DNA from: Podospora anserina
Taxonomy: Eukaryota
DNA: 64,000 nt
Assembly (NCBI GenBank): GCA_017654855.1
Contig: CM030335.1
Location: 1,116,001-1,180,000 of the forward strand
Reading direction: 5' to 3'
A model generated the notes under the pieces. It was not told where the DNA came from. It saw only the letters and a program-made list of their open reading frames with translations, and did not search any database. Position numbers and translations under genes: made by a program. Below, piece after piece: positions 1 to 64,000 of this stretch (position 1 is its first letter; each line of letters begins with the position of its first letter).

Positions 1-469
1 GAATAAAGACTAGGTCACATAAGGTAGTTGCTTCAAGGTCAATGGAGAGCCTGTTGGCTGTTTTACTGTATATTGTAAATATGGAGCGAGGCTGTCTCTC
101 ACTGGCCCTTTCATTCATCAGTAGTGTTAGTCAGCAGGGCGGCGGAGCCTTTTGGACGACGGCACTTTAATCCCCTCGTCATCCAGGGCCTGTGATTGGC
201 TGGGCTGGATCGCGGTTTGGCCAGTTTGGGGTTCCTCGACCTCAGAAATTCGCACCTCACGGCACCCACCCTTCCTCAAACAACTACACCCCAAGCCGGC
301 TTTCTGATTTTCACTCATTGCGCACACCAGACGACTTATCATCGCCAAAAAATCGTCGGCACCATCTCCGGGATCATAGCAACCTTCTCCGACTCGCTTA
401 CACACGCGAGAGCGCGTCTTCGTCGCGTATAATTGATCCAAAGCCTCGACGAGGTACCCAGCAGCCACC

Positions 470-3400
470 ATGGCTCCCCGTGGCCGACAGAGCGGCAACG
501 ACACCGACGCGTCCATGCAGGATGCGCCCGAGTCCGCCAGCCACGTTGTCGACGAGATGGTGAGTTTTATCTCCCGACTTGCTGGCCCAAGCCCAATCAA
601 CCGAACTGACCATATCTCCAGGAGGTCGACGAGACTCCCGATTATACCGACTCAGATACCAATCCAAATACTACCGCCAGCAGCGTAGCCGGGGAACCAG
701 TTCCAGATGGCCGCAAGAAGCGCTCGGAGGCCAACCAGCTGCGAAGAAGCATATTTGGTAAAAAGCACGACAGGTTGGGAGAATCAAAGGTAGGAAGAGT
801 GAATAGGCGCAAAGAATCATGCTGCCCGTGTCTGTAGGCTGACAATTCGATAGGAGGATGACACGATTCGCCGGTTCCGATACCTTTTGGGTTTGACTGA
901 TTTGTTCCGCCACTTCATCGAGCACAACCCAGACCCCAAAATCCGCGAAATCATGGCCGAGATCGATCGCCAAAATGAAGAAGCAGCGAAAAACAAGAAG
1001 GCCGCTGGTCGTCAGGGCGGCGCTACTAGTGAAAGACGTCGCCGCACCGAGGCCGAGGAAGACGCCGAACTTCTCAAGGACGAAAAGCACGGTGGCTCAG
1101 CCGAGACCGTCTTCCGCGAATCCCCCGCTTTCATCAATGGCACCATGAGAGATTACCAGGTTGCCGGTCTGAACTGGCTCATTTCCCTCCACGAGAATGG
1201 TATCTCTGGTATTCTGGCCGACGAAATGGGTCTGGGCAAGACACTGCAGACCATCTCTTTCCTGGGCTATCTTCGGCACATCATGGGCATCACTGGTCCC
1301 CACCTCATCACAGTTCCGAAATCAACTCTGGACAACTGGAAGCGAGAGTTTGCAAAGTGGACGCCCGAGGTCAATGTGTTGATTTTGCAAGGCGCCAAGG
1401 AGGAGCGTCACCAGCTCATCAACGATCGGTTGGTGGACGAGGATTTCGACGTGTGCATCACCAGCTACGAAATGATTCTCCGAGAAAAGGCCCATCTTCG
1501 AAAATTCGCCTGGGAGTACATCATCATCGACGAGGCCCATCGCATCAAGAACGAGGAGTCCTCGCTCGCCCAGGTCATCCGCATGTTCAACTCGCGCAAC
1601 CGTCTTTTGATCACGGGAACCCCGCTACAGAACAACCTGCACGAGCTTTGGGCGCTGCTCAACTTTTTGTTGCCCGATGTGTTTGGTGACTCTGAGGCTT
1701 TCGACCAGTGGTTCTCGGGCCAAGATAGAGACCAGGATACGGTTGTGCAGCAGCTGCACAAGGTGTTGCGGCCTTTCCTGCTTCGTCGTGTCAAGAGCGA
1801 TGTGGAGAAGAGCCTTCTACCCAAGAAGGAGGTGAATGTCTACATTGGCATGTCGGAGATGCAAGTGAAGTGGTACAAGAGAATTCTGGAAAAGGACATT
1901 GACGCCGTCAACGGTGCAGGAGGCAAGCGCGAGTCCAAGACCAGACTTCTCAACATCGTGATGCAGCTTCGAAAGTGCTGCAACCACCCTTATCTGTTTG
2001 AAGGTGCGGAGCCGGGCCCTCCTTACACCACAGACGAGCATTTGGTCTTCAACTCCGGCAAGATGATTATTCTCGACAAGCTTCTCAAGAGAATGCAGGC
2101 CCAAGACAGTCGCGTGCTGATCTTCTCGCAAATGAGTCGCCTGTTGGATATCCTGGAGGACTACTGCGTCTTCCGCGGTTACAAGTACTGCAGAATCGAT
2201 GGTGGCACAGCCCACGAGGATCGTATTGCGGCCATCGACGAGTACAACAAGCCAGGATCTGAGAAGTTCATCTTCTTGTTGACAACAAGAGCCGGCGGTT
2301 TGGGAATCAACTTGACAACCGCCGATATTGTTATTCTCTACGACAGCGACTGGAACCCCCAGGCCGATCTGCAAGCCATGGACAGAGCGCATCGTATTGG
2401 TCAAACCAAGCAAGTCGTGGTCTACCGGTTCGTGACAGACAATGCCATTGAAGAAAAGGTACTGGAGCGCGCGGCCCAGAAGCTGCGTCTTGATCAACTG
2501 GTTATCCAGCAGGGTCGCGCTCAAATTGCCGCCAAAGCTGCGGCGAACAAGGATGAGCTTTTGTCCATGATTCAGCACGGCGCCGGAAAGATTTTCGAGA
2601 CCAAGAGCGCCTTTGGAGAACTGGCCGAGAAGGGTGGCGAGCTTGACGATGATGATATTGACAGAATTCTGAACGCTGGCGAGAGCCGGACGAAGGAGTT
2701 GAATGCCAAGTATGAGAAGCTTGGTATCGATGATTTGCAAAAGTTTACCTCCGAGTCAGCCTACGAGTGGAACGGCGAGGATTTCGCCGCCCGCAAAAAG
2801 GATGTCGGGCTTAGCTGGATCAACCCAGCGAAGCGTGAGCGCAAGGAGCAGATTTACTCGATTGACAAGTACTACAAGCAGGCCTTGCACACTGGTGGCC
2901 GGACTGCCGACACCAAGCCGAAGGCGCCTCGTGCCCCCAAGCAGGTAGCTGTACACGACTACCAGTTCTACCCACCCAGGCTCCGCGACCTTCAGGACAG
3001 GGAGACCGCCTACTATCGCAAGGAGATCGGCTACAAGGTTCCGTTACCCGAGGGCGACGACGACAACCTGTCTGAGCGGGAGGCCGAGAGGGCTCTCGAC
3101 CAGCAGGAAATCGACAACGCCACTCCCCTGACCGAAGAAGAGCAAGAGGAGAAGCAACAGCTGGCTCAGCAAGGCTTTGGCGAGTGGAACAGGCGAGACT
3201 TTCAGCAGTTCATCAACGGTTCCGGTCGTTATGGCCGGAACAACTATGATGACATTGCTTTGGAGGTTGACAACAAGACTCCTGCAGAGATCAAGGCATA
3301 CGCCAAGGTGTTCTGGCAGCGCTACACCGAGATCGCGGACTACCCCAAGTACCTAAAGGTGATTGAAGATGGTGAGGACCGCATGCGCAAGATCGACCAC

Positions 3401-4039
3401 CAACGCAAGATGTTGCGCAAGAAGATGGGCCAGTACCGTGTACCACTTCAACAGCTTAAGATCAACTACTCGGTCTCGACTACCAACAAGAAGGTGTACA
3501 CCGAGGAGGAGGACCGCTTCCTGCTGGTGCTGCTCGATAAGTACGGCGTGGACACGGAGGGCATCTACGAGAAGATTCGCGATGAGATCCGTGACAGCCC
3601 GCTGTTCCGGTTCGACTGGTTCTTCTTGAGCCGCACGCCCACTGAGCTGGGCCGTCGCTGCAACACCCTTCTCACCACCGTAGTGAAGGAGTTTGAGGAC
3701 GTCAACACGACGACCAAGACCAACGGTACGAACGGCAAGCTCAAGAGGGAGCTGGAAGATAATGAGGAGAATGACGAGGATAGCATTCTTGGGTTGGCGC
3801 CGGCGAAGAAGAAGAGCAAGGCTAACGGGGTCAAGGTGAGCATACTTGTTATCGGATGACCAACGCGCTGTTTTTACAGAGTGCTGACCAAAATCTCACA
3901 GAACAAGGCTCTTGATAACGTTAAGTCGGCGACTGCCAGCAAGGCCAACTCGACATCCCCGTCAAGGGCGTCCAGTGTCGGGTCTACCAACTCGACTGCT
4001 GCGGCTACTAAGAGCAAGGCGAAGGGCAAGAAGAAATAG
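470..4039 (+). CDS. ISW2: ISWI-family chromatin-remodelling ATPase (SNF2_N, helicase C, HAND-SANT-SLIDE); exons 470-559, 622-789, 854-3835, 3902-4039
   Basis: Motifs [41 protein letters not shown] and SLIDE-like [11 protein letters not shown]. Three GT..AG introns with CTGAC branch sites join into one frame from ATG 470 to TAG 4037-4039. Confidence 0.95.
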
Positions 4040-4452
4040 ATTTTTTGTACGACACAGACATGGAAAGGAAAGATGATGAGAGCTACGTAGCCAGGAGGGT
4101 TGTTGGGAGTTTCTAGCTGTCATGGTTATTTGGTGGCCAGCAAGGTCATACCAGTGGGTCGGATTATTAGAAGGCGGGTGGGGGAGGCGATGTAAATTAC
4201 TATTGCTTGGGAAAGGGCGTTATTTGGGGTGTGTATTTGTGGGGGATTTTGTTGTTTCTTTTGTATTTATTGCCTTTGCGAAAACAGGGGGAAGCGGGAC
4301 GGGGAAAAGCTGGTTGTCGTCTGCCGTCGTTTCTTGCTAGTTGCTGATGGTGGCGATGCTTCTTCAGTGCTTTGCAGGTAATATCAGCTCGCAAGTAGCA
4401 AAAATGGGGTGCTTTTACAGCTATAGATATTCAAGTCTTTCTAGATTTGTCT

Positions 4453-4615
4453 ACCCTGCCTGTGTCTAAAGTTATATTTTGAGTTTAGAAGAAAGAAAAA
4501 ACCGCGGGAAACCCCGGGCACGCAAGATAGGCTTCAACAGTGGCCCTGCCCACTGCAGCAAAGACCGAAAGCTAAACTTTAGAGACGGGAGGCTTGCAAG
4601 TGTCTAAAGTTATAT
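4453..4615. repeat. Small repeat cluster: 16-bp direct repeat plus a near-inverted copy; possible degenerate MITE
   Basis: gtgtctaaagttatat at 4462-4477 and 4600-4615. aactttagagac near 4576-4587 is a near reverse complement of it. Confidence 0.5.
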
Positions 4616-5128
4616 GTTCGGTTGAGCAATACTATGGGTTATAGGACGACGGTGCCATTGTTAAGAACACAACGAACAAGTGGTAACAATAAGAACGACG
4701 CATGAAATGGTATCCGCATCTGTTACGAGTTTTACAATCAGCTCCTATATCTGGGCGAGAGGGGAAAAAAGACCGGCTTTCATGTCGCTTTTCCTTCTCT
4801 CTACCAAAAGTAGTGACATCAAAAAAAGGGGGTTGGTTTTCCTGCCTGGATCCCCCCCGCCTTCCCCCTTTTCATCTTTCTTGTTCACCCTTTTGTGTGT
4901 GATCCGCGTGTGTCCGCCCAAGAATCTGTCCCTGAACGCCATTGCAAATGCCGAACTCAAACCACATCTTTCATTCGTTCATCCGCCTTCGCCTTCATCG
5001 TTTCCACCCTCACAACCCAACCAACCAACCACCTCGCGGCTCGTTCCCTTCTTCCTTTCAGATTGTCCCATGGAAACCCCCGTCATGATTTCTTCATCAT
5101 TTTTTTAAGTCCCCCATTAAAATTCTTT

Positions 5129-6300
5129 TTATTTGCCACCCTGGGCAGCTAACCTGTTTAGCCTCTCCCTCTCCACCTCGTAGTTGAAGTCAAAGTACCC
5201 CTTGTCGAACTGGTGCACGCGGACGTAACCGTCCTCACCACCAGAGGCGTAACCCTTGCCCGTGGGGTCGGCGGCGACTGTGTTGAGAGGGCCGAAGTGG
5301 CCACGGACACGGCCAATCTCCTCCTCAAAGATCTTGTGGTAGAAGCGGGCCTCGAATTTGCCCTGTCTCGCCGAGGTGGTTGTGACATCCATGGCGGCCT
5401 GACCACCGCCGAGGATGACGTACTCCTTCTTGGGGGTGATGGCGGCGCTGTTGAGGGGTGTGTCGGCGACGTACGTCTTGAGGACTTCGAGCTCCTTGGC
5501 TGTGATGAGCTAGAGGTTTTTCTGATGTTAGTAAAGAATGTTCTCTTGCGGATTTCACACACACAAGACAAAAAACATTACCTTGGCACTCTTGTCTTTT
5601 GAGGCGGTGATGAAGTATGTGCGGTCCTGGTTCCACTGGAGATCGGTGATGGGGGAGCCGAGCTCGTGGACGTTGACATTATAGATGAGGTCGCCCGTCT
5701 TGCCGTCGTACTGGGAGACGCTGCCGTCCTCGTGGCCGGCGATGATGTACTTGCTGAGGTAGCTCCACCCGGCAACGGTGGCCTTGCTCTCCTCGCAGAC
5801 GATGGTCAGGACCTTCTCGTCCGACTGCTCGGCATCGGGGTCGACCTTGATGTCGAGCACGACGATGGTGCCGAGGTGACCCATGCGCTTCTCCGTCACG
5901 CCGAGGAGCTTGGTGCCATCCTCGTTGAACTCAACGCGCTTGACGGCGGTGGGGAAGTCCCATGTCTTGAGGAGCTTGCCGGTCTTGACCTCCCAGAGGC
6001 GGATGGTGTTGTCGGCGGAGCCGGAGGCGATGATGGTGGAGGTTGGGTCGACGTCAACGGTCCAGATGGCACCTTGGTGGCCCTGATATGTGCCGAGACG
6101 CTCGCCGTTGTGCGCAAACCAGGCGCAGATGTGTTGATCCTTGGCGGTAGAGAAGAGAAGATCGCCCTCGCGGTTGTACCTAGCAAGAGAGAGAAGGTGT
6201 TAGACAGGAGGAGGTCTTGGCTCTATCGGTCAGTGTAAAGGGCAACGAACTTGACCTGGGTCAGGGCACGTTCGTGGCCTGACAAAAGAATGGGCCTCAT
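5129..6300 (-). CDS. TIF34: Translation initiation factor eIF3 subunit i (WD40); exons 6300-6251, 6179-5582, 5509-5129
   Basis: Spliced protein begins [23 protein letters not shown] and contains [30 protein letters not shown]. Both introns are canonical. Confidence 0.95.
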
Positions 6301-6850
6301 TCTGAAGGTTAGCTGTGGGGGGTTGTTGTCGAGGGATGGGAGAGGGGCGGTTTCTTTGCTCGGTGGGGTTGGGGATCGAGGGGGAGGTGGTCGATTATTA
6401 TTTTATTGTCGGGTATAGGCAGAGTCTCTCTGTCGTGAATGCGGTTTCTTTCACAGAAGGCTTCTTTCTCCAGCCGATTGATTTGGCACACCAGTAATTT
6501 TTCCGTGAGGATTGTGCGCCGCCGATAGGCCACAGACTTTCCAGCGCGGGGCGAATCCTTGGACTCTGCCCCGCTTAACAATGAACTTTGCCTGACCGCC
6601 TTCTGTTTTCAGAGCATTGAAGTCAAAAGTGGGGGTCTTTTTTCCAATTGTTCTCGACTGTCACGACTGTGCCATCCCAAGTTGGATGTTGGATGCTCGG
6701 ACTACAAACAGAACATTGTTCCTCGACGATCCTTCCAGTCTTATTTTTTGTTTTTGGATGATGACTCTTGGCCGGTGACTCGACTCTCTATCCTTGTGAC
6801 TGGAACTTGTGTTATTGTGTCATAACTCGGCACAGCCAGAGAGGCACGTA

Positions 6851-7099
6851 CACTCCCAACCCTTGAATTTTTGTTAGCGCAAGACCAAGGCAGAGGGATC
6901 TTACACTTATTTTCAACTTCTCATAACTTTGGCCTCAGAAACACCACAACGTTACTTTAAATTAGAGGAAAGAAGGTAATTCTTGAAAGAAAAGCTGTAT
7001 AATAACTTCTTTCCCCGGGAAAAATTGGTGTGGTTGCGCTTTTCGGGGGTGAAAATATCGTGAAGTCTCGCGCTAACAAAAATTCAAAGGGTTGGAGTG
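6851..7099. mobile_element. MITE (non-autonomous, Tc1/mariner-type), 249 bp, 35-bp TIRs, TA target-site duplication
   Basis: Left TIR cactcccaacccttgaatttttgttagcgcaagac (6851-6885) versus reverse complement of 7065-7099, cactccaaccctttgaatttttgttagcgcgagac: 31/35 identical. TA at 6849-6850 and 7100-7101. Interior is AT-rich. Confidence 0.85.
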
Positions 7100-8168
7100 T
7101 ACATGTAGACATTTCTACTCGTGAGATTTGCTGGAAGAAAACATGTAAGTGGCAGTTGCGATGTGGATCCTTTTTTAGTTTGAGCCTCTCAACTCTAATA
7201 ACGGTTTTTGCTCCTTCATCAATATGAGGCCAAGAGTCGGGATGAGGGACCACACCTTTCCTCTGCAAACCCGGGAGGAGCTCGAGTGAGCTATATCGAC
7301 ACCAATCATCGACACATAAATTGATATCGAATTGCCTTTCCAGGGTCCTGGGTTTGGACCCGTGGCGGCTGCTGGGAAAAATATCGACCACTGTCATAGA
7401 GCCGGCGCTGCCATGCACAGGTACTTTACACATGGTGCTTGTGTCCGTGGGATGGATTGATGATACATAGCACCAAATCGACATGCTCTTTAAGACCAAG
7501 TTGTTGCCCAAATCAATGTCTTGATTCTACATCTCCGTACTGACGCCAGGAATGACACCATATCGTTAAAAAAGCCAACCCTTGCAGTGAGTGACACATA
7601 AATTTCACTTGTGACTCAACCTCAGTCGCTGTTGCTCTCCACACTGACCGGGCAACCTGGTAGGACCGTCTGCCCTCGGTTCTGATATCTGGAAGGCATC
7701 AGTCAGAAGCTCACCGCATAAGCAACAGCGGTACACAACAGGAGGATCGTGACTGAGACTAACTGTTAGAGACTGGCCGCCATGACGCTCTCGAGACTGG
7801 CCCAACGGGTCCCGACTCCGGTCCTGACTGGCTCCTGCTCCACGAACAAAGCACGCCAGCGGCTTATCAGCAGCCGTTTGAGAATCGAGTCAGTGGATGG
7901 CCACAAGCTCGTCAGCACGTATATGCCCGAGTTTCGGCGGTGTTCCTCGGCTCAGCCTGACGACCGCCACTCCGCTGCCCCGCGTTCGGCACCCCGCCAG
8001 GCCCAGTCACCGTCACCCGTTAAGGTCGCCCACGCCCACGCCCACGCCCAACGCCTACGCCTCGGTCTCGGTCTCGCCAGGAACCACACCACCGCTCTCT
8101 TGCACTCTGCATCTGCACAACCAAACTCATTCCTTGCTCACAGGGCCTTTTCCAGCTCGTCAGCAGCC

Positions 8169-11100
8169 ATGGTGGCCCAAAAGATTGACGGAACGGCCGT
8201 GGCCAAGCGGGTGCGCGAACAGCTCAAGGCTGAGATTGCCGAGAAGAAGGGAATCAACCCACGCTTTGAGCCGTGCTTGAAGATTATCCAAGGTGCGTAT
8301 TAGTATCCCGGCCTTCGTTTATTTACCTGAATGACTGACTAAACTAACCAACGTCGTGTAGTGGGCGACCGCTCTGACTCCTGTAAGCCACCAACCATAC
8401 CCCAAAGCCCCCAAAGCCGCTACCCCGCGTGGGCATTGTTTAACTGATTCTGGACGGATGACCTGCAGCCACCTATGTGCGCATGAAGTTGAAAGCCGCC
8501 GAGGAGGTAAGGATGCTGTAGACCACTCACATCTCATTCGCGAACGGCACACTGACCCCCTTGATATCAGTGCGGCATCTCATGTGAACTCATCAAGTTT
8601 GACGAATCGGCCACCGAGGCCGAGATCGTTGCTCGTGTTCATGCTCTTAACAATGACCCAACCGTCCATGGCATCTTGGTCCAGCTCCCATTACCAAGCC
8701 ATGTTTCTGAGTACGCTGTCACATCCGCCGTCCTGAGCGAGAAGGATGTCGACGGCTTCGGCACTTACAACATCGGTGAGCTGGCCAAGCGTGGTGGTAA
8801 CCCCTATTTCGTCCCCTGCACACCCAAGGGTGTCATGGTCCTTCTCGAGGAAACCGGTGTCGACCTCAAGGGAAAGAACGCCGTAGTTGTTGGCAGAAGC
8901 GACATTGTTGGCAGTCCTGTCAGCTACCTCTTGAAGAACGCAGATGCCACCGTCACTGTTTGCCACTCCAGGACCAAGGATCTTGACCAGCACCTCAAGA
9001 ATGCCGACGTCGTGGTTGTTGCTATTGGCAAGGCTGGTTTCATCAAGGGCGAGCAGCTCAAGGAGGGCGCCGTTGTCATCGACGTTGGCACCAACTACAT
9101 TCCCGACGCTACCAAGAAGTCTGGTCAGCGTCTTGTTGGCGATGTCGAATTCGAGTCCGCCTCCCAGGTTGCCTCTCACATCACACCCGTCCCCGGCGGT
9201 GTTGGTCCCATGACTGTCGCCATGCTCCTTCACAACGTTGTCGCCTCTGCGACACAGTGGTTTGATGCCGAGAAGCAGAGGAAGATTGTGCCCCTGAGCC
9301 TTGCTCTCAAGGAGCCAGTCCCATCAGACATTGCCATCTCGCGGGCTCAAGCGCCCAAGCACGTTACTCAGATCGCCAAGGAGATTGGCATTTCAAACTC
9401 GGAGCTCGAGCCATATGGTGCCTACAAGGCCAAGGTCGACCTTACTCTTCTCAAGCGCTTGGATCATCGCCGAAATGGTCGCTACGTTGTTGTTACCGGT
9501 ATCACCCCCACCCCTCTCGGTGAGGGCAAGTCTACCACCACCATGGGTCTTGCTCAAGCCTTGGGCGCCCATGTTGGTCGTCTTACTTTTGCCAACGTTC
9601 GTCAGCCAAGTCAAGGCCCAACGTTCGGCATCAAGGGCGGTGCTGCCGGTGGTGGTTACAGTCAGGTCATTCCCATGGACGAGTTCAACATGCATTTGAC
9701 TGGTGATATCCACGCCATCACCGCTGCTAACAACCTCCTCGCCGCTGCTATTGATACCCGCATGTTCCACGAGAGCACTCAGAAGGATTCCGCCCTCTAC
9801 AGACGACTGGTCCCGGTCAAGAACGGCAAGAGACAGTTCTCGCCTGTCATGTTCCGCCGCCTGAAGAAGCTCGGCATTGACAAGACCAACCCTGATGATC
9901 TTACCGAGGAGGAAATCGGCAAGTTCGCCCGCCTTGATATCGACCCAGAGACTATCACCTGGAGACGCGTCTTGGACGTCAACGACAGACATCTCCGCGG
10001 CATCACTATCGGCACTGCTGCCACCGAGAAGGGCCATAGCCGCCAGACCGGCTTCGACATTTCGGTCGCCAGTGAGTGCATGGCCATTCTCGCTCTCAGC
10101 ACTGACCTCGCCGACATGCGCGAGCGTCTCGGCAGAATGGTCGTTGCCAGCTCCAGAAGCGGCGACCCCGTCACGGCCGACGACCTCGGTGCCGGTGGTG
10201 CTCTTACCGCCCTCATGAAGGACGCCATTAAGCCCAACCTGATGCAGAGTTTGGAAGGCACACCCGTATTCGTCCACGCCGGCCCCTTCGCCAACATCTC
10301 CATCGGCAACAGCTCCATCCTCGCCGATAAGATGGCCCTCAAGCTCGCGGGTACCGAGCTCGACGAGGACCACTCCACCAAGGCCGGTTTTGTCATCACC
10401 GAAGCCGGCTTCGACTTCACCATGGGCGGCGAGCGCTTCTTCAACATCAAGTGCCGCACCTCCGGCCTCGTCCCCGACGTCGTCGTCGTCGTCGCCACCA
10501 TCCGCGCCCTTAAGGTCCACGGCGGCGGGCCCCCCATCTCCCCCGGTGCTCCCCTCAGCCCCGTCTACAAGGAGGAAAACGTCGAGATCCTCCGTGCCGG
10601 CTGCGTCAACCTTGCCAAGCACATCGCCAACGCCAAGTCCTACGGCGTGCCCGTCGTTGTCGCCATCAACAAGTTCTCCACCGACACTTCCGCCGAAGTG
10701 GAAGTCGTCCGCGAGGAAGCCATCAAGGCCGGCGCCGAAGACGCCGTCCTCGCCAATCACTGGGCCGAAGGCGGCAAGGGCGCCGTTGACCTCGCTCATG
10801 CTGTCATTGCCGCTTCGGAGAAGCCCAAGGACTTCAAGCTCTTGTACGGCCTCGAGGGTACCGTCCAGGAGCGCATCGAGAAGATCGCCAGGGAGATGTA
10901 CGGCGCCTCGTCAGTCGAATTCACCGAGCTGGCCCAGAAGAAGGTCGAGACGTACACCAGACAGGGTTTCGGGAACCTGCCTATTTGCATTGCCAAGACG
11001 CAGTATTCCATCAGTCATGACCCTGAGCTCAAGGGCGCGCCGACGGGCTTTACCGTGCCGGTTCGGGATGTGAGGATGGCGGCGGGCGCTGGGTACTTGT

Positions 11101-11207
11101 ATGCGCTGGCGGCCGATATTCAGACGATTCCTGGGTTGCCGACTGCGCCTGGGTATTTGAATGTGGATGTTGATTTGGAGACGGGGGAGATTGATGGGTT
11201 GTTTTGA
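8169..11207 (+). CDS. ADE3: Trifunctional C1-tetrahydrofolate synthase; exons 8169-8292, 8362-8382, 8469-8506, 8571-11207; in-frame upstream extension to ATG 7782
   Basis: Starts MVAQKIDG. Dehydrogenase/cyclohydrolase motifs [27 protein letters not shown]; synthetase motifs [32 protein letters not shown]. Includes 21-nt and 38-nt micro-exons with canonical splice sites. Confidence 0.95.
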
Positions 11208-12387
11208 AGAATTTCAAGTGCTTGAGCCTTGTGTTTTTATATGGCGTTAAAATTGGGAGGTGGGTGTAAAGGTATATCAATGATCAACTCGAGCGAAACT
11301 AAGGCAGGGGGAAAGTGGAAAGGGAAAAATGAGATGTTGAAAGTGCATGTTTTAACACATGGCGCTGATGAAGGGGGGGTTAATACCACAGGGGTGAAGA
11401 GGTTTTAGAAACCAAAAAAGCTAGCCATAGATGGAATAGATGAAGTTCCTCTCACTTTTGCTCCCAGCAGTGACAGTACTGGTAATGGCTAAAGTTCTTG
11501 TAAACATTCAAGTGCCTTCATTTTAGCTACTGTTTTAAGACTTCACCGAGGTCAAGCACGTCCAAAAACAGTAAATATGATGATCAATATCTCTCATTAT
11601 TCATGTTGTACAACAGGAGTACAAAAACTAAGTATTAAGTCCCTGTTCCTCCTCCCCCACCCACTCTGTCTGTTTTACTGTATGTTATACAACCAACCCC
11701 CTTTCCTCTTTCCTTGTCTCATAAGCCCCCCTTTCGCATTTCCCATTAAACTCCAAATACACCTTATTTTCTGTATGTGCCCGAACCCAAACCCAATTTA
11801 TATCCATCATATAAAATTTTACCCATCTGCTGTTGAAGAAAATAATAAGGTAAAAAGTACAAAAATGATGTAATGTAATATATGTATGATATGCCAAAAA
11901 AACAAAACAAGCAAAACAGAAACAAACGAAAAAAAGAAAAGATGCGAAAATAATCGTACAGAAAAAAAGCAAAAGTAAAAGTACAGAAAAAGAAAAGGGG
12001 ATGATCGGAAAGGTATGTTGTACAAGTGAAATGAAAAGAGTGTAGAAGAAGGAAGCCGCTTTTCTCCATTTCGTCGCCGTCATCTCATGTGTATGTATGC
12101 GATTGTCGTGTCGTGTTTGTGTTGTGAATGCGCAGAAAAACGCCGTAGAAAAAGAAGAGAAACGAATGGATGTCAACCAGCAATGCCATGCCCCTTATCC
12201 CACACAATATATGTCCGGAGCCAGTAAGTATCCTGTAAATGCCATCGCCCACGCCAAATGCTCCCCATCCCATGTAAAAATATGACAAGAAAGAAACCCC
12301 AGAAAGAAAAAGGCGCCATTGAAAACCATTAAGCTCCCTGGCTGGTTGAAAAACAAAAACAAAAAAGAAAAACGTGACGAAAAGGAG

Positions 12388-15300
12388 CTAGAACCACCTC
12401 CTGATAGCAGCACTCTCCTCAATCTTGGTCAACACTCCCATGGCGTCCACATACAGCTTATTCCGACTGCCGACACAGTCACTCTCCATCCGGCGCCTCA
12501 CAAGCCCAACCACGCCCGCCGCCTCGCGATGGGCCCGGAACCTTAAGACGTCCTCCAGACGGCTGCACTCAGCCACCCTGCGCAGCCAGCGGATCGGCTC
12601 ATCATCAGAGCTGTTCAGCGTGGACGCGGTCGACAGCCCGCTCGTTCTCGAGGCAGGACTGCTTCCACCGCTGGGCCCGCCACTGCTGCTTCGTTGCCGG
12701 GGGTGCACTTGCGCTTGTTGCTGCTGCTGGCCCTTGCTGCTGTTCCGCAGACCGTGGTTAAACGCCCAGCAGACGAGCACGCAGACGTGGAGGGCCCAGT
12801 AGTCGGATATATCTGCCACCCTTGACGATGCAGCTGAGCTGCTGCTGCCGCTGTCTTCAGACACATTCCTGCGATTACTGTCCAGAAACCCGAGCAGGGC
12901 ACGCGAGGCAAAGAGGGTGGCTTTGAGAATGTTGAGGCCCGGAAGGCTGCCGCCAGCCCACTGCCTGACTCGCCTGACGTGTTCCTGGAAGATGGTAGCA
13001 GGAAGGACCTTCTGGGCGTAGGCCCAAGAGTCGCCGCTGACGGCCAGGAGATCACGAAGGGGCGTGTGGTTTAGGGCGAGGTAGGTGTTGGCGATGGGGC
13101 AGGTTCGGAAAAGCCGCTGGATGCGCTGCTCGGCTTCCATGTCCTGGGGTTGCTGCTGGAGACGTGCTTGCTGGCTTGAATCAAAGTCCGGGGCGGGAGA
13201 GTTGTCGGCTGAAAGGGCAACTGTGGATGATGACGCCGGCCGTCGAGGCAGACGCAGAGCGCATAGGCCAAGAATGACCATGCGATCTGCCCGGCCGCAA
13301 GCTTCAATGTATTCTGGGGTGAGGCTTTCAATGTCGGAGACGCAAGCTGGCTGGGCGGCAGCGTGGGCAGAGACCGGGTCGCAAGCCTGTAGGGCGTGCC
13401 ACTCCTCTGCCGTGGAGGCTCCCCAAAGCTTCTCACTGTTGCCGAACAACGGGAGGCTTTCATTGCCATCCAGAACGCGCCCATGCTGCTGGTAGATCGA
13501 TGTATGACCATCGCAAATGAAGCAAGCTGCGAGAAGCCGACGGCAGGACTCGGCTTCAACCCAGCGCTTCCACCTCTCGTGGTCGTTGACCAAGTGCTGG
13601 TCCGAACTGAGCATAGCTTGATCGAGCATGCCGGAGTCGGGACAAAGGGCCTGTGTGTCGGAGACAAATTGTGAGTACGCCTGCGCAGAGCTCTGAGAAA
13701 GAGTCGAAAATGAAAGAGAATTCCCCGTCGCCGGTACAGAGTCGTATCGTTCGGGAGAAAAGAGAAAAGACCAGATCCGAGAGATTTCTCGCGAACGAGC
13801 AGGAGAAGGAGAGGTGTTGGAACGAGAATGATGCGTGAAAGAAGAAGGATCCGTGTAGGAGGACCCAGGAGAAACATAAGATGAAGGGACAATGGCCTGT
13901 GGCCATGATGTGTTCGAGAAGGGGCTCAGGTGCCTGAGAACCATGGGAGTGGTGGTGGCAATGGTAGCCGGCGTGATGGAATCAAAGGAAGAGACAGAGG
14001 AAACGGGGGAGGATGTTGGAGACCAGGCGCTGGTGTCGAAGAACCAAGAAACAGAATCCTCCATAAGAGAGAAAGACAGCGGTGCAGTAATGGACTGCTC
14101 AGTACTCACCCTCTGGTGGAGATGCCTGAACAGGTCTGAGGGCTTGGTAACCGGCTTTCGGCCTCGGAAGCGCGCAAAGTACTCGCAGAGAAGAATCGTC
14201 TGCTTGATTTGCAGGCTCCATTTGGCTGCCTGTGTGGTGTTTCCTTGTTAGTTCCAGTGTTGCTGATGATGTGGTAAAGAAATGGGTGCATTTGCACTCA
14301 CTCGCTTCGCCTCTTGCCACGCGTGCTCGTGAAGCTGGTTCCCCCGGTTGCGGTCCTCCTTGGTGTCGAGATGCTGGGTGGCTACGGCTGCCATGGCACA
14401 CCTCAGCACATCTTCCGGCTCGGCTTCAAATGACTGCCGATGCACAATTGGAAGCACAGGGTGTACCTTCTCCCAATAGACATCAAGATAGCCAGGAATA
14501 GCAGTCCTGATGGCGGCCGGAAGGGGGATGTTCATGGACGGTGGCATGGAGGAGTGCATGGCATACTTGCTCCCCAACTCCAAGTTCAACCCTGTTATCT
14601 CGCCACCCGGGCTCACATCACCACTCGCAGCATATCCAACGCTCATATCAGTCATCATGGCGGTTTGGGCACCTAATCGTGTGTCCATAAACCCCTGCTT
14701 CTGACGAAGCATTCCGAGCGAAGGGTCAATGCCAGTGGAAAGGACGGGGGCGGGTGTGATCAAACCGCCACTTGCTTGAGCCGAGGTGCGCGGCTCTGGG
14801 GTGAGGCCTCGAAAGCCGCCGGCCATTGTGTTCCCGTGCATGTTGCTCAGTCCGGAGGCCTGATGGTTGCTGACGTCTTGACCGCTAAAGCCCATAGTAT
14901 TTGGGAAGATTGTTCCGGCCGAATAGGTCTGTGTGCTGTGGGGGTTGGAGGAGTAGGGATTCGGGTGAATGAAACCTCCAAGTCCAGGCCCGGGGCTGAC
15001 TCGAGAAGCCGGATTAGGATATGGGGAGAGAAGGTGGTTTGAGCACCCCCATGGCTGTGCATTTCCCAGTGATTCCGATACCGGTGTCGAATAAGTGCTG
15101 TCCGTGGCCGATGATGCCCAAGGGGACGGTTCCCGGTGCTCGGGCATTTTAATATCCTTTGTTATTACGGACAATTGCCCCATCTGTAATGTCCTGGGCT
15201 GGGAAAACGTCTGTGAGAACCGTGTTGGAGATGGGGTGACTAGAATGGGTGTCGGGGACATTGGGTAGGCCTCGTATTCAGGTGCGGCCCCTCTGTAATC

Positions 15301-16397
15301 TGCGGTTGGATGAGGCGAGCTGGCGGGCTGAGAATATGTTGTTGAAGGCGTCTCAGAAGAGACGGCCGCGGTGGAAAGTGTTTGCCCAGACCCTTGGGCC
15401 GGCACTGATGAGCTGCTCTGTGACCCAGAGATCTGTATTGGCTGTGGTGGTCTTGGTGATGGCACAGCATATGGACTGGCCTGATTAACCGCTGGCTGGG
15501 ATGAGGATTCACCGTGCTCGCTGTAAACATGGTTAATAAAGTAGGCTATTGCCGTTCCAGCTTCTGTACTCACTTCTTCTGCTGATGTCTAGTCAACAGA
15601 TCTTGGCGATGAAATGCCTTGTCACAGCCCGAGCAACGAAATTGAGGCTCTTCATGGCTGAGTTGGTGACGCCTATATCTCAAGTGTCAGCGTATACCGC
15701 TTGCCGATGGCTCAAGTCTTTCTCACCTCAAGTGCTCGGCTCTTGTGAAGGTCTAGTGGTGATTAGTATGAATGCCCTAATGAATAATCAACAGAAGGCG
15801 TCGTACCTTGGCTGGTTTGCAAAGCTCGCAGACATGTACCGGAACGCCCTTCTTCGCTCTGCTCACACGACCAGTGATGGGGGTAAGTCTCATCGGTACT
15901 GCATCAGATGGTTGAGGATGAGGGGGCATAGGTCTCATGGGTCCGCCTCCCATTGATGACGACGAGGCGGGAGATCCGTAGCCTCCTGACCGGTCCATTG
16001 AGTCGGTGCTTGTCGTGCTTCGACGACGGACTGAGGGTCGTGCGGTGGCAGGAGACAAGGTCGTCGATGGGACTGGAGTATCCAGTGATCCGCTTGCCGT
16101 TCCTGGGGGGGCAGTTGGGGTTGTGGTTGATGTTGTCGTCGTTGGCTTGGGACCCCTTGAGGAAGCAGCACGTTTCTTGTTCAGGGTAGAGGGGGAAGGG
16201 GGGTTGATATCCTCTTCGGCGGCCAGACCGGAACTACTAGCATGCCTCGGGTGTGGTAGTGGGTTGGGTTCTTCTGGTAGCTGACCGGTAGTGGCCGGCT
16301 TGATTGGGACCTTGGCCTTTTTATTATTCTGGGCCTGTTGACGGTCCGGCACCTGGTGGTCGTCGTTGACATCCATTATGAACTTGAGACTAGCCAT
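12388..16397 (-). CDS. C2H2 zinc-finger transcription factor with fungal TF middle-homology (Fungal_trans-like) domain; exons 16397-15807, 15752-15727, 15672-15574, 15520-14302, 14229-12388 (candidate optional intron 14109-13651)
   Basis: Spliced fingers CELCKPAKTFTRAEHLRRHQLSH and CSGCDKAFHRQDLLTRH. Domain segments YLDVYWEKVHPVLPIVH, LRCAMAAVATQHL and WKRWVEAESCRRLLAACF. Splice sites are canonical. Confidence 0.88.
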
Positions 16398-19300
16398 GAT
16401 GGGCGGCAGATGCTCAAAATGGATGTCAGATGTGTACCAAGATGGGAATAACACAGCCCTGTTGGACTTTCTTGGACAAATGAAGAAAAGTAACAAAATC
16501 AGGGACGAAGACGGGGACGGGGTACGTCAGTACTGTACACGCGCGGCTGCAGCAATACACGCGAAGAGGCTCAAAAAGAAGACAACAAGAGAAGGAGGGG
16601 AGAAGAACGAGATCGAGGCAAGCCTCAGTCTGCGGGGGATGTGATCAAAGCTACTTAGTGACCTTGGGTAATCATGGCATGTACACGCAGCAACGGGGCC
16701 CATCCGTCGACAACGACAGCCGAAGCATCTGGGGTGCAACTCTGCGGCGTACATTGCGGCACATGTTTTTATTGAGATGGCGACAGGGCCCTCTACCTGC
16801 GTGTGCAGCTAGGGAAAAGTTGGGATGAGATTGTACCGCTCTTGGCCCTCCATTGCAGAAGGGGCTTGGGTGCTCTTTTTGGAGAGGAGGCTGTTGCTTG
16901 AAGGGCCTGCTTGCCCCCTGTTCCCCGTCAGCTCCTTGGCAAGGGTAGGGAGTGAAAGAGGGGGGCGGGGGGGGAGGGGTTGCATTGGCACTTGCTGAGG
17001 GAGGGTGCTGAGATGGTTTTGTCCTGGGAACGAGACTCGACTCGAAGAAAAAAGACAGTTGAGACAAATAATGTACACTTGCACTGGCTTTTCCTCTGAA
17101 ATGTGTATAATCTGAGCCCTTGAAAGAATGAGATGTGGGTGGGAAACAACCAACTACCGTAGGCAGGTAGGGACAACTGAATTTCCAGGTCAGCTTCCAC
17201 AACCCTTCCATGCCAACCCGGGAATAGGAGTGGCCATCTTGGATAGAACGCATGGCCATGGTCCGTGGTCGTGTGCCGCTCCGGGGATCATTGACGACAT
17301 GATGCCAGGGCCATTTCTCAGTTGATTCCGTAGGGCTGCCGGGATACTTGCGATGAGGTGCAGCACAGCGTATGCGGGCATGTTTCGGTAAATTGGGTCT
17401 CCTGTTTACACCCATTTTTTTGTTCATGCCCAGGGAGCACTTTCATATCAAGGAGGGGTAGTATCGCGTGTATTTTGCCCTAGCGGTTTGTTCGTGTACC
17501 CTTTTCTTAACCGCCGGCCTGACTTGTAAAGCGGCGCAGTGTGAGAAGTGCGGAATTTGCTGCAGCAGAGGCAACCATGCCTATTGGCCAGTATCCTCGG
17601 CATACAGTCCCATAGTATGGCCGGCCGAGTTGTCATTTCGCAGACCATACTTGGAGAAGTGCTCGCCCAGTGAGAGCGCCATTCAGAGCTCTTCGAGAGC
17701 AGAAAACGGTGACATACTGACAAGTGACGAGGAGAGGGGTGATGGGGGGTTCCATGGGCAGACTGACGGATAGGGTTGATGTGCATAGGTACATACAGGG
17801 GGCTGAGGCGATGTGATGTTTCCCATTGGCCATACCGGATCTGCAAGGCGTGCTCTCAGTGAGATCCTATTTTTGTTGGTTCCCAATACAGCAAAGCGTC
17901 TTGAGAAAAAAAAGACGTGCATGCAGCCTTTGCAGAATTTGGCCGTAGAGTGGTAACTTGGCGGGATCTGTATGGTTTGCAGTGGGAGCGAGCGTGGGCG
18001 ATGATCAGAGTATTTCAGTGTCTCTATTGCGGGAATAGAACAGTATATTGGGTGCCTGGATGCAACCTTTCAGGCCTGTCGAATCGCTGCTCTCTGATCG
18101 CCATGCATCTCTTCCACCGATGGTAAATTCGGGGGCCGCCCGCCATGGCTATCCGTCTGGGGAATCTCTTGGTTGCGGCACTCAGTCGGCACTAATTAGG
18201 ACCTGGCATGATCAAAATGAATGACCTGCATGTAGCAGTAGCAACACTTGTTGTTTGCTTCGTTTCTCTAAACATGGAGAAGAAAGCGCGTGGGCAATGG
18301 GAGGGCGGGCTGATGGTGTCATTGGTGCCTCCGTCAGTCAGTGTAACGGCAATTGCTAAATAAGCAGCCACGACAAGCGCCTATGATGCATCAACCTGAT
18401 GGCATTGAATACAGTCGATATACAGCCACCATAACGATGATGCTTGTGGGCATATGTAAGGAGGCCGTTGATGGTGTCAACGTTGGTGATAGTAGACAGT
18501 AGTTTGCGCTAGGGGCGCTTAATCTGCCACTGCCGATTCGTCTGATCAGTGGGCAAGTCAAGACCCGGTCACGCCACTCGGGACGGGCCTGATGCTTCTA
18601 GTGTGCAGTTCAGAACTTCAGACTTCGGGTCGCTCGGTGGGTGTGTGTGGTTCACTGCGCAAGTTGCTTCTCGATTAGGTATGGTCCTAGCTCACTGCCG
18701 CGAGGCGGGCGCTTGTTTCAAGTTTGTGATACGCCGCGCTTGTGTGACGAGCGCTTCTGTCTTGAGGAACTGGGCTGTGGCGTCGTACTGAAGCAAGGGG
18801 AATGCAGTATCGGAGGTGTTCCGAGCCCGAGAGGGTGGTGATGCTGCGCATATCTGACGGCATACGTTGAGAAGAAGAGTTGGTTGATCTCGAAGCTTGT
18901 TCGACCTGCGGGAGGTTCCGGTTCATCGCAAACTTCTTCCCTATGGAGGGGTTATTACAAAGTGAGGTGATACTAGGTACCTGCTGATCTTGTTGATGGT
19001 GTCTGATGTCTTGAGAGAAGCCAGTGTACAGATACTTACAAGTTATAATATCCTTTCTGCGATGCATTATGACCTGCTGTTGACTGAGGTGATCGATAAG
19101 ATCGTGGTCCAAACTCTTGGCTTCCAGCAAAACCCCGCTCTCCTTCACAAGGTCCGTGCATTAAAGCTTTCGGCCGGGCGCTTAGCACTATTAATAGCGC
19201 TATGAAGCGATCATTGCAGCTTGGCATCGGCTTTGGCAGCTGCCCAACAGGAGTCCTCCACTCTGAACCTCACCTCCTCACCTCCTCACCTGCACCGTCG

Positions 19301-22300
19301 AGTCTTGCTTCTATGTACCTAATCAACTCAACTGCTCAGACAAATTCAGAAACCCGTTGCCCGGATCAATAAAACTGGCAAATGTAACCATCCCGCATCT
19401 GGATCCGGATCCAAATGTGGCTTCCAGCAGTTTCACGGCTTCTTTTCTTGGGGGCTTAAACCTGTTACACCAGCATCTAACCGCCATCTTGATCGAAGCA
19501 TGGACGTTCTACGCACCAAGCCTCCGCCATAGATCCATACCGTTGGGTCTGCCACGAGGCGCGAGGACGTCCCCCCGGTTCATTCAGGTACCTACCTACT
19601 CTCTTTGCAGTTCCCGGTGGTTCAACATGCCACAGTACACAAAATAACCAGATTTGGCTTTTTTCCTCTCTCTCGTATTCGTCGAATAGGCATCTGCTAC
19701 GACAAAGGCATCGGTTGTGTTGCATTCGAGGTCACATTGGCCCACAAAACATGCTCCTTTTATCCTATCCCTTTCCAGCCTTATAGGTTTGGTTTTCTAC
19801 CCGCAACCCCGGGGTTTGTGCCTGGGTCGATCGCGGGAGACCTGGAGATAGAATACCCGCAAATAGGTGCTGCTTTGCTATCTATGGAAGCGTACCCCGC
19901 AGCCCTTGCTACCTTAGCCAGACCTTCACAGTTCTCGCTTCACCTCGACGCTTGCTTGCTGCCATGTTCAGCATCAATACTTCCAATTTAGCAACGTTTC
20001 TGCTTACACTTCTGGGGCAAGCACTCGGCTCTTGCTCCTCTACCAGGCAAAGTTGCTGGTTCCGGGACGTCCCGTCGTTGGCGGCGACAGAGAAGGCCGT
20101 AGAAGGGAAGAAGGTTGCTAGGCGCGGCGTAGTGATGATAACATATCGTTATGGGCGGGAGGACGGACTCAAGCGAGACTCCCGAAATCCCATCGGCCGA
20201 TTCACCACGTTGATGAATGATGGCTTGGCCACGTGGGAAGGCCGGCTGGCTGGGGGCTGGGGCACATCAAGTCCGGAGCCTGTAGCAAACGGTCCGATCA
20301 GTACCTACATACCCCAGCTTGGCTTAAAGAGCCCCCGCACAGCCTCAGCGCAGGTCGAGGATGTTGCCTAGTTCGTGTTGCACCACGACAGACGAAACTG
20401 CTCTGCTGCATGCTGCACCTTACAGAAAAGATGCTACCAGCTTACTCACCGCCAACACCACAGGGCGCCCCTCAACCGCATTTCACTCGGTCAAGGAGGG
20501 GGAATGGGAGCGACAAGCACCTGCCACGAGGGCACTTATGGTACCGATGTACTTCCAACATGAAACAGTTTCAGGTTCAGAGCTGCTGATGTGTACAGCA
20601 TCTTCCACATCTTGACCTGTTGGTTTATTCTCGTTTTTCAGCTCTCCATCCGGCATCTCCATCATTCATTGTCTCTCCATGTCCATCGGCAATAACCATT
20701 TCTCGGATTGCCACCGCAGATCACTCAGCCAGCCGTACGCACTCTAAAGAATACGAATTATCGGCCGCAGAGTTGTCGCCATGCTCCGGCCTGCGAGCTT
20801 CCGGTGTATTTGCTCCGCGAACGCTTATGTAGGCTCGCGGGACAGTCACTCCTATTGTCTCTTTCACACTCACCAAGTAGTCCGGAATAAGGCCAGGCCG
20901 AGGTTCAAAGGTCCTTCAAGCTCATAGGGCTGATCGGGTCGATGTGGCAGGCCGCTGCCGGTGGTGTTCTGGGGCAACAGCCGGCTTGTATCCGTCTTTC
21001 CGCAGCAGACATCTCCTCTCCTAGAACATGCCTGGCTTCCTTTTCTCCGTGTGGGGACCTCGCATCAGGTGCCGCGTCCACTGAGTGTTTGACTCCTAGC
21101 TGGATAACTTCGAAACAAGGCCCCCAATTGTTGACAGGCTCGCTGGTCAGCGCCGGGTGGCAAGCGTCAACCCCATTTCCCCAGATCCCTCCCACGCGGT
21201 TAATGTGCCGGCCGTTTTTGAAGTATGGATATGGATGAGATAGTGTTCTGACAGAGCAAGCGGGTGCCTGAGGCTGACTGCAGACCCCAACCCAGATTTG
21301 TCCTCGCCACTATATCCATACGTGCTACCTAGCTGATACAGTTGTGCTGCAAGTTGTACCCTCCCACCCGAGGCCAGGCATGCGGCAGGTCTTGCTGTCA
21401 AGCTCACATGGGCCTCGACCTGGCGTCGGTGGCGCTCCGGTGAGTCTCTCCTGGCAGAGATCGTCGCTCGATCAACAGTATGCCTTATCTCTAGGGCTGG
21501 TGTTACTCGTGTGGTTTACGAGTAAATCAGGGAGCCTTGAGATCTAGGCCGAAGCAGCGTTACGACATGGCCGATATTACTGCGACCTTTCATTACAGAA
21601 GATCAGCCAATCATGTCGGTGTCCTTACGAGCTCGGGAGTGTACCAGCTAGCTTCGCTCCTATTGTCACCAGCCATCTAGTCTTGGAAAGGGGGGGCAAA
21701 GTTGCTCCTGGGCCAGAACGGCTCGGCCTATTTATTTTGACTGCACGGTCGGCGGGTATTACCGAGCTTTATCTTGATATGCATACGCAGGTGCTCCGAC
21801 CGAGGCCAGCCTGGTAGCAAAAGACAGACCGTGGTAAAGCTACTATCGGGATGACAATATCACCAATACCGTGGCCGCGCGAGGAGGTCGTCCTCTTACC
21901 ACGAGGTCTGTATCATCCGGCGGCTTCCTGTTTTGGGGAAGGTTATCCGTCATGCACATATTAAATGGCTGGCCTTGAACACAGAATTACCTCGTCAACT
22001 GGGTCGGTCATTCGATCACATGCTGGTCTCCAGGGGGGAAAGTGATGAGTATACAAATCATTGTCCAACCACATCATCAAACAGAGCTGACCCAGCCCTT
22101 GCCTGAGGGCCATGGTCCGACGACGACTTTGCATATTCGAGCTTTGTTTTTGCATACTCTATTTCATCCCCTTTCTTCTCACTGGACTTTCTTCCCCTTT
22201 TCATCGACCGAAATGGAAGGCCGAACTATGCGACCTTTCCTTGTCGAAAGTGTCAGAGGTATGAGGCTGACACTTGATGTCTTGTTTTCTGGCCATGCGG

Positions 22301-23824
22301 CACTGGGGGAAGTACTTATGGTACTAAGTTACAGAAGATTATCGTGAGGCTTGATTGTGTTGCAGGTAAGCAGCCACTGCTCCTCCACCAGTGCTGGAGG
22401 AACCCCCAAGTTTTGTCGTTTTCTTCTCCACGACGGTACGTCAGGGTGTATATATTGGAAAGGTGGGACGGGGTTGGTTATGTTACATGGGTTGTTTTGG
22501 TGTGGGGGTACGTAAGTGGGTAAGGGGGGGGAAGAAAAGGGATGTTTTGGGGGGGTGGTTTGACTGACTGGGTCGATTACCTTTTTACTTGTTACATCGT
22601 CTCTAAATAACATTCGGATCACCACTAGCAATTGGGTCACATACCAGCAGTGAGGTAGAATACCTAAAGTTATCAGCTATGAACATTCTTGTTTAGGTTT
22701 ATTTGAATACCGGAGGGGGGAGGGGGGCAGAATGTATTCTCTAGCTATGGTAAGATAGAAAGCTAGCTGAGTGAAATGAGAACTACCTCACCTTTAACAT
22801 AGTGCCTACCTCGAATAATACCTACCCACACAAGCTAAAAGGCAAGCATGAAAGACCAGTATTCCATCAACAAAAGCAACACAACCCCTTTTCTTTACTA
22901 GTTTCGTGACGAACACAGACTAATCTCCCTGGTGGAAACCCCTCCCTCGTCTCACGGGCAAAGCAACAACAATCTATACTTCCCCCATCATCTCCAGCTA
23001 ACCACAATAACCCAAGTAAAGCAAAGTACGTCAAGTCTCGGTTTTGATTTCATCATTGGAAGTTGATAAGTCTCTTGTTTCAGAGCATCCAACAGCGCGC
23101 ACGGACACAAACACACTCAGGGGTTCAGGGGCTACCTTAACCATCCCGCTTTGTTCAAGCACAAGACCTTTGTTAGTCCAACTCTCTCTCTATTGAACCG
23201 AAGCCTGACACATTATAAGGCAAAAACAACACCAAAGTAACCACCCAGGCTGAGCCGCATCTCTCGACTTGGAGCGCAGACTATCTTAGGTAAATGAGCC
23301 TGTCAACAGAGTTGCTCTCTCTATGAGACCTTGACACAAAACCCTATATTCATTAACGGAGAAGAGTACACGTATCTCCTCCCGACCCGCTTCCCTACAG
23401 AGTCAAATGCCAGCTAGTTAACGTTGTGCCCGTGTTGTTGCTTCCCATTTTTTGATCACGATAACTCAACTCACACCACCCTCCAACATCCCAAACCCAG
23501 CTACTCTTCATTAAAATTGTTTAAAAAAAGTTATCATGATCCGATTATCAAAAATCAAAGACCACTTCTAAGTAAGAGTACATGCCTACCCGTCTAAGAA
23601 AAAAAAAGACGACGAGGCCAAAAAAGAGAGTTAGAGAAACCATGCTGCAAAGAAAGAGCATTCCCCCAAACACATGAGAGTCCGTGTATCTTTTTTTGAT
23701 TACTTCCTTTCCCCCTCCCCCCCCATTCGACTTGACCATTGTGCAGCGCCTCCCGTCCGAATCATCGTCTAACCAAACGTAAAAACATAAAATATCCCAT
23801 GATCTGGAAAAACACATGCCTCTT

Positions 23825-25453
<1,629 letters not shown>

Positions 25454-26444
25454 GGTGGATTGGTAGTTTGGTGTTTGTCCGGTAGGTACTAAGAAGAAGG
25501 CGAAGGAACCGTAACCGGGACAGCGCCTGCAAAAGAAAGACCGGGCACGATGGGGAAAGCGCTGGGTTTTGTGGGGCCTTCAGCGCAACTTTGTGCTTCG
25601 CGGGAGGGACGATGCCTGTAGCGAAACGGTCAAGGTCGAGATGAGCGGGGACCGTGGATTCTGCCAGGATTGGTGCAGGTTAGCGGATGCAGCTTGATAT
25701 TTTGTTGAGTTCTTCAGGGCAACCACAGCTGTGACGCGCTTATATGGAGGAGTGATAGAATGAAGAAGCCAAGGCGACGCTTCACATGCAGATGCGACAA
25801 AGGCCAAAGACGTCAGATCTTGGGGTTGGTGGCACTCACCACTAAGGATTTAGAGCGAAAACCGGGAATCTGGGACACGATTGGATTGGATTCGATGAAC
25901 CTATCCGTACGGATACACACCTTTGGATGGAAGATGCCAATCAGCGTGATGTGTGTGCTCTTCCTCTCCATGTACTATAACAATGCGAACGCGTCCGAGG
26001 GGCAAACTGTCCTGTCGAGTCCCGACAAGGGGAATTTCTCGAACAAATTTCCTTTGGATGCTTCAAACGTCAGGGGGCTGCTTCGCAATCCCTGCCCCAT
26101 TCCCGCGACTGCTGCAGCTGCTTGCAGTGCCGTCACGTCATTACCTGGTCTGTGCCCCAGCTTGTTTTGTTTGACACCTGTAGAAGCTCAGCGCTTTGAT
26201 TGGTTGACGATTCAAGACTCTTCTTCATCAACACCATCGAGTTTCATAGTCTTTGCATAAGGTAGTGATGAATGTGAAGAGAACTTTTCATTCGGTTTTG
26301 AATCTCGAGTTCCTCATAAACTTCATCTCATTTTTTTCAGTAGAAAGATAGGAGCATCTATCTGAGTGCCATCTCTAAAGTCTGAACAGCCTCCACCTAG
26401 AGACACGGATAAATGAACAACACCAGCCAAACTCAGAATCTCAC

Positions 26445-27041
26445 CTAATATGACCTCTCCCCTACAGAATTTCCTCCTGGCTCATACCTAGCAATAACAT
26501 AAACTCCTCTTTTTCCATCCCCACTCACACCCTCCACAGCTGCAATCCCAACCCTTCTTGTCCTCGGCCACATACACTGAGTATAATGCCCAGTCACCCC
26601 CTCCGCCGGATCCCCCACTTTCTGCCCCCTATACCATCGCCCTTCGTTCAGCCAGCTCCTCGTCGCATTCACACATGGTTCTTTCTCGATTCCACCGCCG
26701 CTCACCCAGTAAATGTTCTCTCTTTGACTAGTGTCGGCTGCATGCTGGAGTTTGCCGATGTTTTTGGCTAGGTGTTCTGCCCATTGACGGGCGGGGTCTT
26801 CGAGGAATTTGTCGTAGGTAAGAGGGGGAATGTTTCTAGAGCGGCGGAGGGAGTTGTGGAGGGTGAGGGCTTTCAGGATGTCTGAGGGGTTGGTGGCGTT
26901 GGAGGGCGCAAGAGAAGATGGCTCGGGTGCGTCTTCTTCAGAGGGGATAATAGGTGTATTACTGTCAACTACATGTGGTGGAGGGAGTGACTGTTTCTTG
27001 AGTAATTCCTCGGTGTCCTGTATCTCCTGCTTGTTTGCCAT
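26445..27041 (-). CDS. CAP/SCP/PR-1 superfamily protein with no apparent signal peptide
   Basis: LHNSLR, ENIY, GHYTQCMWPRTRRVGIA and YVIARYEPGGN match CAP signatures. ATG at 27041. Confidence 0.85.
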   Translation of the reverse strand: MANKQEIQDTEELLKKQSLPPPHVVDSNTPIIPSEEDAPEPSSLAPSNATNPSDILKALTLHNSLRRSRNIPPLTYDKFLEDPARQWAEHLAKNIGKLQHAADTSQRENIYWVSGGGIEKEPCVNATRSWLNEGRWYRGQKVGDPAEGVTGHYTQCMWPRTRRVGIAAVEGVSGDGKRGVYVIARYEPGGNSVGERSY

Positions 27042-28226
27042 GACTACGACCAACTGACTTGAATGAGGGTGTGGGAAACCCTGGGTTGGTAAGTTGTTGT
27101 TCTATTGATGTATCGAGAAAAATCAGAACAAAAAAGTCAAGAAACAGGCAACCAAGCCTATATATTCTCATAAATCGGCATATTGAGTGGGCTTTTAACC
27201 CTCATAATTAGCCTCCTGACTGAGCCAACACGGCATGGCCGTCAACTCTGAGTCGGTATTGGCCGGTATTCGGGTCATCCCCCCCTCTCAGCCTTACACA
27301 TCGAAACGGAAAGACCCGAGCCCTGTACTGAACAAGGTAATAATCATCAATCTCACTGCATCCAACAGCTGGTCTGTTCCCCATGCATAGATAAAAAACA
27401 GAGACAATGCTGATGTGAGGTGCGGGATGCCAGATCCATTGTATAAGGAGGTAAGAAAGCCGGGACCCCAAAACTGGAACCACGAAATCATGTAACACCC
27501 CGAAAGCTTTCCTTGGGTATCACATTGACCAATACTCTCCTCTGAATGCTCTCTCCAACTTCCAGTCAGCTTCCAGCTGTCATTCCCAACACTGAATCTT
27601 GCCCTCCCAAATCCCAATCAAGCCATTGTATCTCACCCATACCGGCTCTTTTTGACAAGACATTCCGACGAGTACACCAACTGCAGAACACTTAGATGCA
27701 TGTCGCCCAAGCTCAAACCAAGACTTTATATTGAGGATGAATTTGAGGTGTAAGTGCGATTGATAACACTGATAACAGCCAAGATTGCCTTACCACCGCG
27801 CACGAGCCACTAGCCGCAGATCCACACAAAACGTCTCCCTTCTCCGGTTTTGGCTGCGCAACAAGCCACAAACCTCGTCAGTGGCGGGGGAGTGACCGTT
27901 GAGGTCACGTCATAGGCTTGGTCTGTGCTTTCGGGCAGATGGGTGATGATGGTATCGAAAGGTGAGCTCGACATGGGAAAATGAGCACGACTCGAGACTG
28001 AGGGAACACGATGTTCAAATGATGGATAGAACACTAGCAATATAGATGCGAATGCCTTCGATTCATGCATTGTTGTAAAAAAACTATAAAATTCATTATC
28101 ATCACCTACCTCCACACTCTCATTAGACCCAATTCTCATAACCGAACCGCCCCAGAAACTATCAGGACCAAAATACCCATCATAAACTATGGAACCCAAA
28201 AACTCTCGCAAATACCATGCTTATGC

Positions 28227-29168
28227 TTATACCGTCCCAAGTATCTGCCCCGTCGCCTCCTGCTGCTGCTTCTTCACAGCAGCACCCTTCTTCTTCCCAT
28301 GCCTGGCACACCAATTGCTGTGCCTCGGACTAGACCTTTCACATTTCTTCCTGGCCCCCTCCTCCGCCTTCGGCCCAAACTTCTGCGTGATATCACAATA
28401 CTCATACTTCTCCCCCATCCAATCCTTGATGTGCGTCTGCAACTGACACCTACTCACCACACACTTCCTGCAAAGTGCCTGCCCTCTGACCCTGAGACAT
28501 ATCAACGCCTTCCTCTCCTCGGGATCCAACCCCTCCTTTGGCCCTGGCTCGTTCTTCTGCGTCAAAAGTGATGGCTTGGCCGCGACATGCTGCCCGGCCA
28601 AGTGCCAAGCCCATTCTAGCTCGTTGGGCCCGGCGCGGTGAACAGCCAGCGGGACGGTGCCGTGGAGCCGGCGGTGGATGGAGTAGAGGTTGGAGTTGGT
28701 CAACCCAAGGCAGGTGCTGTCGATTGGGTCGAGAAAGTCAAAGATGGCGTAATGGATCTCGGGGGGGAGGTCCATGAGCTGGAGGCGGCCGCCAGGGCGG
28801 TGGTGGTGGGGAAGCGGTTCCTTATCTGTGACGGAATAGGAACGGCGAGGGGGCCCGAGGGGAGGTCGGCGGGGTGCAGCGACAGGATGGGGCGGTTGTT
28901 GCTGTAGCTGAAGCTGCCTGTTGTGTTCCTCTGACGGGCTGGTTACTGTGGAGGTTTGACGAGAGTCCTGTGAGAACCCGGGCGATGGCGGAGGGGAGTG
29001 GATGGTCTGGAGTGTGAAGACTGGTGGTTGAGGAATGCAGTAGTCATGGTGAGTGTGTGACCTTCGTGGAACACGCTTGTTGTCTCCGTTCCTTACGAGG
29101 CTTTGCTCGTTTAACCAATGCTCCTCCCTGGTATAGGGAGAGGGGACCTGCTCCAGCATAGCAAGCAT
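28227..29168 (-). CDS. F-box-like protein with Cys/His-rich C-terminus
   Basis: LMDLPPEIHYAIFDFLDPIDSTCLGLT matches the F-box pattern. ATG 29168 is in a ccgccaacATG context; single exon. Confidence 0.8.
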   Translation of the reverse strand: MLAMLEQVPSPYTREEHWLNEQSLVRNGDNKRVPRRSHTHHDYCIPQPPVFTLQTIHSPPPSPGFSQDSRQTSTVTSPSEEHNRQLQLQQQPPHPVAAPRRPPLGPPRRSYSVTDKEPLPHHHRPGGRLQLMDLPPEIHYAIFDFLDPIDSTCLGLTNSNLYSIHRRLHGTVPLAVHRAGPNELEWAWHLAGQHVAAKPSLLTQKNEPGPKEGLDPEERKALICLRVRGQALCRKCVVSRCQLQTHIKDWMGEKYEYCDITQKFGPKAEEGARKKCERSSPRHSNWCARHGKKKGAAVKKQQQEATGQILGTV

Positions 29169-31439
29169 GTTGGCGGTGGATAGGTAAAACCTGATTGGGC
29201 GTGTGCGTGAAGAGTGAAGGTTAATAAGTGTTCGCCCTTGAAATCGGGAGATATACCGTATATCAGATGTTAGGGCAATCGGACGATAGGCGATGATATG
29301 ATGGTTGCTGTGGGTGTTGAATATCTTTGGACTAGACCCGGATGGTGTCTGTTTATAGATCGGGCTCTTATTGTGTATATCGAGCAATGTCGGGTATCGA
29401 TGCTGAGTGGTTGCGTAGTTGAGATTTCATGTGCCAAAGCCGAAAGTCTCACGGAATGAATGCGAAAACCCCCTCAATAGCAAGCTCATGAGTTGGAGGG
29501 ATAACACAAGGTTATTAAATATGCCGTCTTGTTCAAAGGAGAGGGGGGGAAAACGTCTTTGTAGTGGTGGAGGGCCGGATATAAAGTGAGCAGAGGGAGG
29601 GGCCAGGGAGTTGCCGTGTGTCTGGTACGGTCCTCAAGAGAGGGGCGGAATGCCGGAAAAATCAACGATGACAAGTATAACACCAGTCAGCGGTAGGACG
29701 GGGAATGTTGGAGAAGATCTGGTGAGGGAGGTGAGTGTAACCGTCAAAGACGAAAAAATCTAGGGCTTCAGTGTTGAGACGGACGAATAAAAAGGATTCG
29801 GAGGGAGGGGACTGATCGGCACCGCCTGATTAGCTGGCTGTAGTGTAGGCCTGTCCCTGGCCTCCCTGGCCCGGTTTCCGGTGGTCACCAGCCCGGCCCT
29901 GCTGGAGAACACGACGAAATGTGGATTCCTCTCGATCTTCAAAAGCCGGGGCATGCTTTGCCCAACATGCACGACCTGCCGCCGACGCCGTGCGCTGCAA
30001 CCAGTGGGCAGCCCAGAGTCAATTGTACAACCCAAGACAGGCCTCGAACGACAGAGTTATGCACCTCTGTGCTCCGGCCAATGGGTGCGGCGGTAGCTTT
30101 CACTGGAATCCTGTTTTCTTGGCTCGCGCATTGGATGTCAACATCGGTCGATCAAAGAGGCAATGATAAGTTGTAACAATACCCCGAACGCCCAGAATCT
30201 AGACAGAACAGCAGCCAGTGGGCGGCTCTTGGGTGGTGTGAAGGGGTTTGGCTGACGGTTCGAGACTGGCAGGGGTGGTCATGAAGTCGATATGGGATTT
30301 GTGGGGATGGGCTTGTCTGGATCATTCTCTCTGCAGAAGCGACGATGCATCCTCCTGCGTGTCAACGTCGCCAATTCTTGGCCCAGATAAACGCGGCCGT
30401 TGGCAAATCGACCGACGGTCACCGGGCCTGGCACCTCGCCACTTCCGTTGTCCGCCCTCAGGTTCTGTACTGTTGCATTGCGCTCACAATTTCAGACTGC
30501 TACAGATCAAGCAGCACCTTCAGCTTGTGAGTGTAATTCTTGGAACTTCCAAGGCGGGGATCTCCGTAGGTTAGCAGCATCTCCAAAATCTGGCAGTTTT
30601 GAAATTGTCATGTTCCAAGCACTTGGGATAAGTGGTAAACTCAAAAAAAGATCGAATCACTCTGTTTCCGCCTTCTCGATCCCAACACCCAGCCTGTCGG
30701 AGCATCCACTGCATCCTGTCCATATCCCAGGAGGTCTATGACGACTTACACGTGAGCAAACGGTCAAGGTGGCATCCAATGCAACAAGAGATCAGTAAAC
30801 GTCAGCGACTGCAAGAGCAACCCCCAAGGATCTACAATCAGACCACAACTGAGATATTTGGTAACTGTTTTCAGCTGCTGTGACATACGATGGCAGCAGT
30901 TCGAACTGTATGTGAAATCTCCCGGTGGCAAAAGACATCACCGGAGACAAGAGATCTGCCATGATTGACCGTGCCGCCCCCGTACCTCTACGGCCGGCAA
31001 CTTGGCCATCCTGCCCCGGACTGGACCCGGCCCGTTGTCTCCTGTATCCTCATGTGACAACAGTTAATAATTTTTGAAGAGAGCACTTCTATGAAGAAGA
31101 TACGACTACTCGGATCAAGCCAAAGTTTTTGTGTCGAATTTAAACCTCAGGAATGCAACTGTTTGTATGCAAAATGTCATAATGGGATAGATAAACTACC
31201 CCTCTTCGAAGATAATCCCGATAGCCTTACGTATGCCATGCGTCATTTCCTGAAGATCTTCGGGTCAATAGTCTCCGCATATCACTTCGCAATAGTCTCA
31301 TTCGAGCAAAAAGGTGACAAAGAAGTGATACCTGTGACAGCTGAAACCCGTCCAAAGGGTAATTACATATCAACCTCAATAGACCAGGGGCCACAAAACC
31401 GAGTATATTCAGACCGACTGTTTACACCCCCTCCTCGAT

Positions 31440-31691
31440 TGTGACACCACGTTGTGGATAAAGAAACAGAGATTGCTAGGTTGGATGAAGGCCTTAAAAG
31501 ACGATTAGCAGGCCCTTAAAGAAGGTCCATATGATTTAAAGACAACTACATAGGTGTTGAGTATTCATTATAGTCTTTGAAAATAGTAGAAAGGCCTCAA
31601 AAGATCGTGCATAGGCCTTTATAATAGTCAAAAGGCCTCTGTTATCTTTTTAGCCCTCAATCTTTATCTTGTCCACAGCGTGACTGTCACA
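31440..31691. mobile_element. 252-bp element with TGTGACA..TGTCACA ends and imperfect terminal inverted repeats; solo LTR or hairpin MITE
   Basis: Left end tgtgacaccacgttgtggataaaga versus reverse-complemented right end tgtgacagtcacgctgtggacaaga. AT-rich interior with repeated aggcct. No clear target-site duplication. Confidence 0.65.
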
Positions 31692-31921
31692 CCACGCACC
31701 GATTGGTGCAACATGTAAAGAAAACCATCAAATTAGAAGTATCGTTGCCTGAATAGCAGCACGCACGCCCCTTCCCCCCTCCCCCCCCTCACAAAACAAA
31801 ACGAAGGATGACTGCCAAACTCGCTTTTTGAGCATGACAAGTAGTATCTTGATCTTGTTTCAACACACCAACCCAACACCCACCCCCCCCATTCTGCTCA
31901 CTTCTCCGGGTCCATGACTCC

Positions 31922-32670
31922 CTAAACGGCAATCCAGATAAGCATCAACACCACATCCAGCCCCTTGGCATCGCCATCCCACTTGTAGCTCCACATTCCA
32001 TCCGTCTTCTCGTTCCAGTAACCGCCCGTCGCGCTGTGCATGCCCCGGCGGCCAGCCTGCTTCTTCGCCGCGGCAGCAGCCTCGGCGTCGGTGGTGCCTG
32101 TACTTGTCGGCTTGTTGAGCTGGGAGGTGGGGACGACGTGCTGGACGATGGTGCTGTTGATGGCGAACTTGTACTGGGGGGATGAGGCGCCGGCGGGGGT
32201 GGCCTCGGACATTAGCGCCTTGAGGACTTTTTGCTGTTTGGCGGTATGTTAGCCATGTTGATAAAGTAAAACCGAGGTTGGTTGGTAGGTAGTTGGTACG
32301 TACGATAATGGTCTCATTCCATCCTGCGGTCTTGGGGTGCTCGTAAAACTCGACGTTCTCGAGAACGCTGTTGCAGGCCTGTTTATCGCATTGGGTTTTG
32401 GTTAGTTCGGGTTGATCGTTCGCAAGGCTATCGCATCTTGGGGGTCGTAATGTTGGGGTGGTTTTTGCAGTCGGGAGGTAAATATCGTGAATCAAATGTT
32501 CAGGGCGAGAAAGGAGTCAAACGGGAGGGTCGACGCACATCGGAAGCAATCTGCTCGAGACGCTTGAAGGGAATTGGCTATTTGTTGATAAGGTCAGTAT
32601 TAAGGCATTCCGTGTCGCGGATAAATAAGAAGCCTGGGATAGGTAATCATACAGAGGTGGACTCAGCCAT
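31922..32670 (-). CDS. TCTEX1: Dynein light chain, Tctex-1 family; exons 32670-32653, 32577-32539, 32378-32304, 32233-31922
   Basis: Spliced protein MAESTSPIPFKRLEQIASDACNSVLENVEFYEH..WNETII..YKFAINSTIVQH..GMHSATGGYWNEKTDGMWSYKW..VVLMLIWIAV. Three phase-0 canonical introns. Confidence 0.9.
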
Positions 32671-33046
32671 GTTGTCTGTTGAACTATTTATTATTATGGT
32701 TTGGGTGATTGCTTTTCGCGGGGCTGTTGTTGTGGTGCTTTGGGAGATGCGGTGACAGTCGCTTACTTGTTTGGGTTTCGTTTGGATGCCTGCGCTCCAA
32801 GAACCGTAGCGAATAGGGTGCGTTGTGCCTGCGTGTTAGCCCCAAAGGCCAGAAGCTGCTGTCAACAAAAACAATGGGATTAGACACAAAACCCAAGAAA
32901 CACACTGCTGATTAGGATGCAAGGAGATATTAGGAATGATAGTATCTTGTAGTAATATTTACAGCTTGCGCAAGCGCCATTGTTTGATGACATCTCAACC
33001 CAAACACTAGCTCTATTGAGGCTTGCCACTAAAGGCGCTCAAATAT

Positions 33047-33584
33047 ACGGACAAGAAGGCAAATTCTTTAAATAAAAATCCAGAGAGTTGATATTAAGAA
33101 AAAAGCCGTGCCGATTACTTTAGTACTTGCTTGAGTTATGATTAAATACCTATAAACTATTTACTAAAGCTAAATAAATTACGTATTAAAGCTAGATAAA
33201 GCTAAAGCTATATACTACCCGCTTAAATCTATATACTACTTACGAATAACTTTATTTTATTTATGTTACTGCTGTATACCATATCGCGCGTAATTACTAC
33301 TACTATATTTTGTATAGTTGTAAATGATATTTATATAACATTTTATGTATAAAAATCATCTTGTAATTAAAAAATAAAAGCGTATAATAAATAAATAAGT
33401 AATTATATTTGTAAATATTTAATTGAATATTAGATAAGTATGTAGTATATAATTGAAGTTGCGAAAATGCGGTTGAAAAGCTATAATCCCTACTTATATA
33501 ATAGCAAGTAAATAGCAGGTGTAGCGTAAAATTGGATGTTAACTTTCTAGATTTTTATTTTGGAGAACTTACCTTATCGTCCGT
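33047..33584. mobile_element. RIP-degraded MITE or internally deleted DNA transposon (~540 bp) with ~49-bp TIRs, flanked by TA/TATA
   Basis: 33047-33094 versus reverse complement of 33536-33584: 38/49 identical, and 9 of 10 mismatches are transitions. Interior is extremely AT- and TpA-rich. Confidence 0.85.
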
Positions 33585-33685
33585 TATACTCAAGGCTCTC
33601 AACGGCTCTGTAAGAGGCTAGCCACAGCTCCATGATCCCCACCACTTTTGGAGAGCAGTGGGCGCTGCGCGGCAACAAAACTCAT

Positions 33686-33737
33686 CACGTGAGCCCTTCA
33701 ACACCAACCACTCAAAACCAGGGACCAGACCCACGTG
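33686..33737. promoter_or_regulatory. Two CACGTG E-boxes upstream of VTC1; candidate Pho4/NUC-1-type sites
   Basis: CACGTG at 33686-33691 and 33732-33737, about 270-320 bp upstream of the VTC1 ATG. VTC genes are known PHO-regulon members in yeast. Confidence 0.6.
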
Positions 33738-34005
33738 CATTCGTGTTTCGGCTGCAAGCGCTGCGGGACCCTCTGACGTTGTGTCTCATTGATCAATATT
33801 GAAGCTTCAACCTCTGCGCCCCCAACTGGCACCATCTGGAGCACTTGCACTGCGGCGCAACAGCTTTTTCCAGTCGAAACAGCACCACCATACCAACCGG
33901 CTCAATCTCAACGGTATCGCCAAAACATCTCTTCAGATAATCGAGTTCATATCTATATACCACCCACCGTCCGAACGGATAATTATACACACAACCACCG
34001 TCACC

Positions 34006-34459
34006 ATGTCCAGCCAACCACTCCTCCAAACCGCCCCAGGTTTGTCTCTCTCTCTCTATTTCACCGCTACCAATTCTCAAAATCTAACTTCTCGCCCTAG
34101 GCAAGCGCATCGCCCTCCCCACCCGCGTCGAGCCAAAAGTCTTCTTCGCCAACGAGCGCACCTTCCTCTCATGGCTCAACTTCACCGTCATCCTTGGCGC
34201 CCTCGCCATCGGCATGCTCAACTTTGGCGACCGCCCCGCCTTCATCTCCGCCTTCTTGTTCACCGGCGTGGCGATGGCGACCATGATCTATGCCCTGATA
34301 ACGTACCACTGGCGAGCAAAGTCTATACGGATGAGGGGGCAGGCCGGGTTCGACGACAGGTTTGGCCCCACGTTTTTGGCGATTATTCTGCTGCTGGCGG
34401 TGGTGGTCAACTTTGTGTTGAGGATCACGTACTCGCATCAGGAGGGGGAGAAGCCTTGA
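34006..34459 (+). CDS. VTC1: Vacuolar transporter chaperone 1 (polyphosphate VTC complex); exons 34006-34039, 34101-34459
   Basis: [37 protein letters not shown], three hydrophobic helices, and FDDRFGPT. Confidence 0.95.
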
Positions 34460-35088
34460 GTTGGAAGAGGTGGTCTTTTTGGGATGGAGAGTAAAGGGAG
34501 GGAATTGTGGGGGGTGAGGGGAGGGAATGGTGGTGTTGAGAAGAAGGCTCGGGCCGTACTGGCATTCGCTCTTGTGGCTTGGGATCGGTGTAACAACAAC
34601 GGAATGATATCTTACTGGGGCCTGTTGCGTGAATTTGGACTAGTATTCGCATGGCATTGTATAGCATTGCATTGGCTGCATGGTAGTTGGGTGTCTTGGT
34701 TTAGATTGTATATGAGAGACGCGGCGCATTTTTTTCTATCAACGTTTCAATTGATATAGTGGGAATTTCGTAGGAGGCCACAATTTCATGAGGCCAATGG
34801 GAACAATATTCACAGCTCCAGTAACCTGAGGTTGGTTCTCGCGCTGTTGCTGCCTATTCTACAGAAGTCATACATGCAACCCTTGTCTTCTAAGAGGGAA
34901 AAGAAAAAGAAAGAAAAAAGTCCAGATCCTGTAGTGGCAGACCCTTCTGCCCGCGAAATAATGCCGGGTATCATAAAATATTGCCAAACGCCGTGACTCT
35001 CAAAAGACCGTGCCGTTGACGCCTCGCCATGAACACTCTATCCCACATAGACCGATTTATGCTTCGCCCAAAGTGACCTCCTAACCTC

Positions 35089-35934
35089 CTAACGAGCCAT
35101 ACCATCCTTCCTGCGCCGGATATCATCGATAGTTTGCTCATTTGTTTGAGCGCCCACGTTTGCCAAGACCCTGAGCTCCTCCAATGGAACCCTCGATAAG
35201 AGAACCGTCATATGCGCCTTGTATTTTGGTTTGGCCGGGTCGACAGCCTCCTCATGAATGATGGGTCTCATTGACTCAAAGTACACCTCCTCCGCAGCAC
35301 CACCCTCAGCATTGCCCTGGTGACCGTTTCCCTCGCCCTCCACATCCATGTGTGTCTGCTCCACTATCGAGGGGAAATCGTCGGCTGCCTTCTGCATCCG
35401 AGGGTCGTCGTACACCACCGTCTCGCTCAGGATGTTGTACTGGTACCACTTTTGCTCTGACTCACCAATTCGCCTCCTGATCAGTTCCGCAATGGAGATA
35501 AGCTTGTTGGAGGTGGTCGACTTGGCGCAAAGCAGCACCACGCCGGGAAGGACTGTGTCGTCCCAGGCGCTGAACCGGCCGAGGTGCTGGAGGGCCTTGT
35601 CGACGTGCTTGGATATGCTCGTGGAGGGGATAACGCTCATGGCTCTGACTTCGTATTTGGGGACGATTCTCTCGAGGACGGGGTTGTAGATCTGAGCGAA
35701 GGGGCTTGTATTTTGTGGGTTTGTTGATGACGAAGGTGGGAAAGTTTGTGTTTGTGACTGGATATTGTGGGATGAGCGTCCTTCTAGTCGGCCGGTACCG
35801 GTTCGCTTCTTTTTCGAGGAGGGGGGATTGGTATCGTCGCTGTGGAATTTGCGCTTTCCAGGCAGCGCTGCTGACTGTGGACGCATGGTATCTTGTGGAC
35901 TCTTTGTGGATGGGAAGGCTTGCAGTGCGGCCAT
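35089..35934 (-). CDS. Alba-like nucleic-acid-binding domain protein (possibly related to RNase P/MRP Alba-fold subunits)
   Basis: SVIPSTSISKHVDKALQHL..VVLLCAKSTTSNKLISIAELIRRRI..WYQYN..MTVLLSRVPL resembles the Alba-fold pattern. Basic NLS-like N-terminus. Start codon uncertain. Confidence 0.65.
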   Translation of the reverse strand: MAALQAFPSTKSPQDTMRPQSAALPGKRKFHSDDTNPPSSKKKRTGTGRLEGRSSHNIQSQTQTFPPSSSTNPQNTSPFAQIYNPVLERIVPKYEVRAMSVIPSTSISKHVDKALQHLGRFSAWDDTVLPGVVLLCAKSTTSNKLISIAELIRRRIGESEQKWYQYNILSETVVYDDPRMQKAADDFPSIVEQTHMDVEGEGNGHQGNAEGGAAEEVYFESMRPIIHEEAVDPAKPKYKAHMTVLLSRVPLEELRVLANVGAQTNEQTIDDIRRRKDGMAR

Positions 35935-38364
35935 ATGCTTGTATGGGTGGGTGGAAGGGGTGGTATCGGGTCTGACAGTTGCTGGTGAAATGTTGCGCAA
36001 AGAATTGGATTGTTGTGTAGTTGATAGAAGGCTGCAGCTGAGGCTGGCCGTTGCTCAGAAAATCCAATGCCACACGCCGCTCGGTCATTATTTGACGCGT
36101 AAAACACTGTGGGGTTGACAGGTCATTATCGATAAGATTGATAAGACTTGCCATCAAAGAAGAGGCAGGACCAGAAGTCAACGCGCACAACTATTAATAC
36201 GATCTTCTGAATTTGTTCAGAACAAAAGCCATCTTGACCTATTGTGGATTTATTTAGGAGGCTTCACTTCTGTCTCGATGGTCATCTTATTCTCAGCGAG
36301 TGCAAGGTCTCAGGTATACACGACCTTATCATCAGACGACAACAGCAACACAAACAAAAGATATCCGTATCGATATTCTAATGCAGGAAGGAGCAACCAG
36401 AAGTATTCAATCGGGGTATTCTTGAAGACCTGAAGAGCTACCGCATTTCTTATTTTTGGTCGCTCATTTGTTGTCGCAAGACAGAAGGGCGAGGCTATCA
36501 GCTGCCAGCTCGACTCCTCTCATATGTGTTAGTGCTCTGCACCTGTTGTGAAAGGCTGCATAATTTCGAGTGTCGAGATTGGGTCCTAACAGTTTGCTCC
36601 ATCCAGTCTCCATCAAACCCAGCCAGCCTTGCGAGTGACATGTTGCTGGTTAGGGGCCCAAGCTCCAGTGTCAGCGGGCCCACACCTGTGTTCCTAGCGT
36701 TGATAAGCACACTCCCCAAAACATATGCACATAACGGGTTTCCAGCTCTGGCATAACATATGCAGCTACCCACACCAGCCAACCTTAATGCACGATGAGG
36801 GTCGAAACAACTCAGGTTTCGGCCCGGACAACTCCTCTTGAGGCGTCATGCGATGTGTCCACTGACGACATCTTCAAACTTTGCGATACGGAGTGTGCTG
36901 GTGGTGTTTTACGGTGCAACTTTGGAGTTGATATCAGCAAACACGAGGTGGGAGAAATGCATTCATAAAAACAGAGTCGCAATGCCATCGCAAATGACGG
37001 AACACGGCAATCTGTGTAATACACATGCCCAGCCAACCGTAATTACAGTACGGATCTCTCTGCCTCCTGAATGGGACCTATCACATCAAGGGATGGCTCG
37101 CTATTCCTGGATCCAATAACAACTGGCCCCCGAGATGCATGCGAGAGCTCGCACACCACCTTGTTAGTAGTTTGCGTGGCGCACTGCCCTCTCTCCTGCC
37201 CCCCGTCTCACGCACTGTGCAGCTCGATGGGCAAGCTTCAAGGCTCCAGACCAGCTTAGCTTTGCACCGGCTGCTCCCAACGCTCCAGTTTTCGTGGAGA
37301 AAGGCATCTGGCAGATGGGGAAGGCTCGTAGCGGTGAAAGAGATGCGAGGGACCACGTCAGAGTGTGCTGTCGTCTCCTAGTCGCCTGTCTACACCGTGT
37401 TTTTGTTATCGCCGACCGTTGTGACGTTTCTCGCTGCCATGTCTGCGTCTTTCAAGATCTGGGGCTTGGCGTGGTCTCTGTTCGGCACCAGCGCCGCTCT
37501 GTTGCGTCTTCCTGGAGCCTTCGCGCTGCTTCCTTTCCCGGCTGTGAAGCTGCACACAGCTCATGCAAGACAAGGCGCCCCGCTCTGCCCCCATGGCGCC
37601 GTGTGGTGCCAGCCAATCACATGACACAAACCGAGGAAAGGGGGTGGTGGTCCGGGCGTGCGTTTGTGACTAGGCCCTTGTCCCCTTGCATCCACTTTTG
37701 CCTCTCTGATCCAACTTCCAAACAATTTCCCCCTTGGATGCAGCGTCTCCCCTTACAACCCGCGTGACAGCGCCCATCACCCCCCAACTCTCTCCATCAT
37801 CTCGCAACAACCTCAAGCTTCCCAGCTGAACCACGCAAAAACCTCCTCAAAAAACGCATCGCGACCCAAACCTTGTTGCGTTTTTATTCTCGCACTCATT
37901 TCGCTGCATCTTTTTTTGAACAAAGTCTCTCCTTTCTGCTCCCGACAGACTGTCCGCGACGCTTTAACTAGCTTTCGCGCGCATCGCACCTCGCTGTTGA
38001 CGAGCACTTTCATTCCAGCCATCGCAAGGCAATCGCGACACTTGCGCAAGCTCCAGAGCGAGGGTGGCGCCAGCAGTTTGCCTCTGGTCTGACCCTGTTT
38101 CCCGGCCGCCTCTCAGGCCTCGCCCACTGCACACCCCAAGTCAACCCACGGACCACCTGCAAGCGACCTCGGAGGTTACGTCAGCCTTGCTCCGACGACC
38201 AATCACCGTCTCCGACCCACGCTTCAACCACTTCTGTCTCGGCCGCTGCTGCCTGCCTTGCGACACGCCATCGATAGAAGAGTCAAGACGTGCTGGTGCC
38301 GCCTTCTCTTTCTCCGCCGTCACTGTCTTTTTGACACATGCAGGCTCTTGTCCAGGAATCGCCC

Positions 38365-40284
38365 ATGTTTCGCTTTTGGTCCAACGACCCAAGGGGAAGC
38401 AACAAGGCAGTAGAAGAGGGTCACCTGCTATCAACGTGTCCCGGTTCTGCTGTGAATGCTCCCGGCGCATCCTCTGAGGAACCTCTCACACCCATCTCAC
38501 CCAAAAGGCGCCGACCGAGCTTTGTCGATACCACCGCCTGCCCAACAGCCAAGCGCATCAAGACGGCAGAGCATCCCGGTGGTCTGCCGTCGCCCACCTC
38601 GGCATGCGCCGATAACGAGGACAAGAACATGCTGCGCGGGTCCAGCAAGAGTTCCAACCTTGAGCGTGCCAAGGATGCGATCCAGTACCAGTTCGGGCTC
38701 GAGATCCTCCTCAAGCACGACGAGCTTCGACTCATCGACCAGGAGTTGGCCAAGTGCCAGATTGCGCTCGAGCAACTCCGCCGGTGTCACCTGATTCCCT
38801 ATCCTGTCCAATGTCCGACTCCCAGCCAGATGCTGGAGATTAGCAGCGGAAAGGGCCCTGTGCTTCAACCAAAAGCCGGTCAACCCGTACCCAAATGGGC
38901 GCCGCCTTTTGGTGTTGTCGACGGCCCTTATGCCCGTCATTATGCTAAGTGGCTTATCCCCGATCCCATGTTTGATGGCATTCAGCCCGAGACCCCCGGC
39001 CTTACAGAGACTGGCCGGGCCAGAAATGTCACGGCGGAAGGTAGGGCGACGAGGAACAGCATGTCGGATGCGGGCAGCTTTGGCAAGCAACGCCCTGCTC
39101 GTGGAAACGCAGGCCAGAGGCTCAATGCCCTATCCAGTGGATACCCTCCGGTCAAAGACAAGCAATCCCCGTGCACTGTCAAGCGTTCTGATGGCCTTAC
39201 GGTCAAGTTGGTGTGCATCGACTGCCACAGATGGGACTTTTCAAGCACCCAAGGCTTCATCAACCACTGCCGTATTGCTCACAGACGGGATTTCAAGAGC
39301 CACGAGGAAGCCGCTGTTCATTGTGGTCACCCTATCGAGGTTGATGACAGCGGAGTCATCGTTGCCGATGAGAACAAGGGCCCTGCGCCCACGCCCTCCG
39401 TTCCCTCTGGATTGATCCATCCCCTGGCCCGTAAGGAGTCTATTTCTGACCAGCAGGCTTACAAAAACATCCTTGCTCGCATCAACGCTTCGCTGGAGCT
39501 TTACCATGCCGGGAAGCTGCCCAATGTTAAGTGCATACCCCGTGCTCGCAAGCCGTCAGGGTCTAATGCCGCCGGGTCGTCCTCTGCTGGTTTCGTTGCT
39601 TCTTCCGATGCGCCTTATCTGTCCCAGCTGATGCAGAAGAAGAAGTTGAGTGGTAACCTGAAGGATGAGTTGAACGAGGCCAAGGTCAAGATGGATTGGG
39701 ATATGCTCTCTCCTGGCGAGGACTCTGATATGGATTTGTGTTCTGGATCGGATCGTGCTGCAACACCAAACAAGGTTTCCGGCTCAGTCGCGCGGACGCC
39801 TGCTGTTATGCGGATGCCGGCACGCTCTGCTGTGTCTCCCTCCCAGCCACCGGTTGTTCCCCGCCCCGCCAGTAGCAAGAGTCAGGCTTTGGCTGCCGCC
39901 GCTGGTGCTGATGCCGAACTTGATGCCGACTCGCCAGAGACCCCGAGCTATGATGATGAAATGGATGTGGAACTGAGCCCCAACACCATGGCCAGCAACA
40001 ATGCGCCTTCTTTGGTTAGTGACGATGGAGAATATGACGACTCGGACGATGCTGCTTCCGACAGTAGCGATGCCATGGAGATCGAGTCGGTCTCTGATGT
40101 CGCCGAGATCAACCTTGAGGAGGACGTGGATGTTCGTGACAGTGCTCCGCGGCCCATCCAACACTGCCGCAAAATAAACAACACAGACAAACTGAAAAAA
40201 GATGAGAACAGGCATGTGACCTTTGTCAGTCCAGGTCCTGTTCCCAAAGCCAACACCAAGGGGAGGCGGAAGCAAAAAATGTAG
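38365..40284 (+). CDS. AHC1: AHC1-like ADA histone acetyltransferase complex component with a C2H2 finger
   Basis: QFGLEILLKHDELRLIDQELAKCQIALEQLRRC coiled coil and CIDCHRWDFSSTQGFINHCRIAH. Alternative in-frame ATG at 38338. Confidence 0.75.
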   Translation: MFRFWSNDPRGSNKAVEEGHLLSTCPGSAVNAPGASSEEPLTPISPKRRRPSFVDTTACPTAKRIKTAEHPGGLPSPTSACADNEDKNMLRGSSKSSNLERAKDAIQYQFGLEILLKHDELRLIDQELAKCQIALEQLRRCHLIPYPVQCPTPSQMLEISSGKGPVLQPKAGQPVPKWAPPFGVVDGPYARHYAKWLIPDPMFDGIQPETPGLTETGRARNVTAEGRATRNSMSDAGSFGKQRPARGNAGQRLNALSSGYPPVKDKQSPCTVKRSDGLTVKLVCIDCHRWDFSSTQGFINHCRIAHRRDFKSHEEAAVHCGHPIEVDDSGVIVADENKGPAPTPSVPSGLIHPLARKESISDQQAYKNILARINASLELYHAGKLPNVKCIPRARKPSGSNAAGSSSAGFVASSDAPYLSQLMQKKKLSGNLKDELNEAKVKMDWDMLSPGEDSDMDLCSGSDRAATPNKVSGSVARTPAVMRMPARSAVSPSQPPVVPRPASSKSQALAAAAGADAELDADSPETPSYDDEMDVELSPNTMASNNAPSLVSDDGEYDDSDDAASDSSDAMEIESVSDVAEINLEEDVDVRDSAPRPIQHCRKINNTDKLKKDENRHVTFVSPGPVPKANTKGRRKQKM

Positions 40285-41443
40285 AATTATAATGGGTCAC
40301 CAACCGCTGGATGGATCTGACCACCGCGGCTAACGCTTCTTACCGCTCGACTTACACCTTATACGACACTTTAATGAATTTTTGTTTTGGAGCCCGGGAA
40401 TGGTTGTCACGGCGCAACCTTCACCATGCTCTCTTGGATTTTTTCTTACGCCAACCTTTACCCTCCTCAAAAACGAATACAACAAATGGGGGTTCTTCAG
40501 CACTTATAGTCTTTTTTGGTATCGACGATGGGAAGACGGTTCTGATTCTATTTTATGTATGAGCGGGCGCATGGGGATGCTTTATTGTTTTTTTTATGGC
40601 AACGGTGGCGGCTGTTTTTATTTTTGGTTTAGGGGGTTAACGGCGGGCCAAGAAGTACGATATCCGGTGTTCATCTTTGTATCTTTCTTCTTCCTCGGAC
40701 ACGGAGGGGAGCGGATCGGGGTGGCAAGTTTTTGTTTTATACTGGCGAGTTTGGCTGTCGAAAGATTTTTCCTCTGCCTGGCGAAAAAAAAGACCGAAGA
40801 GCTGGGAGGAAAGATGACGAGGTTGGGAGGAGCGGGATAAAACAAAATGGTTAGCTAACCTTGCGGTCAAGACTGGGTTGACTGAGAAAGACAAATGGTT
40901 TCTCTTCATTTTTGCTGTGTTGTTCTGTGTGTCGTGCGTGTTGTTTCTGTCTAAGTCAGTGAAGTTTGCAAATGTGTGTTGATGTAGTTCAGTGAGAGAT
41001 AATCACTGGTTGCTATGTTATATCGGCAAGCTTTACGAGCATTTCGTGAAGAAGGTAATGTTTCATAGCATAAAACTGCCGGCCAAGTATAGATAGCTTC
41101 TAACAACTCATTGTCACCAGTGTCATCACCAAATGTTTACTCTTGCTCCATTCAAAACTACATAAACAAAATAAGTAGGCAGTGCCAGACTGACTCAACA
41201 CACTTCCAAACTCGCCCCCGAACTGCTTTCCCGCATAACATATTGCCATCAACCGAGCGCAAGTATCAATCTAGCTAATTGGATGATGAGGAACAGCCTC
41301 TGTGGTTTGAGCGGAGTGGTGGTCTGGTGAACATGCCGATGACCGTCAAAGTCCAGATACCCTCGAACCACCATCCACCATAGATGGGTTAGGTGACATC
41401 CCCCACCGCTCTAGCTGCTCGCGAACACGATCAAGACCCCGGT

Positions 41444-44007
41444 CTACCACGGGCACCGGAGACACAATGGATGGGGATGGCCTGTACTGAGCGTGGGGAT
41501 GTTGGTTGTAGTTTGGTTCGAGGATGGAGCAGTCTGTGAAATCCGATGATGGAGATTGGGAGTGGCATCGCAGGGGGAATACTCCTGAGAGCGATAAGGT
41601 GTTGTGTTGGAGGGCATATCTGTTGGGACGCGAGGGCGTTGGTAAGTAAACAGAGTCTGGCGGGGAGGAAGTACTTCATGCTGCTCCGAGTCGGGGATGA
41701 TGTGTCTTTTCAGTCTTGTATGAATAAACTGTTCCTGCCCTTTTTGCATGTGATTTTCGACCCTACGGTCCCGGTCCTTCTTTTTCAGTTCCTCTTCTTT
41801 GGCATGTTCAGCCCATTCTCTCTCGTTGGCTGCTCGGGCCAGTGCATCTCTTTCTGCTCTTGTGAAAGGAGGTTCTGGCTCCGGGGTTGCGTATTCCTGT
41901 TTACGGTATGTCTGCTCTGGCTGTTGGTCGTCCTGTGGGTGGTATTGTTGTTGCTGCTGCTGTTGCCGTTGCTCTCGTTCTTGCTGTTTCTCTCTTCGTT
42001 TGCTCCCGCTCTTTTTGCCGTTGCTCTTGGTCTTGTTGCTCTTGCTCTTGTTGTCCCCGCTGCTGCTGTTGTTGTTGGTCGTACACCCACTTCGATCTCG
42101 ATGGCATTTCTGTTCTCTGCTGCCGTTGACGCACTTTCTCTCTCAAAGCCCGCTCACTTAGTGGGAGTGGTGTATTTCGAATTCGGTCCCTAAGATGCGC
42201 CTCTTTGAACGCGACCTGCTCCTCGTGCAACTGATTTTTTGGAACTGATGCGGCTCTTTCTTCTGCTTCTCTCCGCCGTCGACTTTTTGACCTTTTTCTT
42301 CTGCCCATTGATGCTTCTCGGCTACCTCGTGATGTGTTACGTCGTCGACTTTGTGTCCTCTCTCGGCTATCTTGAGGGGCTTCTCGTGCCTGATTTTCCC
42401 GTCTGATTCGTGAGGGTTCCCGTCTTCGTGATGGGTCTCGCCGTTCACTTCTTGACCTGTCCCAACGTGACGGTGGATCTTGCCACGGTTGACGTCTAGG
42501 GTCTTGCTGCGGTCGACTTCTCGCTCTTTCTCGTCGTAGGTCTTGTCTGCGCTTCTTGATCTTGTGCGTGGTGGTGTTCCAAACTCTTCGTGCCGTTGGC
42601 CGTCTTGGTCAACCCGTCATTTGCTTCTTGATCTTCTCTGCTGTGGCATTCCGGGTTCTCCAGGTGGTGGCCTCGCCGGTTGGTTCCGGCGTGCATGTTG
42701 GTTTTGCTCTCCTGCCCACCCTCTCATCCATTAATGCCAACACTGACACCACTACCTCTTCAAACAGCAAACTGTATGCCCTCAACATTATCTAACGCCC
42801 CGTCAACGAACCAACCACAGACACCCCAGGCGACACCTACCACTCCGCCATCCTTCCCCCAAGACCCGTACGTCTCGCAGCTTGCACCGGAACAGGGGCC
42901 ATCAGCGGCGCTGTGTTGTAGCCGATCTTAGCTCCCGACTCTGAGAACGATAGGTCGTTATAGCGAACCAGGGGGTCAAGATGTCGTGGTATTAAAACAG
43001 GGCGTTCCGAAAAGTCGGATGTGGCAACCCCAGGAACATATGGCGAAGAAGGAGTATGAGAGAGTAAGGGAGGGAAGTCCTGCGCAGCTTACGGAGGTAT
43101 TCTCTGCCTCGTCCGCTTCTGCGCGTTGTTCCATTCTTTGGATGTGGGCTTTTCTTTTGGCTTCCTCTGCGGCGAGGAAATTGTCGGGGGATTGTGGCTT
43201 TTCTGGCTGGGGAGGGGGGCTGGCTTTGCTGGATAGGTAGGTTGGGGTTGGGGTTGGGGGTTGGAGTTTTGTAGTCGTGGATCGCTTCCTCCTCGTATTC
43301 CTCTTCTTGTTGCCAACGCTGTTCTTCCAGGACACGGTGCTTGGACCTTCATCGATGGTGATTGTCAACATGGCTTCGTGATGATGCCGGTCTGCTCGGG
43401 CTGGTAATAACCCGACCAAATTGAACGCCTCGTTTCGTAGCACCCCTTTTTTCTGCCTGCTGCTCTCGCCGAACTTCTTCTTCTCGCCCTTTCTCTCGTC
43501 ATAGCTCTCGCGCTTCATCCTCCCGAAGTTCCCTCTCTCTGTCTTGTCGTTCCCGTTTCTCCCTTTCCCGCCTCCGAGATCTTGCCTCTTGTTGTTTTCG
43601 GTCCTCTCCTTCAAATCGTGACAATTCCGCTTCATGCCCAAGCCTTTCTTCCTCCCGTAGTTGACCATCCTTCTCTTTCCACTGTTTATATCCCTCCTCC
43701 TCCCGCCGCCGAAGTTCCTCCATCTTTCTAGCATCTCCGAGCAATATACCCCTCTAATTCTGCATCTCCTGACTCGGTGGTCCTGACGCGCTCGTGGTCA
43801 TCTCTATATCTCATATCAGGTGGTCCCCAGGCCCGTCGCACTCTCTCTTTTAGCTCTTCCAGCTCGCGCTTGTTGCGTGGCGTGCACCACTCTCCGCTGT
43901 TTGGTGGCGGAAGTTGGCAGGAGTGTCCTCGTGGGTTGACAAAGAATGAAACTTTACCAAACATTTTGTAGGCACTAGCGAGAACGGCTTCTTGCTCTTG
44001 GATACAT
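41444..44007 (-). pseudogene. Decayed gene(s) for Arg/Ser/Glu/Gln-rich low-complexity protein
   Basis: Protein-like RS/RE/Q tracts continue across several frameshifts and in-frame TGA stops (43499-43501, 43349-43351, 42617-42619). ATG 44007 (MYPRARSRSR) is in a caacATG context with TATATA ~200 bp upstream. Confidence 0.6.
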
Positions 44008-44853
44008 GTTGCTCGGGTGACAAAACGGGCGACGAGATGGATTATGTTGTAGTAGAGAGGTTGATATGCCCGCCGTAAAGGTCAATGAAGAATGGGAATG
44101 TTGGTGTGCTTGATAGGATGTTTCCCGAATGTTGTCTTCATAGTTGAGCGTTCGTCCATGAGGAGACACGTTCAGTTTCTAAAGGCACAAAAGGGCAGGG
44201 AGCACGGGATATATATGCTTGCAAGTCGCCATGGTATTAGATTGTGCCTTCAGGCCAGGTGAGCAAAAACCGCTCTACCAAGGTGCTTCGAGAGGTCAAG
44301 TGGCTCAACTGGGTGACAAATTCGAGTCTCAGATTTGCATCATTGACGAGAATGGGTTGGAAGAAAGAAAGCTCAGTTCTTGCATCTCAACATTAATGAT
44401 ACGGTATACTCATAGCACACACAAGAGGCAAAGTGAAAACACAACTTACCTGAGATGCAGGATGTGAACTGACACGCCTGTTCATCAAAGTACTAGGGAT
44501 ATATACCTTTTGATGTGGCTCCCCAGTTGTGGCATTGAACTGATTCATATATCTACCTCACATGGACAGACACAGTATTATCTATACATTTGCATGATTT
44601 GTCCCGCTACATGCCCAAGGCCTATCTTACTCCCCCCCTTTTCTTCTTAGCACTCCTTTCATTTAGGCCCGTTGCCTCAAATTTGCACACTCATTGCTCC
44701 ATATGCTACTCCTTGATCATTCCCTAATCGCCAAAACAGCAATGCATAGCCGCTCAGAAACTCGAGCAACCCTGAGAAGGAGAAACACAACGCAAGTAAC
44801 TCCACTCTTCCATCCCACATCCGCTATCCTACAACTCCCCAAGTGAAAACCCC

Positions 44854-47147
44854 TTAGTCAATCTCAATATCGATACCGAGATCCAGCGCCCCAATGATAT
44901 CATCATCCATCAACGGCGCATGCACCAGCGGCAACCCGTTCTTGGCCGTAGCCCGCTGCTGCTCCTGCAACTTGGCAATGTGAGGCAAGAGACCCCCGTT
45001 GCTGTTACCATTGGCAGCAGGTGTGTTGCTGCCGCTCTCCTTTTGAGAATCGCCCTCCTGGCTAGCCTTATCCGCCGCGGCGACGTTCTTCTTGGGGATG
45101 ATGGTACGGGATCTCTCCTTGATCTGGGCCTTGCGCACCTCCTCGGCATTGCGGCGACGGTTCTCGGCGTTCAAAAGAGCAAGCTTCTCCTGCTGGGTCA
45201 AACCCTTGCCCTCGGGCCTCTTCTTGTCAGCGGAAGTGAGCGACGTTCTAAATGCTAGCTTCGGCGTGCTGAGGTCCTCGAGCTTCTTCTGGAGGCTGTC
45301 AACAGCGTCTTCATCACCGCGAGCACGGGCGGCCTCGAGCTGGCGGGTGAGGTTGTCACGCTCAGTGCTGCTGAACTTCTGCATGAGGCTGTTTTGACGC
45401 TTGAGCTTCTCGGCAATCTCCTGCTCAGTCCACTTGTGACGGACGAGGCCGTTAATGTCGCTAATCTTGTTGACCAGCTGGGTCTTAGTGGGTACGGAGA
45501 TGCCCGCCTGCAGGCAAACTTGCTTGTAGCGATTCCACTCGCTCTGAATTGACGGTTAACACTCTCGAACCGCAAACATAATCAGGAAAATACATACCTC
45601 GGTGAAGTTTCGGTCTGAGCAGCTGATGAATGGCCACTCTCTTACAGCATCTCCATGGGCAACCTTAACATACAAATCGACGACCATCTGATGCCCAGAG
45701 CTGTCAGGCATCGCATAAGGTCTACCGGTGTTGAACCCTGAGTATGGTCAGTCAGACTGTCAGAATACCCTGCGTGGGCGATGTGACATACCCTTAATGA
45801 TAGCCATACGGTAGACATCTTGGCGAGTAGTCTGATCAGGACCAATATTGATGCGCACAAAGCACCCTGTGATGGCCCGCTCGAAGCCAGGGTAAAAACA
45901 AACCTCGGCGAAGCGGCTGCGGCCAACACGGACACGCTCAACATCGCGAAGATCAGCCGGCAGGATCTCCTTCTCGGGCGTTCTAGACTTTTGTCGAGAG
46001 CTTCTGCGCCAGTCGCCCGCGTCGCTATCACGGTCGTCGTGGCTGCGGCTTCGGTCTCTGTAGGAAGGAGAGCGTTGCTTGCGGCGATCCATGTCCCGCT
46101 CTCTCTGCTCTCTGCGGCTGGTGCGTTCCTCGCGAGCACGACGCAACGTATCCATCTTCTCGCTAATCTCGCCAGCCTTGGTGCGGGCACGGGATGGCTT
46201 CCGCAGCTCATCTTCGAGGTCGGCGGCGCTCGCCTTGCGCTTCTTGCTGTCCTTCTCCTGGTTGACCTTGAGCTGTCGCAGCATCCTATTCTGTCGAATT
46301 CGCTCATTCTCCTCTCTTCGTTCAGCAAGAATCTGTTCTCTCTCGATCTCACGCATGCCCATGATGCGGGCCTTCTCCTCTTGACTCTTGAACAGACCCT
46401 CAACGGGGTACTGGATGGCATCGTCATCTCCACCGCGAGCTTGGGTCGGGGCCGCGTCGGAGTCGGAGTCGGAATCGTCCATGGAAGCTGAGCCTTGTGA
46501 GCCTGGAGAGGCGGGAGGCGAGCTGCGCGGGGCCATTCTGGTTAGTATTCGTCTGGTGAGCGCCATTGTGGACGATGCTTGGGTGATGGTGAGATTTGTG
46601 GTGAGAAAGTAAAGCCGAAGAGTGAAAGTGTGAGCAACAGAAGCCTGGGGAGGTTCTGCAAAATAAATTAAAAGTGGGAAAGTAGCAGAGCGGTAGATGG
46701 TAAAACAGGTGAGGGAGGGGGAGGTGGAGGGGGAGGGAAGGTAAGCTGGCAGTGTTGCGACCTGAACTTGGAGGTCGCAAGAGTCGCAAGAGTCGCTCAA
46801 GCGACTTTCCAACCCCCTCGAACGTGGGCGACCACTTGGAAGCCCCTTGGAGTCGCAGGTCGCTATCCATACACAACAACACACTAGGGGACAACTCACG
46901 CCTCTCCTTCATCCTCCGACTCGTCATCGCTCCTACTACGTCTTCTCGTCTTCTTTGCAGGCGTCCTCTTCACAGCTACACCTCTGGTAGTCGCATCAGT
47001 CTTCTTGGAAGATGCAGGGGCTGGTGATGTCGTGCGCGACCTGTCGCCACGGCTTTTGTTTCTGGGCTCATCGTCTTCGGAGTCGGAGTACTCATCTCCT
47101 CCGGCAAGCGCAAGGAGCTCATCATCAAGCGACTCGGCGTCAGACAT
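44854..47147 (-). CDS. RTF1: Paf1-complex subunit Rtf1 (Plus3 domain); exons 47147-46900, 46522-45792, 45737-45598, 45543-44854
   Basis: LDDELLALAG, YPVEGLF..IMGMREIEREQILAER, and Plus3 segment FYPGFERAITGCFVRINIG..YRMAIIKG..WPFISCSDRNFTESEW. Confidence 0.93.
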
Positions 47148-47606
47148 TGTAATTCCTTTCTCTCGAGGATATATCTATCGATCGTTTGGCGGTCGGACTC
47201 GACGACGCGATGGGAAGACGCGGTTCGGGAACGAGTGTCAGTTTACGCGAACGTTATCAGTCGCCAGATGGTTCTCGGTGGTGTTCGTGACGGCCGAAGG
47301 ATGTGACAGTAACAGCAATGAATGCGCAAACAATCGGGGGGCGCAAAGTTGGCTCTTCTGCGACAGGAATTATTCGAGGTTTACTTTTAATCTGTCGAGT
47401 GACGTTCCAAAGCCTCCCCCAAAAGTCACAGCAGTTGTCAATTGGTCCCGTCGGCTTGGCAGGCAACTGGCAGGGATTGCTCGAGCCGCAGCCGGGAAAG
47501 GCTTGGCAACAGTGGGTCCCAAAGCATCATCAGTCTCCCACTTTCATCGAAGCTTCCCCTTGGCCCAGTCGTCGAGGTTCACAAGCAACAAACACCACAC
47601 TTCACC

Positions 47607-48335
47607 ATGGCCTCTCCCAGACGCCTCCTCCGAACAGCCCGCCAACTCACCTCAATCAAAACCCCCTTACTCACCTCCCAATTCCCCCGCCATGTCTCAA
47701 CCACACCCTCCCCACCATCACCATCACCACCATCACCACCCCTACCACCCAAAAACCTCAAACCCCTGACAGAATCTCAGCGGGAAATGCTCTCCTCCTT
47801 CCTCCGCGTCAACCAAGCCGGCGAGCTAGCCGCCACCCTCATCTACACAGCCCAAACGCCCCCCATCCTCGCCCGCGAGCCCCACCTCCGCCCCCTGATG
47901 AAGCACATGTACGACCAAGAAGCCGACCACCTCCGCGTCTTCAACTCCCTCATCGCCAAACACCGCGTCCGCCCAACAGCCCTCTACCCCCTCTGGTCCG
48001 TCCTCGCGACCGGACTAGGCTGGTCCACCGCCGTCATGGGCAAAGAAGCCGCCATGGCCTGCACCGAAGCCGTCGAGACTGAAATCGGGGGCCATTACAA
48101 CGCGCAGATTCGGGAGCTCCTCAAGATGGTCAGCGAGTGGGAGGCGGAGGGGTATGATGTCGGCGAGGAATTCACCGAGTTGATCAGCACGCTGAGGAGG
48201 ATACGGGACGAGGAGCTGGAGCATTTGGACCACGCGGTCGAGCATGACGCGCAAAAGGCGGAGCCGCACTGGCTCCTGACCGGAGTCATCAGAGCGGGGT
48301 GTAGGGGGGCTATCTGGGTTAGTGAACGGGTGTAA
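47607..48335 (+). CDS. COQ7: 5-demethoxyubiquinone hydroxylase (di-iron), mitochondrial
   Basis: LRVNQAGELAATLIY, EADH, AAMACTEAVETEIGGHYN and RDEELEH. Arg-rich presequence MASPRRLLRTARQL. Confidence 0.95.
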   Translation: MASPRRLLRTARQLTSIKTPLLTSQFPRHVSTTPSPPSPSPPSPPLPPKNLKPLTESQREMLSSFLRVNQAGELAATLIYTAQTPPILAREPHLRPLMKHMYDQEADHLRVFNSLIAKHRVRPTALYPLWSVLATGLGWSTAVMGKEAAMACTEAVETEIGGHYNAQIRELLKMVSEWEAEGYDVGEEFTELISTLRRIRDEELEHLDHAVEHDAQKAEPHWLLTGVIRAGCRGAIWVSERV

Positions 48336-48723
48336 GAGTGTACCATATGTGTGACGGGTTGAATCTGTATATCTTGTACGAGTAGAACAACTGGGAAGGG
48401 AGAGAAGACCAGCTTCAGCAGAAGAAAACATCTTGTACATTAAAAAAGTTGGCTATCAAAATTGGGTTTGGCAACACCCAAAAAAACAAAATAAGAAAAG
48501 AAACAGTAAAAGAAGTTTTAAAAAAAAGGTAATAAGAATCAAGAAAGAATGCCCCAATGCACAAACCCCTATACATGTTCCACCAGGCGCCTGCCTCACC
48601 CCCCAACGCCAACGCAATGATGCCACACTCCTCCAGGGGGAATCTTCACCATCATAAACACCTCCTTATGATCCCTTCTAACGCTGGACTCCAACAGACC
48701 AGCTCTTTCAGCAATATAAACAC

Positions 48724-51700
48724 TCAGTTACTAGAAAAATGGTTAGTCAAAGTAATGATGGGATAAGAGGCAACATAATCCAACTTACTAGATAGCCAAC
48801 GGAGCCACCTGGTCCACCTGGAACAGCCAGTTGCCGTTCGTCTCCTCCACCACAAGCCAATCATACGGGAACTGCACCAAAGCACCTTGCGTCATGTTAA
48901 GCAGCTCCTCAGCATCGGCGCGGTTGAGCATATCATCAGTCGGACTGAAGCCCTTCCGGCTACCCCTGGTGGTAGTCCGCCGCCTGGGGCGTCGTTGAGA
49001 CCCAACTGGCTTCACACTATTGCCGTTGGCATCAGTATTGGCAGCTGACGCAGTGCTGTCGCCCGTCTTGGGGGGCTTCTCCTGGTTGGAAAAGGTAGCC
49101 CTCCGCTCCCTTGGTTTGACAACATCAAGCTTCTCCGTTTGGGGCAAGTGATCGTGACTTGAATTGGTCGGATGATTACCCGTGTCCAAGGGGTCGACAG
49201 ACTTCTCTGGGTCGGGGTTCATATCACCCCACGAGTTGTCTTGCCCATAGTCATTTTCTTGCATGCCGCGCTTTTCATCAAGAACGGCATCCTTGTTTGG
49301 CTCGTTGTGACTGAGAGCGTCCCTGACAGCATTGCCCAAGGGACTTGCCAGTTTCTCAGCCGCCGCGTGACTGGCAGTAGCAGGACCGGGCGCGCCGATA
49401 CCAGCTCCACCACCTCCAGCCTGGGCTGCCGCGTGGCTCATGGGAGGCTTCTCGCTCTCTTCGTCGGAGCGGTGAAAGTCCATGCTCTCCTTGAAGCGTT
49501 GGTTGTAAGCGTCGAACTCCTTGTACTCAGCCCAGTTGGTTGCTTCCGAGTCTGGCATGCAGCGGAACACGCGTCGGTAAATCCTGGTGTTGTTCTCAGC
49601 CACTCTCGACCAGACTTCATCGTAGAAGGCTGGGTTGAGAGGATCGCGCATACAATCCTTGTGGACATCGGCCAGCTTGATATCAATAGGAAGGGTGTGG
49701 GCGGGCCCGAAGCTCAACCTTCCGCCAGCGTCAGTGTGAACGGGCGGGCCGCCAATGTCGGTATCGTCCACCATGGGCAGTGTTGGCAACTGGTTTGCCC
49801 GTGGCAGTCCAAGTTGCTCCGTGGTCCGCCTGTCAAATGGTGGCATGGGAGGAATACCGTCGTTGTCAACACCTCCTTCGTCACGAGAGGTGGCGGCCGA
49901 GGGGCGCCGGAGCTGATGAGCTTGCTTGGGACTGTCAATCGTTCCCCTTCCGCCAGACAAAACATCATGAACCAACACTTCTCTATCATTGACAATAACA
50001 GAATCACGCCCCTGACGAAGACCTTCCTCCTGAGCGGCCTTCCAATGATCAGCACCGAGACCTTCCACTTCCACCTTGTGCTTGTCAGCCTGTGGAATGT
50101 CAATTCGTAGACCGTCGGCAGAGCCCTTGCCCTTGGAGACCCTGGAGGAAGACCGGCCTCTGCCCACCGGCTTCTCCGGATCTGTATCCTGGTGATCACT
50201 GGCGTTCTTCCGAGATGGGATATTGAGCGGCTCTGGGCGAGCCGAACTACGGCGTCTTGAGCTCTCGGCCACAGGAGACAGTCCATCGGACTCGTCGCTG
50301 TAGATGCGGTCCATCTCGGCCTCGAAAGCCTCTGCTTGGTCGAGATCGGCCTGTCTCTCCTCCTCCAAAATCTCGTCAACATCCAAGCCCAAATGCTCTC
50401 TCATCAACCGAAGACGCAGCGTGTGGGCGAATCTCCCGACCTGATAAGGGCGTCCGGCCATCGTGGACCAAATCATGTCGGTGTCGCGGACGATGGCGGC
50501 AGCCTCGGAATCGCGGTTGCCCAACATGGAGCGCTCATTGATGTTGGCCGATCCGATCAAAGCCACCCGGTCATCAACGATGATGCACTTGGCATGGATA
50601 TACAACATCTCGGTTGTGAGCATGCCGTTGGACATCTTGCCCCACTGCCGGAGACAAAAGAACTGAATGTAGTCCTCAGGGTCAATGCCGGCAGCCTTGA
50701 GGCGCCCAAAGATCGAGTGCTCTCCACGACAGATACTGCGGTATTGGCACTGCAGAATGAGACGAACGCTGGTGCCATCTTGTTCGTTCACCTCGTTCTG
50801 GAAGCCAGGCATCAGGGGGATCAGGATAACCGCTCGCCAGTCCTCGTCGTTTTCGTGAGCACGAATGATGCGGCGAACCAGGGCATCGCCGATACCGTTG
50901 ACCATCTTGCTATTGAGGGTCTCGGTGCTGGTGATGAAGAACTGATTCTCCATATACACGAAATGGTCCGAGTCTTCGATCATCTTGATATAAGCCAAGT
51001 GGATGCTTTGTTCCGTGTCTTCAATGCCTAGAGACCAGGTGGATGCCGAGCGAAGGATTTGCACCTCACAAGTGCCATTCAAGCCAACTGCCTCAAGCTC
51101 CTCTGGGTTGCAATCCGGCGGAGGCAGCAGGAACGGCGTAGGTCTGGTGGGCTTGCGTCCGCGACGGACGTAGTTCCACCTCTGAACAAAGTGACGAGTG
51201 AGATCGCGAGCTGGCTGGCCTACTACCTGCATGGCAATATCGTGCCATGGCATGCGTGGGATTCTGGAGCGATCATACATCTCCTCGTAAGGCTCGTTGA
51301 GGCGGAAGAAGTCGCGAACACGGGGGTTAGAATAGTCCTTTCCGGGGAAGAGTTGAACGTGCTCGGCATCCCTGGGCTGTCCCTCTTGAGGCTCGAAACC
51401 AGTAGGTTTGTCGTCCACCACAGGATGTTGCGGGCAATCCCAACGACCAAAGCAGAGATCGATGCCACCGACAAAGGCGATATCATGATCGACAATAACG
51501 ATCTTTTCGTGATGAGCAAAGAAGAACTGGTTCTTCTTAAACTGATGTGGCGAGCGCTGGACAAAAATGTTCGGGTGCAAGTTAAGCAAGGAAAATTTGG
51601 TATACTCGGAATCAATAGGGATAGCGGCTTCCACATTGCGGTAGACAATCACAAAGACCTTGACACCTTCGGCAGCCTTTCGCTGCAGCAGACGATCAAG

Positions 51701-54307
51701 TCGCCACTTTTGGCTGATACAAGCGGGACGTCTCATGTACAACTCGGGACTCAGCCACCAGTCGTGAATGTAGATGACATCCTTTGCCATGCTGATGGCA
51801 CGCGAGACGTTCCACATATAGTCTCGGCCGTCCACAAGCCACTGGGCATAGGCCCCAGTGCGAACAGGGGCAAAACTGCCAAACCGATTGTGCAAGTGCC
51901 ATGGCGTGTTCTTCAGCATCTCCACGATGGACTCCTCGAATTGCTGAATGAGGTGCTGATTCGGGGAGAACAACTTGACCTTTCGCTCCGAGGTAAGGAT
52001 CTTGAGAGTATGGTGCTTGGCCACAGGGCGGGGAGCCGTCAAGTCGAGATTTTCAACATCATCCTCTCTATCCTTGTCCTTGCCGGTAAGCTCCTTGCCC
52101 TTGGTGTTCTTCGATATGAGCTTGAACTTGGGATCAACGAGGTAGACGTCGTAGATATTCATGTTCTCCGGGGACTCAACGCAGACGATATAACTTTGAC
52201 GCACAAGGAACCATTTCCGACTGTGTCTAGCAATCACCTTTCCTGGCGTCAAAACCCGTCGAAAGTCGAGTCCCTTGGAGGACTGAATGTGCAGGTAGCA
52301 TTCTTTCCCGTGATAGCTGCCTTCTGCAGCAAGGCGCACACCAAGGGCAGAGAGTTCGAGGAAGCGGCAGAGACGGTTGCTATCCGCGCGGAACATGAGC
52401 CAGCGAATCATGTCTTGAAGATACTTTTCCAGCGTCCTCTGTTGCCGCTCAACGTAGCGTCTCTTGGCCACACTGGGGTCCAAAGCACTGGCACCAAGAT
52501 CGGCCATGGATCCGAGCGCTGAGGTCTTTCGTCGAGCACCCAGGTACGACATGCGTGAGCGCTTTTTCCGAATCGGGGCGTCGATATCGGTCCCTTCCTG
52601 AACAGTAGCTTCGCCTGCTGTTAGCTCCCCGGCCGTCTCTTCAGCCCTATCGTTGTTATTAACAAGCGGGTTGGGCGTAAGCTGGCTGTTCGGAGCATCC
52701 TCCTCGTCAGACTCATCCAAGCCTCTCACTCCACGAAGGTAGGGAAAGGCAGACAAAGGAAAGCTGGGCTGTTTTGGTCTCGCCCCTTGATGAATGGAAG
52801 GCAACTTCTCGTTCCCTAGCGTCAACTTATACTTCCAATGAAGGTTGAGAATGTCCTTGATGGTGCGGTGGATGATCCACTTCATCTGACTTGGACCACT
52901 GCCGTACTCGAGCTCGATTTCAAAGAGCCAATGTCTCTCACTGTCCTTCTCTTGGCTTGGCGTACTACTCTTGACTTTAAGCCTCAACTGCTCGAGCAGC
53001 ACGGGGATCCTCTTGTTACCATGCTCGTCCCGCTGTATCATGCTTGCCAGCATCAAGACAGCGGGGGTAACCGCCCGTAGTTCGGCCATGAGCTCTGCTG
53101 ATTTGGCGAAGTCAAACTGCTCGTCTGGCTTTTTGCGCAGCAGCTTCAAGGCACCTTTAACTTGTTTCCATTTTTGTGCACTGAACGTACTGGCTCGTTC
53201 GGTTCCGAAAAAGGGCCTTCTGGGGCTGATGGCATCCCCATCACTGACACCACCACCGCCACCGCCGAGGGCCGAAAATCTTCTGAAATGATGGCCAACC
53301 CTCGAACCTCCTGGGCTTTCGGCTTCTTCCCCGTCATCATGACCACCTCTTGAAGACCATGGCGTAACTCTTCTGGGGGCCCGTGCATTAGTCAGGCGGT
53401 CACGACCTTCACCCTCGGATACAACGCCATGGTCGTCTACGCCTCCCAACGTTGCACGTCGCAAAAGCCCTCCAAACCTCCCGTATCCAGCGGCGGCAGT
53501 ATCCTGGCTCCCCACACCAACTTGAGGCGTGTTGGGCGTCGAATATGAGTCCATTCTGGGTCTCCGGATCCGTCTCTTCTTTCGTTGTTTACCCTTCGCA
53601 GCTCCGCCAACCGTCTCATCGGCAGTTTCCTCGGCATCTGCATCAACATCACTACCTTCGTCTGCCGCGCGAGGTATTCTTGGTGGGTTACGGAGTGCTG
53701 TTGGCGAACTTGCGGTGGATGGGAGTTCCGAAGGACCGGCACCAGGTGTCCTCGGGGTATGCGATCCGCCAGTGCCTTTCAAGTCCTTGAGTATGGCAAT
53801 GAAACCCGAGCCACGGAGCTTTCCAAAGGCTTCGCGGGTGTCCCAAGAACCCTGCCTCGAGTGTGCTGTTATTTGGTCTGGCGCGAAGTCATCCTGGGTG
53901 AATTGTACGCTTCTTCGGTTTGAATTCGGCAAAGTGAACTCGGATGTGTCCAGTAGGTCGGATGGGCCTGAGGCAGCGGATCTAGGGGGGTTCTCAATAT
54001 TGAGAGCGGACGGTATGGGCCCATTGCCATATCCAGCCGCAGGGGGAGATTGTCGGTCATGGGCAACCCCCCCATTCAAGTAATCTGTAGGCTCGTTCTC
54101 GGCAATGCTCTGCCCGCGTAGAGAATTCGGTCTCGTCGCCGGGCGGGTAGCAAAATCGACATGGTCGGACAGCAATGGTGATGAGTGAGTGTGGAGGAGT
54201 TTGGCTTGGGGGATGGTGGGCAATTCGTCGAGCGTGCCGGAGGAGAGGGTCGTCTTTGCTTCCTTTCGAGGCGTGCCCGAAGGCTCAAGCCGGGGGTTAT
54301 CCGTCAT
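48724..54307 (-). CDS. SPO14: Phospholipase D1 (PX-PH-2xHKD); exons 54307-48789 and terminal micro-exon 48730-48724
   Basis: HKD motifs HHEKIVIVD and IHAKCIIVD, plus GSANINERS and PRMPWHD. Intron 48788-48731 (GTAAGT..CTAAC..TAG) gives C-terminus LAIYN*. Confidence 0.95.
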
Positions 54308-55444
54308 GCTTCTTTTTCAAGTTGTAGTCTTTTCTGTGGCAAGAAGACAAGCCGGCGGTTCGTGAAGATGATGGGGGCCTCAATAGCGAAACATGGGTTG
54401 GCGGGTTGTTCGCAACGTCTCGGATTCGCGCGGCACGGATTGTTCGAGGGGAACGTGGGCGTAGGGGATGACTTCTTCGCTAGATTAGAGATGGTGTGTC
54501 GGTACAGCGGCGCGTGGTGCGCGTCAGTGGCATGCGTCTTGATGCAGGTTGTGGAACTGGAGTGGAAGGTTCAACGTTTCCTGATTCAAGGAACCTGGAA
54601 GCTAGAAACCAAGAAAGCAACTAAAATGGCCTACTCCTACACTAGTGTTGGCTGGCTAGTAACAGGAGGACGGTAGGACGGCAGGAAGCAGGATGCGATC
54701 GATGTGCAGTTTTCAATAGAATAAGGTAAAGATGGGGATGCAACCAAACTTTCAAGTTGCCAGCCAACACCTTCACTTCTTCACCAGGAACATGGCATTC
54801 CCACAGCCGCGGGATGGACGTGATGGCACCTGACGTTGGGTGCATCGACAGGGGTGTAACAGCGGGAAATAACCTACAATTTACTGACCCCTTCCATCGG
54901 GCCCCACGCCTCTGGGCTGCCCCATGTTTCATCATTTCCAGCAACATCATCCAAATCTCGACAGCCTGGAACTCAAGTGCTGGTTGGGATGGCCTGGCAC
55001 GCAAAATTGGCCCAATTACGGCCGGGTAAGGTATTCATGCAGCTGCAGCATTTTCCAGTTCAGATGGCAGCTCCCACTTGCTGAGGTCAGTTAGATCATA
55101 GGTCCTACGGAGATACAAGGTATCTCTGGTGTATCTAGTCATAGTCATGGAAAACAACATAATGTCACCAAAGCTGTAAAAAAAAATAGGGACATGAAAT
55201 TGACATACGTAGCACCTTTGCTTGAAGATGTCGCTGAAGAAACAAAGTGGTACCGAAGCTGCGGCTGACAACCCCGGAGCCTCAAAGCCTGGGCCAGTGT
55301 GCGCTAGCAAGGGTGCCCCTCCACGACATCCAAGAGGCGGGGTCTCAATTCGCGTCTCAAACGGCTTCAGACGCGTCGGAGCTCCAGAAATCGACATCAT
55401 CGTTGTATCTTCCCATTAAACATTATCCCGCCGATGCCACCACC

Positions 55445-56960
55445 ATGCCAAGAGAAATAATCACCATTCAGGCAGGCCAGTGCGGCAACAGCAGTCAGTA
55501 TTTCCATTCTTTATGCCATATCCTGTTCATGTCGTCCCTAGACTAACAGTCCATCTACCACAGTTGGCAGTCAGTTTTGGCAGCAGCTATGCCAGGAGCA
55601 CGGCATCAGTCAGGACGGCAACCTCGAGGACTTTGCAACCGAGGGCGGCGATCGAAAAGATGTCTTTTATTACCAGAGTGACGATACCCGGTACATCCCA
55701 AGAGCTATCCTAATCGATCTGGAGCCACGAGTTATCCACGGCATCCAAACAGGCCCATACAGAAACATATACAACCCTGAGAACTTTTACGTGGGCAAGA
55801 ATGGTGTAGGGGCCGGAAACAACTGGGGCGATGGGTACCAGACGGGAGAGTTAGTGCACGAGGAGATCATGGAGATGATCGACCGGGAAGCTGACGGCAG
55901 TGATTCTCTCGAGGGCTTCATGATGCTGCATTCGATCGCCGGAGGCACAGGCTCAGGCTTGGGTTCCTTCCTACTTGAAAGGTTAAACGACAGATTCCCC
56001 AAGAAGATCATCCAGACATACTCCGTATTTCCCGACACGACAAACTCCGGCGACGTGGTGGTACACCCATACAACAGCATGCTCACCATGAGACGCCTCA
56101 CCCAAAATGCCGATTCAGTGGTTGTCCTCGACAACGGAGCTCTCTCCCACATCGCAGCAGACAGACTTCACATGCAAGAGCCCTCCTTCCAACAAACAAA
56201 CCAGCTGGTATCGACCGTCATGTCGGCCAGCACCACCACCCTCCGCTACCCAGGTTACATGCACAATGACCTTGTCAGCATCCTCGCATCTCTCATCCCG
56301 ACCCCACGTTGCCACTTCCTCATGACTTCTTACACACCCTTCACCGGTGATCAAGTCGAGCAGGCCAAGACAGTCCGCAAGACCACCGTTCTGGACGTCA
56401 TGCGTCGTCTCTTGCAGCCCAAGAACCGCATGGTATCGACCGTGCCTGGCAAAAAGAGTTGCTACATTTCCATTTTGAACGTCATTCAAGGAGAAGTTGA
56501 CCCGACAGACGTCCACAAGAGTTTGCTGCGTATCCGTGAACGTCGTCTTGCCACTTTCATTCCGTGGGGTCCCGCCAGTATTCAAGTGGCTCTGACCAAG
56601 AGAAGCCCGTACATCCCCATGGCACACCGTGTCAGCGGTCTAATGTTGGCCAATCACACGAGTATCGCAACTGTAGGTATTCTCCATATGTTGAAACAGA
56701 TATCTCCGTATCTAACATTATCACAGCTTTTCAAAAGAATTTACCGCCAATATGATGGCATGAGAAAACGCAATGCCTTCTTGGAGGGCTACAAAAAGAC
56801 GGCTCCCTTTGCTGACAACCTCAGCGAGTTCGATGAGGCTCGAGAGGTCGTCACAGATCTCATTGCCGAGTACGAGGCCGCCGAAGATGCCAACTATCTC
56901 AACCCCGATGTTGGCAACGAAAATCCCGCCTCGGCTGAAGTGGACAAGAGGATGGGTTAG
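55445..56960 (+). CDS. TUB4: Gamma-tubulin; exons 55445-55493, 55564-56672, 56727-56960
   Basis: [44 protein letters not shown] and [11 protein letters not shown]. Confidence 0.96.
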
Positions 56961-57381
56961 TCGAGGTTCTTTTCACGAGGTGGCGGTTTCCCACAATGTA
57001 TGAGTGATGGATGGATGGCTATGGTTGTGCAATTTTAGGCGCTCAGGGGTTCCATAGGGACAGGGAGCGAGCATGCATCTGTGTAAGTAACGCTCTTGTT
57101 CCTGTTTTGAGATGACTTGAATGAGAGCTACGGATGGAACAATACTATTACATATTCTCACATCTGAAAGACGTCGCCAAATGACCTTCCTGATGTCAGG
57201 TCATCATTGTTGCGCTACCTAACACCATGTCACGAGTGACCGTTCGTATGGCTGGCAGACTCTGCGAACGCGGACAATGAGGCCGACACTGAGTGTTTGG
57301 CTATTATAAATACCCTTCAGTTCTCGGCTTTTCCTACCAGTGGAATGGCAAGTCAACTCGACCAGCAAATACCAGCGGGCC

Positions 57382-58598
57382 ATGAGTACTCGTCAAGTTG
57401 AGTACCGGGAGCACTGGTCCCACGGATATACCCCTTCTCATCACCCACCTCAATATACCCAATCCTATTCTTACGACGGCCGCCTTCCTTCGCGATTTCG
57501 CACTTACGCTTCCCATCCGCGTCCCGCCCATGGTTATCAATCACAGCTTGTACCCTCTGACTGCTGCACCATGCTTCTATCACCAAGCTGTGCTCTTATA
57601 TCCCATTGGACCGCAGTATCCTTATTACCATTCGCCACCATACAGCCCGACCCCTTTGTCTGCTTTCCACTCACCATCAACTAGCTACAACATCCCCTTT
57701 CCGCCGAGTTCGCTGTCTAGCTGTTATTCAGCATCGACAGAAAATTTCCGTCCACCCTTTTCGCCGAGTCCCCTTTCTGACTACCATTCTCACGGCCGAC
57801 CCTCCCGGGCGGGGCTTACACAGCGGTTCCTGCAAGCACCGCAACCAAACCATGCTTCATCAAGAATAACGTCGCTGAGAAGACAAGCATCCACGAGCTC
57901 GAGATGGGGGACATCAACACCAGGCACGGCACCCCAACTAGCACACCCCAGAGCACGCCATGCAGTCCCCCTCCTCGGGATGAGCGAAGAGGGCATCGGG
58001 AATCATTGGAATTGGTGGTTGAAGAAATCAGCGACGAATTATGTCTCAGAAACCCCGGGCGGGAGATATGGCTCGCCTCTAAGCCAACGGAGATCACGCG
58101 TTGGCAATGTGGATACAATCTCAACGCAGACAACATGCGTCGCGAGCCCAAGCCCACACGAACCCCCCCAAACGCCTGCGTCAAGCACCAAAGGCCATCC
58201 ACAAAAGGCGATACCAAGAAGGAAACCAGTCCCGCCCCCAGTCGCAAACGTCAGCCCAGCACAGCCAAAGATTATATGAATGAAACCAGTCCCTCCACCG
58301 ATGCCAAAGGCCAAGCCAGCACAGCCAAAGATCAAAATCGAAAAACCTATCTGTTTATACAGCAACGAGAAGGGCAATTTTCTAGCGAGGTATATCCACT
58401 ATCTGGAGGGTATACACGGCCGGGTTTTCTTCAGTGGTGGAGGATGACGAAACAGCTATGTGGCTGGCAGCTGGTTTTGCGCCTAAAGTCAGCGCAATGG
58501 CAAAGCTGGGAAAACTGAGGGAAATGCCTGTGGAAGAGGTGTTGGGGTACGTTCAACGCATATACCCAAGTGAGGTTGTAGAGTCAAATAGATGTTAA
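57382..58598 (+). pseudogene. Decayed orphan gene A: Pro/Ser/Tyr-rich repeats plus C-terminal ~80-aa domain
   Basis: TATAAA at 57305, ATG 57382, frameshift near 57545, TGA at 58277-58279, frameshift near 58430, stop 58596-58598. C-terminus aligns with the ORF ending at 60979. Confidence 0.6.
58221..58333 (+). repeat. 60-bp-period tandem repeat (~2 copies) encoding KPVPPP..PAQPKI
   Basis: gaaaccagtccc..ccagcacagccaaagat occurs at 58222 and 58282. Differences in the KPVPPP codons are synonymous. Confidence 0.85.
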
Positions 58599-59847
58599 GA
58601 CTCAAGGTTGAAACGCAGGAGACGAGATAATTCAGGTCTCCGGTGTATGGGCTGGCTGTGTATCGGGTGCCGTATCGGGTTGGTGATAATGGGTATTATC
58701 AGAGCTACCTATATGGACTCGGTAAGCTCAAATCAGTCAGGTTACTACCATTGAAGGGTAGGTATTAGTGTTGTGGGCTTGTTACTGATACGCTTGTGCT
58801 TTTTAATTTCTCGCACAGAACAGGCAAAGATGGATGGAATTTGAAGTCATTGGGGGTCTGTTTGAAGTTTCATAATCGCGGTTGGAGGGCTGACAGTCCG
58901 GTACTTGCTGGCAAAAATTGTATATCTGGGATATCGAGCACGTTCATAGATATCGTTTACAGAGATTGCCTAGGTAAAGAATAGAATATGATGCAATTAC
59001 ACCTCAATCTGTTACTCTTTCACGTTTAACAATTGTGACTTGCTAAACAGCCCGGTCAAACTCCCACGCCCCGATAGAATAGTTGATATTGCTGGTTGGT
59101 AAAACCTGTAACAATTATCAGCTTACACCTTTTTAAGTAGAATAGACCTGTTGGTGACTCTTTCAGGCGTATTAAATACTTTTCAACGCCTATTTGGTGT
59201 CCTTAAAAGCGACTTGACTATTTTCTAAGGCGTAGTTCAGCATCAAAGCCTTTGTTAATTTACGGTACTTTATGTTGTCATTTATTTGTCTAGAACGTGG
59301 CTCCCAAGGGTGTCCTGCTCTGAGATGAAGAGCTCCATGGCTGCATGTCTTTGGTGTTGACCAGAGCCTCAAAGGAGTCAATGCATATCACATGAATACC
59401 CGATAACACAGGTACGGAGGGAAGATGCTCAAACTCAAAGGGACATCATCTCATGTATTTCCAGCCTCATTCCTGGTGATTAACAACAGCACAGCTGACA
59501 CCAAATCGCCTCACGTAGTCGGACCACTTTACCGCTCGAAACAGGGTGTGCTGGGAGGTCGTTCACATGGCTGACAACCTTTTGGGGGGCAATACATGAT
59601 GCCGGCCTTTGACGACTATAAGATACGCTTCTCCCTCGTGCTTTCCCTCCTCTCTGGAGAAACCAAACCCTGCGCACGACAGTTCCTGCCTTTCAGGGAG
59701 CAGCTGAGCATAAAACAATAATTGTTCCTTTACCTCATCATAATTTTGTCCGAGAAATGGGATAATATTCAAAAGCGGGCTCATAGAGTCATGCTCTCCA
59801 CTGGCATTATAAAGGACAAGCATCCACCACGGTCAAGAGAGTGGACA

Positions 59848-60979
59848 ATGATCGACGATTTCTACAATCAGTCAAGCACACAATTGATCCCGCAACCCCT
59901 CCTCGCAGGCGTAGTCACCATTCGGACACCTTCTATATCGTCTGGCATCTCTAGGAAGACAGCTAAGCAGGCGTCTCGCCAAGCCTCAAGAGAGTCAAAC
60001 AACACACGCAGCACTGCCAGCAACTACAGCAGAACTGCTTCCCCATACCCGGGATATGCTCAACAGCATTGACCTCGTCCTCACAGCCCCAACCCTATCC
60101 GAGATCTGCTCGTCATCATCAGCCATCACCCCTGACTGTTTCCCTTGTTAGTACTTCATACTCGCCCCTCGACTTCGATATCTCACCCGTTTCTCCCTAT
60201 GCTCAAAGTCCCCGTCCGTTCCGAGCTCTCCAACCAGCGGACACTTGCCATCAACAGGGTAGATTTACCAGAAGGGTCAGGAGAGACAAAGAAATTCATA
60301 CAACGATGTGCGTGTGCTGGGTCAACCAGTGCCAAGGAAGCCAACGGGGTCAACATCGCCGCCAACTATAATTGTGACACCTCCCGACAACCAAATCCCA
60401 CCACAAAGTCATCCTTTGACGGACAACAACCGAGATATCAATGCCATGAATTCCCATTTGAACCGCTTAGCTCGTGATGAAACATTGGCGGATCCTATCG
60501 AGAGGTACGGTTCGGCGGTCAGGCACGAAAGGTCAATTTTCAACAGTTCAAATTTGTCTCCAGCTCCAATGCCTGCGTTGGAAGCTAGATACGACCCAAA
60601 AGATTGGACATACTGGAAGCCAGATGGACAGATCGTAGAGTTCGGAAAGTCTCTACTTATCTCCTGCCAAGAGAGAAGTCTCTTCCTCCTAACTAGATAT
60701 ACGAGCGACCTCGAAGGAATACAGGGGATTGTTGGGGTTGCAGTGGAGGAGAATGATGTACTGGCATGGCAGCTTCGAACATTTTCAGGTGTTTTTCCCG
60801 AGACGGTGAATAGTCTTGAATACAAGCACATGCCCGTCGGAGAGGTTCTCAAAATACGCCAGCCGCACCCACCAGCAAGATATCTAGGGCCTATTCCAGG
60901 TACTCAAATACCACCTGAACACGAATTTCCATCGAACAAACCCAGAAACATGCCTACTGCACAAAGATGGGCCTCCTAA
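59848..60979 (+). pseudogene. Decayed or 5'-frameshifted orphan gene B, paralogous to gene A in the C-terminal domain
   Basis: Chain of overlapping S/P/Q-rich ORFs (59722-60072, 60069-60371, 60308-60979). TATAAA near 59808. Intact C-terminal domain RYTSDLEGIQG..MPVGEVL. Confidence 0.5.
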
Positions 60980-61834
60980 ACGCAAACCTCTACCTTCCAC
61001 TTCCGGGTCTTCGTCGGCTACGTATGGAAACCCTTATAGAAGTGACACTTGCGGGTCTTACTCTCTACGATGATCCGGCCAGGTCAGAAGCTCAGTTACA
61101 TTGGGTGGAATTGGAGTGGCAGATTCCATAGACAATATCTCTAATGTTAGAATGTTATATATTCACGACCCTAGAAGTTAGACAGTGATGGCCACCTCAT
61201 CAATGTCTCCAGGAGGCTAAATAACACTGGTCAAGCTCGACTATGCAGGATATATATTTTTAGTTCCACTGAAATTTAGAGAATTCTTTTGAGATGTTTC
61301 ACAACCCCTTAATGAGGTGCCTTATGATTTTCACTACTCACCCCTAGCACACCACGACTGTCCTTCATGGTAACCTCACAGTAGGGCTTGTGATATTGAC
61401 CAAGACATCTAACATCACCCGACAGTCATTTAAGAGGCCAGGGCAATAACGTGACATGTACTCCATTATACATGTTGATAGGAATAAATTGCTAAGCTTG
61501 AACGGAAGATATTTCAGATTTGCAGGCACCATCTTATATATCTCCAGCCTGATATCTGGTCACAGTACACAGCACAGCCGACGTCAAGGAGTTCACGCGG
61601 TTGAATCACACTCACACATTCGAAACACGGTGTTTGCAGGTCACTGCTCATATGGCTCACAAACATTAGGTTCAGATCAGCAACCATATCTGATCTTCGC
61701 CACGCCTGTGAGGATATCAATACTCAGCTTCCCTTCCCGGCTTTCCCTTATTGTTGGGAAATACGAGACAACTATCCCCTGCTTTTTGTGTTGTCTAGGA
61801 GCAGACACACCGCACTGCCGATAGCTCGAAGAAA

Positions 61835-62629
61835 ATGGATAAGAAAAGAAAAAGAGGCTGGTTGTCCAAGTTTACTGGCAAGGACAAGACCCAGCCGGTT
61901 AGCAACACAGGCCATGGGCCAGGCTACAACAGGCAGGGTACCCATATCCCCTCAAGGAAAGAAGATAACAAAAACTATATTCCCGAACACATCGCCAAAA
62001 GCTCAAATGGCCATTCAAGCAGAACTGTCACTCCTGCTCATAGCCACACCCAGCAACACCAACGCTCGGCTCACGATCAACAGACAACCAGGCCTGGCAC
62101 CCCAACCACGCAAGCATCAACACTTGTGCACTCTTCAAGTACGTCGACAATTCCAAAGAGTAAGCCGGTATCAACGTCTCTGAAATATCCAAATATGTCG
62201 ACAATCTCAAAGAGAAAGCCAGTGGGAGCAAACCCAGTACCAAATGTCTCGGCAACATACACATCAAGCCACAGTAAACCAGAGTCCACATCGAAACCAT
62301 CTTCATCCACAGCCTCAAGCTGGACCGAATTCGACCGCACGTCCCACTCCTCCAAAAGTGTCAAGCTCCCCAGCAAGAAAGCTGGTCCCACTGTCTATCA
62401 TTATCTTGGCCGCGAACACCTCCCCTTACCACCTCACCACAAACTCCCAGCCCGCATCTCGAATGTAGAGATAATCAACTGGCGACCAATACACAGCACC
62501 TCTCCGCCTGCGCCTCACCAACACCCGATAGAGTTCAGGGCGATTGAGATCGTAGATAATCCCGATACCTACCCAGAATCTGGTTTACGGCTGGCGGGGG
62601 TTCAGAATGCACCGGATTGGCAGCCGTAG
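61835..62629 (+). CDS. Hypothetical 264-aa Ser/Thr/His/Lys-rich protein
   Basis: Uninterrupted ORF with a basic N-terminus, RKPV motif and a more complex C-terminal ~70 aa. No family recognised; the true start may lie in an upstream exon. Confidence 0.55.
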   Translation: MDKKRKRGWLSKFTGKDKTQPVSNTGHGPGYNRQGTHIPSRKEDNKNYIPEHIAKSSNGHSSRTVTPAHSHTQQHQRSAHDQQTTRPGTPTTQASTLVHSSSTSTIPKSKPVSTSLKYPNMSTISKRKPVGANPVPNVSATYTSSHSKPESTSKPSSSTASSWTEFDRTSHSSKSVKLPSKKAGPTVYHYLGREHLPLPPHHKLPARISNVEIINWRPIHSTSPPAPHQHPIEFRAIEIVDNPDTYPESGLRLAGVQNAPDWQP

Positions 62630-63769
62630 TTACGGATGGGATTGGTTTGGGCCTTGGAAGTACAAAGGTGGAGAGTTTTATCGGCCAGGGTATTATTTGA
62701 TGGATGTTGAGCCTGACGAAAGGTGCAAGACGGTTTAGTTGTGTTATCATGAGTTTGAAGACGGAGATGTGAGGAGCTGAGATGGGTTGGGGAGATATGC
62801 AGTGGTGGGAGAGGAGGTTGCATGGCTTTCGCCAGTATCTTAATAGAGGTGGGAACTACTCCATATATTCTGAAAGCTCTCTTGAGGATTTCGGATCCAG
62901 TATAAGCCTTGTATCTAGACTTTTCCGTATGTTTCGTTTTGTTATTGGAGTGAGACTGTTGCGGGTTGACATTGTCTGAGAGAAAATCAGTGTCAGACCT
63001 CGAGCACACGTTCATGACATGCAGCAGATCACCGGTCTTGCCAGATATTCTGTGCATTGTCGATCGTGAGGAAAGTCAGAGCTGGAACCGCTGGTGTTTT
63101 CTCAGCCATGCTGTGGTACATCCGACACAAACAAGGCCGGGTGGGCCTGGTAGCTCGATACACAGACTCGGTGAGCACAAAGATGTTTATGTTTGTGTGG
63201 CGGTAGCATCTAATATCCAGAAACATCAAGCAAACCGTTTCAAAGAGAGATGTGATGGCAGATGCGGCTTATAAGCTTGGCAGAGAAGCTGGCGCTGCAG
63301 CTTCTCTTTGGCGGTGATGGTTCTGGGCTTGGGCGATCGGTTGAATTGGGTTTTACGAGTGATGACAGATGCACTCGAACCCCCCCCCTGCAAGGCCGAG
63401 GCCACCTGCTGGGGAGATTGGCCAATCAGGAGATGATGATTCTGACCCCCCTGTCAAACCCCCCTGATAACACGAGTGTCGAGCTCGTTGCCGATTGGTT
63501 CAGATCAAAATGCACGGCCGGCCGGGCCCGACGCGATCCAACCACCTGCACTTCCCGAAGCGTGAACACCACAGCACGACCACTTGTTCAGTCAACATTT
63601 TGATATTTCCCTTTTGGCGACAACCCACAGCAGCAACATGCAGCAGAACGCATTCCAGCCGGCCGACCACAACGACCCGCGCCATGCTGTGAGCACTGGC
63701 AGTTGAAAGGCTGGTTGAGGCCTGGATGGTGGGAACAACATCGATGTGGCGTCCCCAGCTCCCCATGTC

Positions 63770-64000
63770 GGCTTATAATTAAAGAGACTAGCGCCGTGCC
63801 ATCCCCCCTCCCCATGCCCCTTCTGGGAGCATCGCATCGCCCACATCCCTTCCATCCTCCTCCCTCGTCGCCTGTGATTCCACTCCTGATTCCCACAACC
63901 TCCTCACACACTCACTTGTTTCTTTCGGTTGCTCTGGTGCCGCTCCCCCGTTCATCGCGAGTATTTGACTCCATTCCCCAGGCCGTATCCATTCGTTACT
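63770..64000 (+). promoter_or_regulatory. Probable core promoter or 5' leader of a gene beyond the window
   Basis: TATAAT near 63774 followed by CT-rich tracts similar to the leaders of other genes here. Confidence 0.3.

What the first reader, a model, noticed from the sequence alone, without database searches (positions are those of the whole stretch)
13651..14109. Candidate exitron: 459-nt stop-free in-frame intron inside the transcription factor's regulatory domain
Seen: on the minus strand a perfect GTGAGT donor at 14109 follows ..RHLHQR. A TACTCAC branch-like site (13677-13671) and CAG acceptor (13653-13651) lie 459 nt (153 codons) downstream, and the whole interval is open in frame. It encodes a Ser/Thr/Pro-rich insert wedged between two halves of the Fungal_trans-like domain. 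A second CAG ending at 13681 is also in frame. The gene's other introns are only 53-72 nt. Inference: two full-length isoforms, with and without a phosphorylatable disordered insert, could act as a splicing switch on TF activity.
Basis: partly seen in the sequence, partly recalled or inferred. Interest (0 to 1): 0.7.

Follow-up and report, generated by a model that had tools for sequence, protein, structure and literature searches.

The report
Conserved exitron in a fungal transcription factor
A 459-base stretch inside a Podospora transcription-factor gene is both protein-coding sequence and a working intron, so the gene makes two full-length proteins, with or without a 153-residue flexible segment, and related fungi keep this arrangement.

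Summary
On the minus strand, 14109-13651 is 459 nt, in frame and stop-free. It has a GTGAGT donor, a TACTCAC branch site and a CAG acceptor.

The gene is Podospora anserina PODANS_4_2750, a C2H2 + Fungal_trans factor orthologous to N. crassa NCU03878.

RNA-derived contigs show both forms. Two of four runs carry the 14110^13650 junction. In two other runs, one contig has all four small introns removed but keeps the 459 nt.

All 13 orthologous metagenome loci that span the interval read open in frame. In the window plus 11 distinct loci:
- Lengths run from 327 to 543 nt and are all multiples of three.
- There are no in-frame stops, but there are stops in the other frames.
- dN/dS in close pairs is 0.21-0.27, with an excess of third-position changes.
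- The splice signals sit on rare codons kept in 12 of 12: Ser AGT in the donor and Ser TCA in the branch.

The insert is predicted disordered and splits the Fungal_trans domain. In spliced orthologue models the domain is contiguous.

Verdict: a real, conserved exitron. A regulatory role is inferred, not shown. It is a new member of a known kind, with no filamentous-fungus report in the searched library.

The parts
12388..16397 (-). Coding region of the C2H2 + Fungal_trans transcription factor (P. anserina PODANS_4_2750; 1258 aa with the insert, 1105 aa without). ATG at 16397-16395, stop at 12390-12388.
   Evidence: ORFs. Exon joins from RNA contigs. Isoform lengths. Identity to P0193 and 99% to P0001. 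Pfam PF00096 and PF04082 on P0001.
13651..14109 (-). The exitron: 459 nt (153 codons), in frame and stop-free, either spliced out or retained. It encodes a Ser/Thr/Pro-rich disordered insert.
   Evidence: Junction 'skips 459' in X12 and X13, and retention in X1 and X2. Conservation. pLDDT below 50 over residues 40-209 of the 613-aa model.
14104..14109 (-). 5' splice site GTGAGT, read as Val-Ser when retained.
   Evidence: GTGAGT in 11 of 12 sequences and GTAAGT in 1 of 12. Ser codon AGT in 12 of 12, although AGT makes up 4% of Ser codons inside the inserts.
13671..13677 (-). Branch-site-like TACTCAC. The branch A lies 20 nt from the 3' splice site. Read as Tyr-Ser-(Gln) when retained.
   Evidence: TACTCAC in 10 of 12 and TGCTCAC in 2 of 12, in the same frame, 17-20 nt from the acceptor. 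Ser codon TCA in 12 of 12 against 8% usage.
13651..13653 (-). 3' splice site CAG, read as Gln when retained.
   Evidence: CAG in 12 of 12.
13681..13683 (-). No use of it was seen.
   Evidence: No such joint in the 4 runs. It lies upstream of the conserved branch site.
14110..14229 (-). Exon 5 (40 codons), ending ..RHLHQR. It is the helix before the insert.
   Evidence: helix 32-42 of the model.
14230..14301 (-). Intron 4 (72 nt), constitutive in the 4 runs. Used here as the ordinary-intron control.
   Evidence: joint in 4 of 4 runs. (stops in most frames, and gaps that are not multiples of three between close relatives).
12388..13650 (-). Exon 6, the rest of the Fungal_trans-like regulatory domain and the C-terminus.
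14302..15520 (-). Exon 4. A long Ser/Thr/Pro-rich linker, then the start of the Fungal_trans domain.
15521..15573 (-). Intron 3 (53 nt).
15574..15672 (-). Exon 3 (second C2H2 finger).
15673..15726 (-). Intron 2 (54 nt).
15727..15752 (-). Exon 2 (26 nt).
15753..15806 (-). Intron 1 (54 nt).
15807..16397 (-). Exon 1 (N-terminus and start of the first C2H2 finger).

Best explanation
The interval 14109-13651 (minus strand) is an exitron, a protein-coding segment that also works as an alternatively used spliceosomal intron.

Shown:
- The gene yields two processed mRNAs that differ only by these 459 nt. Both keep the reading frame, giving a 1258-aa and a 1105-aa form of a C2H2 + Fungal_trans transcription factor.
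- The arrangement is conserved in related Sordariomycetes under two constraints at once. One keeps the insert translatable and preserves its protein sequence. The other fixes the donor, branch and acceptor nucleotides at otherwise rare synonymous codons (Val-Ser = GTGAGT, Tyr-Ser-Gln = TACTCACA, Gln = CAG).

Inferred:
- Both mRNAs are translated.
- The 153-residue disordered, [ST]P-rich insert sits in a loop between two helices of the regulatory (middle-homology) domain. Its presence or absence changes how the factor is regulated, for example through phosphorylation, partner binding or stability. The retained:spliced ratio would then act as a post-transcriptional setting of the factor's activity.
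- The unusual length for this fungus (459 nt against 53-72 nt for its neighbours) and the non-consensus branch site probably make recognition inefficient. That would leave the splicing choice open to regulation.
For: RNA
- All four runs are spliced RNA: the four small introns are removed in each.
- X1 (one 5037-nt contig, depth 86) and X2 (4882 nt, depth 29) run unbroken across 11800-14228. They keep the 459 nt while every other intron is removed.
- X13 has a 2016-nt contig (depth 21.7) joining 13650 to 14110, with 121 nt on the shorter side. X12 has the same joint (28 nt side, depth 6.1).
- X12 also has an unspliced contig across the acceptor (13622-13997, depth 4.6). X13 has a piece inside the insert (13803-13986, depth 4.8).
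- The four runs come from four studies.

Other species
- Of 54 full-length annotated orthologues, 29 read through a 150-270-aa insert and 21 skip it. All 29 inserts begin (R/K)-V-S.
- Close relatives are modelled both ways: Madurella mycetomatis retained against M. fahalii spliced.
- Two Logan contigs (4061 nt holding 1131 aa; 2802 nt holding 853 aa) are too compact to contain introns. Both carry the spliced form.

Orthologous genomic DNA
- The loci were found through exon-6 peptide patterns, so retrieval did not depend on the insert.
- 13 of 13 loci that span the interval are open in frame.
- After dropping two duplicates, the window and 11 loci have lengths 459, 507, 525, 543, 519, 504, 519, 480, 483, 471, 327 and 525, all multiples of three. 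They have 0 stops in frame, 1-3 in frame +1 and 0-7 in frame +2. The chance of being stop-free by shuffling is 0.015-0.055 each.

Coding-type evolution
- dN/dS in L007/L008 is 0.27 (exon 6: 0.14). In L004/L013 it is 0.21 (exon 6: 0.20).
- Differences by codon position are 11/7/22 and 15/11/36. Pooled chi-square p = 2e-6.
- Gaps between close pairs are 6 nt (L004/L013) or 6+2+1 nt (L007/L008) in the insert. In the much shorter intron 4 they are 1-2 nt (L004/L013) and 2, 1, 9, 3, 2 nt (L007/L008).

Splice-signal constraint
- Ser AGT (4% usage) and Ser TCA (8% usage) are each kept in 12 of 12. Val is GTG or GTA in 12 of 12, against 21% usage.

Exitron-like composition
- Insert GC is 0.52, between the gene's exons (0.57-0.62) and its introns (0.41-0.45).
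- Synonymous sites are T-enriched: TCT is 41% of Ser codons in the inserts against 14% in exon 6.

Placement
- The Pfam Fungal_trans match is contiguous (profile 1-203 and 2-172) in spliced models P0017 and P0040. In retained models P0001 and P0006 the best-scoring stretch stops at profile position 109-110.
- The AlphaFold2 model gives pLDDT of about 27-32 over the insert, between confident helices.
Against: - The RNA evidence is assembled contigs, not reads. No percent-spliced-in value can be given, rare forms are dropped, and the run type is only a guess by the tool. The intron-free contigs do show that the material is spliced RNA.
- The junction was seen in 2 of 4 runs only.
- Nothing shows that either isoform is translated. 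The retained mRNA could in principle be held in the nucleus.
- dN/dS in the insert is higher than in exon 6 in one of the two close pairs, and alignments among distant pairs are loose.
- The loci are phylogenetically related, so 12 of 12 is fewer than 12 independent trials.
- The metagenome loci carry no names, so their taxonomic spread is judged only from similarity.
- For species whose gene models skip the interval (for example N. crassa), I had no DNA to check whether it is open.
- The structure model rests on a shallow 16-row alignment (mean pLDDT 58).
- No condition-dependence was shown, and no phosphorylation data exist.
Confidence: 0.85

Rival explanations
1. It is a plain coding exon. 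The 14110^13650 junction is splicing noise at a chance GTGAGT...CAG pair and has no function.
For: Annotators of P. anserina and five sibling species model the interval as exon. In X1 and X2 only the retained form was assembled. A single strong donor hexamer in a long exon is not improbable.
Against: The donor, branch and acceptor are fixed in 12 of 12 sequences at rare synonymous codons: AGT at 4%, TCA at 8% and GTG/GTA at 21% usage. In X13 the assembler's main path from the 3' exon is the spliced one (depth 21.7, against 4.8 for the insert piece), and in X12 the two branches have similar depth. Compact RNA-like contigs of two other species carry the spliced form.
Confidence: 0.04
2. It is an ordinary, inefficiently spliced long intron. 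The retained RNA is unproductive, and the open frame is a by-product of A-poor composition.
For: The composition is T/C-rich and A-poor, so stops are rare. Shuffles are stop-free in 1.4-5.5% of trials, and one locus (L004) has no stops in frame +2 either. Twenty-one of 54 gene models treat it as an intron. Intron retention is the commonest alternative event in fungi (PMC9801653, passages seen).
Against: Lengths are multiples of three in 12 of 12 despite 10 different lengths, with 0 in-frame stops in 12 of 12. dN/dS is 0.21-0.27 with a third-position excess, p = 2e-6. Protein motifs stay in register along the whole insert. The neighbouring true intron 4 shows stops and frame-breaking gaps in the same pairs.
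Confidence: 0.03
3. The frame is kept only to protect a retained (detained) transcript from nonsense-mediated decay. The retained RNA is a reservoir that is spliced later, the spliced protein is the only working product, and the insert peptide does not matter.
For: Retained, otherwise fully spliced RNA is abundant in X1 and X2. The insert is disordered. Its dN/dS is somewhat higher than exon 6 in one pair. Its synonymous sites are intron-like and T-rich.
Against: Selection only against stops and frameshifts would not give dN/dS of 0.2-0.3, nor conserved motifs across genera such as LW.VDT.AWSP, TPT and SWSSLF(A/S)P.RY.
Confidence: 0.07
4. The junction is a reverse-transcription or assembly artefact (template switching between short repeats).
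For: Some published exitrons have been shown to be such artefacts (PMC8240250; title and start of abstract seen). Only contigs were available here.
Against: The joint is exactly GT..AG, with only 2 nt of ambiguity. It occurs in two studies. It coincides with a conserved donor, branch and acceptor. The same joint is found in gene models and RNA-like contigs of other species.
Confidence: 0.01

Closest known systems
Exitrons (exonic introns) of Arabidopsis and human, EIx3 subclass (Marquez et al. 2015, PMC4484396; abstract and passages read)
   Same: It lies inside an annotated coding exon, has canonical splice sites and is alternatively spliced. It has no stops and a length that is a multiple of three. 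Synonymous substitutions prevail. GC is below that of the exons and above that of the introns. It encodes a disordered region rich in potential modification sites, and the retained form can be the major mRNA.
   Different: It is in a filamentous ascomycete. My searches found no paper combining 'exitron' with 'filamentous fung' (0 papers), and none of the 15 listed of 24 papers for 'exitron' + 'fungi' concerned a fungal exitron by title or abstract start. It is far longer than the host's usual introns. The donor, branch and acceptor are each visibly fixed as specific codons across many genera.
Translated retained introns of budding yeasts: PTC7 and NUP116/NUP100 (Hurtig et al. 2020, PMC7491326, passages read; Juneau et al. 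2009 as cited there)
   Same: A fungal intron whose length is a multiple of three and which lacks stops in every species with retention. It is conserved over long times, and both mRNAs encode a protein, so one gene gives two isoforms.
   Different: The PTC7 intron encodes a transmembrane helix that changes localisation. Here the insert is a disordered segment inside a transcription-factor regulatory domain, in a different fungal subphylum. No functional difference between the isoforms has been shown.
Exitron-type splicing that removes intrinsically disordered regions in vertebrates, such as TARDBP (bioRxiv 10.64898/2026.10.06.756961; title and start of abstract seen)
   Same: A donor embedded in sequence coding for a disordered region, so the same letters serve the protein and splicing. 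Splicing removes the disordered region.
   Different: The organism and protein are unrelated. Here the amino-acid motifs of the insert are also conserved, not only the splicing capacity.
Ordinary intron retention in fungi (described for P. anserina in Lelandais et al. 2022, PMC9801653; passages read)
   Same: The event would be scored as intron retention by a standard pipeline if the interval were annotated as an intron.
   Different: The retained sequence is under coding constraint and keeps the frame. That paper's main text does not mention this gene, and its table of events is a supplement I could not open.

Membership tests
Exitron (Marquez et al. 2015) | Lies within an annotated protein-coding exon, flanked by coding sequence on both sides | tested here: met
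   The deposited P. anserina protein P0193 (PODANS_4_2750) and the models of five sibling species read straight through the interval. So do 29 of 54 orthologue models.
Exitron (Marquez et al. 2015) | Canonical splice signals, and actually spliced out in part of the transcripts | tested here: met
   A GT..AG joint skipping exactly 459 nt in contigs of 2 of 4 runs (X12, X13), and retained in X1 and X2.
Exitron (Marquez et al. 2015) | No stop codon; for the EIx3 subclass, a length that is a multiple of three, so that splicing gives an internally deleted protein | tested here: met
   459 nt with 0 in-frame stops. Isoforms of 1258 and 1105 aa share one C-terminus. The same holds in 11 of 11 distinct orthologous loci.
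Exitron (Marquez et al. 2015) | Evolves as coding sequence (synonymous changes prevail), unlike retained introns | tested here: met
   dN/dS of 0.27 and 0.21 in two close pairs. Codon-position differences of 26/18/58 pooled, p = 2e-6. Contrast with intron 4.
Exitron (Marquez et al. 2015) | GC content lower than exons and higher than introns | tested here: met
   Insert 0.52, exons 0.57 and 0.62, introns 0.41 and 0.45, from this one gene only.
Exitron (Marquez et al. 2015) | The retained form is a mature, exported and translated mRNA; both proteins exist | not testable with these tools
   Retained contigs have every other intron removed. Export, translation and the proteins themselves were not observable.
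Regulated alternative splicing switch | The isoform ratio changes with condition or developmental stage | tested here: inconclusive
   The assembled form differs between runs of four studies. Contig depth is not a ratio, and the conditions are unknown.
C2H2 + Fungal_trans (PF00096 + PF04082) transcription factors | Both Pfam domains above their gathering scores | tested here: met
   P0001 (99% identical to the window over the part compared) scores 42.0 bits on PF04082 (cut-off 23) and 27.2 bits on PF00096 (cut-off 25.2). The window's own separate exon pieces score 22.5 and 15 bits, below the cut-off, because the domain is split.
S. cerevisiae Tda9/Rsf2 or S. pombe Zas1 orthologue (names given by automatic annotation of relatives) | Orthology shown by a tree or reciprocal best hits | not tested
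   Only source-given names were seen. No yeast sequence was compared.
Ordinary constitutive spliceosomal intron | Always removed; no constraint on frame, stops or encoded peptide | tested here: not met
   Retained in processed RNA. Frame, openness and peptide are conserved.

The most novel reading that the evidence does not exclude
This is an ancient, class-wide (Sordariales and Diaporthales, with a shorter form in Xylariales) dual-coded exitron. The spliceosome's donor, branch and acceptor are written as conserved Val-Ser, Tyr-Ser-Gln and Gln codons. Regulated splicing inserts or removes a phospho-regulatable disordered loop in the middle-homology domain of a so far uncharacterised transcription factor. 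Under this reading it is a post-transcriptional on/off or tuning switch for a fungal regulator, and a first worked example of exitron biology in filamentous fungi.
Probability: 0.45. Interest if true: 0.75.

Novelty: new member of a known kind. Interest (0 to 1): 0.62.

Why it matters
Alternative splicing that diversifies proteins is thought to be rare in fungi, where most events are unproductive intron retention. The few conserved cases known, such as SKI7/HBS1, PTC7 and NUP116/100, come mainly from yeasts.

Here one gene of a genetic model fungus offers a clean, testable case. The two isoforms differ by a single 153-residue disordered segment inside the regulatory domain of a transcription factor. 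Comparative data show that selection acts on both the peptide and the splice signals.

It also matters for annotation. Gene models of close relatives disagree (29 retained against 21 spliced of 54), and both may be right.

The case could be used to study two questions. One is how a fungal spliceosome, tuned to introns of about 50-70 nt, handles a 459-nt coding intron. The other is what the Fungal_trans loop does. The factor itself (NCU03878 in Neurospora) is essentially unstudied: one paper in the library mentions it, in a table.

Tried and rejected
- **RNA holders.** The look-up of sequencing runs listed no holder on record as RNA. All were 'RNA? (a guess)' or '?'. Only four runs could be laid, once, and as contigs, so there are no read counts, no strand and no isoform ratio.
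- **Second acceptor.** The in-frame acceptor at 13681 has no joint in the four runs. It lies upstream of the conserved branch site, so I dropped it.
- **MoCDTF1.** I considered M. oryzae MoCDTF1 as a possible orthologue. It has a C-terminal zinc finger and one 62-nt intron (PMC3228794, passages read), so it is not the same gene.
- **Podospora re-annotation paper.** I looked for this gene in PMC9801653. The main text has no mention. Its Table S2 of splicing events is a supplement and was closed, so it may already list this event.
- **Literature searches.** 'exitron' + 'fungi' gave 24 papers; none of the 15 listed was about a fungal exitron by title or abstract start. The six-term search was badly designed and uninformative. 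'exitron' + 'filamentous fung' gave 0 papers. The five-term search on in-frame intron retention in Sordariomycetes gave 0 papers.
- **M-started ORF fragments.** Logan-derived ORF fragments that begin with Met just after the insert (for example P0058, P0060, P0208) cannot show whether the insert is closed in those species, because such calls start at a Met. I did not use them.
- **Intron 4 boundaries.** In one search the ends of intron 4 were set by a crude rule. It gave 76 nt for the window where RNA shows 72, so those lengths are approximate. Only the stops and the gap pattern are used.
- **Script sub-count.** In one search the script reported 0 '(R/K)VS' starts in the short class, although P0033 visibly reads SRVSTLRS. 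I do not use that figure.
- **Own genome and complex prediction.** The window's whole genome was not requested and complex prediction was not used. No codon-usage table for the genome was made, so codon comparisons are within this gene family only.
Full report
**1. The observation**

Reading the minus strand confirms every stated coordinate.
- GTGAGT is at 14109-14104, directly after the codons for ..RHLHQR.
- TACTCAC is at 13677-13671 and CAG at 13653-13651.
- A further in-frame CAG ends at 13681.

The interval is 459 nt (153 codons). It has no stop in frame and two stops in each other frame.

Its composition is A 0.16, C 0.35, G 0.17, T 0.32. Its GC of 0.52 lies between the flanking exons (0.57 and 0.62) and two of the gene's introns (0.41 and 0.45).

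Because the stretch is A-poor, openness alone is weak evidence: 1.4% of 20,000 shuffles are stop-free. The peptide is 47% Ser+Thr+Pro with nine [ST]P sites.

**2. The gene**

The locus is a six-exon gene on the minus strand, running from the ATG at 16397 to the stop at 12390-12388.
- The deposited P. anserina S mat+ protein PODANS_4_2750 (P0193, an N-terminally short 895-aa model) matches the window's translation by eye over the stretch around the insert.
- The 1261-aa models of sibling species are 99% identical over the part compared.
- Pfam finds zf-C2H2 and Fungal_trans above threshold on P0001.
- The N. crassa orthologue is NCU03878. The paper library mentions it once, in a table of C2H2 genes.
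- Names such as 'TDA9' or 'zas1' on relatives are automatic annotations and were not tested.

**3. RNA**

Twenty runs of one organism hold the stretch. I laid four, from four studies, as Logan contigs. All four have the small introns removed (72, 53, 54 and 54 nt), so they derive from spliced RNA.

In X1 one 5037-nt contig (depth 86) runs unbroken from 11800 to 14228. In X2 a 4882-nt contig (depth 29) does the same. Both keep the 459 nt while all four other introns are gone.

In X13 a 2016-nt contig (depth 21.7) joins 13650 directly to 14110, with 121 nt on the shorter side. X12 has the same joint (28 nt side, depth 6.1).

X12 also has an unspliced contig across the acceptor (13622-13997, depth 4.6). 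X13 has a piece inside the insert (13803-13986, depth 4.8).

So both forms exist as processed RNA, and which one dominates the assembly differs between studies. No joint uses the CAG at 13681. Contigs give no ratios, and rare forms are dropped.

**4. Annotated orthologues**

I examined 54 full-length relatives of at least 1074 aa, aligned and classed. The distance between the conserved ..RFRG and ..RRLL anchors is bimodal.
- 29 carry an insert (150 residues or more between the anchors). All begin (R/K)-V-S, and those I read end in Q before (V/A)LY.
- 21 lack it, reading for example SR|VLYHNP.
- 4 Xylariales models carry a shorter insert.

Close relatives are modelled both ways. Madurella mycetomatis is retained and M. 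fahalii spliced. Diaporthe helianthi is retained and D. amygdali spliced.

Two proteins come from Logan contigs too compact to hold introns, and both carry the spliced form. P0044 is 1131 aa on 4061 nt. P0059 is 853 aa on 2802 nt.

Gene models are biased, because a predictor keeps an interval as exon only if it is open. I therefore looked for unannotated DNA.

**5. Orthologous genomic DNA**

A scan of metagenome contigs used two exon-6 peptide patterns, so it was blind to the insert. It returned 19 loci.
- Thirteen span the interval, and all 13 read open and in frame from exon 5 to exon 6.
- L010 duplicates L006 and L012 duplicates L005, so I dropped both.
- L014-L017 and L019 do not span the interval (L016 covers only its 3' end).
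- L018 is a distant relative (30% identity) without the long insert.

In the window plus the 11 distinct loci:
- Lengths are 459, 507, 525, 543, 519, 504, 519, 480, 483, 471, 327 and 525 nt. That is ten different values, all multiples of three.
- In-frame stops are 0 in 12 of 12. Frame +1 has 1-3 stops and frame +2 has 0-7.
- The donor is G|GTGAGT in 11 and GTAAGT in 1.
- TACTCAC (10) or TGCTCAC (2) lies 17-20 nt from the acceptor. The acceptor is CAG in 12.
- Shuffles of each insert are stop-free in 1.5-5.5% of trials.

L002 and L003 differ by an in-frame 18-nt tandem duplication.

**6. Two layers of selection**

*The peptide.* In the two closest pairs, Nei-Gojobori dN/dS in the insert is 0.27 (L007/L008; exon 6: 0.14) and 0.21 (L004/L013; exon 6: 0.20). 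Differences by codon position are 11/7/22 and 15/11/36, pooled chi-square p = 2e-6.

Gaps between these pairs are 6 nt in one and 6+2+1 nt in the other, over about 500 nt of insert. In the 75-100-nt intron 4 of the same pairs the gaps are 1, 1, 1, 1, 2, 1 nt and 2, 1, 9, 3, 2 nt. Intron 4 also has stops in most frames in every locus (its ends were set approximately).

Motifs stay in register across genera: LW.VDT.AWSP.SSP, S.TPT, LRHLS, SWSSLF(A/S)P.RY and YSQ.

*The splice signals.* These sit on codons that are otherwise rare.

| Position | Codon kept | Kept in | Usual share of that codon |
|---|---|---|---|
| Ser after the donor G | AGT | 12 of 12 | 4% of Ser codons inside the inserts |
| Ser inside the branch site | TCA | 12 of 12 | 8% |
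| Donor Val | GTG or GTA | 12 of 12 | 21% |

The conserved 'Val-Ser', 'Tyr-Ser-Gln' and final 'Gln' are therefore the donor, branch and acceptor read as protein.

Synonymous sites in the insert are also T-enriched: TCT is 41% of Ser codons against 14% in exon 6, and GTT is 53% of Val codons against 21%. This gives the insert an intron-like tint.

The sequences are related, so 12 of 12 is not twelve independent trials. The ten different lengths still imply many separate indel events that all kept the frame.

**7. Place in the protein**

In spliced models the Fungal_trans profile matches in one piece: P0017 on profile 1-203 and P0040 on 2-172. In retained models the best-scoring stretch ends at profile position 109-110, at about residue 672, some 15 residues before the insert begins.

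The window's own pieces match profile 1-59 before the insert and 126-203 after it.

An AlphaFold2 model of exon 5 + insert + exon 6 was built from a 16-row alignment (mean pLDDT 58). It gives pLDDT of about 27-32 over residues 40-209, between a helix at 32-42 and helices from 199 on. The insert is therefore a long disordered loop between two helices of the regulatory domain.

**8. Explanation and rivals**

The best reading (0.85) is an exitron. One pre-mRNA gives two in-frame mRNAs and, by inference, two proteins of 1258 and 1105 aa.

| Rival reading | Main objection |
|---|---|
| Splicing noise in a plain exon | Synonymous-site conservation of the signals, and the spliced path dominating in X13 |
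| Ordinary leaky intron, open by chance | Frame, stop and dN/dS data |
| Frame kept only to avoid NMD of a detained RNA | Peptide-level constraint, though this is not excluded |
| Reverse-transcription artefact | An exact GT..AG joint at conserved signals, seen in two studies and in other species |

What the insert does is inference. The [ST]P and RxxS-like motifs suggest phosphorylation, and the loop position suggests modulation of the regulatory domain.

**9. Comparison with what is known**

The feature meets the tested criteria that Marquez et al. (2015) use to separate exitrons from retained introns (passages read):
- it lies inside an annotated coding exon;
- it has no stops;
- its length is a multiple of three;
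- synonymous substitutions prevail;
- its GC is intermediate between exons and introns;
- it encodes disordered, modification-rich sequence;
- the retained form can be the major mRNA.

Within fungi the nearest precedents are the translated retained introns of PTC7 and NUP116/NUP100 in budding yeasts. Those are also multiples of three and stop-free wherever they are retained (PMC7491326, passages read).

I found no report of an exitron in a filamentous fungus in the searched library. The term is used for plants, human, Drosophila and Plasmodium in the listing.

I therefore rate this a new member of a known kind.

**10. Limits**
- No read-level quantification, no knowledge of conditions and no protein evidence.
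- No DNA for species with spliced-only models.
- The metagenome loci are unnamed.
- The structure model is shallow.

Noticed in passing
window 16105: All four RNA runs read T where the window has G on the + strand. On the coding strand this turns codon 98 from CCA (Pro) into CAA (Gln). It is either a strain difference or an assembly error in a C-run. Relatives such as P0001 have Pro here.
   Followed up: partly
window 14302-16397 against protein P0193: The deposited P. anserina S mat+ model PODANS_4_2750 (895 aa) starts inside exon 4 and lacks the zinc fingers. RNA contigs with introns 1-3 spliced support the long model (1258 or 1105 aa), as annotated in the sibling species.
   Followed up: partly
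window 11800-12387 and 16398-16900: The X1 contig covers the whole laid stretch and runs about 85 nt beyond each end. The transcript, or overlapping neighbours, would therefore carry at least 500 nt upstream of the ATG and at least 590 nt downstream of the stop. The 3' part is T-rich and low in complexity, and reads appear cut at a repeat at 12345-12377.
   Followed up: no
L002 and L003, start of the insert: Two otherwise near-identical metagenome loci differ by an in-frame 18-nt tandem duplication (SSSLPL repeated) inside the insert. This is a length polymorphism that keeps the frame.
   Followed up: partly
proteins P0068/P0209 (Neurospora tetrasperma), P0037, P0061 (Lasiosphaeria ovina): These gene models use an acceptor 17-18 codons upstream of the usual one and keep ..(Q)LEVSEQTYLQGA.NPQ before VLY. 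N. crassa P0040 uses the usual acceptor. Alternative 3' splice sites may exist in some lineages.
   Followed up: no
proteins P0038, P0046, P0048, P0053 against P0049, P0052 against P0043, P0047 (Xylariales): At the same site, Xylariales models show a shorter insert of about 45-50 residues that also begins R-V-S. Models appear in three nested forms (full, partly removed, fully removed), suggesting a related but smaller alternatively modelled intron.
   Followed up: no
inserts of the window and L001-L013: Synonymous codon choice inside the insert is strongly T-ending compared with exon 6 of the same genes: TCT is 41% against 14% of Ser codons, and GTT is 53% against 21% of Val codons.
   Followed up: partly
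protein P0001 (P. pseudoanserina), insert end: The sibling species reads AYLQ where the window reads AYSQ, so the branch-site codons would differ by one base. Whether splicing efficiency differs between the sibling species is unknown.
   Followed up: no
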